A stretch of DNA of 64,000 nt, taken from the IMG/VR virus record IMGVR_UViG_3300036715_002711. One strand, given 5' to 3'. This document shows positions 1-64,000 of the stretch, in pieces. This stretch comes from an uncultured virus (IMG/VR IMGVR_UViG_3300036715_002711) (taxonomy: Duplodnaviria; Heunggongvirae; Uroviricota; Caudoviricetes). Every line of letters starts with the position of its first letter. Within the stretch, counting starts at the first letter, position 1. The notes beneath the pieces were generated by a model. The model saw only the letters and a list, made by a program, of their open reading frames with translations, was not told the origin of the DNA and made no database searches. The translations under genes and the position numbers were made by a program.

Positions 1-71
1 GAGAGAGAGGATTTGAACCTCTGACCTCTAGGTTATGAGCCTAGCGCTCTACCAGGCTGAGCTACTCCGCG
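1..71 (-). tRNA. tRNA with CAT anticodon (Met/fMet or Ile2), 3' end cut by window edge
   Basis: Reverse complement CGCGGAGTAGCTCAGCCTGGTAGAGCG CTAGG-CTCATAA-CCTAG AGGTC AGAGG-TTCAAAT-CCTCT. Confidence 0.85.
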
Positions 72-72
72 G

Positions 73-119
73 CAGATATGGACGGAATCGAACCGTCATG
101 ATAGCCCATGCTACATATC
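73..119 (-). ncRNA. mini tRNA-like element lacking an anticodon arm
   Basis: GATATG/CATATC acceptor-like stem, TAGC-ATGG-GCTA hairpin, canonical T arm GACGG-TTCGATT-CCGTC. Confidence 0.5.
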
Positions 120-124
120 AACTA

Positions 125-227
125 GAACGTGATCGGGCTTGATTCCGACTGCCCGTGTACTTTGGGCTTGTACGAGTGGGCTGGCCCACAAGATTTACAA
201 CCGTCCTTCCATCAGGACTGCACGTTC
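125..227 (-). ncRNA. aberrant tRNA-like RNA
   Basis: GAACGTG/CACGTTC closing stem, GTCCT/AGGAC D-like arm, non-canonical centre (TTGTA..TACAA enclosing GTGGG-CCAG-CCCAC), degenerate T arm. Confidence 0.45.
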
Positions 228-228
228 A

Positions 229-303
229 GGAGTCGGAACTGGGAATCGAACCCGAGGTCTACGGATTTGCAATCCGTCGCAAGAACCACTCTGCTATTCC
301 GAC
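229..303 (-). tRNA. tRNA-Cys(GCA)
   Basis: Cloverleaf; ACGGA-TTGCAAA-TCCGT anticodon arm; GGTTCGATTCC. Confidence 0.92.
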
Positions 304-457
304 ATAAGCCGGGCTTACACCGACATCATCGATTCAACGACTCTGACTAGTAGTTCCGCCGCTACCCTGCAACTGTAGGCGGGCCCTATGCCATGAGAAG
401 CCTTGCGGCTCCAGCTATCGGGGAGGACTGCAGGTCCAACGTCCGACAACTAACTTC

Positions 458-581
458 GGGGACAACTGTAGGAATCGAACCCACGTCACGTGTTGCTACA
501 CGTCGATGCGTTTATGCTAGCAGCTAGTCGCGCTTCGCTGTAAGCCTACTACATCTATCTCTACCACTGAGATAAGTCGTC
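458..581 (-). ncRNA. tRNA-like RNA with a 41-nt anticodon-loop expansion and long variable arm
   Basis: Acceptor GACGACT/AGTTGTC, D arm TCTC-AGTGGTA-GAGA, stem GATGT/GCATC around 41 nt, variable arm ACGTGT-AGCA-ACACGT, T arm GTGGG-TTCGATT-CCTAC. Confidence 0.7.
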
Positions 582-601
582 ATTGGCGGAGGCTGATCAA
601 G

Positions 602-689
602 TGGCGGAAGCGGTGAGATTCGAACTCACGGAGGATTTCTCCTCGCCGAATTTCAAGTCCGGTGCCTTAGGCCACTCGACCACGCTTCC
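602..689 (-). tRNA. tRNA-Ser(TGA)
   Basis: Class II cloverleaf, loop CTTGAAA, encoded CCA. Confidence 0.93.
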
Positions 690-804
690 TATTTCTCGAC
701 TTATACGTCAGCAACTGTGAATCACAATTACTGCATACAAATCGAAGATTGACTAAACGATTGTCATCATTCTCACCATTGATGTGATCAAGGATAAGTG
801 GCAT
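667..804 (-). pseudogene. HNH endonuclease C-terminal remnant running into tRNA-Ser
   Basis: Translates MPLILDHINGENDDNRLVNLRFVCSNCDSQLLTYKSRNRKRGRVA* (DHING..N..NL..C.NC HNH motif); below the ORF-track cutoff. Confidence 0.75.
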
Positions 805-929
805 CGGTTGCTCCAACCTCACGGTTGGCGATGGTATGTAGAGTTCCCACCCTTTTCACAGCTCGCGCTGGTAGTGCTTTCGGCCTAGCTGGGCGAACCA
901 TACTAGACACAGGACTGAAGCGCCCTAAA

Positions 930-1003
930 GGTGCGCACGGAAGGACTTGAACCTCCGACTTCCACCCGACAAGGATGGTACTCTTTCTCTGAGCTACGCG
1001 CGC
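930..1003 (-). tRNA. tRNA, probably Thr(TGT), atypical (C at position 37, short D loop without GG)
   Basis: GCGCGCG/CGTGCGC acceptor, CCATC-CTTGTCG-GGTGG anticodon arm, GGTTCAAGTCC. Confidence 0.6.
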
Positions 1004-1007
1004 ATGT

Positions 1008-1082
1008 TGGTGCCTGCGGAAGGAATCGAACCTCCGACGGCCCGCGTAAAAGGCGGGAACTCTACCACTGAGTTACACAGGA
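1008..1082 (-). tRNA. tRNA-Lys(TTT)
   Basis: CCCGC-CTTTTAC-GCGGG anticodon arm, encoded CCA; 1:72 mismatch. Confidence 0.85.
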
Positions 1083-1083
1083 C

Positions 1084-1183
1084 GGTGATTGCTGTAGGAT
1101 TCGAACCTACGTTGCACTGGCGATTCCTGCCATCCGCTTACGCGGGCAGGCCCTTGAGTTCTAAGCCGCTGAACTAAACAATC
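1084..1183 (-). ncRNA. tRNA-like RNA with anticodon arm replaced by a GNRA-capped extended stem
   Basis: Acceptor GATTGTT/AGCAATC-ACC, D arm GTTC..GAAC, T arm GTAGG-TTCGAAT-CCTAC; centre CCTGCC-CGC-GTAA-GCG-GAT-GGCAGG. Confidence 0.7.
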
Positions 1184-1256
1184 GGAGCGGGTAGAGGGAA
1201 TCGAACCCTCGTATTCTGCTTGGAAGGCAGCTGCTCTACCATTGAGCTACACCCGC
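1184..1256 (-). tRNA. tRNA-Gly(TCC)
   Basis: GCGGGTG acceptor, loop CTTCCAA. Confidence 0.95.
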
Positions 1257-1402
1257 AAAAATGATCTCGCTCAGGCTAAGCGGATCAAGATGACTTCCAC
1301 CGGCTGATTGCTAAGCAACCATTTCCGTCATCTTTACAGGCAGGTCGGGCCTATCAGCCGAACTAGACGATGCAGGTAACGACTGCATCGTCTCGTATTA
1401 GG

Positions 1403-1491
1403 GTTATGAACGAATGCCTACTTACGACTAAGGCGGGAGTTACCCGTTTGAATTTCCCTCGGCCTCCGGGCATCGAACCCGGCGTCATAAC
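1403..1491 (-). ncRNA. circularly permuted tRNA-like RNA (YrlA/Y-RNA-like topology candidate)
   Basis: GTTATGA...TCATAAC closing stem; order is T arm (CCGGG-TTCGATG-CCCGG), closed acceptor-like stem (AGGC..GGGA/TCCC-GCCT), D-like TAGTC..GGC. Confidence 0.5.
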
Positions 1492-1492
1492 T

Positions 1493-1568
1493 TGGTGGAG
1501 GATGGGAGGATCGAACTCCCGACCTACTGCTTGCAAAGCAGCCGCTCTCCCAGCTGAGCTAATCCCCC
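1493..1568 (-). tRNA. tRNA-Ala(TGC)
   Basis: GGGGGAT acceptor with G3-U70, loop TTTGCAA, CCA. Confidence 0.96.
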
Positions 1569-1748
1569 ATGATACGTATTGGTGAGCACGTACAAGCTCG
1601 CCGCAGCAGCGCCTGGTCCTTGTCCAGGTTAGCCTTCCATTGAATCGGATCAGTTACCTACTAGCTTCCAACTGCGGCCAGTGACTTGGAAGACCCTCAC
1701 TGGCTGGCGCCAGACCTCACAATCTGACAGGCGGTAAAGTGACCCGAA

Positions 1749-1823
1749 GGAGCGGGAAAGGAGACTCGAACTCCCGACCTTCTGCATGGCAAGCAGACGC
1801 TCTACCAACTGAGCTATTCCCGC
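1749..1823 (-). tRNA. tRNA-Gly(GCC)
   Basis: GCGGGAATAGCTCAGTTGGTAGAGCG, loop TTGCCAT. Confidence 0.96.
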
Positions 1824-1929
1824 AATGAACGCAACCTGACCGGCGAACCTGCTTTACAAGCCAGGAACCTTAGTATCGAGTTGCGTCGGGCGCCGAGGAT
1901 GGTGCCTCGGCGCAAAATGCAATGTAAGT

Positions 1930-1940
1930 TGTTAAAGAGC
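1930..1940 (-). promoter_or_regulatory. boxA-like antitermination element
   Basis: GCTCTTTAACA on the minus strand, between promoter and first tRNA; matches the rrn boxA consensus. Confidence 0.65.
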
Positions 1941-2003
1941 TAGCTGAGGATGGCCGCTATGCCCTGATCAGCTTGTCGATGCCGTTGCAGCGACGATAGA
2001 ATG

Positions 2004-2031
2004 ATTGTACACTAAATTTTGACCTTGTAAA
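2004..2031 (-). promoter_or_regulatory. sigma70-like promoter of the tRNA array
   Basis: TTTACA-N16-TACAAT; same motif family recurs across the window. Confidence 0.7.
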
Positions 2032-2050
2032 CCAGTCCTAGAAAGAATTT

Positions 2051-2155
2051 TGGGACCTTTCGGTCCCATGTCAGCTTTCGGTGACTAGGGACCTAGACGG
2101 TCGAACCTCCCGCTGTGGCGGCGGTGCAAGCTGTGACTGGTGTTACGAATGTCAT
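2051..2155 (-). promoter_or_regulatory. attenuator-like leader: Thr-rich 20-aa peptide plus alternative hairpins
   Basis: ORF 2093-2155 MTFVTPVTACTAATAGGSTV*, then GGTCCC ... GGGACC-GAAA-GGTCCC. Confidence 0.5.
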
Positions 2156-2199
2156 GGTAGATCTATATATGGTGGTTGAACAGAATCTGAGGGACGAGC

Positions 2200-2742
2200 T
2201 CACTTGAGAAAGATGAGCATGGTTTCACCGGTTGCTGCAGATGAGTACTCGCCTTCACTGTTGAGGAACAGCGTCCAACCCTTTGACTCATAGTGCTTGA
2301 TCATCGCACGCTCAGCGCCTGGGTCAACACCGAGAGCTTCATAGACCTTGCCTTCAAGCAAGTGCGTGACAAAGTCGGTTGTCTGTTTCTCGTCAAGCCA
2401 GTCGAAATTATCACTGGAGCCATCATCTCCCGTCGTGATGTGCTCGAGGAAGAGTAGCGCGGCCGAATTTACCACGTCTTGCAAAGCATTTGGCTTGCTG
2501 CCGTCAATTTTGTCATTGACAGGACGCTGAGTGTTGCCCACGGTGAACCTGGGCTCAGTTATGGCTGCAAGGCCAGGCTTAGGCTCGTAGTAGCTAATCA
2601 ACCCCTTAAAGGAACGGTCCTTGTATGCGGCTGTGAGCGTCAGATGATCTTGGTCAACGAGCTTGACCGTGAAGCCAACTTCAACCAACAGTTGTTGAAG
2701 CTTAAGCCACTCATAACGACTGAGGAGTTCAAGGAGCTTCAT
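2200..2742 (-). CDS. hypothetical protein, paralog of 2739-3224
   Basis: 180 aa; N-terminus SRYEWLKLQQLLVEVGF. Confidence 0.8.
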   Translation of the reverse strand: MKLLELLSRYEWLKLQQLLVEVGFTVKLVDQDHLTLTAAYKDRSFKGLISYYEPKPGLAAITEPRFTVGNTQRPVNDKIDGSKPNALQDVVNSAALLFLEHITTGDDGSSDNFDWLDEKQTTDFVTHLLEGKVYEALGVDPGAERAMIKHYESKGWTLFLNSEGEYSSAATGETMLIFLK

Positions 2743-3224
2743 TTGACAAAGATCGCTTCAGGGTCATAGTCATGGGCGCCGCCACAGTCATCAAAGCGCT
2801 CCCAGCCTGGCCCAGGCGCCGGGATCGGCTCCTCTGGATCATCGGTCGTGTCGTCGAAGGAGACGAAGCGGACCTCTTTGCCATGCAGCAACGCGCTGAG
2901 CAGCGCGCTGCGCTTCTCACCGGACAGCCAGCGGTAAGCGTGCCCCTCTTCTTGCTGACAGAGGTCATCTAAGCAAACCTCAAGCAGCGAGTCAATGATG
3001 AGCTTTGTGCTGAGCACGCCGCTCAAGGACGTGTCGCCGAAGCTCGAGCTGTACCGCGTGCCTTCTCGCTTGACCGTGCCTTCGATCTTCAAGCTGTTCT
3101 TCTTGAAGTCAGCGGTGACTTTCAGCCCATCGCTGGTGAGCTTGGTGTCAAAGCCAAGCTCAACAAGCTCTTGCTGGAGCTTAAGCCACTCCTTCCGGCT
3201 GACGATTTCCCTGAGTAGTTCCAT
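2739..3224 (-). CDS. hypothetical protein, paralog of 2200-2742
   Basis: 161 aa; SRKEWLKLQQELVELGF; TAAATA just upstream; ATGA overlap. Confidence 0.8.
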   Translation of the reverse strand: MELLREIVSRKEWLKLQQELVELGFDTKLTSDGLKVTADFKKNSLKIEGTVKREGTRYSSSFGDTSLSGVLSTKLIIDSLLEVCLDDLCQQEEGHAYRWLSGEKRSALLSALLHGKEVRFVSFDDTTDDPEEPIPAPGPGWERFDDCGGAHDYDPEAIFVK

Positions 3225-3702
3225 GAAGCTTATTTAGTTTGATCAGCTGCTTACGCTTGATCTTGAAACTATCAGCCTCAAAGCCGCCGAAGAGGACAGA
3301 AGCGTTGGCGTGCAGCTCTGCCCAGGCCGTCAGCAGCAGGGTCGGAAAGTCAAAGTCGGCTACGAGGTCATTGGCCGCGGCAGGCTTTGTCGTGTGGCAG
3401 AGCATGTCCTTGGCGATGAGCCGTGCGGTCAAGGTGTCCTCCGGGCACGCTTCAGCAAAGAGCCGAGCCGATGCTTCAACGTGCCCTGGGAACCTACTGA
3501 CGCCGTCAATGACCTGCAAGGTGCTTGGCTTCCCACAGTCGTGGAACACGTGGTAGAGCCGAGCCTTGGCAGGAGACAGCGCCTCCCGTTGCAGCCGTCG
3601 AAGCGGTTCGAGCGCCTTATCGGGGATGTGCCACTCATACGCCGTGTGGACGCCGTTAAAATAGTCCCAGAGGCCACGGTATCGGTTGGCCACGGCGAGG
3701 CC
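3181..3702 (-). pseudogene. HD-domain phosphohydrolase, 5'-truncated
   Basis: YHVFHDCGKP...RFPGHVEAS...DMLCH motifs; no clear RBS/ATG start; abuts the inserted NUMOD3 fragment. Confidence 0.65.
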
Positions 3703-3980
3703 ATTAGAAAGCTCTTAGAGTCGGGCGAGGTCCAAAAGAAAATTTCAGCAGCGCTAACTGGCAAACCTGGGCATAGGACTCAACGCAATCTTGGTCAGAA
3801 GAACAGCGGCGAGCAAAGTCTGAAGCTATGCTCGGCGTTCCACAAGGACCGAGATCAGATGAGACAAAACGAAGAATTGGAGACGCAAGTCGCGGAAAGA
3901 AAATTTCCGACGAACAAAAGCTTAAGCTTTCAGAAGCGTCAAAGGCCGCTTGGGCTAAGAGAAGGTCTGACTCAGAATAG
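3703..3980 (+). mobile_element. homing endonuclease remnant (NUMOD3-type DNA-binding repeats), frameshifted
   Basis: KKISAALTGKPG then, in a shifted frame, SEEQRRAKSEAMLG..RSDETKRRIGDASRGKKISDEQKLKLSEASKAAWAKRR*; antisense to neighbours. Confidence 0.65.
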
Positions 3981-4057
3981 TCAGCCTGTTGCGCGAGTGG
4001 GAGATCGCGGCGAGAGATGGTGTAGAGGTACGTGTGGGCGATCTATTGCTTGGTCAT
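3981..4057 (-). pseudogene. N-terminus of a peptidyl-tRNA hydrolase 2-like gene with TAG at codon 5
   Basis: AAGGAG RBS, MTKQ*IAHTYLYTISRRDLPLAQQA, resembling the Pth2-like 'YxxxRxDLxxxQQAxQxxHA' start; interrupted at 3980. Confidence 0.5.
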
Positions 4058-4098
4058 GATGCTCTCCTTGAGCGGTGGTTGAAAGGATTGAAGGTTTG

Positions 4099-4127
4099 AT
4101 TGTACACACCGAGGCGGCTATTGTAAA
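4099..4127 (-). promoter_or_regulatory. sigma70-like promoter
   Basis: TTTACA-N17-TACAAT. Confidence 0.65.
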
Positions 4128-4481
4128 CCGGCTCGATGCAACTATTTACCGGTTTAAGCTGTTCAGCTCTTGACCTAGGACAAAGGCTTCACAGCTCAGC
4201 TGGAGCTCCCCGAGGTCGTGATGAACTCTGGGCCCGCCAGCAAGTAGACGACGGCGATGAGAACGATGACGAGGATGTCCATGATGTGTGCTCCGTTTAG
4301 TCCATTGAGAGGCCGGGTGAACTGAAATGGCTCGGGGTCGCCGGCTCACCCTCACGCCAGAGGTAGTTTGTCATCAGCCGCTGCACTTGACCCTCAGTGT
4401 TGCTGGCTTCGATGCATGCGGCGTGCAAAATGCTCTTCAACCTGCCGAAGCAGGCGCTGCGCTTGAGTGCGGTCATCCATG

Positions 4482-4745
4482 TCAGTCTCGTTCAGCGGCT
4501 GTCGACGACAGCTTGCCATTCTTGGCCTTCTGGTCGTTCAGCTTGTCCAGCACAGTCTTGCCCTTGTCGGCAGTCGCCTTGACCATCTCGACGATGCGCT
4601 TGGCGATCTCCGGGTTGGACCGATACGTCCAACGCTTTTCGTGCTTCGGCGTCGTCTTCGACGGGCCCTTGTCGCCGTTCTTGTGCATGCGCGAGATTTC
4701 GTGGGCCTTGGCGAGCTTGCGGGCGTTCTTCGATTGTGCTGTCAT
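4482..4745 (-). CDS. small basic hypothetical protein
   Basis: 87 aa, Lys-rich, phage-like codon usage. Confidence 0.7.
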   Translation of the reverse strand: MTAQSKNARKLAKAHEISRMHKNGDKGPSKTTPKHEKRWTYRSNPEIAKRIVEMVKATADKGKTVLDKLNDQKAKNGKLSSTAAERD

Positions 4746-4770
4746 GTTGTCTCGTCTACGTGTGGGGTTG

Positions 4771-4845
4771 GGTCCGTCTAATCAGAATCGAACTGATGAC
4801 CTGTTCATTAGGAGTGAGCCGCTCTGTCCACTGAGCTATAGACGG
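4771..4845 (-). tRNA. tRNA-Arg(CCT)
   Basis: CCGTCTA/TAGACGG acceptor, loop CTCCTAA; own promoter TTTACT-N17-TATAAT at 4858-4886. Confidence 0.88.
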
Positions 4846-4905
4846 TTGGAAGAAAGCATTATATCAATTGATTCTCAGATAGTAAATACTTTTTATCTTA
4901 GAGGA

Positions 4906-5409
4906 TCAAATGAAGACTTGCCCAAAGTGCAGCAATGTGCACATATTGGGCTTGGTCAAGTCGCGTTCGTAGCCAACTTTGACCGCGTCGACCAGAGTGG
5001 ACAGCTTCAGCTCGAAGTCCGCACCGTAGATGGGCGTCAGGTTGTTGTTATTGCGCCGTGAGCCGATGGCCAGCGCGCGGATCACGGAACGCTTGGCTTC
5101 AGCCGTCCATGTTTCGTTCTCGTCGTATGCGGCACGGATGTCACGCACGAACAAAATCCAGTAGAAGAACGCTGTGACCAAGCCGGCGGCCGGCCAAAAC
5201 GCGGCCCACTTGTCGAAGACCTTGGCGAAGCCGGTCCAGTCGGGAGCGTCACGCAGCTCGTGAATCACCGCCTTCAGCGGCTCGCCGAAAGCAAAAGCCA
5301 AGAGCAGCAAGCAGCCGATGAGCCATGCAAAAGACGCCGACTTACGGTGGTGTAGCGCCTGCTTCGGTAGGCCGTGATCGAACCAGCAGAGCAGCGACAA
5401 GACGATCAA
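4906..5409 (-). CDS. membrane protein, start uncertain or possibly truncated
   Basis: Several hydrophobic segments; TTG start. Confidence 0.5.
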   Translation of the reverse strand: MIVLSLLCWFDHGLPKQALHHRKSASFAWLIGCLLLLAFAFGEPLKAVIHELRDAPDWTGFAKVFDKWAAFWPAAGLVTAFFYWILFVRDIRAAYDENETWTAEAKRSVIRALAIGSRRNNNNLTPIYGADFELKLSTLVDAVKVGYERDLTKPNMCTLLHFGQVFI

Positions 5410-5460
5410 CGCCCAGCCGATGGCCGAGAGTTCGAGGAAGAGGAAAAACGCGGCGGGCCT

Positions 5461-6393
5461 TTACTTGACAGCCTTGATGGCGCGGAGGGCGACCGGGTGA
5501 GTGGGCCAGCCCACACGTTCCAGGTCGGTGAGGTCGACATCGCGCCACTTGGGGTGGGCGGTGCCGTTGGCGCCGCTGCGGCCGGCTTGGAGCTCCGGCA
5601 GCTTGCGGGCGATGCAGGTCACCAGCTGGCTGATCTCAGCCTGGTACTGGTTCTTGTAGTTGTACGTGACCAGGCCGTTCACGATCTTGTAGGTCGTGAC
5701 GGAGCTGCCGCCCAGGTTGGGATAGAGGCTAGCCGGGAGGGACGCACGTGTGAAGAACTTGAAGCTGTCCAGAGCCGGGTGGCTGACCGAGACCAGGCGG
5801 ACGCCGGCGGCCTTCTGCAGCATGCCAATGGGAGCGCCGGCGGTGACGAACATCGCATCGACGCGGCCTTGCTGCACCAGCGCGAGGCCAGGAGCTTGAC
5901 CTTCGAAGGAGGCGTTCCACTGCAGGCCGGTCAGGCCCTTGATGACCTGCGTCGAGACCCACGTGCCTGAGCCGTCAGGTCCTTCGATGACGCGGCGACC
6001 TTGCAGGTCAGCGAGCGAGCGCACGGGCGAGTTGGCCGGCACGATCAGGTGAATGTCGGTCGAGAAGAACGGGAAGACCATGACGATGTTGGCCATCATC
6101 TTGGGGTCAACGCCTTTCTGGTAGAACAGCGTGGCTGTATCTGCGATGCCGTACTGCGTTTGGGCGTCACCGTAGACCGAGGCGATGTTGTCCATCGCGC
6201 CGTTGGTAACGACGTTGTTAATGGGCGAAGCCGGCGTCGAGCATGCAGCGCGGATGTCTTCGACCATGGGCCAGTTGGTGCCGGTCTGCTGGCCCGAAGC
6301 GATGCCAACGGAGGCGGCGTGAGCGTAGGAGCTGGCTGCAGCGGCGCATGCAAAGAGCACGGCTCGGGCGATGGAATGGGAGGTCTTCATCAC
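5461..6393 (-). CDS. TAXI-family (TRAP) periplasmic solute receptor
   Basis: Signal peptide; IASGQQTGTN, TNGAMDN, HLIVPANSPVRSLADLQGRRV..GPDGSGT, GRVDAMF. Confidence 0.85.
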   Translation of the reverse strand: MMKTSHSIARAVLFACAAAASSYAHAASVGIASGQQTGTNWPMVEDIRAACSTPASPINNVVTNGAMDNIASVYGDAQTQYGIADTATLFYQKGVDPKMMANIVMVFPFFSTDIHLIVPANSPVRSLADLQGRRVIEGPDGSGTWVSTQVIKGLTGLQWNASFEGQAPGLALVQQGRVDAMFVTAGAPIGMLQKAAGVRLVSVSHPALDSFKFFTRASLPASLYPNLGGSSVTTYKIVNGLVTYNYKNQYQAEISQLVTCIARKLPELQAGRSGANGTAHPKWRDVDLTDLERVGWPTHPVALRAIKAVK

Positions 6394-6663
6394 TTGGTCT
6401 CCTTCAGGAGGTCAGCCATCGCCTTGTCTTGGCGGTTGGCCGGGCGGGGGGCCGGGGCCGCCGGTGCAGGAGCCTGCTCGGGCTGCGCCTGCACGACTGG
6501 CGATTGTGTGGGCTGGACAGCTTGGTCATAGGCCGGCGCTGCCACAACGGGCTGCTCAGCGACCTTGGCCTTGCGACCGTCCAGGTAGATGTTCAGGCCA
6601 TAGGCGATCCCGGCCAGAACGAGCACCGCGAGCACGATTCGCGGACCAGTCTTCAGTCTCATG
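6390..6663 (-). CDS. small membrane-anchored Pro/Ala/Gln-rich protein
   Basis: MRLKTGPRIVLAVLVLAGIAYG resembles the N-anchor of the SBP at 8601; promoter TTTACA-N17-TAGAAT at 6708-6736. Confidence 0.7.
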
Positions 6664-6839
6664 GTTCTTCCTTTCCAGGGAAGCACCGTCGGATTGACGG
6701 TAATGTGATTCTAATACATGAAGCTCAAGTTGTAAACAACTTTTGCCTCATCAAACCTAAAAAGAGGTGGCGGCCAAGCCCACGAACCCGTGGAAAGGAA
6801 GGAAGGCCAAGTCCGTCAACAAGGCCGCCACGAAAACTT

Positions 6840-7272
6840 TACATCCTGTACCGCTTGGCGTCGTAAGCCTTGTCATAGAGGCCCACCTCCTTCACATGCT
6901 GTTGACGGTGTCAGCCATAGCGGGAGTCGTCATCGGCAGCTTCTGCTTCCACAGCTTCAGCCGGAACGGCAACGCAACGTTGTCAAAGACCGACATGTCA
7001 GGACGGTTGGCGTAGCGCTGGAAGACCATGACCGCGTCATCAGACGCTTCGGTGCACAGCTCGTTGTCGAGGTAGACGCCGCCGAGGGTAGGCGTCTTGA
7101 CGCCCACCGGCCTGACGCCGCCCAGCATCCGCAGCAGCGTGCTCTTGCCCGAGCCCGACCGGCCCATCAGGATGTTGATGCTTGGACCAACGAGCTCGAG
7201 GTTCAAGCCTGCCAGCACGTCCTTGCCTTCACCGTAGGATTGGCCTACGTCCTTGACGATGATGGTGGTCAC
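6840..7272 (-). pseudogene. ABC transporter ATPase (SsuB/TauB-like), frameshifted and truncated
   Basis: Walker A GRSGSGKST and VMVFQRY; frameshift near 6895 (continues KEVGLYDKA); no LSGGQ or Walker B. Confidence 0.85.
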
Positions 7273-7342
7273 TTGCTACCCTTGAAGTACTTGAACCAGA
7301 CGACCAGCAGGCTGATGATGAGTGCGATCTTGATGAACGTGT

Positions 7343-7615
7343 TCATTGGGTGCCTTCCCAGTGGTAGAGCTTGTTACGGAGGTAAGTCAGCGCCGTATGC
7401 GTGAGCAAAGCGAGGACCACAATGGTGATGATGCCGACAAAGACCTGATCCATGGCGCTGAAGCGGCGAGCGTTCTGGATCAGCTGACCGAGGCCGGTGC
7501 CTGCATTGACGTACTCAGCTACCGTGATGTAGGTCCACAGGATGGACGTGCTCACGATGACAGCGTCAAAGATGCGAGGAGCAGCGAGCGGCAGAACACC
7601 TTTGAGGATCGCCAC
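7343..7615 (-). pseudogene. ABC permease (SsuC-like) C-terminal fragment
   Basis: VLPLAAPRIF...WTYITVAEY...GLGQLIQNARRF; N-terminal half missing. Confidence 0.8.
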
Positions 7616-8601
7616 ACGACGTTGTTGAACAAGCTTTCGATGAAGCCTGCGCCCTTGTCGGAGGCCAGCTGCTTGAACAGCGGCTCGGTAGCGACCAAGG
7701 CCTGCACAGCGTTGGCGCGGTTTGCGCGGGCGGCCTTGACGCCTTCCATCCAGCCAGCGACGAACTTGCGGACCGCCTCACGGCCTTCAGGCTTGGTCAG
7801 CACCCGTTGATCGCAGACCATCACGTCGAAGATCAGGTTCTGGGCCGTCTTGGTGGAGTAGACCACGTGGCCGCCACTCTTCAGCGCCAGCACCAGGTCA
7901 GGGTCCCACAAGGCAGCGGCGTCCACCTTGCCGGACTCGAATGCGGCTCGGACACCACCAGTGCCTTCGTCGTCGTTGATGTACACGTACTGGACGGACT
8001 CGCGCTTGCGTGGCGTCAGCGAAGAGTTGGCCAGCGCGTCGATGGTCAGGCCGTGGGACGGCGTGAACTGCAGCAGGGCGATGCGCTTGCCGGCCAGGTC
8101 TTCGACCGTGCGGATGCTCGGGTCCTTGGCGATGATGGCGTCACCGCCTTGCGTGTTGTCCACGACCATGACAGCGCGGCCGTCAAAGCCAGCGTTGCGC
8201 ATGTTGGGCTGCTCTTGGGCCCAGAAGTCGGAGGTTCTCCAAGCGCAGTTGGACGTGCCGGAGCCGAAGGTCTGTGCCAGCGTCGGGACCGAGTCCTCGA
8301 TGACGAAGCTGACCTTGACGCCGAGACGGTCATAGATCGAGCCGCTCTGCGTTGTCAGAGAGTTGCCGTTGACGACCAAGCCGGGCGCATACCCGTGGAA
8401 GCTGACGAGGCTAACCTTGAGGGCGTCGGAGCTGACCTTGACGGGCGCTCCGGTGGCGACGGTAGCGTTGCCGCTTGAAGCCGAGCCGATGGGTGTACCT
8501 GCCGTAGGCGTCCGGTGATCGAGCCACCAGTTTGCGCCGTAGACGGCAGGGGCGAGAATCAAGGCCGCAATGATGAGGCGACCACCAAGTTTCAGTTTCA
8601 T
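7552..8601 (-). pseudogene. NMT1/THI5-like ABC substrate-binding protein, 3'-truncated
   Basis: GGDAIIAKDPSIRTVEDLAGKRIA, GKVDAAALWDP, IFDVMV; runs out of frame into the permease fragment near 7613. Confidence 0.8.
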
Positions 8602-8704
8602 GTTCGTCTTCCTTTCCCAGGATACAATCAACCTGTGGGCAGCCTAGCTCCTGCTAATAGCTAGGCGCTTCGTCGAACTGTGATTGAAGTCGTTTTATAC
8701 CGGC

Positions 8705-9727
8705 TTAACGGCGCAGGTAGCTGACGGTGGCGGGTTGAACTTGCACCGGCTGAGCGCCCAGCGATTGCAGGACGGTCTCCTTGGCGTTGCCCAGGAGCAA
8801 CGAGTCGGCTTTGTTCTCCCATTCTTGCAGGCGAGCCAGGGCCTCGGAGTTGGCCGTTGCGTCGGACAAATCCAGGCCTTCCAGGAAGGACTGCGACGTG
8901 TCCATGAAGTTCTCAATCTCGCCGATCTTCATGCCGTAGTCGTTGACCGCGAACTCCATGGCTTGATCGAACAGCTCGCGCTTGTCGCCGCCGCCGTTGA
9001 GGATGTCACGGACCGCGGTCATGGCGCCGTAGGCGGCCAGCATCGACTTGCGCTCGACCTCTTGGACGTCGACCTCGTTCTGCAGGTCCAGGATCGTGGC
9101 TTCGGCGGCCTCACGGTACTTGCCGAGCATGATCTTGAGGAATTCCATCTTCTTGAGGACGTCGTCGTAGCGCATGTTGGTCTTGGACAAGCGGTCAACC
9201 TGCTTGGCCTGGGTCATCGCCAAGACCTTCTTGCCGCCTTCGGTGGCGCCCTTGAAGGTGGTCAGCGCCGTATCGGCCGCTTGCGCGTTCTTCTTGATCG
9301 TTTCCTTGAGCGAGCGGATCTGGCCAGACAGGTTGTTCAGCCGATCATCAATGACGTTCATGCGCTTCTTGAGGTCCTCGATGTAAATGCGCATGATGCC
9401 GATCGGGTCGATCTCGACAATCCAGCCGGTTAGCTTGCGCATCACCAGCTTGAAGGCGTACCCGATCAAGGCGTGGACCTTGGGGTTGAGCGCGGTGAAG
9501 ACCACGAGGCTTGCGAGTGCGACCATGCCGCCGAGGACCATGCCCTTACCGACGATGCCGATGGCCGTGTCGAGGGTGCTGATGATCAGGTCGCCGAAGA
9601 TCTTGACAAGCGCGAAGCCGCCCAACGTCAGGGCGCCGATGGTGAAGATGCCGGTGGTGCCTTCAGGACGTTCCCAGAAGGACTTGCGCTCACCGTTGTT
9701 CTTGAAGGGGGATGCAGGCAGTGCCAT
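8705..9727 (-). CDS. membrane-anchored coiled-coil protein (PspA/IM30-like)
   Basis: Two TM helices, DPIGIM, then long heptad repeats. Confidence 0.7.
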   Translation of the reverse strand: MALPASPFKNNGERKSFWERPEGTTGIFTIGALTLGGFALVKIFGDLIISTLDTAIGIVGKGMVLGGMVALASLVVFTALNPKVHALIGYAFKLVMRKLTGWIVEIDPIGIMRIYIEDLKKRMNVIDDRLNNLSGQIRSLKETIKKNAQAADTALTTFKGATEGGKKVLAMTQAKQVDRLSKTNMRYDDVLKKMEFLKIMLGKYREAAEATILDLQNEVDVQEVERKSMLAAYGAMTAVRDILNGGGDKRELFDQAMEFAVNDYGMKIGEIENFMDTSQSFLEGLDLSDATANSEALARLQEWENKADSLLLGNAKETVLQSLGAQPVQVQPATVSYLRR

Positions 9728-9735
9728 GATGTTCC

Positions 9736-10389
9736 TTAGTGCTTTGCGCCGATGACGCCGATGACAGAGTCGCGCGTGGTTTCGATGTAGTACTGGACGC
9801 TCGAGAAGGTCTGCTCGAAGTTGGCAGCCTGAGTGTCCAACTCTGCGGCAGCGCGGTCAGCGTCTTGGTGAAGCTGTTGGGCCTGAGCCGTGAGGGTAGC
9901 GATGCTGGCTTGCAACCGCTCGATCTCAGCCTGAGCCGCCAAAGCTTGCGTTTCGGTGCTTTGAGCACGAGCTCGAACAGCATCGACTTCGCTTGCACGA
10001 GCGATGGTCAGCTCGCGATCAAAGGTGTTGCGCTGGTTGTTGAGGTCAGCGATGTGTGCAGCGGCCGCTTGGGTGACGGCGTCAACCGTGACATTGGCTG
10101 TGACTGCAGCCGCCGCTTGAATGCGCTGCCGGTCATCGGGAATCACGGCCCGCAGCTTCTCGGACTGCTCGATCAAGCCGGTCAACACCGTTTTGCGGTT
10201 GAGCGTGGCTGCGGTCAGCGAAGCGTGCAACGCAGCATCAATGGCAGCTGGCGCAGGAGCCGAAACCCCTGACACAATGGAGGCGCCGGCGGGTAGGGTC
10301 TTGAGGAGGGTGGCAGGCGGTTGGCCTGGTTTCGGAGGGCCTTCGTCAACCTCGACGAAGGCCCTCGCGAGCTTTTTGAGAAATGACAT
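9736..10389 (-). CDS. coiled-coil hypothetical protein
   Basis: 217 aa, Ala/Gln-rich helix; promoter TTTACT-N18-TACAAT at 10430-10459. Confidence 0.8.
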   Translation of the reverse strand: MSFLKKLARAFVEVDEGPPKPGQPPATLLKTLPAGASIVSGVSAPAPAAIDAALHASLTAATLNRKTVLTGLIEQSEKLRAVIPDDRQRIQAAAAVTANVTVDAVTQAAAAHIADLNNQRNTFDRELTIARASEVDAVRARAQSTETQALAAQAEIERLQASIATLTAQAQQLHQDADRAAAELDTQAANFEQTFSSVQYYIETTRDSVIGVIGAKH

Positions 10390-10468
10390 GTGGGCTTCCT
10401 TTCCACTCGAGCATATGCTCGCAGAAAGGATTGTATCACCGATGCCTACAAAAAGTAAACCAGTTTTG

Positions 10469-12568
10469 CTACAACATGACAGGAACGCCGATCTGGACCA
10501 GCATCTTCGTCGAAGAAAGCGCTGTTCCGACCTGCTGAACTAACGATCCAGTTGTCGAGTAAACAGTCGATGTTACCGCTCCCGCGGTTGTCGACAGGTA
10601 GACAGACCCGACGGTCAAGCCGGTCAAGTAAGGGTTCTCACCAGACAAGTAAACCACCACAGTGTCGGAGCTTGCGTAGTCCTCCATCACGAAGCCGGTT
10701 GCTTCGTACGGTGCATAAGCGTCAGCAGGCCTGACGCTTGCCATACCTGACGCGTTGTAGACCTGCACGAATTGACCTGCTGACAACGCCGTTGACGCTG
10801 TAGCGCGCACAGATGGTCCAACGGCCCATGCTTGCGGGATGCCGTAATTTGAAACAGTGGTAATAGCAGAATCGGGAGTACCTTGGAGCCACAAGTCGCC
10901 CGTCCAGATCACAGTCTCTGATGCAAGGCCTTTGGCCAAGAACGACAGCGTATGGTTTGTGCCCCCATCGCTTGTAAGCGTATACCGAACCTTCATAGCA
11001 CCGGTAGCCGAAGCGCCATTGCCGCCGATGCGCTTGAACAGCAAATCTGAGATTCGATTCGAGCTATTGCAAGTAACCGCACCTTGAATCTCCCAAATCA
11101 CCGAGTTCGCCGAACCGAGGGAGCTAGCTTGCAATACGCCACGCACAGTGAATGAGCAGCAATCAGCTATTGAAATTGCAGAGATCGTAGTTTCAGTTGC
11201 GTTGATTGTATCAGTAGAGATGCGCTCTAGAATGGTAGATGTATAATGACCTGTGCTGCCTGAAACAGAAGGCTTAGCACCCAACACAACTGTACCTTCA
11301 TTGCGAGCGGAATAACCGTTTGACGCCAATGATACGGCAAACTTAACACCTGTTGCAACTCGAGTGATTGAACCAATGGCAATAGAGCTGTCACCAGCTG
11401 CGTCAGCGCCATCACCGATGGCAACAGCATAACCTAAAGCCTGAGAAAATCCGCCGATGGCGATTCCATTGGTACCTGCTACCTTCGAATAGTCACCAAT
11501 TGCAATGCTGCTGGAATGCGTGCCAAAGTCACGAGCACCAGATCCTAGTGCAATCGAGCCACCATCAGCATAACTACCATATACGAGCGGATTTAGCAAC
11601 GCGGACCAATCGACACCAGCGCTATGTCGCTTATAAGCGCTATGCGTATATGATGGAGAAGAGGTCTCTGCAGGCCACGTCCAGACTGGCGCAAATGAAG
11701 CTGAATTGGTTAAAGTAATCTCGATGCCTAAGCTGTCGTTAAACGGCGGAGTAAAAATGATATCAGCAATTCCCAGCGTGCCATTAGTACCGGTTGACGT
11801 AATACTGACGGGTGAACCGCCTGGCGAAGCTGATACTTTTATCGTGTCTGACCCTGCAAAACCGTCACCTTGGGTAAAATCAACCACCCAGTACACTGTG
11901 CTGGTGGAAAGGCCAGCTGGCATCGTAGCGCCAGTACCTCTAAGCCTAAACTTAACAACAGAGCCAACTGCTGGGGCTGGGCCACCTGGCAGACCAATCT
12001 TTTCTGTTGACGTAGAAACATATGCTGCTTCAAGAAAGCCGTAATCTGATAAACGCGTCGCCCACATGCAATAGAATTTCATGCCTGCATGAATTTCGCG
12101 CGTGCCTGGCCAGTCAGGATGCCTTGTGATCGGCACAGCTGATAAAACGGAAGTTGAGCCTAGGACATAAAGTCCTTCATAGCCTCCATCTGTGTGAATG
12201 TATACAGTTTGACCAGTGACTGCACCTCCAGTAGCACCCACATTAAAGATATCAGCGCTACAATTAAGGGTGCTGCCCGTTTTGTCGAAGACAGTTATCG
12301 CAAAACCGTCTTCGATATACCAGTCAACAGGATAGCTGTCGTCTGAGGGCGCAGAGCTGCCACCTCCGCCAGCTCCCAACGTTGTCCAAGCGCTGCCGTT
12401 GTTGTACTCAACGCCGGGCGTGTCGCTGTTATAGCGGAGCAAGCCGGCATTGTTTGACGGCCGCTGAGCAGTAGTCCCCACCGGGAGCCATAGTGCACCA
12501 GTCGTGTTGACCTTGATGTATGACTGCTGGTGAGGGGTAATTGACTCCTGGTCAGAATCAAAGTCCAT
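10469..12568 (-). CDS. virion fibre/adhesin with YadA-head-like repeats
   Basis: SIALG/SIAIG/GIAIG/AVAIG repeats; N-terminal LPVGTTAQRP motif. Confidence 0.8.
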   Translation of the reverse strand: MDFDSDQESITPHQQSYIKVNTTGALWLPVGTTAQRPSNNAGLLRYNSDTPGVEYNNGSAWTTLGAGGGGSSAPSDDSYPVDWYIEDGFAITVFDKTGSTLNCSADIFNVGATGGAVTGQTVYIHTDGGYEGLYVLGSTSVLSAVPITRHPDWPGTREIHAGMKFYCMWATRLSDYGFLEAAYVSTSTEKIGLPGGPAPAVGSVVKFRLRGTGATMPAGLSTSTVYWVVDFTQGDGFAGSDTIKVSASPGGSPVSITSTGTNGTLGIADIIFTPPFNDSLGIEITLTNSASFAPVWTWPAETSSPSYTHSAYKRHSAGVDWSALLNPLVYGSYADGGSIALGSGARDFGTHSSSIAIGDYSKVAGTNGIAIGGFSQALGYAVAIGDGADAAGDSSIAIGSITRVATGVKFAVSLASNGYSARNEGTVVLGAKPSVSGSTGHYTSTILERISTDTINATETTISAISIADCCSFTVRGVLQASSLGSANSVIWEIQGAVTCNSSNRISDLLFKRIGGNGASATGAMKVRYTLTSDGGTNHTLSFLAKGLASETVIWTGDLWLQGTPDSAITTVSNYGIPQAWAVGPSVRATASTALSAGQFVQVYNASGMASVRPADAYAPYEATGFVMEDYASSDTVVVYLSGENPYLTGLTVGSVYLSTTAGAVTSTVYSTTGSLVQQVGTALSSTKMLVQIGVPVML

Positions 12569-12577
12569 GGGACCCTA

Positions 12578-15271
12578 TCAGTTCGTGATTTCGGTGGTGG
12601 TAGCCGTTGCAACCCAGCGGATGGTCTTGGAAGCTTCGCCCGTCACCGTGATGATCATGGCGCCGTTGGACGTGTCGGCCGTAACCGTTGCGTCCCACGC
12701 CGTGTTTGTCTCAGCGATCACTGTCTTCGACACGCTGCCGATGAGGGCGGTGGTCGATGCGTTAGCGTCGCGCTTGATCACACCTTGGAAGCGGTAGCCT
12801 GCCGAGCCGCCTGTTGCATCAGTCCGACGGCCGCCGACAACGATGTCAAAGACGAAAACCGAGTTGTTCGGCAACGCGAGACGAGTTGAAGAGCCGTTGA
12901 GGAAGAGCTCAGTTGCGGTTGCATTCGAGGTGTTGTTACGCAGTACGTAGAGGCCATTCTGAGCGTCACCTGCTGTAGCAAACTTGCCTTGAGCGAAGAC
13001 CTGACCGCCAGCGATACGCGAGTCAGTGCCGTCACCGATAGCCGTTGCGGCTGCGGCGGTCGCCGAAGCACCCGAACCGATAGCCACAGCGTTGGTGCCG
13101 CCGGCCGTTGGAGCGGTAGGCGAAGAGGCATTTTCCTTGTACAGCTGCAAGAAGGACAGGTCAGCTTGCACCAGGGCTCGGAAGGACGGTTGACCGGTCG
13201 AACCGTTCGGTGCAGCAAAGACCTTGTTGGTGGTCTGTGTTTGCAGCGTGAACGTCAGGGTGCCGGTGGTCGTGACAGGCGAGCCGGTGACCGTATAGAT
13301 CGGCGCGGTCGAAGCGTCAGACAGCGCAACCGACGTGACGCCGGTGTTGCTGACCGTGACAGCGCCAGTTGCGCCCGATACCGAGATGCCTGTACCTGCA
13401 ACGATCGAAGTCGCGCCGGTGTTAGCGATGGTAATAGCGCCGTTACCTTGCGTGACAGACACGCCCGTACCAGCTGTGACAACTTGGTTGGTCGAGTACC
13501 ACTGCGTAGTCGAAGCCGAGAAGAAGCTGACCTCACCGTTGACAGGCACCGCGATGCCTGCATTGGTAGCAGCGCCGTCGATGGCAGCGCCCGAAGCGGG
13601 GTAAACAACCAGCGGGTTAGCGCCACGGTTGACGATCGTAACTTCACGTCCGAACGGCGTAGCGGCCGTTGGCAGCACAACGCCTGTGCCCGAAGCAGTT
13701 GTTGTAACAGCGTTGTAATCAGATGTCAGCGCGGTGCCAGTACCTTGGTTTGTACCAGCGGCAGTGACGGTAGCAGAGATCGACTTCGACAGAGAGGTCG
13801 TGACACGCACTTCGCCTGGTGCTACGAAAGTAGACGGGGTGGACAGCGTAATCGAGCCGGTCGATGCAGAGGCTGTGATCTGGTTGGCGGTGCCAGCCAG
13901 AGCCGTGACGCCCGTGTTCGTGATCGTGACAGCGCCGGTTGCGCCTGAGACGCTGATAGCGGTACCTGCAACAGCGGAGGTTACGCCGGTGTTATTGATG
14001 GTGATCGAGTTAGCAGCGTGAGCAACTGAAACAGCCGTGCCAGCGGTGATCGTCTTGTATTCCAGGCCGGTTGCGCCGTTGTTTGCGCCGAGAACCTGGT
14101 TAGCTGTACCGATCGAGCTCAAACCGGTGCCGCCAATGGAGGTAGCGATTGGCGAAGTGATCGAGAACTGCGTGCCGGTCAGGGTCAGGCCCGTACCAGC
14201 CGTGTAGGTGCCTGCACCCGAGAACTGAACGAAAGTGATCGACGTTATGTTGAGAGTGCCGCCTTGGTTAGACGTGCAAACCCAGCCGGTGTCTGCGTTA
14301 GCGGTGCCTTCCTCAGCGAAGACGAAGCCACCTGGGATCTCAGACCATGCGTCAAAGTCAACGGCGCGAGTGGGCGCGCCAGAGCTGTTGACCGTGTAGA
14401 TACCGTTTTCAAGAGCAGATGCTTGGTTCTTGATCAGGATTCGGTCATTGGTAGCCAGCGTGACGCCGTCCACCGTAGAGCCGTTGGCGAAGGAGGACGC
14501 CAGGGTACCTGCTGCGGTAGTAGCAACGCGGACAGAGCCCTTCGGGTCCAGACCTTGCGCGATCGAGTCAACGTATGCCTTAGATGCAGCAGCCGTTGCG
14601 CCCGACGGTGTAGATGGGAGGCCGAGAACTTCACCGCCGCCTGAGAAGGTCAGGTTAGCGGTCGAAGTCATCGAGTCGCCGGCTTTGTTGACAGGCGTGT
14701 AGCCGAGAGCCGTCGTAATGTCTGACGAGCCCACAGAGGCGGTGGCGGTGACGCGACCGAAGGTGTCGGTGGTGATCTTGACAAACTGACCCGTAACAGC
14801 GGAGCCAGCGGTTGCCAGGTTGATCGTTGGGTTGCCTGAGACACCGTCGCCATTCGTTACGACGATGTTAGAGGCCGTGCCCGTGATAGTACGAGCAGAG
14901 TACGTGCCCGAACCAGTACGCGAGATGACGCCGTTGGCAGCGAGGCCCGACAAACCTTGCAGCTCAGTGCCGAGGGTCAGCGTGATCGTGCCCGATGTCG
15001 TGATCGGGGAGCCTGAAACGCCCAGGCCGGTTGAGCCCGAAACTGCTACGGAAGTAACAGAGCCTGAGCCTGAGCCGAGGGCAACCCAGGTTGAACCGCT
15101 CCAGTACTCGATGACGGTGTTATCGGTGTTCCAACGGAAAAAGCCCGGTGTAGGCGAGCCTGGACGTTGGGCAACCGTACCCGACGGCAAACCGAGCGCA
15201 CCTACTGCGCCGACGATCAGCGAGGTAGTTTGTGTTGGGGTAATTGTCTCGGTTAGAAAGTCAAAATCCAT
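12578..15271 (-). CDS. long tail-fibre-like virion protein
   Basis: Thr/Gly/Ser-rich; VTITNTGVTS repeats; LDPKGSVRVAT..DRILIKNQ..ENGIY fibre module; GGAGG RBS before MDFDFL. Confidence 0.85.
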   Translation of the reverse strand: MDFDFLTETITPTQTTSLIVGAVGALGLPSGTVAQRPGSPTPGFFRWNTDNTVIEYWSGSTWVALGSGSGSVTSVAVSGSTGLGVSGSPITTSGTITLTLGTELQGLSGLAANGVISRTGSGTYSARTITGTASNIVVTNGDGVSGNPTINLATAGSAVTGQFVKITTDTFGRVTATASVGSSDITTALGYTPVNKAGDSMTSTANLTFSGGGEVLGLPSTPSGATAAASKAYVDSIAQGLDPKGSVRVATTAAGTLASSFANGSTVDGVTLATNDRILIKNQASALENGIYTVNSSGAPTRAVDFDAWSEIPGGFVFAEEGTANADTGWVCTSNQGGTLNITSITFVQFSGAGTYTAGTGLTLTGTQFSITSPIATSIGGTGLSSIGTANQVLGANNGATGLEYKTITAGTAVSVAHAANSITINNTGVTSAVAGTAISVSGATGAVTITNTGVTALAGTANQITASASTGSITLSTPSTFVAPGEVRVTTSLSKSISATVTAAGTNQGTGTALTSDYNAVTTTASGTGVVLPTAATPFGREVTIVNRGANPLVVYPASGAAIDGAATNAGIAVPVNGEVSFFSASTTQWYSTNQVVTAGTGVSVTQGNGAITIANTGATSIVAGTGISVSGATGAVTVSNTGVTSVALSDASTAPIYTVTGSPVTTTGTLTFTLQTQTTNKVFAAPNGSTGQPSFRALVQADLSFLQLYKENASSPTAPTAGGTNAVAIGSGASATAAAATAIGDGTDSRIAGGQVFAQGKFATAGDAQNGLYVLRNNTSNATATELFLNGSSTRLALPNNSVFVFDIVVGGRRTDATGGSAGYRFQGVIKRDANASTTALIGSVSKTVIAETNTAWDATVTADTSNGAMIITVTGEASKTIRWVATATTTEITN

Positions 15272-15272
15272 G

Positions 15273-16535
15273 TCATCCTCCAACCTCAACGGTTGTTACT
15301 TTTGCAACCCAACGTACGGTTTGGCCTGTGTTGCCTTTGGCTCTGATTCTGAGAACGCCGTTCAATGTCTCAACGGTGACGTCAGCGTCCCACGTTGTAT
15401 CATCTTTAGCGATTGTCGTCTTATTTAGGTTCAATAGGCGCAAGGTGCCCGACGTAGCGTCCTTTCGGAGCGAACCTCGCCACTCATAGGTGGCAGACTG
15501 GCTTGTGCCGGTCCGATGACCAGCGAGCAGGATGTAGAACGCCCAGGTCTTGTTAGCCGGAATGATCAAGCGATCGGACGAGCCATCGAGGTAAAGCTCG
15601 ACCAAGGTGTTGGATGATGAGACATTGCGCAAAATGTAGGTAGCCGCTTGGGCGTCTCCTGCAGTTGCAAAGCTGCCTGAAGCGTAGGCGATTTGACCTG
15701 CCAGGTAAGCATAAGCTGAGTCACCGATAGCCAGCGAGTTCGAGCCAGCTGCAAGCGGCGACGTGAAGGTAGTTGCGTTCTCGTTAATGAGCTGAGCAAC
15801 CCCCATCGGGCCTGTTGGGCCTTGAATACCTTGCAAGCCTTGAACACCTTGCAAGCCAGTTTGGCCGGTCGGTCCTGTAGGGCCACCGACGCCTTGGATA
15901 CCTTGAATGCCTTGAGGACCGGTCGGACCTGTTACGCCCGGTCCTGTAGGGCCAGTCGGGCCGCCGATACCCTGTGCGCCGGTTGGGCCAGTAACGCTGC
16001 CGCCACCACCTGCAAACCCCTTGCTGCCTATGTACCGATAGCCCCGAATGTAAACGCCGTTGCTCCACTGTGCATTGGCTGTTGGCAGGGTAGTAGGGAA
16101 GTTCAGCGCGCCTGCCTGATAGTCAAAGACCCACTCTTCGTTAGACGTACCCGGGAAGATCTGGCTGCCTGTAGTTTGCGGGTCACCGAGGAAGACCTCA
16201 ACCGCATAGTTAGAGCCAAAGACCGGCGGCACCCAATCGGTTAAGTCTGTCAACCATGTCGGGCGAACGCCTGGGCCACCGGATGTAGCATCGGCTGTGC
16301 AGGCAACCCGACTTGCACCCTTGTAGACCTGCACGGTCGACGTGGTGCTGGCTGGAGGCGTCGTCGGGATATCCGTCGTAGTCGTTTGAGCCCAAATCTG
16401 CGTAGCGTAGACTGGCAGCGGGCTTGAAATAGTCTCATTATTGCCCGCCTTGGCAACGTCCGTGTCCGACTTCGTTGTGCCGAACAGGACTTTTTTCCAC
16501 AGGAAGTCAATCTTTGCTGATGAGGAAATTGTCAT
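15273..16535 (-). CDS. collagen-like virion protein
   Basis: GPT/GxQ triplets; C-terminal domain shared with 12578-15271. Confidence 0.85.
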
Positions 16536-16537
16536 GG

Positions 16538-19168
16538 TCAGTTCGTGAAGCTAAGTGACGAGATGCTCTGGCCCGCTGTCAGCTTGAACCGAACAATGAT
16601 GTCATTGCTGGTGCTGTTTGTCGAGCTCTGCGTGCCGAACGTGCACAAATATGTACCACTCGAACCAGCCATTACTGAGGATCCAGCGCAGCCATTGCTG
16701 CCGTTGCCGCCTGTTGAGTCACCTGGGTAGCCTGAGCCGCTGAATGACGTGAACATGCTCCACCAGCCCGTCGTGCTGCTGACCGTTGAAACGCCCGGTA
16801 GCGCAACCCAGCAACCTGCATAGGTGCCCGTGATCACAATGTTGAAGTTGCTTCGACTATCGCGTTGGAACTTCACCGTGAAGTACTGGGCCGCTGAACG
16901 ACCTGACGAGAGGTCAGGACCCACAGGCATGTAGCCGATCGAGTAGTTGGTTTGGTCATGCTTAAGCACGCCCGCAACAACCGTAGCGTCATGGATCTGG
17001 ATAGCAGAGCTTTGCGTCCAAGTGGCGTCACCTGAAACAGCAGGCTGGTCAGTATTAGTGAAGCCGCCGCGGCGAACAGCGTTGCTCGAGTTCGGTGACG
17101 TGCCTAAGCTGACAACCGGAATTGAGATCTCGTCAACGCGCGAGCCTGCTGAACCGCGCTTAACTAAGAGCGTAGCGCTCGTCATGTTAGTAGCCGAGCT
17201 CGAACCGTTGACATTCGTGCCGATGCCTTGCAGCAAGCCAGAGTTGTGAATGTTTGAACCGTCAATTGACACGGATAAGTTTGAGAGGCCTGTTGCGGAC
17301 ACCGTTTGACGAGCTACAGGTGTCGAGATGCCGATGTTTGCGTAGGTCTTGGCCTGAGACGAGATGATCGAGTTGGTGCCGCTGAGCGTAACCGGATTGC
17401 CGTTGTAGTAAGTCTCGCCCGCGATGTTAGCCAGCGTCAAGCCCGTAACCGACAGCGTCGCCGTAGTGTCGCCGTAGTGCGGCACGCTTGACGAGTACGC
17501 GTGCGGCGGTGTACCTGACTCGACAACAGACGTTGCCGCGATGACAGGCACGGCTGTCAGGTTATCCTTGAGCATGTAAAACTCGTTGGTGCTGCCTGAC
17601 AGGCTATGCGTGATGCGTACACGGTTCCAGCCTTGCGCGAGGCCAGACATGACAGCTTGCACGCTAAAGCTGCGCCAGAAGCCAGGAGTACCCGACGGAT
17701 AGTCGGCGCGCAACGTCATGACTGTTGCGCCTACTGTAGCTGAAGCAGGTGACGCGCTTGACGTGAACGCAGACAGCGCGTTGCCTGAGGTAGAACCGTT
17801 AACAGCGGTTGCAAGAATGCCTTGCGTGCCGCTGCCGAGCAGCGTTAGCGTGTTAGTGCTTGGGTTAGCAGCTGTGATCCGACCTGTTGAGTTAGCTACC
17901 ACGACCGAGTTGCCGGCTGTGTTAGGCGTGGACGGGATTGTGCCGCCACTCGTGTTGTCAGGTGCGGTGCCTGACGCCTTGAGCGGAGTTGTGCCGACAG
18001 ACGCAACGCTCAGCGTTGTGATCGTTCCTAGGTTCGGCGGGGCCGATGGGACGAGCAGCGAGAGCAGCGCGTTGAGGCCGTCAATGGCGTCAGTCACCTT
18101 GGTGGTGTCCGTCAACGAGATAGCGCCGGGCGTCCACGAGCCGTCGGTAGGCAAGCCGCCTGGCTGAGCAAGCGTGATTGACATGCCGTCTGATGGTAGG
18201 CCAGGGCCTGTTGGGCCGGTGACTGAGACGCCGTTAGCACCTGTTGGGCCTACAGAACCGGTCGGGCCTGTCGGGCCTGGCGCGCCGTCGACACCTGCTC
18301 CTGTCGGGCCGGTTGGGCCGGTCGTGCCGTCAACGCCAGCAGGACCGGTTGGGCCATCAGTGCCGTTTGAACCATCAGCACCAGTTGGGCCAGTTGGGCC
18401 AGGAGCGCCGTCAACGCCGGTCGGGCCTGTTGGGCCGAAGTCACCTTGAGGACCCGTCGGACCTGCATCGCCTTGGGGGCCTGTAACAGACAAACCGTCC
18501 GAGCCGGTTGGGCCGGTCGGGCCTGCAATAGTTGAGCCTGGCCCAGTCGGGCCGGCGATGCCTACCGAACCTGTTGGGCCGGTCGGACCTGCAACGGTAC
18601 TAGGAGCGCCGGTCGGGCCTGTAGAGCCAGCCGAACCGACAGCGCCGGTCGGGCCTGCGACGCCTGTCGAACCTGCTAGGCCAGCTGGGCCGGTAGCACC
18701 AGGCGAGCCAGTTGGACCGGTTGAACCGACAGCGCCGGTCGGGCCTGCGACGCCTGTCGAACCTGCTAGGCCAGCTGGGCCGGTAGCACCAGGCGAGCCA
18801 GTTGGGCCGGTTGAACCTACGCCAGCAGGGCCAGTCGGTCCCGCAGTACCAGCAGGCCCAGTCGGGCCGTTTGCAGGACCTGTTGGTCCTGTTGGTCCAG
18901 GCGCGCCGTTGCCTGTACCCGTACCGACAGCCACCCATTGGGTGCCGTCGTAAAAGCTAAACGCCAGCTGATCAGTGTCAAATACCAGCAATCCGAGAGC
19001 TGGATCACTGATCCCTTGTACCTGAGCCGTTGTTAGGCGTGGGGCAAGAAAGCCTTGATCCGTCGTGTTGATTGCCAGCGCGACTGAATCAGGAGTCGGC
19101 GGCATGCATGGGTCACCGATGATAACCGCACGGAATTCAGAGCCGAAATTGAGGATCTTGCCAGACAT
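16538..19168 (-). CDS. collagen-like virion protein
   Basis: Long GPTG-rich tract and Ser/Thr-rich beta-type C-terminus; TAAATA upstream at 19195-19200. Confidence 0.85.
18633..18812. repeat. near-perfect 90-bp tandem duplication in the collagen tract
   Basis: Unit GAACCGACAGCGCCGGTC...GTTGG(A/G)CCGGTT repeated at a 90-nt period. Confidence 0.9.
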
Positions 19169-19222
19169 AGAGGATCACATTTTGTGTGACCCTCTATTTA
19201 TGAACGCATCAACTTTGGCAAG

Positions 19223-20158
19223 TTATACAGCGATGGGCAGCTTCACGAACGAGTGCGACTCATAGCCTTCGATCATGAAGTCGCTGATCTTGTAGCCATC
19301 GATGTCGACATTGTCGGTGTTGATCATCAGCCGCGGTTGGCATGCCGTAGGCGTCCGCTCGACCACCTCGGTCATCTTCTCCACGTGGTTCAGGTAGAGG
19401 TGAGCGTCGCCGTAGTTGATCTGCAGCTTTCTCGGCTTGAGGCCGGTGGCACGTGCAAGCAGGTGGGTCAGCAAGCCGTATTGTGCAATGTTGAACGGCG
19501 CGCCGAGGCCTATGTCCCAGCTGCGTTGGCTCATCATCAGGTCCAAGTGGCCGTCATTGCTGACATAGCATTGGAAGTCACGGTGACATGGTGGGAGACC
19601 CATGTATTCAAGAAAGGGTGGGTTCCAAGCCGTAACGATGTGCCTACGACCCGTCGGCTGGGCCTTCATGCGAGCGATGAGCTGTGCAAGCTGGTCAACC
19701 TTCTCCTGATAGACGTAGATCGCGTCACCGTTCTCAGCACGATGCTGCTTGACGCCGACCATGTTCTCAAATGTGAGCTGCTTGTACAGCGGGTGAGCTT
19801 GATCAGCGCGAATCTCAAGCAGCTTCGTTTCAGTCATCGTGATGAGCTTACCTGGCCACTTGCGCCACTGCACGCCGTAGATCGGGCCCAAATTACCGTC
19901 ATCATCAGCCCAATCATCCCAGATGTTGACGCCGTGCTCTTTAAGGAACTTCGTGTTGGGCTCACCACGGATGAACCACAACATTTCAATAAATGCAGAT
20001 TCCCATTTGGTCCTCTTGACGGTGACGAGCGGGAAGCTCTCACGGAGGTCGAATTCGACACTTCCGCCGAAGATGGCCTTCGTGCCTTGGCCCGTGCGAT
20101 CATCACGAGATTCGCCGTTGACGAGGACTTGCTTGACTAGATCGACATATTGCTTCAT
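19223..20158 (-). CDS. thyA: thymidylate synthase
   Basis: DRTG, LGPIYGVQWR, LPPCH, QRSWDIGLGAPFNIAQY, GDAHLYLNH. Confidence 0.97.
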   Translation of the reverse strand: MKQYVDLVKQVLVNGESRDDRTGQGTKAIFGGSVEFDLRESFPLVTVKRTKWESAFIEMLWFIRGEPNTKFLKEHGVNIWDDWADDDGNLGPIYGVQWRKWPGKLITMTETKLLEIRADQAHPLYKQLTFENMVGVKQHRAENGDAIYVYQEKVDQLAQLIARMKAQPTGRRHIVTAWNPPFLEYMGLPPCHRDFQCYVSNDGHLDLMMSQRSWDIGLGAPFNIAQYGLLTHLLARATGLKPRKLQINYGDAHLYLNHVEKMTEVVERTPTACQPRLMINTDNVDIDGYKISDFMIEGYESHSFVKLPIAV

Positions 20159-20451
20159 GCTATGGTCACCGAACATGTGTAGGTTGGGTCATCGAGGCTT
20201 ACGGGCCTCATCTTCGTGACGTAAACTTTGAGGTCAGGGATCTTGTCACCCTCTTTGACCTCCGGGAGCTTTAAGCCGTGTGGGTCGCACACAATCTGCT
20301 CAAACCACTCATTCACGATGTCATATGTGCAGCTGACAACGAAGAGATGGCTTGTGGCTTTGGAGTAGGCTCGCATCATGTCAATGTTTGACCCAAGCTC
20401 TTCAAAGAACAGGTCAGAGAGTCGAATACGACCCAGACGGCGTGACTTCAT
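20155..20451 (-). CDS. hypothetical protein
   Basis: 98 aa, ATGA overlaps on both sides. Confidence 0.7.
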   Translation of the reverse strand: MKSRRLGRIRLSDLFFEELGSNIDMMRAYSKATSHLFVVSCTYDIVNEWFEQIVCDPHGLKLPEVKEGDKIPDLKVYVTKMRPVSLDDPTYTCSVTIA

Positions 20452-21137
20452 GCTGCGTGCTTAGCGATGATCTCGTCGGTCCGTGGGCTGACCCAGCCGG
20501 CAGGCTTGATCACGTCAAAGGTCGAGCCGCGCTTTGAGTCGGAGGCCTTGAGGGCTCGCTCCTTGGACATGTTGGCGCGCTGCACATCGTCCCAGAGCTC
20601 GTCCCAGAGCTCTTCAGTCACGGCGCTGTAGGCGCTAGCGCTGAAGCAGCATGCTGTCATGGCGCCGAGGATGCCGGTGACATAGAGCTTGCGAGTCGTG
20701 TCATCGACTGTTTCATCCTCATGCAGCTCGTCATAAGCTGCGATGTGGAACTGCATAGTCTTGGCAAAGGCCGCAGCAGGTTCAGCGGCGGGCAGCTGAG
20801 CTGTACCTTCAGGCAGGCTTTCGGGATCGATGGGTAAGACGAAGGCACCGTCAAACATGTTAGCCGCAAGGGCGGTGCCCGAGTTCAGCTCAAGCGGAGT
20901 CAAGCCGTGCAGGAGTGCCGCGCCGCTGATGATGTAGATGAGGTCAATCAGCGAGTCAAGCGCCGTGGACAGGTCGAGGGCGTTGACAGCGTCGGTGTAC
21001 TCGGTCAGCTCTTCGGTGAAGAAGCCCGAACGGAACTTGTGCAACTCGTCCGAGAGGCGAGTGAAGTTGGTGGGCGTGGCCAAGCCGAACTTGTCGTGGA
21101 AGGCTTGAACATCAGATGCAAAGCGTACAATGGACAT
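20448..21137 (-). CDS. MazG-like/PRA-PH family NTP pyrophosphohydrolase
   Basis: FHDKFG, EELTEY, DSLIDLIY, VQRANMSK, KPAGWVSP. Confidence 0.85.
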   Translation of the reverse strand: MSIVRFASDVQAFHDKFGLATPTNFTRLSDELHKFRSGFFTEELTEYTDAVNALDLSTALDSLIDLIYIISGAALLHGLTPLELNSGTALAANMFDGAFVLPIDPESLPEGTAQLPAAEPAAAFAKTMQFHIAAYDELHEDETVDDTTRKLYVTGILGAMTACCFSASAYSAVTEELWDELWDDVQRANMSKERALKASDSKRGSTFDVIKPAGWVSPRTDEIIAKHAA

Positions 21138-21193
21138 GAAAATGGACTCCGTGAAAGGAGTCCATTTTACATTTAGCTCGCCGAAAGCGGCAT

Positions 21194-21643
21194 TTACTTA
21201 AGCATGTAAACTCGAAGCCAGTTCAGCATGTTCTCGTTGACATGCTTGCCCACGGATGGGCTGAGCACGAAGCGGTCGAGCTCTGGGAACCTGTAGGTCC
21301 CTCGGTCAACCATCGACTCGCACTTGAGAGCCATGGCGTTGATGTCGGACTCGAGCCGAACCTCGAACAAGTGAAGGTCCTTGCGCTTCGTGTACGGATG
21401 CATGCCGAGGTCCCTGAACTTGACGATGCGATGCACGTCACCCGTGTACTTGCAGGTCAGGTCGGTTTCCGTGTATGCGAGACCGGTTTCCTCATACAGC
21501 TCACGAACAGCGCCTTCCAGCGCCGTTTCCTCGCCGTCAATGTCGCCTTTGGGGACATCCCATTGGTCCGCACCCGTCGTATGCCCCAGCAGGATTCCGC
21601 TAGGGCATACGATGACAAAGCCAGCAGAAACCTGCTTGCTCAC
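21194..21643 (-). CDS. Nudix hydrolase
   Basis: PKGDIDGEETALEGAVRELYEETG Nudix box; FPELD. Confidence 0.92.
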   Translation of the reverse strand: MSKQVSAGFVIVCPSGILLGHTTGADQWDVPKGDIDGEETALEGAVRELYEETGLAYTETDLTCKYTGDVHRIVKFRDLGMHPYTKRKDLHLFEVRLESDINAMALKCESMVDRGTYRFPELDRFVLSPSVGKHVNENMLNWLRVYMLK

Positions 21644-22227
21644 GCGCTAACCACCGTGTCCGTAGCGGCGTGCTCGGCGCTCACATTACCGATCAGGCCT
21701 GGATGAGCCTTGACCAAGTGGCGCTTCAGGTCAGAGATCGTGTCCGTGATGAAGGCCTTGCTGTCGGTGTTGCCGACGGACAGGGTCTTGTCGGTGTAGA
21801 ACACGGCGTGACCGAGGATGGCGTCGAAGTCCAGCTCGTAGCCGGCGCCGTCCTTCTCGCGAGCGATCTTCGGGGTCTTCAGGGCGTGAGCGCGCCAGCC
21901 ACGGACGCCGCAGACGCGGCTCTTCTCGGCCCAGGTCTTGATCTCTTCGGCCAGCAGCTTGCGCAGCTTCTTGGCCTCGCCGGTGCCGTTGACGAAGACC
22001 TGGGCCTTAATGTTCAGGACATCGACGCGGGACTCGCTCTTGACGGGAGGGATGGCGACCATGCCGGACAGGACAGGGTGGGTCAGGAGCAGCTCGACGG
22101 CCTTGGCCTCGGTCTTGACGTCGGTGATCTCGACGAAGCCGGGTTGATCCTTCAGCTCACCCATGCAGTTGAAGGAGTGGGCGGTCAGATCGAGACCACG
22201 GATGGTGTAGGTACGGGGATTGGACAT
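21640..22227 (-). CDS. hypothetical protein
   Basis: 195 aa, strongly biased codon usage. Confidence 0.8.
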   Translation of the reverse strand: MSNPRTYTIRGLDLTAHSFNCMGELKDQPGFVEITDVKTEAKAVELLLTHPVLSGMVAIPPVKSESRVDVLNIKAQVFVNGTGEAKKLRKLLAEEIKTWAEKSRVCGVRGWRAHALKTPKIAREKDGAGYELDFDAILGHAVFYTDKTLSVGNTDSKAFITDTISDLKRHLVKAHPGLIGNVSAEHAATDTVVSA

Positions 22228-22236
22228 TATGTGCTT

Positions 22237-22401
22237 TCAGTGAAGTTTAGCCCACCCGAACACCGACGATGTTGAGATCAGGCTTACGGGGGAACGGAAA
22301 AGTCGAGACGGCGTCTTGCAGTATGAGCAGACCGCTCGGCCTACCTTTGGCAGCTCCAGCGGAGCTTCACAAGGTTTGCATGTAGGTCGTTGCGAGTTCA
22401 T
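22237..22401 (-). CDS. small Zn-ribbon-like protein
   Basis: MNSQRPTCKPCEAPLE...VCSYCKTP, 54 aa, ATGA overlap with PARP stop. Confidence 0.55.
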   Translation of the reverse strand: MNSQRPTCKPCEAPLELPKVGRAVCSYCKTPSRLFRSPVSLISTSSVFGWAKLH

Positions 22402-23729
22402 TTGCCTGGCCCAAACTCGATCAGGTGGGTGATGTTCGCTTGGCCGAGGCGGAACACAATCATCTCGTTGTTCAGCACGCCGGACTGCTTGCCCTTGGCG
22501 AAGGTGCTGTCATAGCCAGCCGGCGGCGGAGTGTTGCGTGGGCTTGACGGCACATGATACTTGCCCATGGCCACATCGACAACAAACATGAAGCAGTTGT
22601 TGTCGTATCCACCACCGCCTTGCCAATAGCCATAGCTGTAGTTCAAGGACTTGGTGGACTGATCCGAGAAGTACAAGCCAGAGCCGAACATGGCGCCAGC
22701 GATGACCGCCGTCGGTAGCTGTTGTGGCATGACGAAGCCACGCTTCATGATGCTGAGCAGGTTGAAGATGCGCGAACCGTGCCACAGGCGCCACTGATTG
22801 TCCAGCTTGGCGCCGTCCAAGTCCCAAGCCGCCTTCATGTGCGGGATGGTCAGGCGGAAGCCGCGAATCGGGACCAAGTGCTTGGACGAATGGTTGTCGT
22901 TCTTGCCGTCATGGTACATCTTGACGATGTCGAGCCAGTCCTTGTCCTTGTCGCCCATGAGCTCGAGGCGCACGTCGAAGGATCGGGCCGGCGCCTGGGG
23001 CTGGTCAACCGGGGCGGCGGCAGCAACCGAGAGGCGTTGCTCGACAAGCTCGATCGAAGCGTCCAGCTGGTCCAGCAGGGAGACCTGCCGGGTCATTGCG
23101 GCGATGTCCGGCAAGAAGGAGGCGTGCCAGTTGCGGTGGCCGACACGTTGCGGTACCAGCATCAGGTAGTCGCTCAGGGCGCGCTTGAAGTCGGTGTTGT
23201 CGAAGTCAGCCTTCTTGACAAACGGCTCGAGCTTCGTGCCTAGGATGATGCGAGCCTGGTCAACGTTGGCCTTGGAGACCACGCCGACGGGAGTGCTGAT
23301 GACGCCGGTGGAGAGGTCGATGTCCATCTGACCGCCGGAGGCCAGCTGGATTTCATGCTTGTTGGCTTCAGCGAGCCTGGTGATCAGCGGCGCGAGAACC
23401 GGATCAGCGCCCGCGATGTCGCGGATAGCGGCTGTCTTGACGTGCGTTGAGGAGCCGGTCGGGCCTGATGGGCCCGTGGGTGCGGCCAAGACATCGATGG
23501 CGACGTAGCCACCCTTCTTGCCGTTCCACGGCTGAGTCTTTTCCTTGACCTTCTTGTCGAGCTTCGAGCGGTCATACGAGACGACGCCGTCGGATTGGAG
23601 AGAGCAGCCGATCCGACCGTACTCAATCTCCATGGTGTTATCGTCATACACCGTGTACTGCCAGACCTTGTTGTTGTTGGCCTCGGCGTCGCTCTTGACG
23701 AACTTCTTGACTTCAGTTACTTTTGCCAT
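22398..23729 (-). CDS. WGR-domain poly(ADP-ribose) polymerase-like protein
   Basis: NNNKVW..EYGRIG (WGR), helical regulatory region, LWHGSR, GAMFGSGLYFSDQSTKSLNY, NNEMIVF (H-Y-E triad). Confidence 0.92.
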   Translation of the reverse strand: MAKVTEVKKFVKSDAEANNNKVWQYTVYDDNTMEIEYGRIGCSLQSDGVVSYDRSKLDKKVKEKTQPWNGKKGGYVAIDVLAAPTGPSGPTGSSTHVKTAAIRDIAGADPVLAPLITRLAEANKHEIQLASGGQMDIDLSTGVISTPVGVVSKANVDQARIILGTKLEPFVKKADFDNTDFKRALSDYLMLVPQRVGHRNWHASFLPDIAAMTRQVSLLDQLDASIELVEQRLSVAAAAPVDQPQAPARSFDVRLELMGDKDKDWLDIVKMYHDGKNDNHSSKHLVPIRGFRLTIPHMKAAWDLDGAKLDNQWRLWHGSRIFNLLSIMKRGFVMPQQLPTAVIAGAMFGSGLYFSDQSTKSLNYSYGYWQGGGGYDNNCFMFVVDVAMGKYHVPSSPRNTPPPAGYDSTFAKGKQSGVLNNEMIVFRLGQANITHLIEFGPGK

Positions 23730-23789
23730 TGAACCTCTACCGTTATGAAGTGCGCCCTGATTGAGCGTCACGAGCTTATTTATAACGGA

Positions 23790-24125
23790 TTATACCGCAG
23801 CTTCGGCGTGCTTTTGAACCAGTCCGAGCTCTTCCGCCTGCAACTTTGTCATCTTGTTCACCCAAGCGGCATCGCTGGTGTACATGTACTTGTCGGCCAC
23901 TCTGTCGGCGTTCTCATCAGCCTGGCGGTAGGCCTTAATCAGCGGCACTCCGCTGCCAGGCTCATGCGAGCCCTTACCGCGAGACTCTTGCTGAGTCCGA
24001 TGCTCAACCTCGATGACCTTGTAGTAGCCTTGCCAGTACAGCGTGACCAGATCGCCGACCTTGATTTTGTTGGGCACAGCCTTAGGCTTGATGCCAGGGG
24101 TCATCTTGAGGTGAAATGTTGCCAT
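23790..24125 (-). CDS. hypothetical protein
   Basis: 111-aa ORF, SH3/KOW-like KVGDLV. Confidence 0.65.
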   Translation of the reverse strand: MATFHLKMTPGIKPKAVPNKIKVGDLVTLYWQGYYKVIEVEHRTQQESRGKGSHEPGSGVPLIKAYRQADENADRVADKYMYTSDAAWVNKMTKLQAEELGLVQKHAEAAV

Positions 24126-24303
24126 AGCTTTTTGATCTTGTTGATGACCCAGGCGTAGAGGGCGCCCGTGACCGCGAATGTAACCAGCAGCATGAGCGGC
24201 ATAGCGAGTCCTAGCAGGGCGCCGTCTATGCTTACTTAACTAGCACGTTGGCGTGCGTCTTGCCGCCGGTCGCATCGACAATGCAGATGTTGCCTGCCAC
24301 TCA

Positions 24304-25578
24304 TCATTCGGCCTCAGCGACCGACTGCGTCAGGTTGAGCTGACGCAGCGAGATGGACGGTAGCACGTGTTGGGTGTAGTGCTCCTTCAGGTTCGGCTCC
24401 TTGCCGCGCAGCTTGGCCATCAGCAGAGCGAAGTACTCGAAGTCCTCGCCCTTCGGGCCGAAGGTCAGCGCCGCTTCCTTGAAGTCCATGCCTTGGGCCT
24501 TGAGAACATAGGCGTCGAGCACGCGCTCGATGGCCAACAGCTCCTCAACGGTGTGCTGTTCGATGGCCGCGATCTCGGTCACGTCCACGCCCTCACCGAC
24601 CAGCATGGCCTTCAGGTCATCGATCTCCTCCAGCAGCACCATCTTGACGATGTCGCGCTCGCGCATGTTGGTCATGGCACGGTGACGCTCCATGTACCAC
24701 TTGGTCTTGACCTTGACCATCTGACCGTCCTCGAACTGGAAGACCCAGCCCTCGATGTCCGTGATGGTTTCTTGCAGCTCGAGGACGCACCGCAGCACAT
24801 GTGCAGGGTCACGTTTTTCGCCCAACATCTTGGCGAACATGGAGTCCGTGTAGTCACGCTGATGCGACTTCGAGCCTTCGCTTTCAACGATCGGGACACC
24901 GTACATGTGAGCGTTCAGGTCCAAGCGGCCCATCGGCCAGTACTGGCCAGTCTGATTGTCGCGCACGTGCAGCAGCGTCAGCAGGTCCTCTTGGTACGGC
25001 AGCACGATGCGAGCCGTCGGCGATGTCCACTCGAAGATGGCCGTGCAATCCTGCTCGATGATCGCTTCGCAAAAGTCGATGTAGTTCTTGCGTGTCGTCA
25101 TCCAGGCACGAGCTTGCACAGCAACGTCCGACTCGAAGCTCTTCTTGGACTTCAGCGTGAAGTTGCTGATACGCGCGCCACAGGACATGGTGTCTTGGTC
25201 GATGGGCATGCCGTCCTTGATCTCCTGGCTGCTGAAAGGCGCCACTCGGCAGTCAACCTTGACCGTGTGGATCATCGAGCCGTCGCGCTTGTCCATGACA
25301 CGAGCCAGTTTAGACCAGTTAAAGTCATGCGGGCGAGCGCCGTCCTTCTCGTTCAGGTTGAAGAACTTGTGCAACGGTCGGGCGACCAGTCGCTCTTGCT
25401 GGTCAAAGACCAAGCCACGGCATTCAATGGCGTGCGCGTTGTCCCAGGTGGATTCCATCGACACGACATAGGAGCTGACGGTCATGCCGTTGCTCTGTAC
25501 CATGTGCTTGATTTCAGGCTTGTCGCCGACGGCCTCCTTGAAGGGCGTCAGGTGGGTGATGATCGGAAACTTGCTCAT
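24304..25578 (-). CDS. T4 Rnl1-like RNA ligase
   Basis: ECRGLVF, PLHKFFNLNE, KRDGSMI (motif I), FEWTSP..RIV, EGWV, KVKTKWY. Confidence 0.93.
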   Translation of the reverse strand: MSKFPIITHLTPFKEAVGDKPEIKHMVQSNGMTVSSYVVSMESTWDNAHAIECRGLVFDQQERLVARPLHKFFNLNEKDGARPHDFNWSKLARVMDKRDGSMIHTVKVDCRVAPFSSQEIKDGMPIDQDTMSCGARISNFTLKSKKSFESDVAVQARAWMTTRKNYIDFCEAIIEQDCTAIFEWTSPTARIVLPYQEDLLTLLHVRDNQTGQYWPMGRLDLNAHMYGVPIVESEGSKSHQRDYTDSMFAKMLGEKRDPAHVLRCVLELQETITDIEGWVFQFEDGQMVKVKTKWYMERHRAMTNMRERDIVKMVLLEEIDDLKAMLVGEGVDVTEIAAIEQHTVEELLAIERVLDAYVLKAQGMDFKEAALTFGPKGEDFEYFALLMAKLRGKEPNLKEHYTQHVLPSISLRQLNLTQSVAEAE

Positions 25579-25611
25579 AGCTGCCTTCTGCGTTAGCTAA
25601 TTGGTGGAAGA

Positions 25612-25872
25612 TCAGACGGCCGAAGGCTCGGCTGCTGGGTTGAAGAGCGACGTCAGCGCTATGTTGACAATCAAAGCTGCATTGGCATCGCCGTTGCTTT
25701 CATGCCAAACGGCACCCACTCGGAAGTTGAAGCCGTGCACCTTGTGGCCGATGCGGATCCGCATACGAAGGAGGTCATCGGTTTCGGGCTTTGCCGCGAA
25801 AGTCATTGTGAACTTCTTTGCCAGGCCGTACTCAACAGCGCCGATCACGTGAACCGTTGCGTCAACTGCCAT
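25612..25872 (-). CDS. hypothetical protein
   Basis: AGGAG RBS; promoter at 25909-25937. Confidence 0.6.
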   Translation of the reverse strand: MAVDATVHVIGAVEYGLAKKFTMTFAAKPETDDLLRMRIRIGHKVHGFNFRVGAVWHESNGDANAALIVNIALTSLFNPAAEPSAV

Positions 25873-25947
25873 GCCGTTCTCCTAAGTATCACTGTTGCCG
25901 ATAGAATGATTGTACACCTATTCGGCTTCAGTATAAAACCAGCAAGA

Positions 25948-26280
25948 CTACTTGGAATCAAACTTCCAGAAGGCTTCGTAGGACTCGTTGTAGCCAGGCT
26001 TGTCGTACACGACCCTCCAGCCAGCGGAGCTGAAGAGCGCTTCGAAATCAAGGTAGTGCTCGTCGAACAGATACTGTGCGGTGACATCGAGGCCGCCTTC
26101 AGCGGCCTTTGCGATGATGGCCTCAACCACCGTATCTTGCTTCAACACGACATGCTGCACGTTAGCGGTCGGGTGGACCTTCTTAACGAGCAGCTCGTTG
26201 ACAGCCGCAATCACGTACTCGGGGATCGAGAACGCTTTGGCCTCCTGGGCCTTCTGCGGCGAGATGGGCTTGACTGACAT
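25948..26280 (-). CDS. phage hypothetical protein
   Basis: GGAGG RBS; IPEYVIAAVNELL..YLDFE..GWRVVYDKPGYNESYEA; promoter at 26303-26331. Confidence 0.8.
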   Translation of the reverse strand: MSVKPISPQKAQEAKAFSIPEYVIAAVNELLVKKVHPTANVQHVVLKQDTVVEAIIAKAAEGGLDVTAQYLFDEHYLDFEALFSSAGWRVVYDKPGYNESYEAFWKFDSK

Positions 26281-26334
26281 AGGACCTCCGTTTTGCATCG
26301 GGATTCTATCTTAAAGCCAAACCATTGTAAAACA

Positions 26335-26904
26335 TCAGATCCCTTGCGGCAACAACTTTTGCAGGATCTCGTGGATGCTTGCGTAGAGCGGGTCGAAGCC
26401 TTTGCTCTTGTCATTGACCAGATTGATGTCGGTCGCCGCATGCGTGATGCCTACTTCGGAGGCGTGCGCGTAGCGCTCACCATCCTTGACCAGGTTGGGC
26501 ACCTCGATGTAGATTAGCACAGCGTCATCGCGCGAGCGGATCCACTCAGCCTCGTTCTCAAACCGCACGTCGGTGATGATCGTGTCAAAGCCGGCGGCTT
26601 GGTTCTTGGTGATCTCGAGCTGTGCGCGTTTAATCCAGATGTCCTTGCACATCATGTCTCGCCCGTACTCGGTGCCGAGGAGCTGCAAAGCCTTGCGCGG
26701 CGTGAAGCCCCAGAACGGGTCAACGGCCTCTTTGAGGACACGGTCTTCGAGCTGCTGATCGGTGAAGCCGAAGAGCTCCTTGGACGCCCGCTTCAGCGGA
26801 CTTGCAAAGGCGTAGCGCTTGTACTTGTTGGGCCGTAGCTCTTGGATAATGTCAGCTACAGTGTCTTTGCCGGCGTTAAGCGGGCCGTGGATCCCGATGA
26901 TCAT
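26335..26904 (-). CDS. deoxynucleoside monophosphate kinase (T4 gp1-like)
   Basis: GPLNAGKDT, FASPLK, TPRKALQLLGTE, ITDVRFENE, HASE. Confidence 0.92.
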   Translation of the reverse strand: MIIGIHGPLNAGKDTVADIIQELRPNKYKRYAFASPLKRASKELFGFTDQQLEDRVLKEAVDPFWGFTPRKALQLLGTEYGRDMMCKDIWIKRAQLEITKNQAAGFDTIITDVRFENEAEWIRSRDDAVLIYIEVPNLVKDGERYAHASEVGITHAATDINLVNDKSKGFDPLYASIHEILQKLLPQGI

Positions 26905-26910
26905 GAAGTG

Positions 26911-27150
26911 TTAGAGGTGAGTGAACAGCGCCTTAACGGCGCTGACAGAGAGCCTGAAGCCCTCCAGCAAAGCGGAGCCTGCTGTCGTGATCCCTAACGC
27001 GATGACATAGAATGAGAAGACGCTGCCTGAGATGACCGCAATGAACGCGCTGATGGCGTGCTCCTGCTTATCATCCCAGTACCTCCACCCGTGGAATAGG
27101 GCGAGGACTAGGCAGCCGACCATGAGGGCGTTAAAGATGATGAACAGCAT
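26911..27150 (-). CDS. small membrane protein
   Basis: Two hydrophobic helices. Confidence 0.6.
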   Translation of the reverse strand: MLFIIFNALMVGCLVLALFHGWRYWDDKQEHAISAFIAVISGSVFSFYVIALGITTAGSALLEGFRLSVSAVKALFTHL

Positions 27151-27186
27151 GCCGTGATTATACGGCCTTGCTGCGCACTCAAGCAA

Positions 27187-27318
27187 TTAACGGAAGGTCA
27201 GGATCCACCACTTGAGCTTGAGCCAAAGCGTGTCTGGCCGGGCGGCACACGGCCCTGGATGGCCAGGCAGCCGGCCGCACGTCTGGCCCTTAGGCGGGAG
27301 GTCACAGCGCTGCTTCAT
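27187..27318 (-). CDS. small Cys/His peptide
   Basis: MKQRCDLPPKGQTCGRLPGHPGPCAARP..., 43 aa, overlaps topoisomerase stop. Confidence 0.5.
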   Translation of the reverse strand: MKQRCDLPPKGQTCGRLPGHPGPCAARPDTLWLKLKWWILTFR

Positions 27319-28709
27319 CACTTGCCCTTCTTCTTGTCCTTGAGGACCTTCAGCCTAGGCTTGAGGTCATCCTTCAGGTCCAAGTCTTGAAGGTCCTTCA
27401 AGTAGAGGGACTCCTTGGTGCTCTTCTTGAAGAAGTCAATCAGCTGGAGCTGGAGCTGCACTTCGGCCAACAGCTTGTCGATGTTGTCCTGGGTCAGGTT
27501 GTAGATCTTGATGTCGAGCAGGTCCGTGACATGCTTGAAACCTTCGGCCGTCAGGAACTGCTCGAGGTCAACCTTCTTCATCTTCGAGAAGGCGCCTGCC
27601 ATGCCGTCAGTCAGGTACATCTCGATGAAGCGCACCTTCTCGTTCATCAGCTCGAGCCTAGCCTGCAGCTCAGCGATGCGAGCCTGGCGCCGGTCTTCGT
27701 AGCGCTCGAGACGGTACTCGAGGAAGGCGTCTACCAGAGCCTCCGGCGTCTTGAAGCACTTGAGCTTGCCGCTCGGCAGCCAAACGGTCAGGTTCTCGGT
27801 GTTCTTCGAGATCAGCTTCAGCTTGAGCAGCAGCTCAGCGTCCGTCATGTAGCCAGTGGTACGGGGCACGTCCAGGACAAAGCGGAAGCCGTTGACCGTG
27901 GATTCGCTCTCGAAGCCCTTAATCAGCTCCAGATCCTGCAGGCCAAACAGCACCTCCTTGTAGGCGTCATGCTGAACGCCGATCGGCAGCTCGGTGACCA
28001 CGATCTTGGTCGAAGCCTCCTTCTCGAACCTGCCGGTGCATTGCACTTGGCCCGTCGCGAGGCGCTCAACTTTGCCTGTGTAGCCGCGGAACCAGGGAAC
28101 CAGCTTGACGCTGGTCTTGCCGGTCTTCAGCTTGTCCGTGATGTACTTGCGGAGGTCCTCCGGGTTGTACGGGAAGATGTTGGTCGCGAAGCCTGTGCCC
28201 ATGCCGTTGGCGCCGTTAACCAGCACGTTAGGCAGGATCGGCAGGTAGCGCTCAGGCTCGATCTCCTCCTCATCTTCAGTCAGGTACTTGAGGATCAGGT
28301 CATCGTCACGCTTGAAGAGCTTGCGGAAGCAGGGCTCGAGGTTGGTGAAGATGTAGCGTGTTGCGGCGTTGGCGTCGGACAGCCGTGACCCGAACTGCCC
28401 GATGGGCATCAGGTAGTTGAGGTTGTTGGCGCCTGGGTAGTCCTGAGCCAGCTTGACGATGGTCGACTCGAGCGAGGCCTCGCCGTGGTGGTATGCAGAG
28501 ACGAGCGCGATAGCGGCCGCGAGCTGGGAGACCTTGATGCCGGTCTCGGGGATGGTGCTCGCCTTCTTCAGCGTGCCGAAGATGACCTTGCGCTGTGAGG
28601 GCTTGAAGCCGTCAATCAGGTCGGGGATGGCGCGGACGTTGGCGTGGACCGAGTACTCACGGACGTCGGTGCCAAAGAATTGTTCGATGTTGATGTGCTT
28701 AGTTGCCAT
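27318..28709 (-). CDS. DNA topoisomerase II, GyrA/ParC-like subunit (T4 gp52-like)
   Basis: DGFKPSQRK, YHHGE, GQFGSR, catalytic AATRY, NGANGMGTGF. Confidence 0.96.
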   Translation of the reverse strand: MATKHINIEQFFGTDVREYSVHANVRAIPDLIDGFKPSQRKVIFGTLKKASTIPETGIKVSQLAAAIALVSAYHHGEASLESTIVKLAQDYPGANNLNYLMPIGQFGSRLSDANAATRYIFTNLEPCFRKLFKRDDDLILKYLTEDEEEIEPERYLPILPNVLVNGANGMGTGFATNIFPYNPEDLRKYITDKLKTGKTSVKLVPWFRGYTGKVERLATGQVQCTGRFEKEASTKIVVTELPIGVQHDAYKEVLFGLQDLELIKGFESESTVNGFRFVLDVPRTTGYMTDAELLLKLKLISKNTENLTVWLPSGKLKCFKTPEALVDAFLEYRLERYEDRRQARIAELQARLELMNEKVRFIEMYLTDGMAGAFSKMKKVDLEQFLTAEGFKHVTDLLDIKIYNLTQDNIDKLLAEVQLQLQLIDFFKKSTKESLYLKDLQDLDLKDDLKPRLKVLKDKKKGK

Positions 28710-28719
28710 GGCTGTCTCC

Positions 28720-30684
28720 TTAGATCACGATTGCGTCTACGCTCAAGTCGAGCCAGACTTTTCGACGATCTGAAGAGCCGTCCTCCTTGCCAAACACCAA
28801 GTTGATGATGTCGCCGTCCGCCTTGCTGTTAACCTCGAGCCTGACCAAGTGCTTGGGCAGGTCGGACAAGTACTCTTCGAACTCCTCAGGCGATGAGGTG
28901 CCCAGGCCTTTGTAGTACTTGAAGTTTTTGACCTTGTCAGCGTTGCCAGGCTTCTTGACCCACTGATCATACTCGTCCTGGTTGTCAAAGGAGACCGGTT
29001 CCTTGTTGTTGCCCTTCAGCCAGATCTTGATCATCGGGGTGTAGAACCGATGGATGACGCCGAGGGTGAACAGCTCAGGCCAGAACTTGTGGAGGTTGCT
29101 GCACATGATGCCCGCGATGTGCGAGCCGTCGACGTCGGCGTCAGTGGTGATGACCAGGTGGCCGTAGCGCAGGTCCTTGACGGACTTGACAGGTACTCCA
29201 ACCTGGAGGCCCATAGCCGCACAGATGTTGACGAACTCGGTCTCCTCCTTGCGCTTGGCCTCCTTGTCCTTCTCCTCGATGCCCAGCAGCTTCTTCAACG
29301 TGACCGAGTTGGCGTTCTGAGGCTTGCCTCGAAGAGCGAGCGCGCCCATGGTCTTGGCGTCGCGGCCCGACACGATGGCGCTCTTGGCAGAGTCACCTTC
29401 GGCGATGAACAAGTAGCACAGCTCAGGCTTCTTGCCAGCCAAGTTGGCGTCCTCGAGCTTGAGGATCCGCTTCGGGTTGGTCTTGTCCAGGTTCTTGTTC
29501 TTGTCTCGGACATCCTGCATCTCGCGAGCGAGCGCCTTGGCTTCGACCCAGTCCAACACGCGCTGGATGATCTCAGACTTGAGCAAGCGTTGGATCAGCT
29601 TCTCGGAGGCCTTGTAGACCGTCTTGTACTCCTTCGGCTCGGTGATCAAGTTCTCCTTGGTCTGCGAGTCGTAGCGAGGCTTGATGATGCGGGCGTTGAC
29701 AAACAGCTTCATGTGCTGCTTGATCTCAGCCGGCTTGACATCGACCTTGTGCTTGGTCTTGAAGTAGGCCCGCAGCTTGTCGATGACCTGGTCAATGACG
29801 TAGTCGATGTGCGTGCCGCCGATCACCGTCTCTGTGGCGTTGACAAAGCTGATCTGCTTGAAGCCTTCATCGGAGGCCGCGATGGCGACCTGCCAGTCAG
29901 GCGACTCGTCATACTCGAACAGGTCGGTGTAGAGCTTGACGTAGTCCTTGAAGGAGTCGATGCGGCAGCGACGGCCGTTGAAGTACACCTTCAGATGCGG
30001 GTTGCAGCCTGCCACGTCATAGACCCGCTTCATCAGCTTGGCGTAGTTGCCTTCGTCCAGGCTGGTGTCCAAGTGGGCGTAGTCGGGCGCGTAAGTGATG
30101 CGGGTGTAGCCTGGGCCTTCCAGCTCGATGATGGAGGGCTTGGTCTTCTCCATCATGTTCTTCGAGAAGATCTGCTTGAAGACCTTCTTGCCGTCGCACG
30201 TCTCAATAACGAACTTTGTACTGAAGATGTTGGTAAGCGAGGCGCCTTCACCGTTTTGGCCGGTGACATCGGTGTCTTCAGTGTCATCGAAGTTGGAGCC
30301 GGACCGCAGGTAGCCGAGCACCAAGGTCGGGATGTACTCGTCATACTCGCTGTGCTTGATGACCGGCATGCCGCCGTTGTCCCAGACCGAGATGACGCCC
30401 GTTGTTTGGTCGATGTCGACCTTGATCGTGTCGAGATGCTTGCCCTCAGGTCGTTTGCTGTGGTCGACTGAGTTGGAGATGACCTCGTCGAAGAGCTTGA
30501 GGAGGCCTGGGTTCCAGGTCACCTCCTTGAGAAGCATCTTCGGATTGTCGTAACCGAGCGCGATGTCGGCGAGGTAAGTGTTGGCAGTGTGGGGCTTGAC
30601 CGAGCCGATGTATCGCCCGGGGCGGAGCAGCACGTGCTCAACGTCGGTTAACCGCTTAAACTTTTGTTCGATTGACTTGCTCAT
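28720..30684 (-). CDS. DNA topoisomerase II, ATPase/TOPRIM subunit (gp39+gp60-like, fused)
   Basis: EHVLLRPGRYIGS, DEVISNSVD, GQNGEG, EGDSA, LRGK, DADVDG, YYKGLG. Confidence 0.97.
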   Translation of the reverse strand: MSKSIEQKFKRLTDVEHVLLRPGRYIGSVKPHTANTYLADIALGYDNPKMLLKEVTWNPGLLKLFDEVISNSVDHSKRPEGKHLDTIKVDIDQTTGVISVWDNGGMPVIKHSEYDEYIPTLVLGYLRSGSNFDDTEDTDVTGQNGEGASLTNIFSTKFVIETCDGKKVFKQIFSKNMMEKTKPSIIELEGPGYTRITYAPDYAHLDTSLDEGNYAKLMKRVYDVAGCNPHLKVYFNGRRCRIDSFKDYVKLYTDLFEYDESPDWQVAIAASDEGFKQISFVNATETVIGGTHIDYVIDQVIDKLRAYFKTKHKVDVKPAEIKQHMKLFVNARIIKPRYDSQTKENLITEPKEYKTVYKASEKLIQRLLKSEIIQRVLDWVEAKALAREMQDVRDKNKNLDKTNPKRILKLEDANLAGKKPELCYLFIAEGDSAKSAIVSGRDAKTMGALALRGKPQNANSVTLKKLLGIEEKDKEAKRKEETEFVNICAAMGLQVGVPVKSVKDLRYGHLVITTDADVDGSHIAGIMCSNLHKFWPELFTLGVIHRFYTPMIKIWLKGNNKEPVSFDNQDEYDQWVKKPGNADKVKNFKYYKGLGTSSPEEFEEYLSDLPKHLVRLEVNSKADGDIINLVFGKEDGSSDRRKVWLDLSVDAIVI

Positions 30685-30755
30685 AAACCATTATAAAAGG
30701 TAATTAAGCGTGTATTTATAGCCAACCTGAGCCAGCCGCTTGACGGCACATTATA

Positions 30756-30962
30756 TCACATCTTCTCAATCCTCATGGTATCCCAGGGCTCGTCGGTCCA
30801 CACTTCGGGCCGTTGCCAGGTTGGCAGCTTGTAGCCCGTGACTCGCCGACCGGTCCAGCCTTGGCCGTCAAGCACTGGGCTATAGAGGCGTCGAGTGGCC
30901 TCCATCAAGCCAAGCATGGTGTTGCTGACGGAGCCGTAGAAGCACCGTTGATGAACTCTCAC
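30756..30962 (-). pseudogene. truncated DUF262/ParB-like fragment
   Basis: LPTWQRPEVWT motif followed by an early end. Confidence 0.45.
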
Positions 30963-31390
30963 ATGGCATCCTCTTCGATGTACCGTTGTGACCGCTCAAC
31001 CGTGCTGCGCAGCTGAACTCGTGAAAACTTGCTGTCCGGCAACCGGCGCTTGACCGTCCGGCCAGTAGGCGCAGCCGCAGGTGCGTTGAACTGCCGGCTG
31101 TAGCTGTGGATGTCCGTGTCCAACACCGTCACGCACGAGGTATCCACGATCACAAATAGCGCGTTCTCGTAGACCCGAAAGGTGTAGTTGTGCTCGTAGC
31201 CGTACTGCTCCCGTAGGTGCAGCATCAACGCCGTGTCATTGAGGTGCCGATTGGTCTCCGTAGCACGTCCGTTGAACAGCTCGAGGCAGCTGTACAGGAA
31301 GGAAGCCTCATCGTTGTACGGCAGGAGGTGACGATCATGCCTTTCCCGCAGACGTTGTTGAGCATGCTTGGTCAGGTAAGCGTTCTTCAT
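30959..31390 (-). CDS. hypothetical protein
   Basis: LTKHAQQRLRER..CVTV. Confidence 0.7.
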   Translation of the reverse strand: MKNAYLTKHAQQRLRERHDRHLLPYNDEASFLYSCLELFNGRATETNRHLNDTALMLHLREQYGYEHNYTFRVYENALFVIVDTSCVTVLDTDIHSYSRQFNAPAAAPTGRTVKRRLPDSKFSRVQLRSTVERSQRYIEEDAM

Positions 31391-31671
31391 ACGTGGCGCT
31401 TCTTCCAGTCATAGCCCGGCAGTACCTCAGCGACGCCAGGCTTGCCCACCGATTCGGCGAGCTCAGTTGAGATGGTCACGTGCCGACGGCCCGCCTTGCG
31501 AAGAGTCTCAGCGTAGGTCAGCGCGAGCAACAGCTTAGTCGGACCCAGAAGATGCACGTGCGGCGTGTCGGTCTCGTCCAAGGAGAAGACCGCGATGCCA
31601 GGTCCAGCGACCGGAACGGCATCAGGTTCGATTGGCGCGTCAGGGTGCAGGTGCATACACCACCTGAGCAA
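31387..31671 (-). CDS. hypothetical protein
   Basis: SVGKPGV..YDWKKR; start uncertain. Confidence 0.55.
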   Translation of the reverse strand: MLRWCMHLHPDAPIEPDAVPVAGPGIAVFSLDETDTPHVHLLGPTKLLLALTYAETLRKAGRRHVTISTELAESVGKPGVAEVLPGYDWKKRHV

Positions 31672-31758
31672 CAGCGAACAGGATGATCAGGCCAGCGATG
31701 CCAACCCATGTCCACGGTGAGTTCCAGAATTCTTTCATGTGTTCCCTCTTTCTAGTTG

Positions 31759-32004
31759 TTAGTCACAATCAAATGTTGACGAAGCGAGCTGCTTACCTTG
31801 CTCGGCCTCCCACTTGACCCATGGTGATTGCCGGCTGTCACCGGTTATCCGGTTCCACTGGCCGATGTAGCGGTCAACCTTAGCCATCAGCTCGTGGTTA
31901 AGCGTGCACTCGGCTGCTTCTTGCATGTGGTCGAGCATGTCCTTGAAGGACTGCAACACCTCCATGTGCATGGAGCGCTTGATCTTGTTGAGCTCGAGAG
32001 TCAT
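31759..32004 (-). CDS. hypothetical protein
   Basis: 81 aa in a packed operon. Confidence 0.65.
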   Translation of the reverse strand: MTLELNKIKRSMHMEVLQSFKDMLDHMQEAAECTLNHELMAKVDRYIGQWNRITGDSRQSPWVKWEAEQGKQLASSTFDCD

Positions 32005-32007
32005 TGC

Positions 32008-32241
32008 TCAGTCCTCGACTACGGGAAGATTGTTGAAGTCCGTTTCGTCGGCGTCACGAAGATTGATCCAGCCGAAGCCGATCCACTCCTTGACAACGCC
32101 GTCGAGGATGACCAACGGGTAGCGCTTCTCGTTGCCTGCTGTCATGCGAAGCGTGGACAGCTCAGCTCGCTTAACTGTTACCGTGTTCACTTCAGCTTCA
32201 AGCGTTGACATAAGCCTGAGCTGCTGCAGCTGCAGCGTCAT
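32008..32241 (-). CDS. hypothetical protein
   Basis: VKEWIGFGWI; true start may be the internal Met. Confidence 0.65.
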   Translation of the reverse strand: MTLQLQQLRLMSTLEAEVNTVTVKRAELSTLRMTAGNEKRYPLVILDGVVKEWIGFGWINLRDADETDFNNLPVVED

Positions 32242-32398
32242 ATTGCTCGGTAACGTAGGACAAGAGCGTCGGCTGATTGTCCTCGTAGTAGGTGGCTTGC
32301 GCTTCTTCGAAAACGATGGTGAAGACGCGCTTCAGGTCACGCTCGAAGACCGCGTCCTTCAAGATCCAACGCAACAGGTACAGCTTCAGCTTGCTCAT
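32198..32398 (-). CDS. hypothetical protein
   Basis: GAGG RBS; promoter-like motif at 32427-32457. Confidence 0.6.
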   Translation of the reverse strand: MSKLKLYLLRWILKDAVFERDLKRVFTIVFEEAQATYYEDNQPTLLSYVTEQYDAAAAAAQAYVNA

Positions 32399-32472
32399 GT
32401 TTCACCTCAGTCGGTTCGGATGATGGATTGTACATCCAAGACTAGGCTCTTTGTAAACAGCTAAATAGTCAT

Positions 32473-32941
32473 ATGGACTATCAAAGATGCTACGATGCGC
32501 TGGTTCAACGGGCGTTGGATCGAACCCTTCCATCTGGAACGTACCTAGAACGGCATCACATTGTTCCTAAATGTGTAGGTGGTACGGATCAGCGAGATAA
32601 CCTTGTTGACCTCCTTCCAGATGAGCATCTGTTCGCCCATCGCCTGCTGCGTCGCATCTACCCAAAGCACAATGCTCTCGCTTACCCCGTGGTGCTCATT
32701 GAGCAAGGGTAGGAAAGGAAGCATGAGCCGTCGGATCTATGCCATGGATCGTAAGAGAGTTGCTGAGGCGAATTCGATCCGTCCGCGTGGTCCCATCTCA
32801 GATGCCCATCGAGCAGCTATTTCAAAGCCTAGAACCAAGCCTATCATAGGCACACCTTGCACCGATGAGCCGAAGAGCAAACACAGTTTACACGCTGAGT
32901 CAGGCCCTTGTCTTCACCATATGCTTAGCGAGAGCAGATGA
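32473..32941 (+). mobile_element. HNH homing endonuclease with NUMOD3-like tail, frameshifted
   Basis: YLERHHIVPKCVGG..NLVDL..EHLFAHRLL; second frame ISDAHRAAISKP; TAAATA at 32462. Confidence 0.8.
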
Positions 32942-32944
32942 AGA

Positions 32945-33300
32945 GCGCCTGTCCTGTTGTATAAGTGCCAGCTCATGAGCACGGACAAGCCTATGGGAGG
33001 AGCCTTGATGAGGTCCCATAGTAGGTGCAACGCTTACGCACGGACACCACTCACGTGCTGCGCTACGAGTTATCAGCTGCGGACTACCGCAATTTGCAAG
33101 ATGGCTCTGACATAGCTGTTTATCGGCGGCGCCTACACGCCTGCCGTCCCCGGGCCTGACACAGGGAAAAGAGCATTCAGTCCTTGCGGACTAAAGGGCC
33201 CCTCAGCCTTTAACGACTTTCTTGAAGTTCAACCACCGATGAGGTTACCACTTAACGGCGCTTCGGGCCGACGTCGCTTATGAGCATTATGAAAGTTATG
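32945..33300 (-). ncRNA. candidate structured ncRNA (about 350 nt)
   Basis: No ORF; minus-strand GNRA hairpins (AGTCC-GCAA-GGACT, CAC-GTGA-GTG, GC-GTAA-GC), CTATGGGA/TCCCATAG, GCTTGTCC/GGACAGGC. Confidence 0.45.
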
Positions 33301-33568
33301 AAGTCAGTCCCTGATTGGGAACCTGAGCAGGAGGCAGCGCGTCATCGCGCGACCCAAGAGCTTGAGCCTAGCTTTGCAGGTGGACGCCTCAGCTAGCTTC
33401 ACTCGCTCATTGAGCGCGAGCAGCTGGGGCGGCTGAGTAGCCGCCTGCAGAAAGTCATTGGGGGTACATGTTATACATGTCGTCGACCGGGAACCCTTGA
33501 GCTGGTCATGCATTGTAATTTACACAATGGCCTTCTTGAGGAATTTTAAGTCAGCGTCCGTGTACATG

Positions 33569-34021
33569 TCAGTCCCATCCCATAACGGTGCAGAAGTCCA
33601 TAGGAGGTGCTTCGTCAAACTCCTCAGCGACTTGGCGCATGAGGGAGGTAGGCGAGGCAAACCTGAACCGCTTTTCGAGAGCGCCGGGCGTGTCCTCGGG
33701 CCTAGGCGGCATGTAGTAGACGCCGGTGTAGAGGTCATTGGGGCGTTGTCGGTCGATGAACAGCTTGAGCTTGACCGTGCGCTTGCCTGGCTTTGCGATC
33801 CTGGCGAGCAGCATGACGTTGCCATGCTGACCGCGCCGCAGCATCGTGTTGACCTGCAAGCCTTCATCCTCGGCGCGGTCCACGATCACCTGCTGAGCAT
33901 TCAGGTACAAGCGGTTCTTCTCGGGCCAAGGTTCGGTCATCTGACAGTAGTCATTGACCTGATCATCAAAGGCGCGCCAGTCCCACTTGTCAGAGGTGTA
34001 GAGGCGGAGCTCGTTTTTCAT
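33569..34021 (-). CDS. hypothetical protein
   Basis: 150 aa. Confidence 0.7.
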   Translation of the reverse strand: MKNELRLYTSDKWDWRAFDDQVNDYCQMTEPWPEKNRLYLNAQQVIVDRAEDEGLQVNTMLRRGQHGNVMLLARIAKPGKRTVKLKLFIDRQRPNDLYTGVYYMPPRPEDTPGALEKRFRFASPTSLMRQVAEEFDEAPPMDFCTVMGWD

Positions 34022-34245
34022 TTGCGATCTTCGAAGTGTGATGTGATAGTATATTCTTTTTGGCTACGGCAGCCGTTATGATAGCAGATTTCGCCGCCTT
34101 GTCCTATGTATGACCCACAGCAACAGGTGTCGTCATCGTACTCGCGGTACCGCCATTGCAGGCTCAGGTGCCGCCAGAAGGGGTGGTAGCCACGCGCCTG
34201 CCAAGCTTCCTTGACACAGCGCTTAAGGTCACGGATGAAGCTCAT
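34018..34245 (-). CDS. small Cys-rich hypothetical protein
   Basis: MSFIRDLKR..TCCCGS..ICYHNGC. Confidence 0.6.
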   Translation of the reverse strand: MSFIRDLKRCVKEAWQARGYHPFWRHLSLQWRYREYDDDTCCCGSYIGQGGEICYHNGCRSQKEYTITSHFEDRK

Positions 34246-34606
34246 AGTACTTGAAGATAGCCGCTGTACAAGCGAAGACGGCGCAGAGGAACCAGCGTGT
34301 GTTGCGTGACAGGTCAAGGAGGGCCGAGAGGCCAAAAGCGATAGCCGCGCCTCCGTACATCAGGAAGCGTACGTTGAGCGCCAAGGCCAGGAGGTCGGCT
34401 TCAGAGAGAGTAGCCGCAACGCAGTAGTGCGTGCGCCGCTCCGTGTACTCGCGAACCTTGACAACTACCAGCTGGTTGTACTCGATCCTGAAGAGCTCGG
34501 TCTTGACGATGCCTGTCTCCTCAATGCGGGACCCAAATTTGTAGGCGATCTCGCCGGCAAACTCGGTCCGCTGTATAGCGGCTGCTACGTCGGCGATGTC
34601 AGCCAT
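34229..34606 (-). CDS. hypothetical membrane protein
   Basis: C-terminal hydrophobic helices. Confidence 0.55.
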   Translation of the reverse strand: MADIADVAAAIQRTEFAGEIAYKFGSRIEETGIVKTELFRIEYNQLVVVKVREYTERRTHYCVAATLSEADLLALALNVRFLMYGGAAIAFGLSALLDLSRNTRWFLCAVFACTAAIFKYYELHP

Positions 34607-34609
34607 TGC

Positions 34610-35170
34610 TCAGACCACGCAGTCAACCGCAAATAAGCGGTTCAAAGTGAAGACGTAGTCAAAGCCTTCGTCACGAGTCGGAGCCTGGTGGCCCTTCAGC
34701 ATTGAGAAGACGATGCTGCGCGGGATGCTCTTGCCCGTGGCCTTTGCCCGAGCGTCCAAGCGTTCCAGCAGGACCTTGTCGTCGACTTCGAAGTCAACGG
34801 CGACCGTGACGTGGCCGTCACCCTGCTTAGCCCACTTAAGCTTGTCAGACCGCGATTTGCGGGTCATGTTGGTCTGGTCGATGATGACGTTGCGCCCATC
34901 CTTGACGGCGCTCAAGACGGTCTCCTCCATGCAACGCTTCAGCGTCTTGAAGTTAATCTTGTCGAACGCCTGGCTGTAGGTCAGGTTGTTCAGCTGGGCA
35001 TAGGCGTCGATCTGGTCATCTGTGCTGCCGATGGTGATATGAAACAGCTCCTGCAGCACCTTGATCAGTGACGACTTACCTGAAGCAGGCGCCCCCACCA
35101 GCACGATGAACAGGGGCTTGTCGCCCAGGTGTTTAAGCTCGCCGACGAGCTGTTGAAAGTTGACTTTCAT
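34610..35170 (-). CDS. P-loop kinase, polynucleotide kinase (AAA_33)-like
   Basis: LVGAPASGKSS, STDD, IIDQTNMTRKSR, RLDAR..GKSIP, EGFD. Confidence 0.85.
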   Translation of the reverse strand: MKVNFQQLVGELKHLGDKPLFIVLVGAPASGKSSLIKVLQELFHITIGSTDDQIDAYAQLNNLTYSQAFDKINFKTLKRCMEETVLSAVKDGRNVIIDQTNMTRKSRSDKLKWAKQGDGHVTVAVDFEVDDKVLLERLDARAKATGKSIPRSIVFSMLKGHQAPTRDEGFDYVFTLNRLFAVDCVV

Positions 35171-35392
35171 GGAGACGGATTCCTGGTGGGAGAGCTTAGA
35201 AACCAGCGGCGAGCTGGAACTTTGTCAAAACATCCTCATATGTCTCAAAGACACATGCGCCGACATGGGCTGAACGCCGGCACGACCTTCTTGATCATGG
35301 GCATCATGATCTTCTTCAAAGCCGCGGGGAGGGTTGGAGCGTTCGGGTCAGCCATGGCCGAGATTATATCCTTGGTTCGCTCGACTTTACAT

Positions 35393-35929
35393 TTATAGGA
35401 CGGTAGGATCTAGCGCGGCTTGCAGCTCAGCGAGCGTGACCTTGGCCAAGAAGCGCTCATTCGGCTGTCCCTTCAGCGTTAGCATGAAGGCCGACACTTG
35501 GACATTGAGCTCCTCGTCGACAAACGGGACCTCTTCAGCGAAGTAGAGGTAGTTCAAGTTGACAACCTGCGGGTCGGTGACCACGACGGTATTGTTCTTG
35601 ACTCGCAGCAGCTTGACTGATGGGTAGGTCGCTGAAACGGTGACGATGTCAAGCACGCCTGGCATCGAGCATGACGAGCCTGAGCCGATCCCTCCGGTGA
35701 AGTCAATAGCCCTGAGCTGGGCCTCGAACGCAGCCATCGGTGTCCGTGTGTAGAAGGTGTAGGACGGGTAGCCTACCAGCACGACACGTGAGACGACTTC
35801 GACCAGCTGAGTGACCTTGTTCTGCATCCCTACCGTATCAACAATCAGGATGTCCTCTTGGTTGATCAGCAGGGTCGACGTGCTTGCCAGGTCGGTGGAG
35901 AGCTTTTGAAGCTGAAGGTACTTAGCCAT
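35393..35929 (-). CDS. hypothetical protein with internal duplication
   Basis: Two similar halves (LQLQKL..LINQEDI / VKLLRV..VVNLNYL). Confidence 0.7.
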   Translation of the reverse strand: MAKYLQLQKLSTDLASTSTLLINQEDILIVDTVGMQNKVTQLVEVVSRVVLVGYPSYTFYTRTPMAAFEAQLRAIDFTGGIGSGSSCSMPGVLDIVTVSATYPSVKLLRVKNNTVVVTDPQVVNLNYLYFAEEVPFVDEELNVQVSAFMLTLKGQPNERFLAKVTLAELQAALDPTVL

Positions 35930-36560
35930 ATTTCACCATCTCAAAGAATATGGGTGTCGCTGACTCAGGCCATTTCCACGGCCCGCCTTCATACAACCTG
36001 ATCCACTTAGCCGGCGTCTTCCAACGCGCGCCCTCTTTAACAGCGGCAGCTTCATAGCGCACCGGCGTAAAAGTGTACGATATGTGAATCTGAATCTGAT
36101 TTTGAATACCGACAAAGTACTCGCTGCCTACTTTGAGGTCACCGTGCTTGACTCTGGCTCCAAAGCTGTACCAGCGGTCATTAAAGCCAAGAGCCCAGTC
36201 ACCTGTCTTTAGCAGCTTGAGCATACTGCTGCCGAAGCTTTTGCACTCTTCAAGTCGCCACCCGAGCGTATAACGTAAAATTTGACGTGTTAGTCTTAAG
36301 ACATAGCGCTCATCAGTTGTACGCCAGCTATTGCCTCTGCTGTTAATGAGCACCGTGTCAGGGTCGCTATCATAGCTATGCACCCACGCTTCAACATGAG
36401 CCGTCCTGTTTTTAGGATTTCGTGCAATGATAAGAATGCCTCCGTCATACGGCGCAAGCTTGATATCGAGCAAGCCGTCGGATGCGTCGATGAACGCTTG
36501 CTGAAGCTTCAGAGCCTCGGCCCTTAGTTTGTTTGATTCGAGAAGGGTGACGAGTTTCAT
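35922..36560 (-). CDS. hypothetical protein (LKLQ-motif family)
   Basis: MKLVTLLES..ALKLQQAFIDA; TAAATA directly upstream. Confidence 0.75.
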   Translation of the reverse strand: MKLVTLLESNKLRAEALKLQQAFIDASDGLLDIKLAPYDGGILIIARNPKNRTAHVEAWVHSYDSDPDTVLINSRGNSWRTTDERYVLRLTRQILRYTLGWRLEECKSFGSSMLKLLKTGDWALGFNDRWYSFGARVKHGDLKVGSEYFVGIQNQIQIHISYTFTPVRYEAAAVKEGARWKTPAKWIRLYEGGPWKWPESATPIFFEMVKYG

Positions 36561-36567
36561 GCTGGCT

Positions 36568-36580
36568 TATTTAATAAATA
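36568..36580. promoter_or_regulatory. back-to-back TAAATA late-promoter-like motifs
   Basis: TATTTAATAAATA in the 24-bp gap between divergent genes. Confidence 0.6.
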
Positions 36581-36584
36581 GCCA

Positions 36585-37403
36585 ATGCTGCTTTCAACAC
36601 TATGCGAAACTGTCACAAACAAAGTCGCCGTGCGTGCGGTAATGTCAGCCGCTTTTACGAACATTGACGAAGGTGATGACTTTGTCATTGAAGCTGATGG
36701 CTCGATCAGCCCGATAAAGGACATCGGAGATCGAGCGATCACGCTACCTCAGCACTGGGAGGAGGCCAAGGTCAAGTTCAATGCCTGGCCAGGCCTAACT
36801 ATTACCGTAACCAAAGGCAGCAAGCTCAAGTCATTAGCCAATCTACCTCCGCAGCTAAGAAACATTAAGCTATACGGTTGTGCAGGCTTAGCTAACATGG
36901 CTCATGGGCCACTCGAAGTTGAAAATTTAAAGCTTGTCGACTGTGGCATGACATCATTAACAGGCGCTCCGCTTGTCAATGATGAGCTGCAGCTGATCAA
37001 CATGCACATGCTGACAACGCTGAAAGGTCTCGAAGACCACAAGCCTGCCGAGTTGCACATCAACAATTGCAATGGCTTGATTAGCCTCGAAAGCATGCCC
37101 AAAGAGCTGCATATGCTAGTAGTTGACGGGTGTGAGAAGCTCGAAGTAATTCGATTCCCGCGTACAACTGTAATGCAGGGTTCGGGACTACTCTTTGTCG
37201 GCGCGAATGAGGCTCACAAGCTCTCGCCTAGGCTGGTGCTCGTGCCAGGCTTGAGGCAAATTGTCTTTCAAGGCATCGGCTACCGCGACGACATCCTCAA
37301 GCTCTTTAACGAGCACCTACAGATAGAGAACAAGCGGCAGGCGTTCTTGAAGCTTCAGCACGCGCTGATCGACGCCAACATGAATCACATGGCTGATCAG
37401 TAA
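36585..37403 (+). CDS. leucine-rich-repeat-like protein
   Basis: LKSLANLP, MTSLTGAP, LTTLKGL, LISLESMP repeats; C-terminal FLKLQHALIDA. Confidence 0.8.
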   Translation: MLLSTLCETVTNKVAVRAVMSAAFTNIDEGDDFVIEADGSISPIKDIGDRAITLPQHWEEAKVKFNAWPGLTITVTKGSKLKSLANLPPQLRNIKLYGCAGLANMAHGPLEVENLKLVDCGMTSLTGAPLVNDELQLINMHMLTTLKGLEDHKPAELHINNCNGLISLESMPKELHMLVVDGCEKLEVIRFPRTTVMQGSGLLFVGANEAHKLSPRLVLVPGLRQIVFQGIGYRDDILKLFNEHLQIENKRQAFLKLQHALIDANMNHMADQ

Positions 37404-37407
37404 CCGG

Positions 37408-38247
37408 CTAACGAACTTTCCCTGAGAGCTCAGGGATGCCAGCGAAGCGAGCGCGCAGCTCAGCTAGCGATGGAATTCGATTCAGCCTGGGCAGCAGCTG
37501 CGACCCCTCGTCAACCTTGAGCTTCCCTGCGGCGATCTGCTTCAGGGCAACCTCGCGCACCAGTTCGGGGTCATACACGTGTAGGAGCTCCTGGAGCCTG
37601 CGCATGGTGATCGGCTCGTAGAGCCTGCCGAAAGCGGCATTGATCGCGTCCGCTACTCGCTCGGCCTTATCCTTCAGGAGCTCGACATCGTCACGGCTGA
37701 TCAAGCCATGGCTTGTGTCGAGCAGGACGTGGGTGACCTCATTTTCAAGACCTCCAGGCTCGTAGTTATATTCGCCGTCATAGCCAGAGGTGCCGCTCCA
37801 CGGTGCAAACCTGATGCCCGTCTTGGCGACCTTCTTGCCGATGACGGTCATGATCTCGCCCGTCATGTCCAGCCTTTGATCTTCATTCAGGTTGCCCAAG
37901 CCCATGCCTGTCCGGTCAACGGTCATGTAGTAGTGCAGCGTGCGCTCGTTACCGCCGAAGCGCATCTGCTCGACACGCTTCATCGCCACGGCGCGGACAA
38001 ACCGACGATAGTGCGGGTCATTCGCGTACATGTCATCATCGGCGTCGAGGTGCAGCTTTGTCGTGACCTTGCTGACGGTGAGCGTTTCATCGAGCAGCCT
38101 GTAAGCTGCAAGCGTACGCTTGTCTTTGGCTACGTCCTGAGCGATGTCTGTCCAGATGACCGGGTAGCCGACCCGCTTAATGAAGCGCGAGTTGACGATG
38201 CGGATTCGGTCACCCACGCGGATGACGGGTCGCTTGCTCTTGGTCAT
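37408..38247 (-). CDS. hypothetical protein
   Basis: 279 aa; IRVGDRIRIVN..RVGYP..YEPGGL. Confidence 0.8.
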   Translation of the reverse strand: MTKSKRPVIRVGDRIRIVNSRFIKRVGYPVIWTDIAQDVAKDKRTLAAYRLLDETLTVSKVTTKLHLDADDDMYANDPHYRRFVRAVAMKRVEQMRFGGNERTLHYYMTVDRTGMGLGNLNEDQRLDMTGEIMTVIGKKVAKTGIRFAPWSGTSGYDGEYNYEPGGLENEVTHVLLDTSHGLISRDDVELLKDKAERVADAINAAFGRLYEPITMRRLQELLHVYDPELVREVALKQIAAGKLKVDEGSQLLPRLNRIPSLAELRARFAGIPELSGKVR

Positions 38248-38547
38248 GGTGGGGCTATCTTGCCTTCGTAGTCACATTCGTCGATGAGCCAAGTTTGCAG
38301 CTTGAGGAAGTCGGTCTTGGGCATCTCAGCTTCGATCAGCCAGCGCAGCGCGCCCTACTTCGTCATTGGAGAGGTTGTCAGCGCCATCATGACCAACACA
38401 TTGTTCGATAGCCTCTTCAACTTCATCGATGGTCTCTTCCCGGGTGCAATTGTTGCAAGGTGGGTAGGCGCCCGGGTCCTGACAACGACAGCCGCCGCGA
38501 GCCGAGCGAATGTAGTCGTAGATAATATCAGACAGCTCGCCGCTCAT
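38244..38547 (-). pseudogene. Cys-rich hypothetical gene, apparently frameshifted
   Basis: GCRCQ..PPCNNC, continuing in another frame as ALRWLIEAEMPKTDFLKLQTWLIDEC..*. Confidence 0.45.
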
Positions 38548-38837
38548 CGCCGCTTTCCCTTGCGCTCAACGGTCTCGCGAGTGCTCAGGTAGAACGCCGG
38601 GTCCTTGTCCTTGACCCACTCGATGAAGACCTGAATCGGCTCTTGGGCGCGCAGCTCATCCCATGTGTAAAACCGCTTCTCCAGCTCCTTTTCGGTGTAG
38701 GTGGCGTGGATCTTGCGGTGGCAGATCTTGTGGATGGGCTCCTGCACCTTGCCCTTACGAGACTTCGGCACCAGATGATGCCGGTCGATGTTCTCGAGGC
38801 CGAGCGTACGGTGGCAGAGCGGGCAGAGGTCAGTCAC
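38544..38837 (-). CDS. HNH-family protein (YisB-like)
   Basis: CPLCHR..RHHLVPKS..HKICHRKIH; promoter TTTACA-N17-TATAAT at 38844-38872 favours the GTG start. Confidence 0.8.
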   Translation of the reverse strand: MTDLCPLCHRTLGLENIDRHHLVPKSRKGKVQEPIHKICHRKIHATYTEKELEKRFYTWDELRAQEPIQVFIEWVKDKDPAFYLSTRETVERKGKRR

Positions 38838-39046
38838 AGTTGGATTATATTCAGCGCCGAGACTAATGTAAACCGTGACACCAGCTTCGGAGGCACATCG
38901 CTCGTCAGGAACGCGTGCTCCCATTGCCACTTTGGTCGGGATGCTTGATGGTCGGCGTGGCTTTCACCACGCGGCCGTCTTCGATGTGGTTTCGCTCATA
39001 TTTGCCCTTCACCGACCGACGATACCAGACGGTGGCGAGCCTCGGG

Positions 39047-39823
39047 TCATTGGAAGTCATCAGGATCCTTCCCGTAGGTTTCAAGGATGTAGCGCCAGAC
39101 TGGATCGCTGGTGTAAGCCTTAAGCATGAGCTCCCAACCCTTGAGGTGACCGGGTCAAACGAGCCGGCGACAACGCCCACTTTGGCTGTAGGTAAGCGCC
39201 GCTTGTAGCTCTCACCCTTTAGCCAGTTGGCGATGAAGCGAATGTTGGCTGGGAGCCGATCATGCGGTGCAGATACATCGCTCTTGCCGGTGTTGACTCT
39301 GAAAACCTTAAGGCCGTTCTTGATGACGCTGATGAAGTCATGCCGAGCGCTGTCAGTCATCTGTGACTTGAACACACCCTTGATCGTGGCTGCCAGCCAC
39401 GAGCCTTGAGTCGCTGCTTCCGCTCGTTGTTGTTATCATAGCCTGCTTCGACCACGACGACCGCGTCAAACCGATCATAGAGCTCGCGGTCGAAGCGCTC
39501 ATACAAGAGCGGGACTCGAGCACCAAGTCCAGGTGCTCCATGGCCTCTTCGATCTGGTACCGAACGGCGCCCTTGAAGACCTCCTCGAGCTTGAACTTGA
39601 AGCGCTCGTCGGTGAACACCTGCTCACGCACCTGCTCCATGGTCTTGCCGTTGACCATGCCTCGGAAGGTCTCAAGCTCGCTCGGCTGTAAGAGGATCTG
39701 CGGGTTCGCCCAAACAGCGTCGTCTACGTTGGCGTAAGCAAAGGTCGAACCTAGCGCCTCTCGGAGGCTCTTGATGAGCGTGGATTTATCTGACCCGGCG
39801 CCGCCGGTGACAACGATCTTCAT
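39047..39823 (-). pseudogene. dephospho-CoA kinase (CoaE)-phosphopantetheine adenylyltransferase (CoaD)-like fusion, frameshifted and internally deleted
   Basis: VVTGGAGSDKST; shifted frame LE-PLLYE..FDAVVVV..RLKARG; KSQM; then VGVVAGSFDPVT and LKGWE tail. Confidence 0.7.
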
Positions 39824-39975
39824 GGCAAGTCCCTTTCAGCTGGCGTCTCGTAGTAGAGGGTGCAGCGCTTCTTGTGGTTCTTGGGAAATAACACGACCTC
39901 GTGGATCGGCCGCGGCAGTGGTCAAGGTAGAGCAGGTAGCATGCGACAACGCATAGCCCGAGGGAGGCAAGGCCC

Positions 39976-40596
39976 TTATTCACGGTTACGCTCCAGAGCT
40001 CGGTTGAGGATCGTCATGACGCTGGCTTCTGACCAGCCATCCACCCGGATTCGATCGGTGTGTCGGTTGCAGGGTGCGCCGAAGACCACGTGCTCCCACA
40101 TGGGCTCTAGCGAGCCGGTCACCTTGGGCTTGTCATCGAGCAGCACCAAGCCGCGGACGACGGTCTTGTCGTGCGACATGATCATCTGCTTGGCCCAGGT
40201 GTCTCCCAAGTGCTTGGCCGCCCAGGCCGCTTTGTCGGAGTGGCACGTCTTGTGCTCGACGTGCGGCGCTGTGCAGATGCGGACGCCGATGTTATGCTTG
40301 GCTGCTAGGTCCTGCAACAGTTGGACGTGCTCAACAGCGCCGGGAATCGGTGGGATGTCACGGAACATGCCCTCCCAAGTATCCACGACATGGATGACCT
40401 GGTTCTTCAGCCAGATGTCATACTTAGGATCACCGCTGTTGATGCAGTCCTCAACGTAGAAGGTCTCTGCCGTGTTCATGTCAGGCATGTGAGCGAAGTC
40501 AGCTGGTGCGAGGCGACGCTCGAGCTCCTGGTAGAGCCCTAGCACGAAGTCTGCGAGCACGCCGTCTTGGTCAATGAGGATGGGATTGGGTTGCAT
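39976..40596 (-). CDS. 5'(3')-deoxyribonucleotidase (HAD, NT5C-like)
   Basis: IDQDGVLADF, PPIPGA, ICTAP, DKAAW, LLDDKP. Confidence 0.92.
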   Translation of the reverse strand: MQPNPILIDQDGVLADFVLGLYQELERRLAPADFAHMPDMNTAETFYVEDCINSGDPKYDIWLKNQVIHVVDTWEGMFRDIPPIPGAVEHVQLLQDLAAKHNIGVRICTAPHVEHKTCHSDKAAWAAKHLGDTWAKQMIMSHDKTVVRGLVLLDDKPKVTGSLEPMWEHVVFGAPCNRHTDRIRVDGWSEASVMTILNRALERNRE

Positions 40597-40782
40597 TATT
40601 TGATTGAATCATCCTTATGACCGCTCATCGAAGATTTCCTTGACTATCGTGCGCAGGATGTTCTGGACCTCAGCAGTGTCGCCGGGCTTGATGGCTCGCC
40701 GTTCTGCCCTCGGCTTGATAGGGCTACGGCGCTAGGCTATGCGCTATCACGGGACCCACATGGGTCATGTGAGCTCCCTAGC

Positions 40783-42234
40783 TCATACAGCGCAGCGAGC
40801 GCGGACTTCGTCCAGTGTGGTTTGATTGCTCAGCACGCCGTACTCGTAGACCGTCACCATCACGTCCTCGAACTCGTCGCTCAGCGGGCCTTGATCGATG
40901 CGTACCGTCGAGTACTCACCGGTCATCTTCGATCGAGCCAGCGTCAAGACGCCTTCCTTGGACTTCTTGCCCGGGTCCGTGATCGGGTCCTTGACGATGC
41001 CGACCCAGAGGTCCTTCGGAAAATCAATCGGGTTGTTCGTATTCGTGTCCTTGACAAGGATCGCCGAAGCCTTCATCGCGAACTTGAAGGTATCACGGTT
41101 GACCTTCTGCAGCAGGCCGCCGCCAGAGCCGAAGACGATGTTGTCGGGCGAGAAGTTCATCGCCATCAGGTTGCCCAGCAGGGTCTTCAGGGTCATGCGG
41201 TCAACACCGTCGCCCTGCAGGATGCCGATGCCTGGATACATCTTGACGTAGCCCTTGCTGGTCTTCGTGGTCGGGAAGGCCGAGCAGAAGAGGCGCATCA
41301 CACGCGGGATCACCTCGAGGGCGTCGCCGCTGTCGGGGCGGCAGACCAGCTTCATGCCCAGGCGGGTGTGCAGGTCGATGATGCGGTCCTTGAAGACGGT
41401 GCACAGCTGTTCAGCGAAGCGGTAGATGTCCTTCGTGTCGCCGACCAGGGAAATGATGTTGCCTTGGCCTTCAAACTTGGTCAGGGCGTGGTCGATGTAG
41501 GCGATCTCATCTTCGACAGACAGGCCGAAAGAGCAGGCAACGCTGTGCTCCGTGGCGCGCACCGAGAAGCCAGCCATCGAGTGGTCGTAGTAGAAGTTCG
41601 CGGTCCGAACGCCATCGATGGTGTCGGAGCCCATGAAGTTGACCAAGTGGGCGGCGCCGCCGATGCAGGCTTGGCCGCGGCTGGTGACGCCGCGTGCGCC
41701 GAAGTCGTGCAGCGAGAAGGGCAGGAAGCCGAGGTCGGCGCCAGCGACCTCGTAGAAGCGCTTGATCTCGAGCTTGGTGTCGTAGTCCAAGGAGGCGATG
41801 GTGGTCGGGTACCAGACGGCCCGGAGCAGCGAGGTCTCGATGTAGGAGGTCAGCCAGTAGAGGTCAGGGTCGACGCACTTGACCGTGACCAAGGCGTTGC
41901 CGCTGCGGACCGGCGTGCCCTCAGGGACGGCGCGGATCGTCAGGGGCAGGTAGCCGTTGTACTTGTTAACCACCTTGAGCCAACCGTCACGGCTGAAAGG
42001 CTCACCGTGGGCGGCGGCGAAGGCTTCAGCCTCGTCGATCATCTCGAGCGTGATCTGCACCGACAGGTACTCGCGCAGCCAGACTTGCAGGCCGAACGGG
42101 ACCATGATGTCGCGACCGCCGGTGCGGGCTTCGATGTAGGAGAACATGCCCCTCACATACTCAGGGTAGGCGAAGGCGTGGCACAGCTTGTAGCTGTCGG
42201 TGTCCAGGATGGGGTTGAATTGCAGGGTTGTCAT
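40783..42234 (-). CDS. nadV: nicotinamide phosphoribosyltransferase (NAMPT)
   Basis: LDTDSYK, WYPTTIAS, LHDFGARG, ATEHS, RPDSGD, QGDGV, FGSGGGLLQKVNRDT, KDPITDPGKKSK. Confidence 0.95.
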   Translation of the reverse strand: MTTLQFNPILDTDSYKLCHAFAYPEYVRGMFSYIEARTGGRDIMVPFGLQVWLREYLSVQITLEMIDEAEAFAAAHGEPFSRDGWLKVVNKYNGYLPLTIRAVPEGTPVRSGNALVTVKCVDPDLYWLTSYIETSLLRAVWYPTTIASLDYDTKLEIKRFYEVAGADLGFLPFSLHDFGARGVTSRGQACIGGAAHLVNFMGSDTIDGVRTANFYYDHSMAGFSVRATEHSVACSFGLSVEDEIAYIDHALTKFEGQGNIISLVGDTKDIYRFAEQLCTVFKDRIIDLHTRLGMKLVCRPDSGDALEVIPRVMRLFCSAFPTTKTSKGYVKMYPGIGILQGDGVDRMTLKTLLGNLMAMNFSPDNIVFGSGGGLLQKVNRDTFKFAMKASAILVKDTNTNNPIDFPKDLWVGIVKDPITDPGKKSKEGVLTLARSKMTGEYSTVRIDQGPLSDEFEDVMVTVYEYGVLSNQTTLDEVRARCAV

Positions 42235-42410
42235 GATTGCTCCAATCAGGAAGAACGGTGCTGCCGCTTGGGTGGCACGATACTTTTGAATCAGCTCGTG
42301 AATCTTGCCAATGAGCAGCATTGGGATGTCCACGGCAAAGAAGAGGATGATGAGGATGCCGAAGAAACATAGTCGTCAGAGCTACAGCCGATGAACTGGA
42401 CAGTAGTAGA

Positions 42411-43598
42411 TCACGTCAACGTCTCGCGGTCGATGTGGCCCATGGCCCATTCAACAATTGCGTGGTGGTCCTCGAACCACATGTCCATGCGCTCGAGCGC
42501 CTCGCTGATCGGCAGCCAGAAGCATTCGATCACGTCGCACTCAGGATCGGTGTTGCCCTGCTTCATGCCCTTGACTTGGGGCAACGGCTTCATGTCATCG
42601 AGCCGGAAGAAGTAGGCGTGCGTGATCGTGCGGCCACGGTCCGAACGGTCCGGCTTGTCGAAGACCTGCTCCGCACGGATCGAGCCGCGCAGGATGTCAG
42701 TCGTGATCTTCTTGACCTTGACTGGGTCCTTGCCTTCGGTCAGCTTGATCTTGGTCTCTTCGATCACTTCGCGAATGCATGCGCTACGGAGGCGCTCATT
42801 GGCGTTCACAAAGCCGCCAGGAAGCGCCCAAAGACCCTTGCCAGGCTCGTGGCCACGCACCACCGTGAGGATGTGACCGGATTGCACGATGACGCCGTCC
42901 ACCGTCTGGTAGATCGGCGGATACGGGTAGGCTTTGGCGCGCTCCTTGTAGGCGCAGACGTGTTTGTAGGTCTCGACCAGCGATGCAAACTCGGGCGTGC
43001 TCTTGAAGCGCTCCATGTTGAGAAGTGTTGTGTCAGGCACGACATCCGGGATGTGAGTCCCCTCGCCGCCGAACAGCCACGAACGCACGTCGGTGGCGCT
43101 CACATTGAGCACGCCGTTCTGCCGGTAGGGCTCGACAAAGATCGTCTTCCACTGCGGGAAGGCGTGCAGGTACCAGGTGCTCTCGTCACGATCAGAGCCG
43201 ATCAGGTTGATGTTAGGAGCTGCTTGCTCCTTCCACATCCGGCTTTCGATTGCGGTCTTGACGATGCTTTGGACGCTGCGCTGCCACAGCATGTCGTTGT
43301 ACGGGTAGTCGCGCGACGGCCGAACGGAGAGCGTGCCCCAGCTGTCATCCAGCGGCATGTTGCGTTCATACCACTGGACGATCATCTGCTTCCGCTCGGC
43401 GAACGTGAAGGGGTTCTTCAGCGAGCGGGATAGGCCACTTGAACCGACAAGCACGATGACCAACCTGCCGCGCCTGAGCGCTTCTTGCAGGACATGGGCG
43501 TGCCCGAGGTGGAAGGGATTGAAGCGACCGTTGTAGACGATGACGTCCCTAAACACGGCGCTAACCTCATGCTTCTTGGTGGGGATTACTGATGCCAT
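42411..43598 (-). CDS. nadM: bifunctional NMN adenylyltransferase / ADP-ribose pyrophosphatase (NadM-Nudix)
   Basis: GRFNPFHLGH, KNPFTFAER, SATDVR, LWALPGGF..REVIEET, RSDRGRTITHA, FEDH; promoter at 43650-43678. Confidence 0.93.
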   Translation of the reverse strand: MASVIPTKKHEVSAVFRDVIVYNGRFNPFHLGHAHVLQEALRRGRLVIVLVGSSGLSRSLKNPFTFAERKQMIVQWYERNMPLDDSWGTLSVRPSRDYPYNDMLWQRSVQSIVKTAIESRMWKEQAAPNINLIGSDRDESTWYLHAFPQWKTIFVEPYRQNGVLNVSATDVRSWLFGGEGTHIPDVVPDTTLLNMERFKSTPEFASLVETYKHVCAYKERAKAYPYPPIYQTVDGVIVQSGHILTVVRGHEPGKGLWALPGGFVNANERLRSACIREVIEETKIKLTEGKDPVKVKKITTDILRGSIRAEQVFDKPDRSDRGRTITHAYFFRLDDMKPLPQVKGMKQGNTDPECDVIECFWLPISEALERMDMWFEDHHAIVEWAMGHIDRETLT

Positions 43599-43647
43599 TG
43601 GAACTCTCCGTTGGTGGGTTGACGCGCTCTTTGTGCGTCAGACATAT

Positions 43648-43854
43648 TTATTGTACCCCAACCTTCGTTGGTTGTACACTGATTTTTGGAACTTTGTGTA
43701 TGACGGCTTGGTTCTTCATGCGCTTGAGCACAAGCACCTCAGCTTCAAGCTTTTCTAGCCGAGCGATGTTGATGACATTGACGCTGAGCTGAGCTTTACT
43801 GTTGTCAAAATCGGTACAGCATCGGAAAGCGGGCGGCAGATCAATGAGGTTCAC
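43648..43854 (-). CDS. hypothetical protein
   Basis: 68 aa. Confidence 0.4.
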   Translation of the reverse strand: MNLIDLPPAFRCCTDFDNSKAQLSVNVINIARLEKLEAEVLVLKRMKNQAVIHKVPKISVQPTKVGVQ

Positions 43855-43956
43855 ATCTCAACGACAGCCACTGAAGAGCAATGCGACACCTCGGTGACAT
43901 CTCGGTGATCTTCAGCAGCAGCTGGGCCGTCACCTCGGCATCGGCCATCGTCGGCG

Positions 43957-44319
43957 TCACTCTGGGCTCTTGCACTTAGGCACGGTGACCTCATGGACCC
44001 ACATCGCTTGCTTGTATAGCTTGCAGAATGCGAGCAGCTGCATGACCGGGTGGCCGAGCAGGTTATGCAAGGCCCATGCGTGGCGAGCGAAGCGAAGGTG
44101 TTGGCCTTCAACCACCGACGGGTGCAGGATGTAGGCGGCTTCCAGGGCGTGGGACCCTGAGAGCGGCAGCACCTCGCCGGTTGTTAGCGTCACCCTGGCC
44201 TTGAGCTCGGCGATGCGGCTGAAGTCAGCTACCGCTACGAGCGAGTAGCGGAAGACGCCGACGTCGCTCTTGCCGAAGTCAGTCAATCTCGGCATGGTCA
44301 AGGTTGAAGCTGTTGACAT
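43957..44319 (-). CDS. hypothetical protein
   Basis: WALHNLLGHPVMQLL..WVHEVT. Confidence 0.65.
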   Translation of the reverse strand: MSTASTLTMPRLTDFGKSDVGVFRYSLVAVADFSRIAELKARVTLTTGEVLPLSGSHALEAAYILHPSVVEGQHLRFARHAWALHNLLGHPVMQLLAFCKLYKQAMWVHEVTVPKCKSPE

Positions 44320-44551
44320 TGAGCGCTACGAGCAGCAAGTCCTTGGACAGGAAGCCCTTGTGGGTGTCACGGGCGACGACGATGTACCAGTCAGCCGACT
44401 CTGTGAAGAACGGCTCCGGGTCAACCTGGTCGTAGCGGTACACGTTCCAAAGGGTGTCACCGTCATCCAGCGTCAGGGTGTTGATGATGTAAGGCGCGTC
44501 ATCCTTCTCGAGGATGAGGCCAGGGCGAAGTTGGGCAAGCTTGAGCATCAC
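44279..44551 (-). CDS. hypothetical protein
   Basis: 90 aa. Confidence 0.55.
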   Translation of the reverse strand: MMLKLAQLRPGLILEKDDAPYIINTLTLDDGDTLWNVYRYDQVDPEPFFTESADWYIVVARDTHKGFLSKDLLLVALNVNSFNLDHAEID

Positions 44552-45794
44552 TGCACGCTTTCAGGAATCAAGCCACCGGTCTTGCTGGCGAGCTCGAAGT
44601 TGTCGGTGATGAACTGCTTGACCTTCCAAGCAGGCGTATGGCGGTCGAAGACGATGTTGGGGGCCGTGGTCCTCGAGGTAGACGACCTTCAGCCGGTCAC
44701 CGTCGCCGAGGTCAACGACCTGCAGCCCGTCGGCGGTGTTCTGGCCGCATTGATGCGAGCCGCACTCGTTTTGCCACTGGGACCGAGTGGCAATGTCGTA
44801 GGTCCGCTTAGCGGGGCAGTGGAAGTGGACGATGCAGTCCACGTCTTGGTGCTTGCTGAAGACGATGCGCTGCGACTGGCCACCGACTGAGGGCTTGAAG
44901 CCATGTGCCACGACGGAGTCATGGCCAGAGCTCACGATCTTGACCATGCCGACCTTGGCCAGCTCGTTAAAGTTGGACTTGCGGATGCTAGTCAGCACCT
45001 CGGTGTCGCTGAGCTTGACGGCGAAGTGGCCGGCGGTCTTGCCGAGCACGGTCTTGCAGAAGTCCACGACCTCGCGGAGGTTGACAGGCACCAGCTCAGA
45101 GTTCCAGGGTACCGCATCGCCAGGCACGACCGTGCTGCGGGTGAAGGTGTTGGTCATGCGAGACAGCATGATCTCGACCAGCGTATTGAGAGCGTAGGTG
45201 CGGTCGGTGGTCGGTGTGTATTGGGTCTCTTCAGGCGCGATGATGACGTTGCGCCTCGTGATCGTATCGTTGGCCAGGACCAGGTTGAGCGAGTTGGTCT
45301 TCAGCAGCCTGAGGTCTGCCGCATACTGCTCACCTGGATTGGCGTCCGTCGTGGTCTTGAAGCCGACGACGAAGATGTCCTTGCGCGTCTTGCGGATCTT
45401 GCCGATGAGCTTAGGCGCCGGCCGAAGCGTCATCACTTGCTCCCCGGCATCCGTGCGAAGCCGTTCTGCTTGCCTGAGGCGACACGGCGTTCATCGACAT
45501 GGCCGTCAAAGTCCACGAGCGCTGGGTTGAAGATGATGGCGCGGACATCAGGGTGGCGATGAGCTTGTCAAGCAGCTTGTCGACATCCTCATTGGTGACC
45601 AGCTTCGAGGTCGGGTCCGCCATCTTGGTCAGGTAAAGGTCAACGCCGTAGAAGCGTTGGCCCCTCTTCCTGACCTCGGCCCTGAGGGTTTCGGCTAGCG
45701 TACGCGCCGTCTCCCCGAAAGCAGAGGCGCAGAGGCTCAGGTGGTTTCGTACGTGGGAGAATGTCCCACCGCCAATCACGATGATCTTTGGCAT
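44548..45794 (-). pseudogene. CoaB (DFP)-like phosphopantothenoylcysteine synthetase domain fused to a class II aldolase-like domain; three frameshifts
   Basis: VIGGGT..VR, IIFNPALVDF, PKLI..IFVVGFK, NLVLAND; PSVG..IVHFH..CGS; frame changes near 45555, 45468 and 44662. Confidence 0.7.
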
Positions 45795-45856
45795 CGCAAT
45801 CCTCACAGTTAGTTAAGCTATGAGGATTGTAACCGCTAAAGCGGCTTGGTGTAAAC

Positions 45857-46060
45857 CTATCTCGGCCGCTTTCGGCTGACCTTGCGCAGCTTTGGCTTGG
45901 CACTATTTTTCTCGGCAAGCTGTGTCAAGCCTGCTCGAATCTCAGCACGCAACTGTTCATTGATGCGCTTGTCATGCTCATAGCCGTCGCGGGCCTTGAT
46001 GCTGATCGCCATCTCAAAACCTAGGATAGCGACCATGAAGATGAGGAATCCTATCTCCAT
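45857..46060 (-). CDS. small membrane protein
   Basis: N-terminal TM helix, AAGGAG RBS. Confidence 0.6.
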   Translation of the reverse strand: MEIGFLIFMVAILGFEMAISIKARDGYEHDKRINEQLRAEIRAGLTQLAEKNSAKPKLRKVSRKRPR

Positions 46061-46273
46061 GACAATCCGGCTCCTTGGACGAGCGGCAGCGTTGCGCCGA
46101 GCAGCTCTTGCAGGGTTGGGTGCAACGGGATGCCATGCCGTTGGCAGACGATTTCGACATTACCGTAGCGCCAGAACTCAGGCGCACAGCTGACATAGAC
46201 CTTGTCGGAGGTAGCGAACAAGCCGAGCGCTACGCCGCCATGCTGGGCGACTTGGTCTTGGAGTCAAAGTGCA

Positions 46274-46720
46274 TCAGCACCATGTTGGGTACTTGATGTG
46301 AGCTGTCAATGAGAGGCCTCGATGCGTCCTGCACGCAACCTTGCTCACCAAGAATGAGCCCAGCCTCGAGTCTATGTAGGCGGCCTCGATTGTATCATAT
46401 GAGCTTAGCTCGTGAACCGTTAGCATCGGCGTTGAGCTTGAGCTTAGCGCGCATAAGCCGTCAAACAGCTCAACGTACGGCCCGCCGCTAAAGTTCAGTA
46501 CGGTGCCGGTCAGGACGTTGCCGTCGGTGCTGCCAATCAGCGTCTGAGACATGCTCGCATCCGTGATGTGCACATTTGCCGAGGTGAGGGCGAGGAAACC
46601 CTTGATCGCCGTCGGTACGTGCCTAAACCTAAGAAGCAGCTTGTAAGCCGCTTCGTGGGAGAAGTCAAGCATCGATGCTGGTGTACCAGGCGGCTTTGAG
46701 GTAGGCTTGGGAGACAGCAT
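46274..46720 (-). CDS. hypothetical protein
   Basis: Start uncertain. Confidence 0.5.
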   Translation of the reverse strand: MLSPKPTSKPPGTPASMLDFSHEAAYKLLLRFRHVPTAIKGFLALTSANVHITDASMSQTLIGSTDGNVLTGTVLNFSGGPYVELFDGLCALSSSSTPMLTVHELSSYDTIEAAYIDSRLGSFLVSKVACRTHRGLSLTAHIKYPTWC

Positions 46721-47255
46721 CGATGATCTCCGCTTGGTCGATGAAGTGGCCCTGTCGTCCTACATTGATGAGCGCCTTGTGGCTGATCTTGGAGCGGCGG
46801 AAGGCGGTGATGAAGTCCTCTTGCTCCTCCTTGCGCTTGCCCCAGTCAAAGCCGAGGCCGTCATCGACGAGCCTTGCTTCGAGGTCCACGTCATGATTGA
46901 CGAGCAGGACGAGCAGGGTGTTGTCAACGCCCTTGCCTTGCTCGAGGTCGAGCACGTAGCTGCCGTCATAGCCGCGATAGCGATGGGCATAGACCATCTC
47001 GCCGAGGTGGCCGCGGTCCATGATGACCCGAGCGTCCGAAGCGAGAAGCTTGAACATGCCACCGAAGGAATCGCGCTGGTAGAACTCGTGCGCCTTGCCC
47101 CGCCCGACTCGTAGCTCGTAGTAGGACAGCAGCTCAGGCTTGCTGTAATGCAGGCTGGTGAAGTGGCCGAGCCGTTGCTTAAGGTTGTCAACAAGCGTGC
47201 TTTTACCAAGCCTGTCCAAACCTTCACAAATTATGTTTTGCAGCATATTTTTCAA
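46665..47255 (-). CDS. thymidylate-kinase-like dNMP kinase
   Basis: IICEGLDRLGKST, IMDRGHLGEMVY..YRGY. Confidence 0.88.
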   Translation of the reverse strand: MKNMLQNIICEGLDRLGKSTLVDNLKQRLGHFTSLHYSKPELLSYYELRVGRGKAHEFYQRDSFGGMFKLLASDARVIMDRGHLGEMVYAHRYRGYDGSYVLDLEQGKGVDNTLLVLLVNHDVDLEARLVDDGLGFDWGKRKEEQEDFITAFRRSKISHKALINVGRQGHFIDQAEIIDAVSQAYLKAAWYTSIDA

Positions 47256-48129
47256 CTCTTTTTAACTTACTATTGTCAATGACAATTGTTTGATCAGCCA
47301 TCAACTTTATCAACTTAGCATATGAGATTTTATTCACATTCTCATCCGAGAGCAATTTTATTCTCTTCCCAGTAGCTCGTACTGCATCAAGTTTAGCTAG
47401 GACCTCTCTAGATCTGCTAAGCGATTTCGGTTTGATTTCGATGTACTCATCAGTTGCCGGTAGATAGAAATCAGGGAAGTATGATCGTTCTCTTCCGTCT
47501 ATCATATATTTGAAACGATGATTTTTAGACTCTGCTGATATCCAAACTATGCTATTTGCTTCTAACATGAGCATCATTGATAACTCAAGCAAGCTGCGAA
47601 AATAGAAGTTTTTGTAGTGACCGCTAATACCACACCCGGCCTTCTTTGGTGTAGGTTGACCGTACATTGGATTGCCAGAACCGCTATTGCGAATTGACAT
47701 GTTAAGTTTCATGTCAGCTGCTTTTTCTATTCCGAACAAATCCTCCCATTTTCCTCTGAGAGGTCTATCCGCGAATCCGCGTGATAATTTGCCACCAAAG
47801 TTTGGATTATTTTTCCCAGATCTTTTAGCTGTATACTCCGTTTTGATTCGTTTTGCCTTAGTCTCACCCACGATTTCTTCTAAGCGTTTATTTTTGGTTG
47901 CCAATCGCCCAGCCTCTCCAGCGATTGCATAATCCTCTTGTGTCTTGGTCTTGTTGGTTCTTCGTGTTGCACAAGGCTTACAAATATGGAATCCGTTCCA
48001 TCGTTGTTCGCTGTTACGAATTTGATTGAATGTTCTAAGTTGTTCTATTGTGCAGTCATCACAAGCAACTTTCCATAGCCTAATAGCTCTGTCAAACTTT
48101 TGTGATGTATCAATAATCTCTAATAGCAT
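47224..48129 (-). mobile_element. free-standing homing endonuclease (TnsA-like PD-(D/E)XK, NUMOD-like repeats)
   Basis: FRSLLE..YFPDF..IEIKP; SGKNNPNFG and SGSGNPMYG repeats; visibly AT-rich. Confidence 0.8.
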
Positions 48130-48180
48130 AATACCTCCTACAAATATGTATCTGTAGAAGGCATTGACCGATTAGATATT

Positions 48181-48669
48181 TTATGCGTTGAACAACAGCC
48201 GACAAATTTCAGCGGCGTCTTCGAGATTGTACACCTTCCACGAGATTGCCTCATTTAGCATAGCATGCTCATGAATGTCTCGCGGTGCGGTACCAGGAGC
48301 GTAGACGGCTGGGTCTGGCGTTCCTGGCTCGTCAAAGATGGCGATCACAGGCTTGTTGCGGTCCCAAGCCCAAGCGATCTCCATGACGGTGCCAATGCTA
48401 ACTCGTTGAGCACCCTGGAAGTTGACCACGACGGCGTCTGCGCTGCGCACATCAAAGGCGTCCCTGACCATGATCGCCTTGGCTGTGCTCATGCGATGCT
48501 GCATGTAGCTGTCGGCGATCATGCGGTCACCCTTGAGGTACTCCTTGCCCCGAAGCGGACTGTAGCACTGGACATTGGGAATCTCGAAGGCTTTGAACTT
48601 GTCACGCCAATTTTCGGACTCTCCCCAAGAACAGCCCGTAATCGGGCCTGCAAGGTAGATCTTATGCAT
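48181..48669 (-). CDS. nucleoside 2-deoxyribosyltransferase-like protein
   Basis: IYLAGPI, RDAFDVRSAD, SIGTVMEIAWA..KPVI. Confidence 0.85.
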   Translation of the reverse strand: MHKIYLAGPITGCSWGESENWRDKFKAFEIPNVQCYSPLRGKEYLKGDRMIADSYMQHRMSTAKAIMVRDAFDVRSADAVVVNFQGAQRVSIGTVMEIAWAWDRNKPVIAIFDEPGTPDPAVYAPGTAPRDIHEHAMLNEAISWKVYNLEDAAEICRLLFNA

Positions 48670-48673
48670 TATT

Positions 48674-48949
48674 TCAGCCCATCAGCTGAATGCGGGAGGT
48701 CTGTTGGAGGTAGGCCTTCTCGATGTCCGCACGCGGCTCAAATAGGGCTGCCACCTGGTTACGGTCAATCGTGACCGTGGCGTCAGGAGCGGACAAAAGC
48801 CAAGGCATGAATCCCAAGCCGACACCATTTTCATTCTCTTGAATGCCGATGGCTCGCGGCGACTCGATGGTGACCGTGGTATCGGTCTCGGAGGCCAGGC
48901 GGCCGATGATTTCGTCACCTTGCGGGAACTTGATTGCGATGATCTTCAT
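48674..48949 (-). CDS. Sm/Lsm-like small phage protein
   Basis: IKFPQGDEIIGR..PRAI..GFMPW..YLQQTSRI. Confidence 0.7.
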   Translation of the reverse strand: MKIIAIKFPQGDEIIGRLASETDTTVTIESPRAIGIQENENGVGLGFMPWLLSAPDATVTIDRNQVAALFEPRADIEKAYLQQTSRIQLMG

Positions 48950-48973
48950 GATGTTATTTCCGATACTGTTAGG

Positions 48974-49816
48974 TTAAGAGTTGAGCCAGGCGGTGAAGTC
49001 GCCCGGCTTGGAATCCTTGCTGATGTTACCTAGCAGGTAGATTACCTCGCTAGCGTCACGGATGCGGGGTACTTCGATGGGCGTGAAGGCCGAGCCTGCA
49101 TTGATTTCCTTCACCATGTCGAAGTGCCTCTCGTAGTAGTGGAACGAGTCGGCGATGTGGTGGTAAGAGCCCATCTGCAGGTCAGGGTAAGCGAAGTCAC
49201 GCAGACAGACGTAGACCATCTCTTGAATCAACGAGAAAGCCGGCGCGTCATTGCCCATGCCGAAGACAGCGTCCTGACTGCGCATGTGCACGCTCATCTT
49301 TAGCTCGTTGTCGCGGATGCGGAAGTTGAGGGCGTAGGTGCAAGGAAAGTCCTTGGTCGCTGGGTTGAGCAGGTGGCTGCGATTGAGGATGGTCGCCGAG
49401 GCACGGCGAGAGTCCTTGTCGCGCTGCAGCTCAGCGATGATCGCCGAGAACTGGCTCTTGTGCGCCAACGGAACTCCGATGCTCAACGGCGTGCGCCACT
49501 GATCATCACCACGACCGAAGACGTGAGCGCCGTAGTGCGAGTTGATGGTGCCGTCGGGGTTGGGCAGCTCTTGCCAGAGAGAGGCGGCGTCCACGATGCT
49601 GAGGTCAAACGGGTCGGCCTTCAGGTACCAGAGAAGCTCTTTCTTGACGTAGCCAAGCTTCAGCTTGCGAGCGTCAAAGTTGGCGAAGCGAGCATAAGGC
49701 GGCAGCTCGTAAGCATAGTTCTCGACCTCGATGACCTTCTGGCCACGGGGTGAGCACTCTTGGCCGGCAGCGACATCAGCGTAGATCTTGCGGAATGCTT
49801 GTTCAATTTCAGACAT
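48974..49816 (-). CDS. thymidylate-synthase-fold dCMP hydroxymethylase/methylase-like enzyme
   Basis: DSRRA, DFPCT, MRSQDAVFGMGND (Asp where ThyA has Asn), SFHYYERHF. Confidence 0.8.
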   Translation of the reverse strand: MSEIEQAFRKIYADVAAGQECSPRGQKVIEVENYAYELPPYARFANFDARKLKLGYVKKELLWYLKADPFDLSIVDAASLWQELPNPDGTINSHYGAHVFGRGDDQWRTPLSIGVPLAHKSQFSAIIAELQRDKDSRRASATILNRSHLLNPATKDFPCTYALNFRIRDNELKMSVHMRSQDAVFGMGNDAPAFSLIQEMVYVCLRDFAYPDLQMGSYHHIADSFHYYERHFDMVKEINAGSAFTPIEVPRIRDASEVIYLLGNISKDSKPGDFTAWLNS

Positions 49817-49830
49817 AGATTTGATTGTAT

Positions 49831-50919
49831 TCAGCTGTTGTAGAATGTGATGTTTGTTTTGAGCCTTTCAATAACCTGCTCAGGCTCTTGCAGCTTCAAC
49901 GCCCGCTCATAAGCCAGTCGGCCGTGCTCAAGCGCCTTGCTCTTGAAGCCGATGTTCCAAGCTCCGAGCGCCGCATAGTCATACGGCAAGTAGCCCCATG
50001 CCTCTGGATCGCTGATGTAGGTACGGCCTTGCTCGCCGGTCTTCAGGGTTGCTTCGGCTGAGCTGTATAGCAGGTTGAAGTCCTTCAGCAAGTAGGCGAC
50101 CTTGGCTAGCTCGTACCACGGCTCGCGGTCATTAGGTGCTTCAGCGCACGCCTTCAGCGCCCAGACCTTGGCGGCCTCATAGTCACCTCTGAACATGTGG
50201 CAGCGACTGATGAACCGCATCGATGCCGCGCGCTCGGAGGCCCACGTAGCCGACGGCAAGCTCAGGTGACGTTGCAGCTCTGTGATAGCCTTGTCGTAGT
50301 GGCCATAGTACATATACTCACGGCCCAGATAATGGCAGCTGCGGTCATCATGCGGCTCCTCCTTGACAGCTAGCTCGAGCAGCGGCAGGTAGGATGACCT
50401 GCTCTTGGACACGTCTGGGTAGTGGTGAAGCATGAACTCCTCCGACCACGCTTGCACCTCGGGCTCGTTGTAGAGCTGAAGGATTTCGTGCACAGGCTTG
50501 ACCCAACGGTAGTTCTTGCGCTGGTGGATCTTGTCGTAGTAGAATGTGGTAGCCGGCGTATCGTCGGCGTTGTGGCTCCATGCGTACTTGTAACGTAGGC
50601 GTGTCGTGCCAGGCACCCAAGCCCTCTCCACGGCCGCCCGCCAGCCGGGTGTCAGGACCTCGTCAAGGTCGATACAGACGCAGATGTCGGTGCTTGCAGG
50701 CACCATAGCGAGCGAAGCGTTGCGCGGCGTGTCAAAGCGCCACGGAGAGAAGACGCCCGTCTTGACTATAGCGCCGCGTGCTCGGAGCTTTTTTACCGTG
50801 TCGTCTGTGGAGCCCGTGTCAAGCACGTAGACATCATCAGCCTCATTGACCAGGCAGTCCATGAAGCGGTTCACATGCTTGGACTCATTGAGGGCAATTG
50901 TATAAACAGAAACTTTCAT
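49831..50919 (-). CDS. GT2 glycosyltransferase with TPR repeats
   Basis: IALNE, DTGSTDDT, WRFDTPRN, IDLDE, VHE, C-terminal TPR helices. Confidence 0.9.
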   Translation of the reverse strand: MKVSVYTIALNESKHVNRFMDCLVNEADDVYVLDTGSTDDTVKKLRARGAIVKTGVFSPWRFDTPRNASLAMVPASTDICVCIDLDEVLTPGWRAAVERAWVPGTTRLRYKYAWSHNADDTPATTFYYDKIHQRKNYRWVKPVHEILQLYNEPEVQAWSEEFMLHHYPDVSKSRSSYLPLLELAVKEEPHDDRSCHYLGREYMYYGHYDKAITELQRHLSLPSATWASERAASMRFISRCHMFRGDYEAAKVWALKACAEAPNDREPWYELAKVAYLLKDFNLLYSSAEATLKTGEQGRTYISDPEAWGYLPYDYAALGAWNIGFKSKALEHGRLAYERALKLQEPEQVIERLKTNITFYNS

Positions 50920-51473
50920 TATTCGGTCCTTGGAAATTTACGTCCTAGATTATGCTTGTCTCGACCTTCATCGCGGCGGTTTTGGCGTGCTTCTGTTAGT
51001 TTTGCAATGTGCTCAGCACTGAAGGGCAATTTCTTCCCTATCCGAGATGTTGACATTTTGGCACGGGTTTCTGCGGATGCGGTTGTGCCTATTTTAGCTT
51101 GCCACATTTTCTCAGCATGCTCGGGGCTTTTAGGAATGCCTTTCATTGAAGCCGACATTCGTGCCCGCGTTTCAGCTGATCGTTTAACGCCGCGCTCACC
51201 GCCACCTTCACCACCGATTTTCAAATTCATGCATAGGTCATCGGCAATTAACGCATGTGTGACGATTTCGCGTTCACGTCGCTTTACTTCATCTAAGCTC
51301 TGGCAATACTCGAGGATGATCTTGGCATGTTGATCCGATCTATATTTTTCAATAGACCTACGGATCAACTTCCCAGAGCCCAAATAGCCATCTTCGAGCT
51401 TCTTGGTAGTATGCATGCCGATGTAATATCGACCTGTAACTAAACAAGTAGTTTTGTAGATGTAATGAAACAC
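50919..51473 (-). mobile_element. GIY-YIG homing endonuclease with NUMOD3 repeats
   Basis: YIYKTT..YYIGMH..YLGSG; SAETRARMS and SAETRAKMS. Confidence 0.9.
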
Positions 51474-51476
51474 TAC

Positions 51477-53243
51477 TTAGGTCTTCCGTTCTGCCTCTGA
51501 GGCTTTGAATGTTGCTGGATCGATGGCGGCGCCGAGCGCGTTCATCACCGACAAGTACTCATCGGCGCCGATCGAGCCCGCGTTATAGAGCTTGAGCAGC
51601 TCGCCGCCTGCATTGTAGACAAAGTTAGGTGGCTCCCAGTCCACCTTCTCTTCGAGCATCGCCTTGAACTCAGGCGTCCACACGTCCTCGCGCCGCATGT
51701 AGCCTTGGGTGGGTTGTTCACAGCGAAGAGCTGCATGCCAGGCGTTCTGTGCTGGCCTGGCATGCCGTTCAAGCATCTCAGCCCACAGCACGAAGCTTTC
51801 ACGGATTCGCTTCAGCTTGGTTGAGCTTTCGAGCTCAACCAAGGCCTTGTCGATGTCGCCCTTGTGCTCATAGAGGCCTGCTTTACGCCAGCAGATGAAC
51901 GCCTTGTCAGCCTCAGGCTGTTGGCCGCAAGTTTCAAGGGCTGCCAGAGCCTCATCAATTCGTCCGGCTGCAGCGAGGTCGCTCGATAAGAAGGACCACA
52001 GCTTCCAGTCGGTCGGGTCCTCTTTGACAGCCTGTTCGAGCAGCGGCAAGTAGGATGACCTGCTCTTGCTATTGTCAGGCTGTTGCTTCATCAGCAGGCC
52101 AGTGCGCCAGATCGCGCAAGCTTCATTGCTCGCTACCAGCTTCTCATGCACTGGGTGGAACCAGCGGTAGCCGAACCGGCTATGGATCCGCTCATGGAAG
52201 TGGTTCGAGACGTTCGGGGCTTCGTCAGGCTTGTCCCAGTTCCAGTGGGTCGAAAACGAGTGGTAGACCCGGTCGATGATTTTACCTTGCCAGAAGGTGT
52301 CCCACCACGCTTTGCGCAGGTCAGGCACGAATGAGCCTTCGAGAGTCTCATCGGCATCGATTGAGATGCACAAGTCGATGTCGCTCGGCATGAAGCTGAG
52401 CGCGGCGTTGCGCGCGTCATCAAAGCGCCAAGGAGAGACGCAAAGCTCGTGCACTTGCATCTCTGGGCCGAAGTCAGGCGACTCGGCATACGTATTGAGC
52501 CTGGCAAGCGTGTCATCGGTCGAGCCGGTGTCGCAAGCGATAACGACATTGCAGTCATCCAGGCTGTCTAAGCAACGATTGATGAACTCACCCTCGTTCT
52601 TGCAAATCAGGTAAGCGCCAATGCTAGGTCGAAGCGTGCCGTAGATATGCGATGCGTAGTAGAAGCCCACGCCGATCTCATTATCTTGCACAGCCCGTGA
52701 TGACCACGGCCCAATGTGACCGCTCTTGACAGACTCGGGCATTAACGCCAGCTCTAGCTCCTTAAGGGTCAACCAGGTGTCAACGTGCGCTTCGTGCGGG
52801 TTGCCCAAGTACTCGCCTTGGGGGTAGTCGCCGATAGGCACCGACACAATCAGCATGCCACGTTCGCTGAGCAGCTGCTTCGCCATGTTGAGCACGTACA
52901 GCGCAACAGGTCGTGTCATGTGCTCAAGCACGTCACCGATGAAGATCAGGTCGAAGCGCTGAAGATGCTGCTGTTCGGTGAGCAGCCAAGCCATGGCTGA
53001 CTGCGCGTCCTGGATTAGCAGCTGGTCATATAGCTCGTTGAGGCCAAACTGTTCGACATACGGCTCCCAGATTTCAACCCCTGTCCAAGCGATCTTTGGA
53101 AAGAGCTGGTTGACGAGCTTCGGGTAGGTCCCACTACCCGCACCAATGTCGAGAGCTTTGAGCTCTTCATTCTTGCGACGGCTTGCGAGCCGTTGGAGGA
53201 CGGCTTTGATGATCGGCTTACCCGATTCTGAGCTATACGGCAT
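51477..53243 (-). CDS. SAM-dependent methyltransferase-GT2 glycosyltransferase-TPR fusion
   Basis: LDIGAGSG, GDVLEH; ICKNE, DTGSTDDT, FDDARN, IDADE, VHE; TPRs. Confidence 0.9.
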   Translation of the reverse strand: MPYSSESGKPIIKAVLQRLASRRKNEELKALDIGAGSGTYPKLVNQLFPKIAWTGVEIWEPYVEQFGLNELYDQLLIQDAQSAMAWLLTEQQHLQRFDLIFIGDVLEHMTRPVALYVLNMAKQLLSERGMLIVSVPIGDYPQGEYLGNPHEAHVDTWLTLKELELALMPESVKSGHIGPWSSRAVQDNEIGVGFYYASHIYGTLRPSIGAYLICKNEGEFINRCLDSLDDCNVVIACDTGSTDDTLARLNTYAESPDFGPEMQVHELCVSPWRFDDARNAALSFMPSDIDLCISIDADETLEGSFVPDLRKAWWDTFWQGKIIDRVYHSFSTHWNWDKPDEAPNVSNHFHERIHSRFGYRWFHPVHEKLVASNEACAIWRTGLLMKQQPDNSKSRSSYLPLLEQAVKEDPTDWKLWSFLSSDLAAAGRIDEALAALETCGQQPEADKAFICWRKAGLYEHKGDIDKALVELESSTKLKRIRESFVLWAEMLERHARPAQNAWHAALRCEQPTQGYMRREDVWTPEFKAMLEEKVDWEPPNFVYNAGGELLKLYNAGSIGADEYLSVMNALGAAIDPATFKASEAERKT

Positions 53244-53349
53244 GTGTATCCTATTCTATAGCTGTCAGCCCTCTATGCATAAATAGAGGGATTGACCGAC
53301 AGACATTATATCTATGGCTGTCACATAGAAGCATTTTAAGAGGGTCTTC

Positions 53350-54713
53350 ATGCAGGTACCGTACATTCAAGGCATTCTTAAGGGACAGACCGCCCTGCCT
53401 GGCAATGCGCGCCTGTTTCTTCAGATGGACGGAGCTTACGTTGACATCTACGTCACGGATCAAAAGCTCCTCGCTACGACCGCTCACAAGACTCGAAACT
53501 ACCTGCTTGACGAGCCATATAACGTCTCGCACGCTTGGGGCCCGCTGCCGACAACAGGCAACGCATGGCTCTATTGGGACATCAACACCGCAACAGCCGC
53601 TGTCTCACGCGGCTTCACAACTACGGCGCCGCAGTATGGCCCGTTGATGCCGTTGACTGTTACGAACGGCCTCCACTACTTCAACACGACAGAAAAGGTC
53701 ATGTACTACGGCTACGACGGCGCCTGGGTCCCTAAGATCCGAGTGTTTGCTGGCCACGTGCTGAACCTCGCCGTAGAGCCTTGGCCGTTTGCGTCACAGG
53801 TAGGTCTTGCCACTCCTTCTAGCGCCGGCTACATCGTGTACGGCCTGAGCGGCCGCGGCGTGCAAGACCCGCTTGACGGCACCTTCATCAACTCGGCCAA
53901 CGGCTTCAAGGTCATAGTCGGCGGCTTCGACAACGTGGTCTCGCTCGATGCCGAGCAGGAGTACACGCTGGCCGCTGAGCCGATCCCAGCCGGCTCATTT
54001 GTCGCCATTCAAGCGCCAGGTGCACTCGTAGTCGCTGACCCTGACCTTGATCGGTGGGCGTCTGGCTATGTTCGGCAGGCAACAGGCACAGGTCTGCCTG
54101 CACATGTCGTGTCGAGCGGCGTGGTCATCAATGACCAGTTTGACTTCGATGATGAAGACATCGGCAAGCTGCTTTGGCTCGACTCAGGCGGCGCCGTTAC
54201 GACCTCCCGGCCGTTCAATAGCATCGCGCAAGCCGTCGGCGTGGTACGAGGCCACAAGTCGCTGTTGCTCAGCTTCATGCTGGACAACATGTCTTCGGTT
54301 GTCGGTCCTACTGGCCCTGGTGGCGGCGATGCAGGCCCGACGGGCCCGCGCGGCCTTACCGGCCCGACCGGAGCCTTAGGGGGTGTAGGTTCTACCGGCC
54401 CAGCTGGAGCCGCTGGCCCGACAGGGGCAGACGGTTCTGCTGGGCCAACGGGTCCCGAAGGTCCGACTGGCCCAGCGCCGCAAACTACGACAACCGTCGG
54501 CATCACTACGCTTGTCAACGGTACGGCTACAGTCACAGCTACGATGGGCGACTCTGACCTTGTGTTTGTCAACCGGCTGTCAGACGGCGGCACCATCGGT
54601 TGCAGCTACTCAATCGTGAAGCTTGAAAACAGCTTCACGATTACCTCTCGAGACTATCTCGGTGCTGTTCAGGCGGCTGATACATCGCTGATCTCTTGGA
54701 TGATCGTTCCACA

Positions 54714-54717
<4 letters not shown>
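53350..54717 (+). CDS. virion structural protein with short collagen tract
   Basis: N-terminus paralogous to 56707 (LYWDIN, RVFA, SQVGL); TAAATA at 53280. Confidence 0.85.
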
Positions 54718-56693
<1,976 letters not shown>

Positions 56694-56706
56694 ATAGCGG
56701 CTAGTT

Positions 56707-58620
56707 ATGCAACTCAACTTTCGTCAAGGCATCGTTCGCGCTCGGTCTATCCTGTCCAAGCCCGACTTCCTCACCTACAACAACACCCATAGCACCGTAA
56801 ACGTGAACATCACGTCGCCGTGGTTGATCGTGGCTGCCGCGTATCGTGACAAGGATTACCTCATCGAGGAGCGCGTGAACCAGTCCCAGTCATGGGGCCC
56901 GTTCAACTGGCTGCCTATTTGGGGCGCGCCTCCTTCGCTGATCACCTATCAGCTGTATTGGGACATCAACCTGGCTACAGGTCATGTGACCAAGGGCTAC
57001 ACGCCGTGGTCGGTCACCTACGGCCCGACAGCGCCTACAGGCCAACGTGTTGACCAGTGCTGGTTCAACACGAACGAGCACATCATGTACTACTGGGACT
57101 CGACGACCTGGAAGCAGTGCTGCCGCGTCTTCGCCGCTTCGTTTGGCCCGAGCACACAAGTCATCACGCACCGGAGCTTCGGCTCGCAGGTGGGCTTAAA
57201 CGTCAACGTCACTGCGGGTTACATCACCTACGGCGAGGACCTGAAAGCGATCAGGCTTGACGACGGCACCCTGCTGACTTCGGCGACGAACATCGTCATC
57301 AACACTGGCCGCTACAGCTCGCCGGTCAACCTCGAGGCTGGCTCGACAGCGATGATCGCCCAAGAGCCGATTCCGGCCTTCGTGTGCGTCACCAACATCA
57401 ACCTGTCAACCGCCGCACTCGCAAGCCCCGTTGACGCCATGAAGTGGCCGATCGGCATCTCTACGCATGAAGCCGCCGTCGGAGACGTGGTCGAGTACCT
57501 GCAGGACGGCATCCTTTACAATGACCAGTGGAACTGGGACTTCTCGCTCGGCAAGGACATCTTCTGCGGCGTGAACGGCGTGCTGTACCAGGGTCCGCCG
57601 TCCAACGCAACGCAGCTAGGCGAGCTAAAGGTCGGCACGATCCTCTCTGAGGTCTCGATTCAGCTTGACATTGACCGCTTCGGCGCCGCAGGCATGGGCG
57701 GTCAAGGCATGGGCCCGCTTGACCAAGACGTTGAGGTCATCGGCACTTCCGTCGGCGCGGTCGATGAGGGCTTTACCTTCACTCAAGGCTTGACATTCTC
57801 GCAGTTTGTGCTGCTAGTCTCGCAGCGTACCCTGCCTCCTGGCTATGTTGCGCCGTCAATGGGCATCACAGGCAACAGCATCCCTGACCCGGACCCGTCA
57901 TCTCAGATTCCGCTGCTGAACAGCTATCAAATCGGTTCAATTACTGTGTCTGAGATCGGCACGTTCTTGGACATCGAGGTCAACCGAAGCTACAACCCAG
58001 GGGACGGTGGCCCTGAAAACGGCACTACGCTGTCAAAGAACTCGGTGCTGCTTGCAACTAGCTACCCGAACACCGACAATTTTATACAACAGACGCTCTC
58101 GCCTGTTGTCTATTCGGGTACGACGAGCTATAACGAGGGCGACTGCAAGCTCAACAACATGGGCGTTGAGGATTGCACTGGCCATATTCTTGCAGGTACA
58201 GCGCCCTCAAATTCCATCTCTTATGTAGGTAAATGGCTGGCATACTATGGCTCGCCATCTGAAGGCGCGCCGATGACCGGCGCCGACGTGCGAAACAACC
58301 TGACACCGACGTTTAGCTCAGACGTAAATGCTACGGTGGATTCAGCCGGTGTAGCCATCGGTGGGTCGATTCTTCCGAACTTTGTCATTACGATCCCGCC
58401 TGGCTCACCTAGCGTAACTTTTGCATACCCAGCGGACCGGCGAGCGGTTGCCTCCGTGCGTTATCAAGAGCTCGCTGACTCTGAAGTTAAGGGCAACTTT
58501 GTAGAAAGCTCGATGCAAGTGTACGGCAATAATGGGTACGGCCCCATAACCTACCGAGTCTACACCTATACCCCGGTTGAGCCCTTCTCGATCACGAACC
58601 ACTACAGGGTCTTCATCTAA
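56707..58620 (+). CDS. virion structural protein
   Basis: [10 protein letters not shown], paralog of 53350; TAAATA at 56691. Confidence 0.85.
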
Positions 58621-59855
58621 TGGCTGCGCTTACTCTCTTTCCGCTCCAGTATAAGCGGCAGGACTCAGTTCCGATTGACATCGATAGCTCGTTTGCGACA
58701 ACGGCTGAGCGGCTCGACTACCTGACTTCACCTCGCCGTTACGGTGGCCAGATCGTTGCAGACCTGGAGGAGGATGTAGCCTACATCATGAACGCCGCCC
58801 GGGACACGTGGATCCCTATCGGCTCGAGCCCTGTACGTTACAACGCCACCCGAGACACCATCGAATACCCGTCCGTAGTTGACAGCGGTACCTACTTTGA
58901 CTTGTCGTCGCCCCGTATCCGCACGAAGGCCGTTAACTACGAGCTTGTCATCACGGATGTCTCTTACTTGTTCCGCTTTAACAGCACAGGTGGAGTCAAT
59001 GCATCGCTGGTCATTCCTGATGACGCAACGGTTAACTTCCCCATCGGCACGACCGTGGTGGCGTCGCAAGTAGGCACTGACCCTACATTTATCACCCCAA
59101 AGAACGGCTCGGTTACCCTCAACTCGCCTGGCGGCACCCTCCAGATCGGCCAACGCTACGGCAAGGTCTCAGTCACGAAGGTAGGTGCCAACGAGTGGGA
59201 TATCGAGGGCAACCTGTTCGGCTTCGGTGTTTCGGTCACTGGCTCGATCCTGGCTACAGGCCCGGCTGGTCCTGCCGGCGCCCGCGGCCCAACAGGACCG
59301 TCTTTGACAGGCCCAACTGGCGCTAAGGGCGCAACCGGGAATGCAGGTCCAACCGGCCTTAACGGCCTAAGCATCACCGGCCCAACCGGCGACTCAGTCA
59401 CCGGCCCAACCGGCGCTGCTTCAAATGTCACCGGCCCAACAGGCCCGCTTGGCCCAACAGGAGCGTTCGGTGGTCCGACGGGTCCGACCGGCGCTAACGG
59501 CATGGGAGGTCCTGGCCCAACCGGTCCAGCAGGCGGGGCAACAGCCATCGCCTTTCGGAACTCTACATCGACAACTGAGAGCTTCTTGCTTGCTGACGCC
59601 GGTGGCTTAATCCGCATCAATGTGTCAGGTGCAGGTATCGTGTCGGTGCCACTCAACTCGACCGTGCCGTTCACGCTCGGGCAGTTTATCAGCGTTCGAC
59701 AAGTCGGCACAGGTCAGATTACGCTTTCACCAGCAGGCGGTGTGACGCTCAACATCCCCGTTGGGTATGCGGGCGCGACGGGTCGCCGCGGCGCTGTCAT
59801 CCTAGCGATGTACGTGGGTTCAGATACCTGGGACGTGACAGGAGACGTAGCGTGA
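58620..59855 (+). CDS. collagen-containing virion protein with duplicated FPIG/FTLG beta domains
   Basis: VNFPIGT..QVGT..WDIEGNL and VPFTLGQ..QVGTG..WDVTGDV flanking a GPT tract. Confidence 0.85.
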
Positions 59856-60016
59856 ACAATGGCTTTTCAAATGCTGTAGTTTCAGCCGAACTTCGGCTGT
59901 CTACCATGCCGCTCAACTTGGTGCTTAAGCAGACCAGCCTGACATATACGCCTCAAGCCGGTGACAGCTTGATCCTGCAGTTTTCCAACTCAAACTACAC
60001 ACCACCTACTGTATGA
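59852..60016 (+). CDS. small hypothetical protein
   Basis: 54-aa ORF overlapping both neighbours by 4 nt. Confidence 0.5.
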
Positions 60017-61032
60017 CAGTTCGCCTTTATAAGTCAACAGATACTGGAGCGCCGGTCTTGAGCGGCACCGCCGGCGCGCTTGTCGCGCTGCTCGATGCTG
60101 TGCTTGTGAACGGTTACGGCTCGCAGCCTGGCGCTGGCTGGTCAAAAGCATTTGCAGGTACCAACACCGCTTCATATCGTGCAGCAACCGGCACCCGCTA
60201 TTACTTGATGGTTGATGATTCAGCTACTTTTGTGACAGCCGCCTTTGCCGAGCTGCGCGGCTATGAGACAATGACTGACGCAACGGATGATGGCACGAAT
60301 CCGTTTCCAAGCGTCGCTCAAGCAACAAACGGGCAGACCGTTAATAAAAGCTCAACAGTTAGCGCAACCGCGCGCCCGTGGATGGCCATCGTTCATGACC
60401 GCGCGTTTTACTTCATGTGCGGCAGCGCTAGCTCGTCGGCTGTCTATACACAAATCACCGGTTCTGGCTTGAACCAAGCGTTTGATATGTGGTTCTTTGG
60501 CGAGATCAAGAGTCACAAGCAGACTACGGACACGTACAATTGCTTCCTGCTGACCAACCTGACAAATACACTGTATCAAGGCTTAGGCTCTGAATCAACC
60601 TGGGGGACAACGATGTCCAATCACTGGATGGCGCGCAACTACAACGGTGCTAAGATCTCTCACCCTTGTGCATGCCAAGTCACCGGCATGGTCAACGGCA
60701 TGACTATCATGGCACCTGACTCTACGGGCTTCTTGGGTTTCCCTGAGCAGGGTACGGGCGAAGTAGGTATTGTGGGCATTGAGCTTGCTGAGCAGTCTGA
60801 AAATTCTACCAATTTGGTGCAATGGCTGATTCGTGGCCGTTTGCCAGGAGGTTATGGTGGCCTGACATATGCTGCGTCGGTTATCAACGGTGGTCTTGAA
60901 AATTCAGGCTATATTTGGAACGGTACAGGCGCGTATGCAGGTCGCCAGTTTATAGGCCTTACGTTCTACTATACCAGCAGCAACGGTGTTGCCCCTTTCA
61001 TCATCGAACTAACGGATAACTGGTACGCATAA
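60013..61032 (+). CDS. virion fibre-associated protein, paralog 1
   Basis: STDTGAPVLSG..LLDAVLVNGYG..GW..RGRLPG. Confidence 0.85.
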   Translation: MTVRLYKSTDTGAPVLSGTAGALVALLDAVLVNGYGSQPGAGWSKAFAGTNTASYRAATGTRYYLMVDDSATFVTAAFAELRGYETMTDATDDGTNPFPSVAQATNGQTVNKSSTVSATARPWMAIVHDRAFYFMCGSASSSAVYTQITGSGLNQAFDMWFFGEIKSHKQTTDTYNCFLLTNLTNTLYQGLGSESTWGTTMSNHWMARNYNGAKISHPCACQVTGMVNGMTIMAPDSTGFLGFPEQGTGEVGIVGIELAEQSENSTNLVQWLIRGRLPGGYGGLTYAASVINGGLENSGYIWNGTGAYAGRQFIGLTFYYTSSNGVAPFIIELTDNWYA

Positions 61033-62012
61033 TGGCAACAACTTTCTATGACAGCGATGCCTCCGCGCCGACTCTGACAAGCAGCGCAGGTTCGTTCATC
61101 GCGCTGCTTGACGCATGCTTGGTCACAGGGTACGGTTCAAAAACAGGCCTTGGTTGGACCAAGGACTATTCAGGTACCAATGTTGCTGTTTACCGGGCAC
61201 CAGGCGGTAACAGGCACTACATCCGAGTTGACGATACTGACACGCAAGTTGTACGCGTGGTAGGTTTTGAGTCAATGACCGGATTGAGCACAGGCTTTAA
61301 CCAGTTCCCAACTGATGCGCAGGTATCGGGTGGCTTGTACTTGCGAAAGACCAGCGGCGGCACGTCGGGTTGGATCCTAGCGGGTAATGACCGTTGCTTC
61401 TACTTCTTCCCTGAGGTTGGAAATGCGTGGGCTGCAGGTTCTACAACCGGTTCATCATGCGGACAGTTCTTCTTTGGTGACTTTATTAGCTATCGTTCTG
61501 GTGACCAGTTCAACACAATGATCATCGGCTCAACTTCGAGCACCGCTGGCATGGGTAACTTTGCACAGCTAAACTCAAGCGGCTCACCGGCTGCAGGTCA
61601 TCTTGGCCACTACATCTGCCGCGGCATCCTGCAGCTAAAGAGGTCAATCGGTTGCTATAAGTCAGCCATGCGGTACCTTGCCAGCAATAACTACTCGGAC
61701 TTTGCCCTGGGCGTGTGGAACGGCTTTGTGACATCGTATCCTGATCCTGTCTCTGGAATGATCACGATGCAACGGATTCAAATTTCTGAACGTGGGTTGC
61801 AACAAAATCCTAACCTAGCCACGGACATAATTGTGGCGCGCGGCTACCTGCCTGGCTTGTGGGCTCCGCAACAGACTGGCTTCAACCACGGTGATACGTT
61901 CAATGGCACCGCTTCACAGACCTATCTCGTTGTCACCGCTTACACGCGCAACAACGCGCTAACTACAACTGTCACCGGGAAAGCCTTTCTCGAGACTAGC
62001 AATACCTGGTAA
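61032..62012 (+). CDS. virion fibre-associated protein, paralog 2
   Basis: DSDASAPTL..LLDACLVTGYG..FFFGDF..YPDP..RGYLPG. Confidence 0.85.
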   Translation: MATTFYDSDASAPTLTSSAGSFIALLDACLVTGYGSKTGLGWTKDYSGTNVAVYRAPGGNRHYIRVDDTDTQVVRVVGFESMTGLSTGFNQFPTDAQVSGGLYLRKTSGGTSGWILAGNDRCFYFFPEVGNAWAAGSTTGSSCGQFFFGDFISYRSGDQFNTMIIGSTSSTAGMGNFAQLNSSGSPAAGHLGHYICRGILQLKRSIGCYKSAMRYLASNNYSDFALGVWNGFVTSYPDPVSGMITMQRIQISERGLQQNPNLATDIIVARGYLPGLWAPQQTGFNHGDTFNGTASQTYLVVTAYTRNNALTTTVTGKAFLETSNTW

Positions 62013-62029
62013 ATAGCTTAGGAGATCAT

Positions 62030-63004
62030 ATGACTGTTCGCGTTTATCGCTCGTCCGACGCAGGTGCGCCGACCCTTTCCGGCACAACCGGTAGCCTTCT
62101 AGCCTTGCTAGATTCGGTCCTCATTAGCGGCTATGGCTCGTCTACTGGTTCTGGTTGGACCAAGCCGTATAGCGCTACCAATATCGCTGTTTACCGTACT
62201 GCAGGCGGCAATCAACGATACCTGCGCCTGGATGACTCAAACGCTACGCCAGCGCGTTTCCACGGCTATGAAACGATGTCAAGCGACTCAGTGGGAGTCA
62301 ATAATTTTTCACAAGACCTAGGCACGTCATTCTCGCAAGCGGCTGGCTACCCGATCATGAAGAGCAGCACCGCTGATGCTACCGCTCGTGCGTGGGTAAT
62401 CATTACATCGGCTACCGCGATGTACATGTTCATCGAGCCAACCTCGACCCCGACTACGTGGGAGGCTTCGACCAACACCACAAACTCGAGCAACGGGCAG
62501 TTCTTCTTCGGTGACTTCATTAGCTACCGTCCGGGCGACACATACAACACGGCTATCTTCGGGCCTGTGAACACAACGGCCGGTACCGGACAGTTCGGCT
62601 CTTGCTCAAACAGCATCTCCTCATCGGCAGCCAGCGGGCACTACATCTGCCGTGGCTACTTGGGCCAAGGTCAGGGCGGCGTTAAGTTCCACAAGGGGCT
62701 TCCAGGCCAGTATGCCAGCGTAACTACGATGGGCGCGTCTAGCTCGTCAAACACGTATCCCGACCCACTGACAGGCGGCATCTTACTAACGTCGGTTGAG
62801 CTTGCTGAGATTGTGGCAAGCAGCTACCATGTCGTGCGCGGGCGGATGCCAGGCATGTGGGCTCCGATCTCGTCTCTCGCCGGCTCGCACGGCGACATCA
62901 TCACCGGCACCGGCGTAGTAGCTGGCAAGACCCTGCTTTGCGTTGTTGTGTACACAGGCAGCACAGCAGGTCGGTGCTTCATTGAAATCAGCGATACCTG
63001 GTAA
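62030..63004 (+). CDS. virion fibre-associated protein, paralog 3
   Basis: SSDAGAPTLSG..LLDSVLISGYG..FFFGDF..YPDP..RGRMPG. Confidence 0.85.
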   Translation: MTVRVYRSSDAGAPTLSGTTGSLLALLDSVLISGYGSSTGSGWTKPYSATNIAVYRTAGGNQRYLRLDDSNATPARFHGYETMSSDSVGVNNFSQDLGTSFSQAAGYPIMKSSTADATARAWVIITSATAMYMFIEPTSTPTTWEASTNTTNSSNGQFFFGDFISYRPGDTYNTAIFGPVNTTAGTGQFGSCSNSISSSAASGHYICRGYLGQGQGGVKFHKGLPGQYASVTTMGASSSSNTYPDPLTGGILLTSVELAEIVASSYHVVRGRMPGMWAPISSLAGSHGDIITGTGVVAGKTLLCVVVYTGSTAGRCFIEISDTW

Positions 63005-63007
63005 GCC

Positions 63008-63472
63008 ATGGCAGCTCTTTCATATGTCGGCACAACGTTTGACCAGCGAATCGCCGCGCAGGTCACGCAAGCTGGCGCTGTTCAAACAATCGGACGCGCC
63101 TTCACAAAGGGCTACACTGACCGAATCCCTGGCGCTTTTGGCGGTAGCTTGTGGACAGCTACAGGTTGGCCAGAGTTTGTTCTAGGCAATAACGCCAATC
63201 GGTCATCCTTTGACCTGTACCCAAATACTAAAGAGCTCCGCGGCTTCGTACAAAACGGGGCGGGTACCGGCATTGCACGCACGGTCATTGCAATCAGCCA
63301 AACAAATAACGCTGTCGTTGGCTCATCAGTTAGTGACCCGTCAACCGGTGCATTTACGTTGCAGCTTGTCTGTGCAAATGAAGCCAAGGTGACTGTCATC
63401 GCTATCCCAGCTGCCGGCGACATGCGTAACGTTGTAGCATATCGAGACATCGTTCCCGTCGTTCACGTATGA
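63008..63472 (+). CDS. virion-associated protein with Ig/transthyretin-like C-terminus
   Basis: ARTVIAI..SVSDPSTGAF. Confidence 0.75.
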   Translation: MAALSYVGTTFDQRIAAQVTQAGAVQTIGRAFTKGYTDRIPGAFGGSLWTATGWPEFVLGNNANRSSFDLYPNTKELRGFVQNGAGTGIARTVIAISQTNNAVVGSSVSDPSTGAFTLQLVCANEAKVTVIAIPAAGDMRNVVAYRDIVPVVHV

Positions 63473-64000
63473 CAACTCCGGAGAAGCTAGGCCCCTACTG
63501 GGTCAAGAAGCTAACCGGCGACATTCCGCCGATCCCATACCGCTTGCTCATCTTCAATGATGTCGGGCAGGTTAATGCTGAACGACCGGTTGCAGGCACA
63601 TCATCTGATGCAACCGGCAACCTAAACCAGATCCAAGAGTTCTATAACGGCGGCACTGAGATCGGCGGCGTCTTTGGCCCGTCATGGGGCATCAGCTTCC
63701 CATACGGCTGGTACAAGTGCGTGTCAACCTCATGCTCGATCTCAACAGTGGGTCCAGCAGCACTGCTTTATGACCAGTTCAACTCGGTTGACGGCACGGA
63801 TCCGACAACCAGCACCCTGACTACCTTCCCTGTGGTAACTGGGCTGTCACAGTGGGTAACAACCACAGGTGACGCCAAGAACGCTGGGAAAGTCATGTAC
63901 AAGGCGCTCTTTGGCCCAGCGACGATAGATAACCTGCCTGTGCTGCTGGAATGTCATGCAACGCCTTCTAGAACGCCCTTCGTCACGTCATTCCCTTACT
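63469..64000 (+). CDS. hypothetical virion protein, 3'-partial
   Basis: MTTPEKLGPYWVKKL... open to window end; ATGA overlap. Confidence 0.7.
   Translation, partial: MTTPEKLGPYWVKKLTGDIPPIPYRLLIFNDVGQVNAERPVAGTSSDATGNLNQIQEFYNGGTEIGGVFGPSWGISFPYGWYKCVSTSCSISTVGPAALLYDQFNSVDGTDPTTSTLTTFPVVTGLSQWVTTTGDAKNAGKVMYKALFGPATIDNLPVLLECHATPSRTPFVTSFPY

Follow-up and report, generated by a model that had tools for sequence, protein, structure and literature searches.

The tRNA array at the beginning of the window, that is, of the whole 64,000-nt stretch of phage DNA analysed here, contains five tRNA-shaped, non-decoding elements designated E1 to E5. All five were found on the minus strand among ordinary tRNAs located with ARAGORN and Rfam, where the initial annotation had placed them, and its description of their centres as non-decoding was likewise borne out, as ARAGORN called none of the five as a tRNA and no anticodon stem-loop was found in the centres of E2, E3 and E4. 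The elements can be added to a class already described, the tRNA-like stable RNAs encoded in phage tRNA clusters, which is defined by kind and not by homology. The best explanation, with about an even chance of being correct, is that they are functional tRNA-bodied small RNAs which take no part in decoding and come from the polycistronic tRNA transcript of the phage.

Organization of the tRNA array

The array and all its units are encoded on the minus strand. The first unit of the visible array is tRNA-Gly(GCC) at positions 1749..1823, followed by tRNA-Ala(UGC) (1493..1568), which has an encoded ACCA with E5 beginning 1 nt later, tRNA-Gly(UCC) (1184..1256), whose encoded UCC directly abuts the start of E4, tRNA-Lys(UUU) (1008..1082), whose first nucleotide lies 3 nt after E4, tRNA-Thr(UGU) (930..1003), tRNA-Ser(UGA) (602..689), with E3 beginning 20 nt downstream, and tRNA-Cys(GCA) (229..303; Rfam score 57.6 bits), which encodes a UCCU end with E2 beginning 1 nt beyond it. 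These seven were detected by both ARAGORN and Rfam. The last ordinary unit, a tRNA(CAU) at 3..71 (Rfam tRNA score 55.9 bits, model positions 5-66), is cut by the window start, and its first nucleotide lies 1-2 nt after E1; one contig runs 401 nt past window position 1. The five elements thus fill gaps between ordinary tRNAs on the same strand at a distance of 0-20 nt from their neighbours. N73-CC is encoded in all seven complete ordinary tRNAs as well as in E3 and E4, and encoded CC is absent from E1, E2 and E5.

The array transcript likely starts at a promoter-like site at 2004..2031 on the minus strand (TTTACA, 16 nt, TACAAT; 10 of 12 matches). It was identified solely by a consensus scan and closely follows a terminator-like hairpin (2051-2068). 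Such scanning yielded five promoter-like sites, where shuffles gave 1.3 on average. The phage is uncultured and its genome size is estimated at about 360 kb; a 134-kb record of the same phage (G001), starting at window position 23702, carries no tRNA.

Structure of the five elements

E4 (1086..1183, minus strand) is a 98-nt class-I tRNA body recovered by the Rfam tRNA model, by a constrained fold and by the module scan described below. Its D and T arms are canonical, the variable loop has 4 nt, and the 3′ end consists of discriminator A and encoded CC, while the anticodon arm is replaced by a bulged helix of about 15 bp capped with a GUAA tetraloop. The Rfam score of 41.0 bits exceeds the 29-bit gathering score, with 38 nt present where the model expects 13. 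The constrained cloverleaf has an energy of -30.2 kcal/mol against -30.9 kcal/mol for the minimum free energy (MFE) fold, the gap being 0.7 kcal/mol. One insertion into a normal anticodon arm cannot yield this centre.

E3 (460..581, minus strand) is a 122-nt class-II-type tRNA body with an MFE cloverleaf, also found by the module scan. Its acceptor stem has 7 bp, the D arm (loop AGUGGUA) and the T arm are canonical, and the variable arm comprises 6 bp. The 5-bp stem at the anticodon position encloses 41 nt instead of a 7-nt loop. Here too the Rfam tRNA score (34.0 bits) is above the 29-bit gathering score, with 69 nt where the model has 18, and the 3′ end is formed by discriminator C and encoded CC.

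E2 (125..227, minus strand) is a 103-nt five-arm cloverleaf, the unconstrained MFE fold being the same as the centroid. It has a 7-bp acceptor stem, a 5-bp D-like arm with the loop GAUGGA, a 5-bp "anticodon" stem around a 23-nt insert carrying its own hairpin, a 4-bp hairpin resembling a variable arm, and a T-like arm whose 8-nt loop is degenerate, as the initial annotation had pointed out. Its folding z-score is -2.68, and 3 out of 200 shuffles were as low.

E1 (73..119, minus strand) is a 47-nt mini tRNA-like unit supported by the MFE and centroid folds and by the strict module scan. Its unconstrained MFE structure is a three-way junction. The acceptor stem has 6 bp and a U-U pair and directly adjoins a canonical 5-bp T arm with the loop UUCGAUU; a 4-bp hairpin (loop AUGG) occupies the D position, and the anticodon arm is absent. 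When aligned with the tRNA-Met(CAU) of a relative (L079, 6575-6657), E1 matches it in 8 of the 10 nucleotides at the 5′ end and in 21 of the 23 at the 3′ end, and the four mismatches make up two compensatory acceptor pairs. Judging by this alignment, E1 is best read as what putatively remains of a tRNA(CAU) gene after deletion of the D loop, the anticodon arm and the variable arm; in that case decay does occur among the tRNA genes of this array.

E5 (1403..1491, minus strand) is an 89-nt three- or four-way junction in its MFE fold (z = -1.61), closed by a 7-bp stem. It has a hairpin at the centre and, as the third arm, a weak one of 3 bp; the fold includes no anticodon stem-loop. Its D-arm position is occupied by the hairpin CCGGG-UUCGAUG-CCCGG, which has a T-loop sequence. 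E5 is the least tRNA-like of the five and its status is doubtful; the paired tRNA-like arms ascribed by the initial annotation to every element are found in E1 to E4 but in E5 give way to a T-loop hairpin at the D position and the weak third arm. Run X2, which represents one of four near-identical populations in nature, lacks 15 nt of E5 at position 1409; this deletion polymorphism is situated between short direct repeats, and without the 15 nt E5 folds into a neat three-way junction whose closing stem has 9 bp.

Both E1, which aligns as a multi-deletion derivative of the tRNA-Met(CAU), and the 15-nt deletion polymorphism in E5 are in favour of a different view, according to which all five elements are dead tRNA genes decaying in a fast-turnover array and have no function of their own, as is the lack of encoded CC in E1, E2 and E5. 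The intact stems would then reflect recent damage or a better tolerance of foldable units in a polycistronic precursor. We consider this possible but somewhat unlikely, since there is no body-stem mismatch in any of the five, though several mutational steps would be needed to arrive at the centres found in E2, E4 and E5, and since the centres of the elements form proper hairpins and do not look like anticodon arms that have been scrambled.

Comparison with chance and with ordinary tRNAs

The strict module scan looked for the T loop TTYRANB on a 5-bp T stem immediately next to an acceptor stem of 7 bp, in units of 40-170 nt, a mismatch at position 1-72 being allowed. In the 64-kb window it returned 11 modules on the minus strand and none on the plus strand, the former being the seven ordinary tRNAs, E1, E3, E4 and one module in a coding region at 13409. 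In 60 dinucleotide shuffles of the whole window the mean number of modules was 0.68 and the maximum was three, making the window about 16 times richer. When a 7-bp acceptor stem, a 5-bp T stem and a UUCRANY loop are considered, E3 and E4 fit, E1 fits with 6 bp plus the U-U pair, and E2 and E5 do not, the former having the degenerate loop and the latter a T-like hairpin at the D position. The ARAGORN and Infernal scans proposed in the initial annotation had a divided outcome: the Rfam tRNA model is passed by E3 (34.0 bits) and E4 (41.0 bits), but none of E1, E2 and E5 has a match to it at E ≤ 10 in window positions 1-2400, and ARAGORN recognised none of the five. The same Rfam search of positions 1-2400 at E ≤ 10 returned only tRNA and a weak YrlA match.

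The folding z-scores of E1-E5 (-1.4 to -2.7) are tRNA-like and not exceptional, those of seven real tRNAs being -1.0 to -2.9, and they set the elements apart from neither real tRNAs nor chance clearly enough to be decisive. The acceptor, D and T stems of the five, as read from the sequence, contain only standard pairs, three of them G-U, with no mismatches, and cmscan flags a mismatch in three ordinary tRNAs of the array. A D arm is retained in E2, E3 and E4. E3 and E4 retain U8, A14, G18-G19, A21, G15:C48, G53:C61 and U54-U55-C56-A58, which include the elbow and the Levitt pair, and the preservation of all these tertiary nucleotides also speaks against decay. The argument of the initial annotation that intact stems speak against random decay is reasonable for E2 to E4, with no mismatches in the body stems and, in E3 and E4, all tertiary-contact nucleotides kept, but it does not extend to E1, an apparent deletion derivative, or to E5, which has a variant lacking 15 nt. 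Nor do the five, termed a family there, form one in sequence, because they share nothing beyond generic tRNA arms and their centres are unrelated to each other in sequence.

The Rfam scores of E3 and E4, which exceed the threshold with the extra bases sitting at the anticodon arm, might indicate working tRNA genes with introns or other insertions removed from the RNA, and a relative has a tRNA with an anticodon-loop insertion of about 32 nt, the removal of which could restore a normal loop. This tRNA served as the positive control for an excision test and gave 18 solutions. In the centres of E2, E3 and E4, by contrast, no 5-bp stem with a 7-nt loop bearing U33 and R37 was found either with or without one excision, and E1 is armless. 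As the elements lack an anticodon loop, and cutting out any one piece does not bring one back, they are not to be regarded as intron-bearing tRNAs, and we hold such an origin to be very improbable. The inserts of 23-41 nt are, moreover, far too short for group I introns, and the two bulges of E4 are on the same strand, as read from the sequence, and hence do not form a bulge-helix-bulge motif.

Search for homologues in related phages

The centres of the elements have no homologue in the whole records of five relatives or in the relatives' arrays. Against 50,697 GenBank phage records, BLASTN of E1 together with E2, of E3 and of E4 gave T-arm matches at most, and E5, searched within a whole-array query against the same records, had no homologue. 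DNA patterns for the E1 T arm with its hairpin and for the E3 D arm had no matches in IMG/VR, where a pattern spanning the D loop, a gap and the T loop of E4 matched 49 loci, all of which are class-II tRNAs or unrelated odd tRNAs. The 3′ half of E4 had no match in metagenome contigs, and neither it nor the 3′ half of E3 had one in 185,579 prokaryote genomes.

Neighbouring genes were also used as anchors. The protein encoded at 2203-2742 had no relative in IMG/VR or metagenome contigs and no relative was found for the one at 10472-12568, while the topoisomerase led only to a further piece of this phage in which the array is absent. The NMT1-like protein identified ten loci in distant relatives with 45-57% identity in this shared protein, but synteny is not kept, as none of the ten has adjacent tRNAs. 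A lack of homologues in relatives, which the initial annotation had named as a refutation, was formally the outcome, the reason being that no close relative with this array is present in the collections searched. As for sequencing runs, none of RNA was listed for this DNA, and four DNA runs offered no covariation, as the array is almost unchanged in all of them.

The tRNA content and order vary strongly among relatives, and this, along with the lack of homologues of the centres in all the collections searched and of any resemblance between the centres themselves, would be expected of decaying genes. What speaks against decay is that distant relatives keep a family of non-decoding tRNA-like RNAs of 125-140 nt ending in ACCA, a similar design that is conserved with compensatory changes in 8 of 33 predicted pairs (four distinct phage contigs). 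Another element from a relative, L014 3698-3784, was considered as a candidate lacking an anticodon and rejected, being an odd tRNA-Ser(CGA) according to ARAGORN.

Comparison with known tRNA-like RNAs

To our knowledge, the stable RNAs of the T4 and T5 tRNA clusters, known for decades, have had no function assigned to them. The precursors of T4 RNAC and RNAD are substrates of RNase P. These two (species 1 and 2 RNAs) are small RNAs from the phage tRNA region whose roles are given as unknown in the passages dealing with them in two publications (PMC3014915, PMC9697503); we liken them to E1-E5 by description and not by sequence or fold. In the T5 record NC_005859, RNA1 (144 nt) and RNA2 (125 nt) are annotated as "tRNA-like stable RNA with unknown functions" and RNA3 (73 nt) as "putative tRNA-like RNA", all being inside the tRNA region. 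Like our elements, these RNAs are encoded on the same strand as the tRNAs and directly next to them. RNA1 and RNA2 fold with an acceptor-type stem, a canonical T arm and an expanded or replaced centre lacking an anticodon loop, and this layout of an acceptor and a T arm with a replaced anticodon region is shared by E1-E4 and partly by E5. RNA1 scores 24 bits with the Rfam tRNA model over 131 nt, which is below the threshold, with a long insertion as in E3 and E4. The T5 RNAs show no similarity to the elements in BLASTN and, unlike E1-E5, known from their sequence alone, are annotated as stable RNAs, another point against mere decay. The window also differs from T5 in packing five such RNAs into 1.5 kb, one of which is an armless form of 47 nt. 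Literature searches on phage tRNA-like decoys and on the T5 tRNA-like RNAs found no paper on function, older T4 and T5 papers being outside their scope.

Several other RNAs have a related construction. The tRNA-like domain of tmRNA is described as an acceptor and a T arm without an anticodon arm and as processed by RNase P (PMC3985003), but E1-E5 have no tag reading frame and no G3:U70, are 47-122 nt long, and ARAGORN found no tmRNA in the window. The design of E3 and E4 is that of the engineered tRNA scaffolds of Ponchon and Dardel, where the anticodon stem-loop is swapped for an insert closed by a hairpin. According to the account in PMC3753655, scaffold RNAs in which an insert is joined to acceptor, T and D arms are recognised by E. 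coli cellular factors, and the approach builds on RNAs that are precisely processed and escape degradation. As these scaffolds are man-made, the likeness concerns the way such an RNA works and not descent.

The YrlA RNAs of bacteria and phages (Y RNA-like, Rfam RF02553) likewise possess a tRNA-like module with acceptor, T and D arms and no decoding arm, and that of M. smegmatis is reported to be cut by RNase P and to receive CCA (PMC4201824). This raises the possibility that the elements work together with a phage Ro60 (TROVE) protein in the manner of Y RNAs, with a tRNA-like module, a long helix bound by the ring and ends at the acceptor. A TROVE protein of 571-583 aa is indeed present in both near-complete relatives searched (G002 and G003), a permuted YrlA-like RNA (Rfam YrlA 39.1 bits) is located in the tRNA array of G003, and three relatives have RNAs with the motifs of the latter in ordinary tRNA topology; the long bulged helix of E4 is in the right place as well. 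Jumbo phages with a TROVE protein have been described, and a cellular TROVE protein is reported to work with a tRNA-like partner (PMC7824862). We nevertheless judge the elements improbable as such partners. No TROVE protein is encoded among the 75 ORFs of the window or in the 134-kb G001, which leaves about 200 kb of the estimated 360-kb genome outside these records. With the YrlA model the window reaches at most 30.2 bits, the threshold being 69 bits, for positions 18-121, which cover E1 and half of the next tRNA. The relatives' motifs CCGCCUC and GUUAUC are absent from the array and AAGCAG occurs only in ordinary tRNAs and the leader, while GNCGAAN0-1G is found in none of the five elements, its sole match in the array being in a spacer at 884. 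YrlA differs from E1-E5 in having this motif, in being located near Ro60 and in being circularly permuted so that it ends in the Ro-binding helix; in the predicted folds of E1-E5 the ends are at the acceptor stem and there is no permutation.

tRNA repair enzymes and anticodon nucleases

The initial annotation had suggested decoys for host anticodon nucleases or substrates for phage Pnk/Rnl1 repair. The phage does encode Rnl1 (Pfam RNA_lig_T4_1, 4e-24; PHROG 562, 9e-71) and a kinase with weak similarity to Pnk (PHROG 505, 6e-11), and the tRNA bodies are intact, as would suit decoys or sponges for host tRNA-targeting anti-phage enzymes or repair substrates. The presence of Rnl1 was thus confirmed and that of Pnk weakly supported, but nothing links either enzyme to these RNAs, both genes being 23-34 kb away and unlinked to the array. 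Nucleases of the PrrC and RloC type act on the anticodon loop, and since this loop is missing in all five elements, their role as decoys for anticodon nucleases is disfavoured. A literature search found no paper on phage tRNA-like decoys. Overall, we regard a decoy or repair role as improbable, marginally more so than partnership with Ro60.

Proposed maturation and role

If the elements are functional RNAs, as we prefer to think, host RNase P would cut 5′ of each acceptor stem as it does between packed tRNAs; units of a packed tRNA operon are reported to be separated by RNase P alone (PMC2190699). The 3′ ends would be trimmed and completed to CCA, of which CC is already encoded in E3 and E4. 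The L-shaped body may stabilise the RNA, as in engineered tRNA scaffolds, and the replaced centre would be displayed as a payload, which in E4 is the helix of about 15 bp with its GUAA cap and in E2 and E3 a domain of several hairpins. Selection would keep E3, E4 and probably E2 as tRNA-bodied RNAs, the most likely role of which may be to bind or titrate a protein recognising the tRNA body or the displayed hairpin, the target being purely conjectural.

We favour a functional role because the modules exceed those in shuffles, the Rfam insertions sit exactly at the anticodon arm, the stems are intact, the tertiary nucleotides of E3 and E4 are kept, E1-E4 have cloverleaf-type folds, and there are precedents in T5 and T4 along with conserved covarying RNAs in distant relatives. 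It is weakened by the absence of homologues of the centres, the apparent decay of E1, the deletion in E5, the unremarkable z-scores and the missing CC in E1, E2 and E5, as well as by the fact that unrelated centres are what independent accidents would be expected to produce.

A broader proposition, which we find rather unlikely, is that phages generally, including T4, T5 and this jumbo clade, use the tRNA body as an expression and stabilisation scaffold, each array carrying a changing battery of payload hairpins. If so, the payload RNAs would bind or titrate host proteins, for example Ro60-type RNPs, tRNA-binding toxins reading the half with the acceptor and T arm, or RNA-processing enzymes, with E2, E3 and E4 being three effectors and E1 and E5 intermediates of birth or death. 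The recurrence of the design, with five units here and covarying families in distant relatives, suggests that small RNAs of this class are widespread in phages and have been overlooked; to their catalogue the window adds the clean examples E3 and E4 and a probable birth or death intermediate, E1. For annotation purposes, such units are neither tRNAs nor plain spacers.

tRNA array

A minus-strand tRNA array takes up the first 1.8 kb of the window; in it ARAGORN and Rfam both assign tRNA-Cys (229-303), tRNA-Ser (602-689), tRNA-Thr (930-1003), tRNA-Lys (1008-1082), tRNA-Gly-UCC (1184-1256), tRNA-Ala (1493-1568) and tRNA-Gly-GCC (1749-1823), all on the minus strand. A tRNA(CAU) at 3-71 is truncated by the window edge, and a solitary tRNA-Arg lies at 4771-4845. 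The array is probably a single transcript, as a consensus scan places a promoter-like site at 2031-2004, downstream of a terminator-like hairpin at 2068-2051. Five tRNA-like elements, E1 (73-119), E2 (125-227), E3 (460-581), E4 (1086-1183) and E5 (1403-1491), occupy gaps between the ordinary tRNAs on the same strand: E5 begins 1 nt past tRNA-Ala, E4 follows tRNA-Gly(UCC) immediately and ends 3 nt ahead of tRNA-Lys, E3 begins 20 nt past tRNA-Ser, E2 begins 1 nt past tRNA-Cys, and E1 lies about 5 nt past E2 and 1-2 nt ahead of tRNA(CAU).

Two of the four spacers tested, 690-929 (S2) and 1257-1402 (S3), are far more structured on the minus strand than their shuffles (z = -3.97 and -4.21, respectively, with 0 of 200 shuffles as low in either case), S2 on the sense strand only and with a long near-perfect hairpin at its end; both are candidates for additional small RNAs or for processing signals. 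The same folding test detected no structure in spacers S1 and S4. According to the Rfam alignment, tRNA-Thr(UGU) at 930-1003 (minus) has the anticodon loop CUUGUCG with C at position 37, usually a purine, and tRNA-Lys(UUU) at 1008-1082 (minus) has a mismatch at 1-72; such odd loop features of phage tRNAs might bear on escape from tRNA-cleaving defences.

Structure of the tRNA-like elements

The presence of five tRNA-shaped units at these sites and on the tRNA strand, as proposed in the initial annotation, is borne out, with E5 deviating from the common plan. Against the Rfam tRNA model (gathering score 29 bits) E4 scores 41.0 bits and E3 34.0 bits, all arms being aligned, with 38 nt where 13 are expected in E4 and 69 nt where 18 are expected in E3. 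A strict scan of both strands of the 64-kb window for a TTYRANB T loop on a 5-bp T stem directly adjoining a 7-bp acceptor found 11 modules on the minus strand (seven ordinary tRNAs, E1, E3, E4 and one chance-like match in a coding region) and none on the plus strand; 60 dinucleotide shuffles of the window averaged 0.68 modules and never gave more than 3.

In unconstrained folds, E1 consists of an acceptor of 6 bp, a hairpin of 4 bp and a T arm, E2 is a cloverleaf with five arms, and E3 is a cloverleaf of class-II type whose variable arm has 6 bp and whose anticodon loop is replaced by 41 nt. The cloverleaf of E4 lies 0.7 kcal/mol above the minimum free energy, and its anticodon arm is a bulged helix of about 15 bp capped by GUAA. 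E5 is closed by a 7-bp stem and has three hairpins: one bearing a T-loop sequence where the D arm would be, a central one and a weak one of 3 bp. Folding z-scores of the five (-1.4 to -2.7) fall within the range of the real tRNAs in the array (-1.0 to -2.9). E3 and E4 retain U8, A14, G18-G19, A21, G15:C48, G53:C61 and U54-U55-C56-A58, the contacts which build the tRNA elbow. N73-CC is encoded in all seven complete ordinary tRNAs, in E3 (C-CC) and in E4 (A-CC), and is absent from E1, E2 and E5.

The centres were also confirmed to be non-decoding. ARAGORN called none of the five elements as a tRNA, and an exhaustive search of the centres of E2, E3 and E4 for a 5-bp stem with a 7-nt loop (U33, purine 37), with or without removal of one contiguous piece, gave no solution; a relative's insertion-bearing tRNA, used as the positive control for excision, gave 18. 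The two bulges of the E4 helix lie on one strand, so it has no bulge-helix-bulge motif. E1-E5 are thus unable to decode and are not intron-bearing tRNAs, and the reading of these elements as spliced tRNAs is highly improbable, given that no single excision yields an anticodon arm in E2-E4.

In the relative G003, the tRNA at L014:4229-4333(-) (Rfam, 55 bits) carries about 32 extra nt in its anticodon loop, forming a 9-bp hairpin with a GUUUAU loop, the removal of which in one piece could give a normal loop; this is possibly a phage tRNA that bears an insertion or is spliced.

Decay or small RNAs

The initial annotation took the intact stems as an argument against decay. This holds in that the acceptor, D and T stems of E1-E5 contain standard pairs only, but not for every element. 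E1 matches the normal 83-nt tRNA-Met(CAU) of a relative (L079 6575-6657) at 8 of its 5' 10 nt and 21 of its 3' 23 nt, the four differences amounting to two compensatory acceptor pairs, and lacks the D loop, anticodon arm and variable arm of that tRNA, so it is best read as a deletion derivative. Four DNA sequencing runs contain the array almost letter for letter; no RNA run was listed for this DNA. In one of the four (X2), E5 lacks 15 nt at 1409, and the elements of that run show no other difference. The shortened E5 loses the weak hairpin and folds into a clean three-way junction closed by 9 bp, which fits a dispensable arm or relaxed constraint alike. Both observations speak for decay, and plain decay of all five elements, while rather unlikely, is the main rival explanation.

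The best reading, which we hold with about even confidence, is that E3, E4 and probably E2 are putative tRNA-bodied small RNAs showing a non-decoding hairpin domain, with E1 being a remnant and E5 uncertain. The tRNA-processing machinery would excise and stabilise these RNAs, which would then display the hairpin domain on a tRNA body. In packed tRNA operons RNase P alone is described as able to separate the units (PMC2190699). The layout of E3 and E4 is also that of engineered tRNA scaffolds, which one account describes as recognised by E. coli cellular factors (PMC3753655).

E1-E5 are additional cases of a kind of RNA already known. The tRNA region of T5 includes RNA1 (144 nt) and RNA2 (125 nt), labelled 'tRNA-like stable RNA with unknown functions' in the record, and RNA3 (73 nt), labelled 'putative tRNA-like RNA'; their folds share the acceptor and T arm with the window elements and likewise have an expanded centre, and RNA1 scores 24 bits over 131 nt with the Rfam tRNA model. 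In T4, the tRNA region gives rise to RNAC and RNAD, their roles being given as unknown in the accounts cited (PMC3014915, PMC9697503).

tRNA-like RNAs in related phages

The comparison across relatives for which the initial annotation had called went formally against it: no relative of any element was found, the collections searched containing no close relative with this array. In the whole records of five distant relatives (G002-G006), and in their arrays searched with sensitive blastn, only ordinary tRNAs and T arms were matched; GenBank phages contained no relatives of the elements, and nothing usable came from IMG/VR, metagenome contigs or prokaryote genomes when these were searched by DNA pattern or by neighbouring protein.

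Many long tRNA-like genes occur in the arrays of G002-G006 and of another contig. One family of 125-140 nt, from four distinct contigs (L078:4954-5080(-), L079:4954-5078(-), L081:4970-5109(+), L082:4972-5101(+)), combines D and T arms and an encoded ACCA with an invariant centre, AACAUCGAUUGC ... AUUGGUUAUC, that replaces the anticodon arm; compensatory (two-sided) changes affect 8 of the 33 pairs predicted for it, and its only Rfam match is a weak tmRNA-type one (26.6 bits). A second family shares the motifs GCCGC..., a GNRA hairpin and UUAUC..AAGCAG with a permuted YrlA-like RNA of G003 (Rfam YrlA 39.1 bits, threshold 69 bits), the tRNA array of which contains two such permuted RNAs; the permuted RNAs and the family together take in L014:7448-7564(-), ~L014:10640-10760(-), L013:8635-8768(+), L016:6058-6181(+) and L020:7217-7354(-). 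In three relatives the family members have ordinary tRNA topology with open acceptor ends and may be re-permuted Y RNA. These families are evidence that an anticodon-less tRNA design can be functional.

A Y-RNA-like role for the window elements would accord with the YrlA-like RNAs in the relatives' arrays and with the Ro60/TROVE proteins encoded by G002 and G003 (genes at L021 and L022). It is quite improbable, since no TROVE gene was found in the 157 kb available of this phage and neither the YrlA-motif family nor the 125-140-nt one was found in that stretch of the array which the window covers. Very improbable, too, is the initial suggestion that the elements are nuclease decoys or repair substrates. 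Like the spliced-tRNA reading, these two are less likely than both the small-RNA reading and plain decay. The window does encode an Rnl1 of the T4 type, along with a small kinase weakly similar to polynucleotide kinase.

The motif GTT(T)ATC shows a strong sense-strand bias in the tRNA arrays L013, L014 and L016 of G004, G003 and G002 (10 vs 0, 9 vs 3 and 12 vs 1, respectively) and often lies within loops of the relatives' odd tRNA-like units. The array of the window lacks this motif, which may serve in protein binding or as a signal for processing. ARAGORN also predicted a permuted tmRNA with the tag ANEANYRMAA* at L005:20305-20704(+) in G003.

Phage genome

The 134-kb record G001, which starts at window position 23702 and contains no tRNA, is 99.995% identical to the window over 20 kb and, judged by this identity, is the same phage. 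Its completeness of 37% (CheckV) implies a genome of about 360 kb. The window-encoded topoisomerase II has its closest cultured counterparts in Ralstonia phage RsoM2USA and Xanthomonas jumbo phages (40-48% identity). Also encoded, on the minus strand, are a PARP-like protein (22401-23771), NAMPT (40786-42333) and NMNAT-Nudix (42414-43598), which form an NAD+ salvage set, and, beside ThyA, a second thymidylate-synthase-family enzyme (48977-49816), as is usual among large phages with NAD+ rebuilding and possible modification of their DNA.
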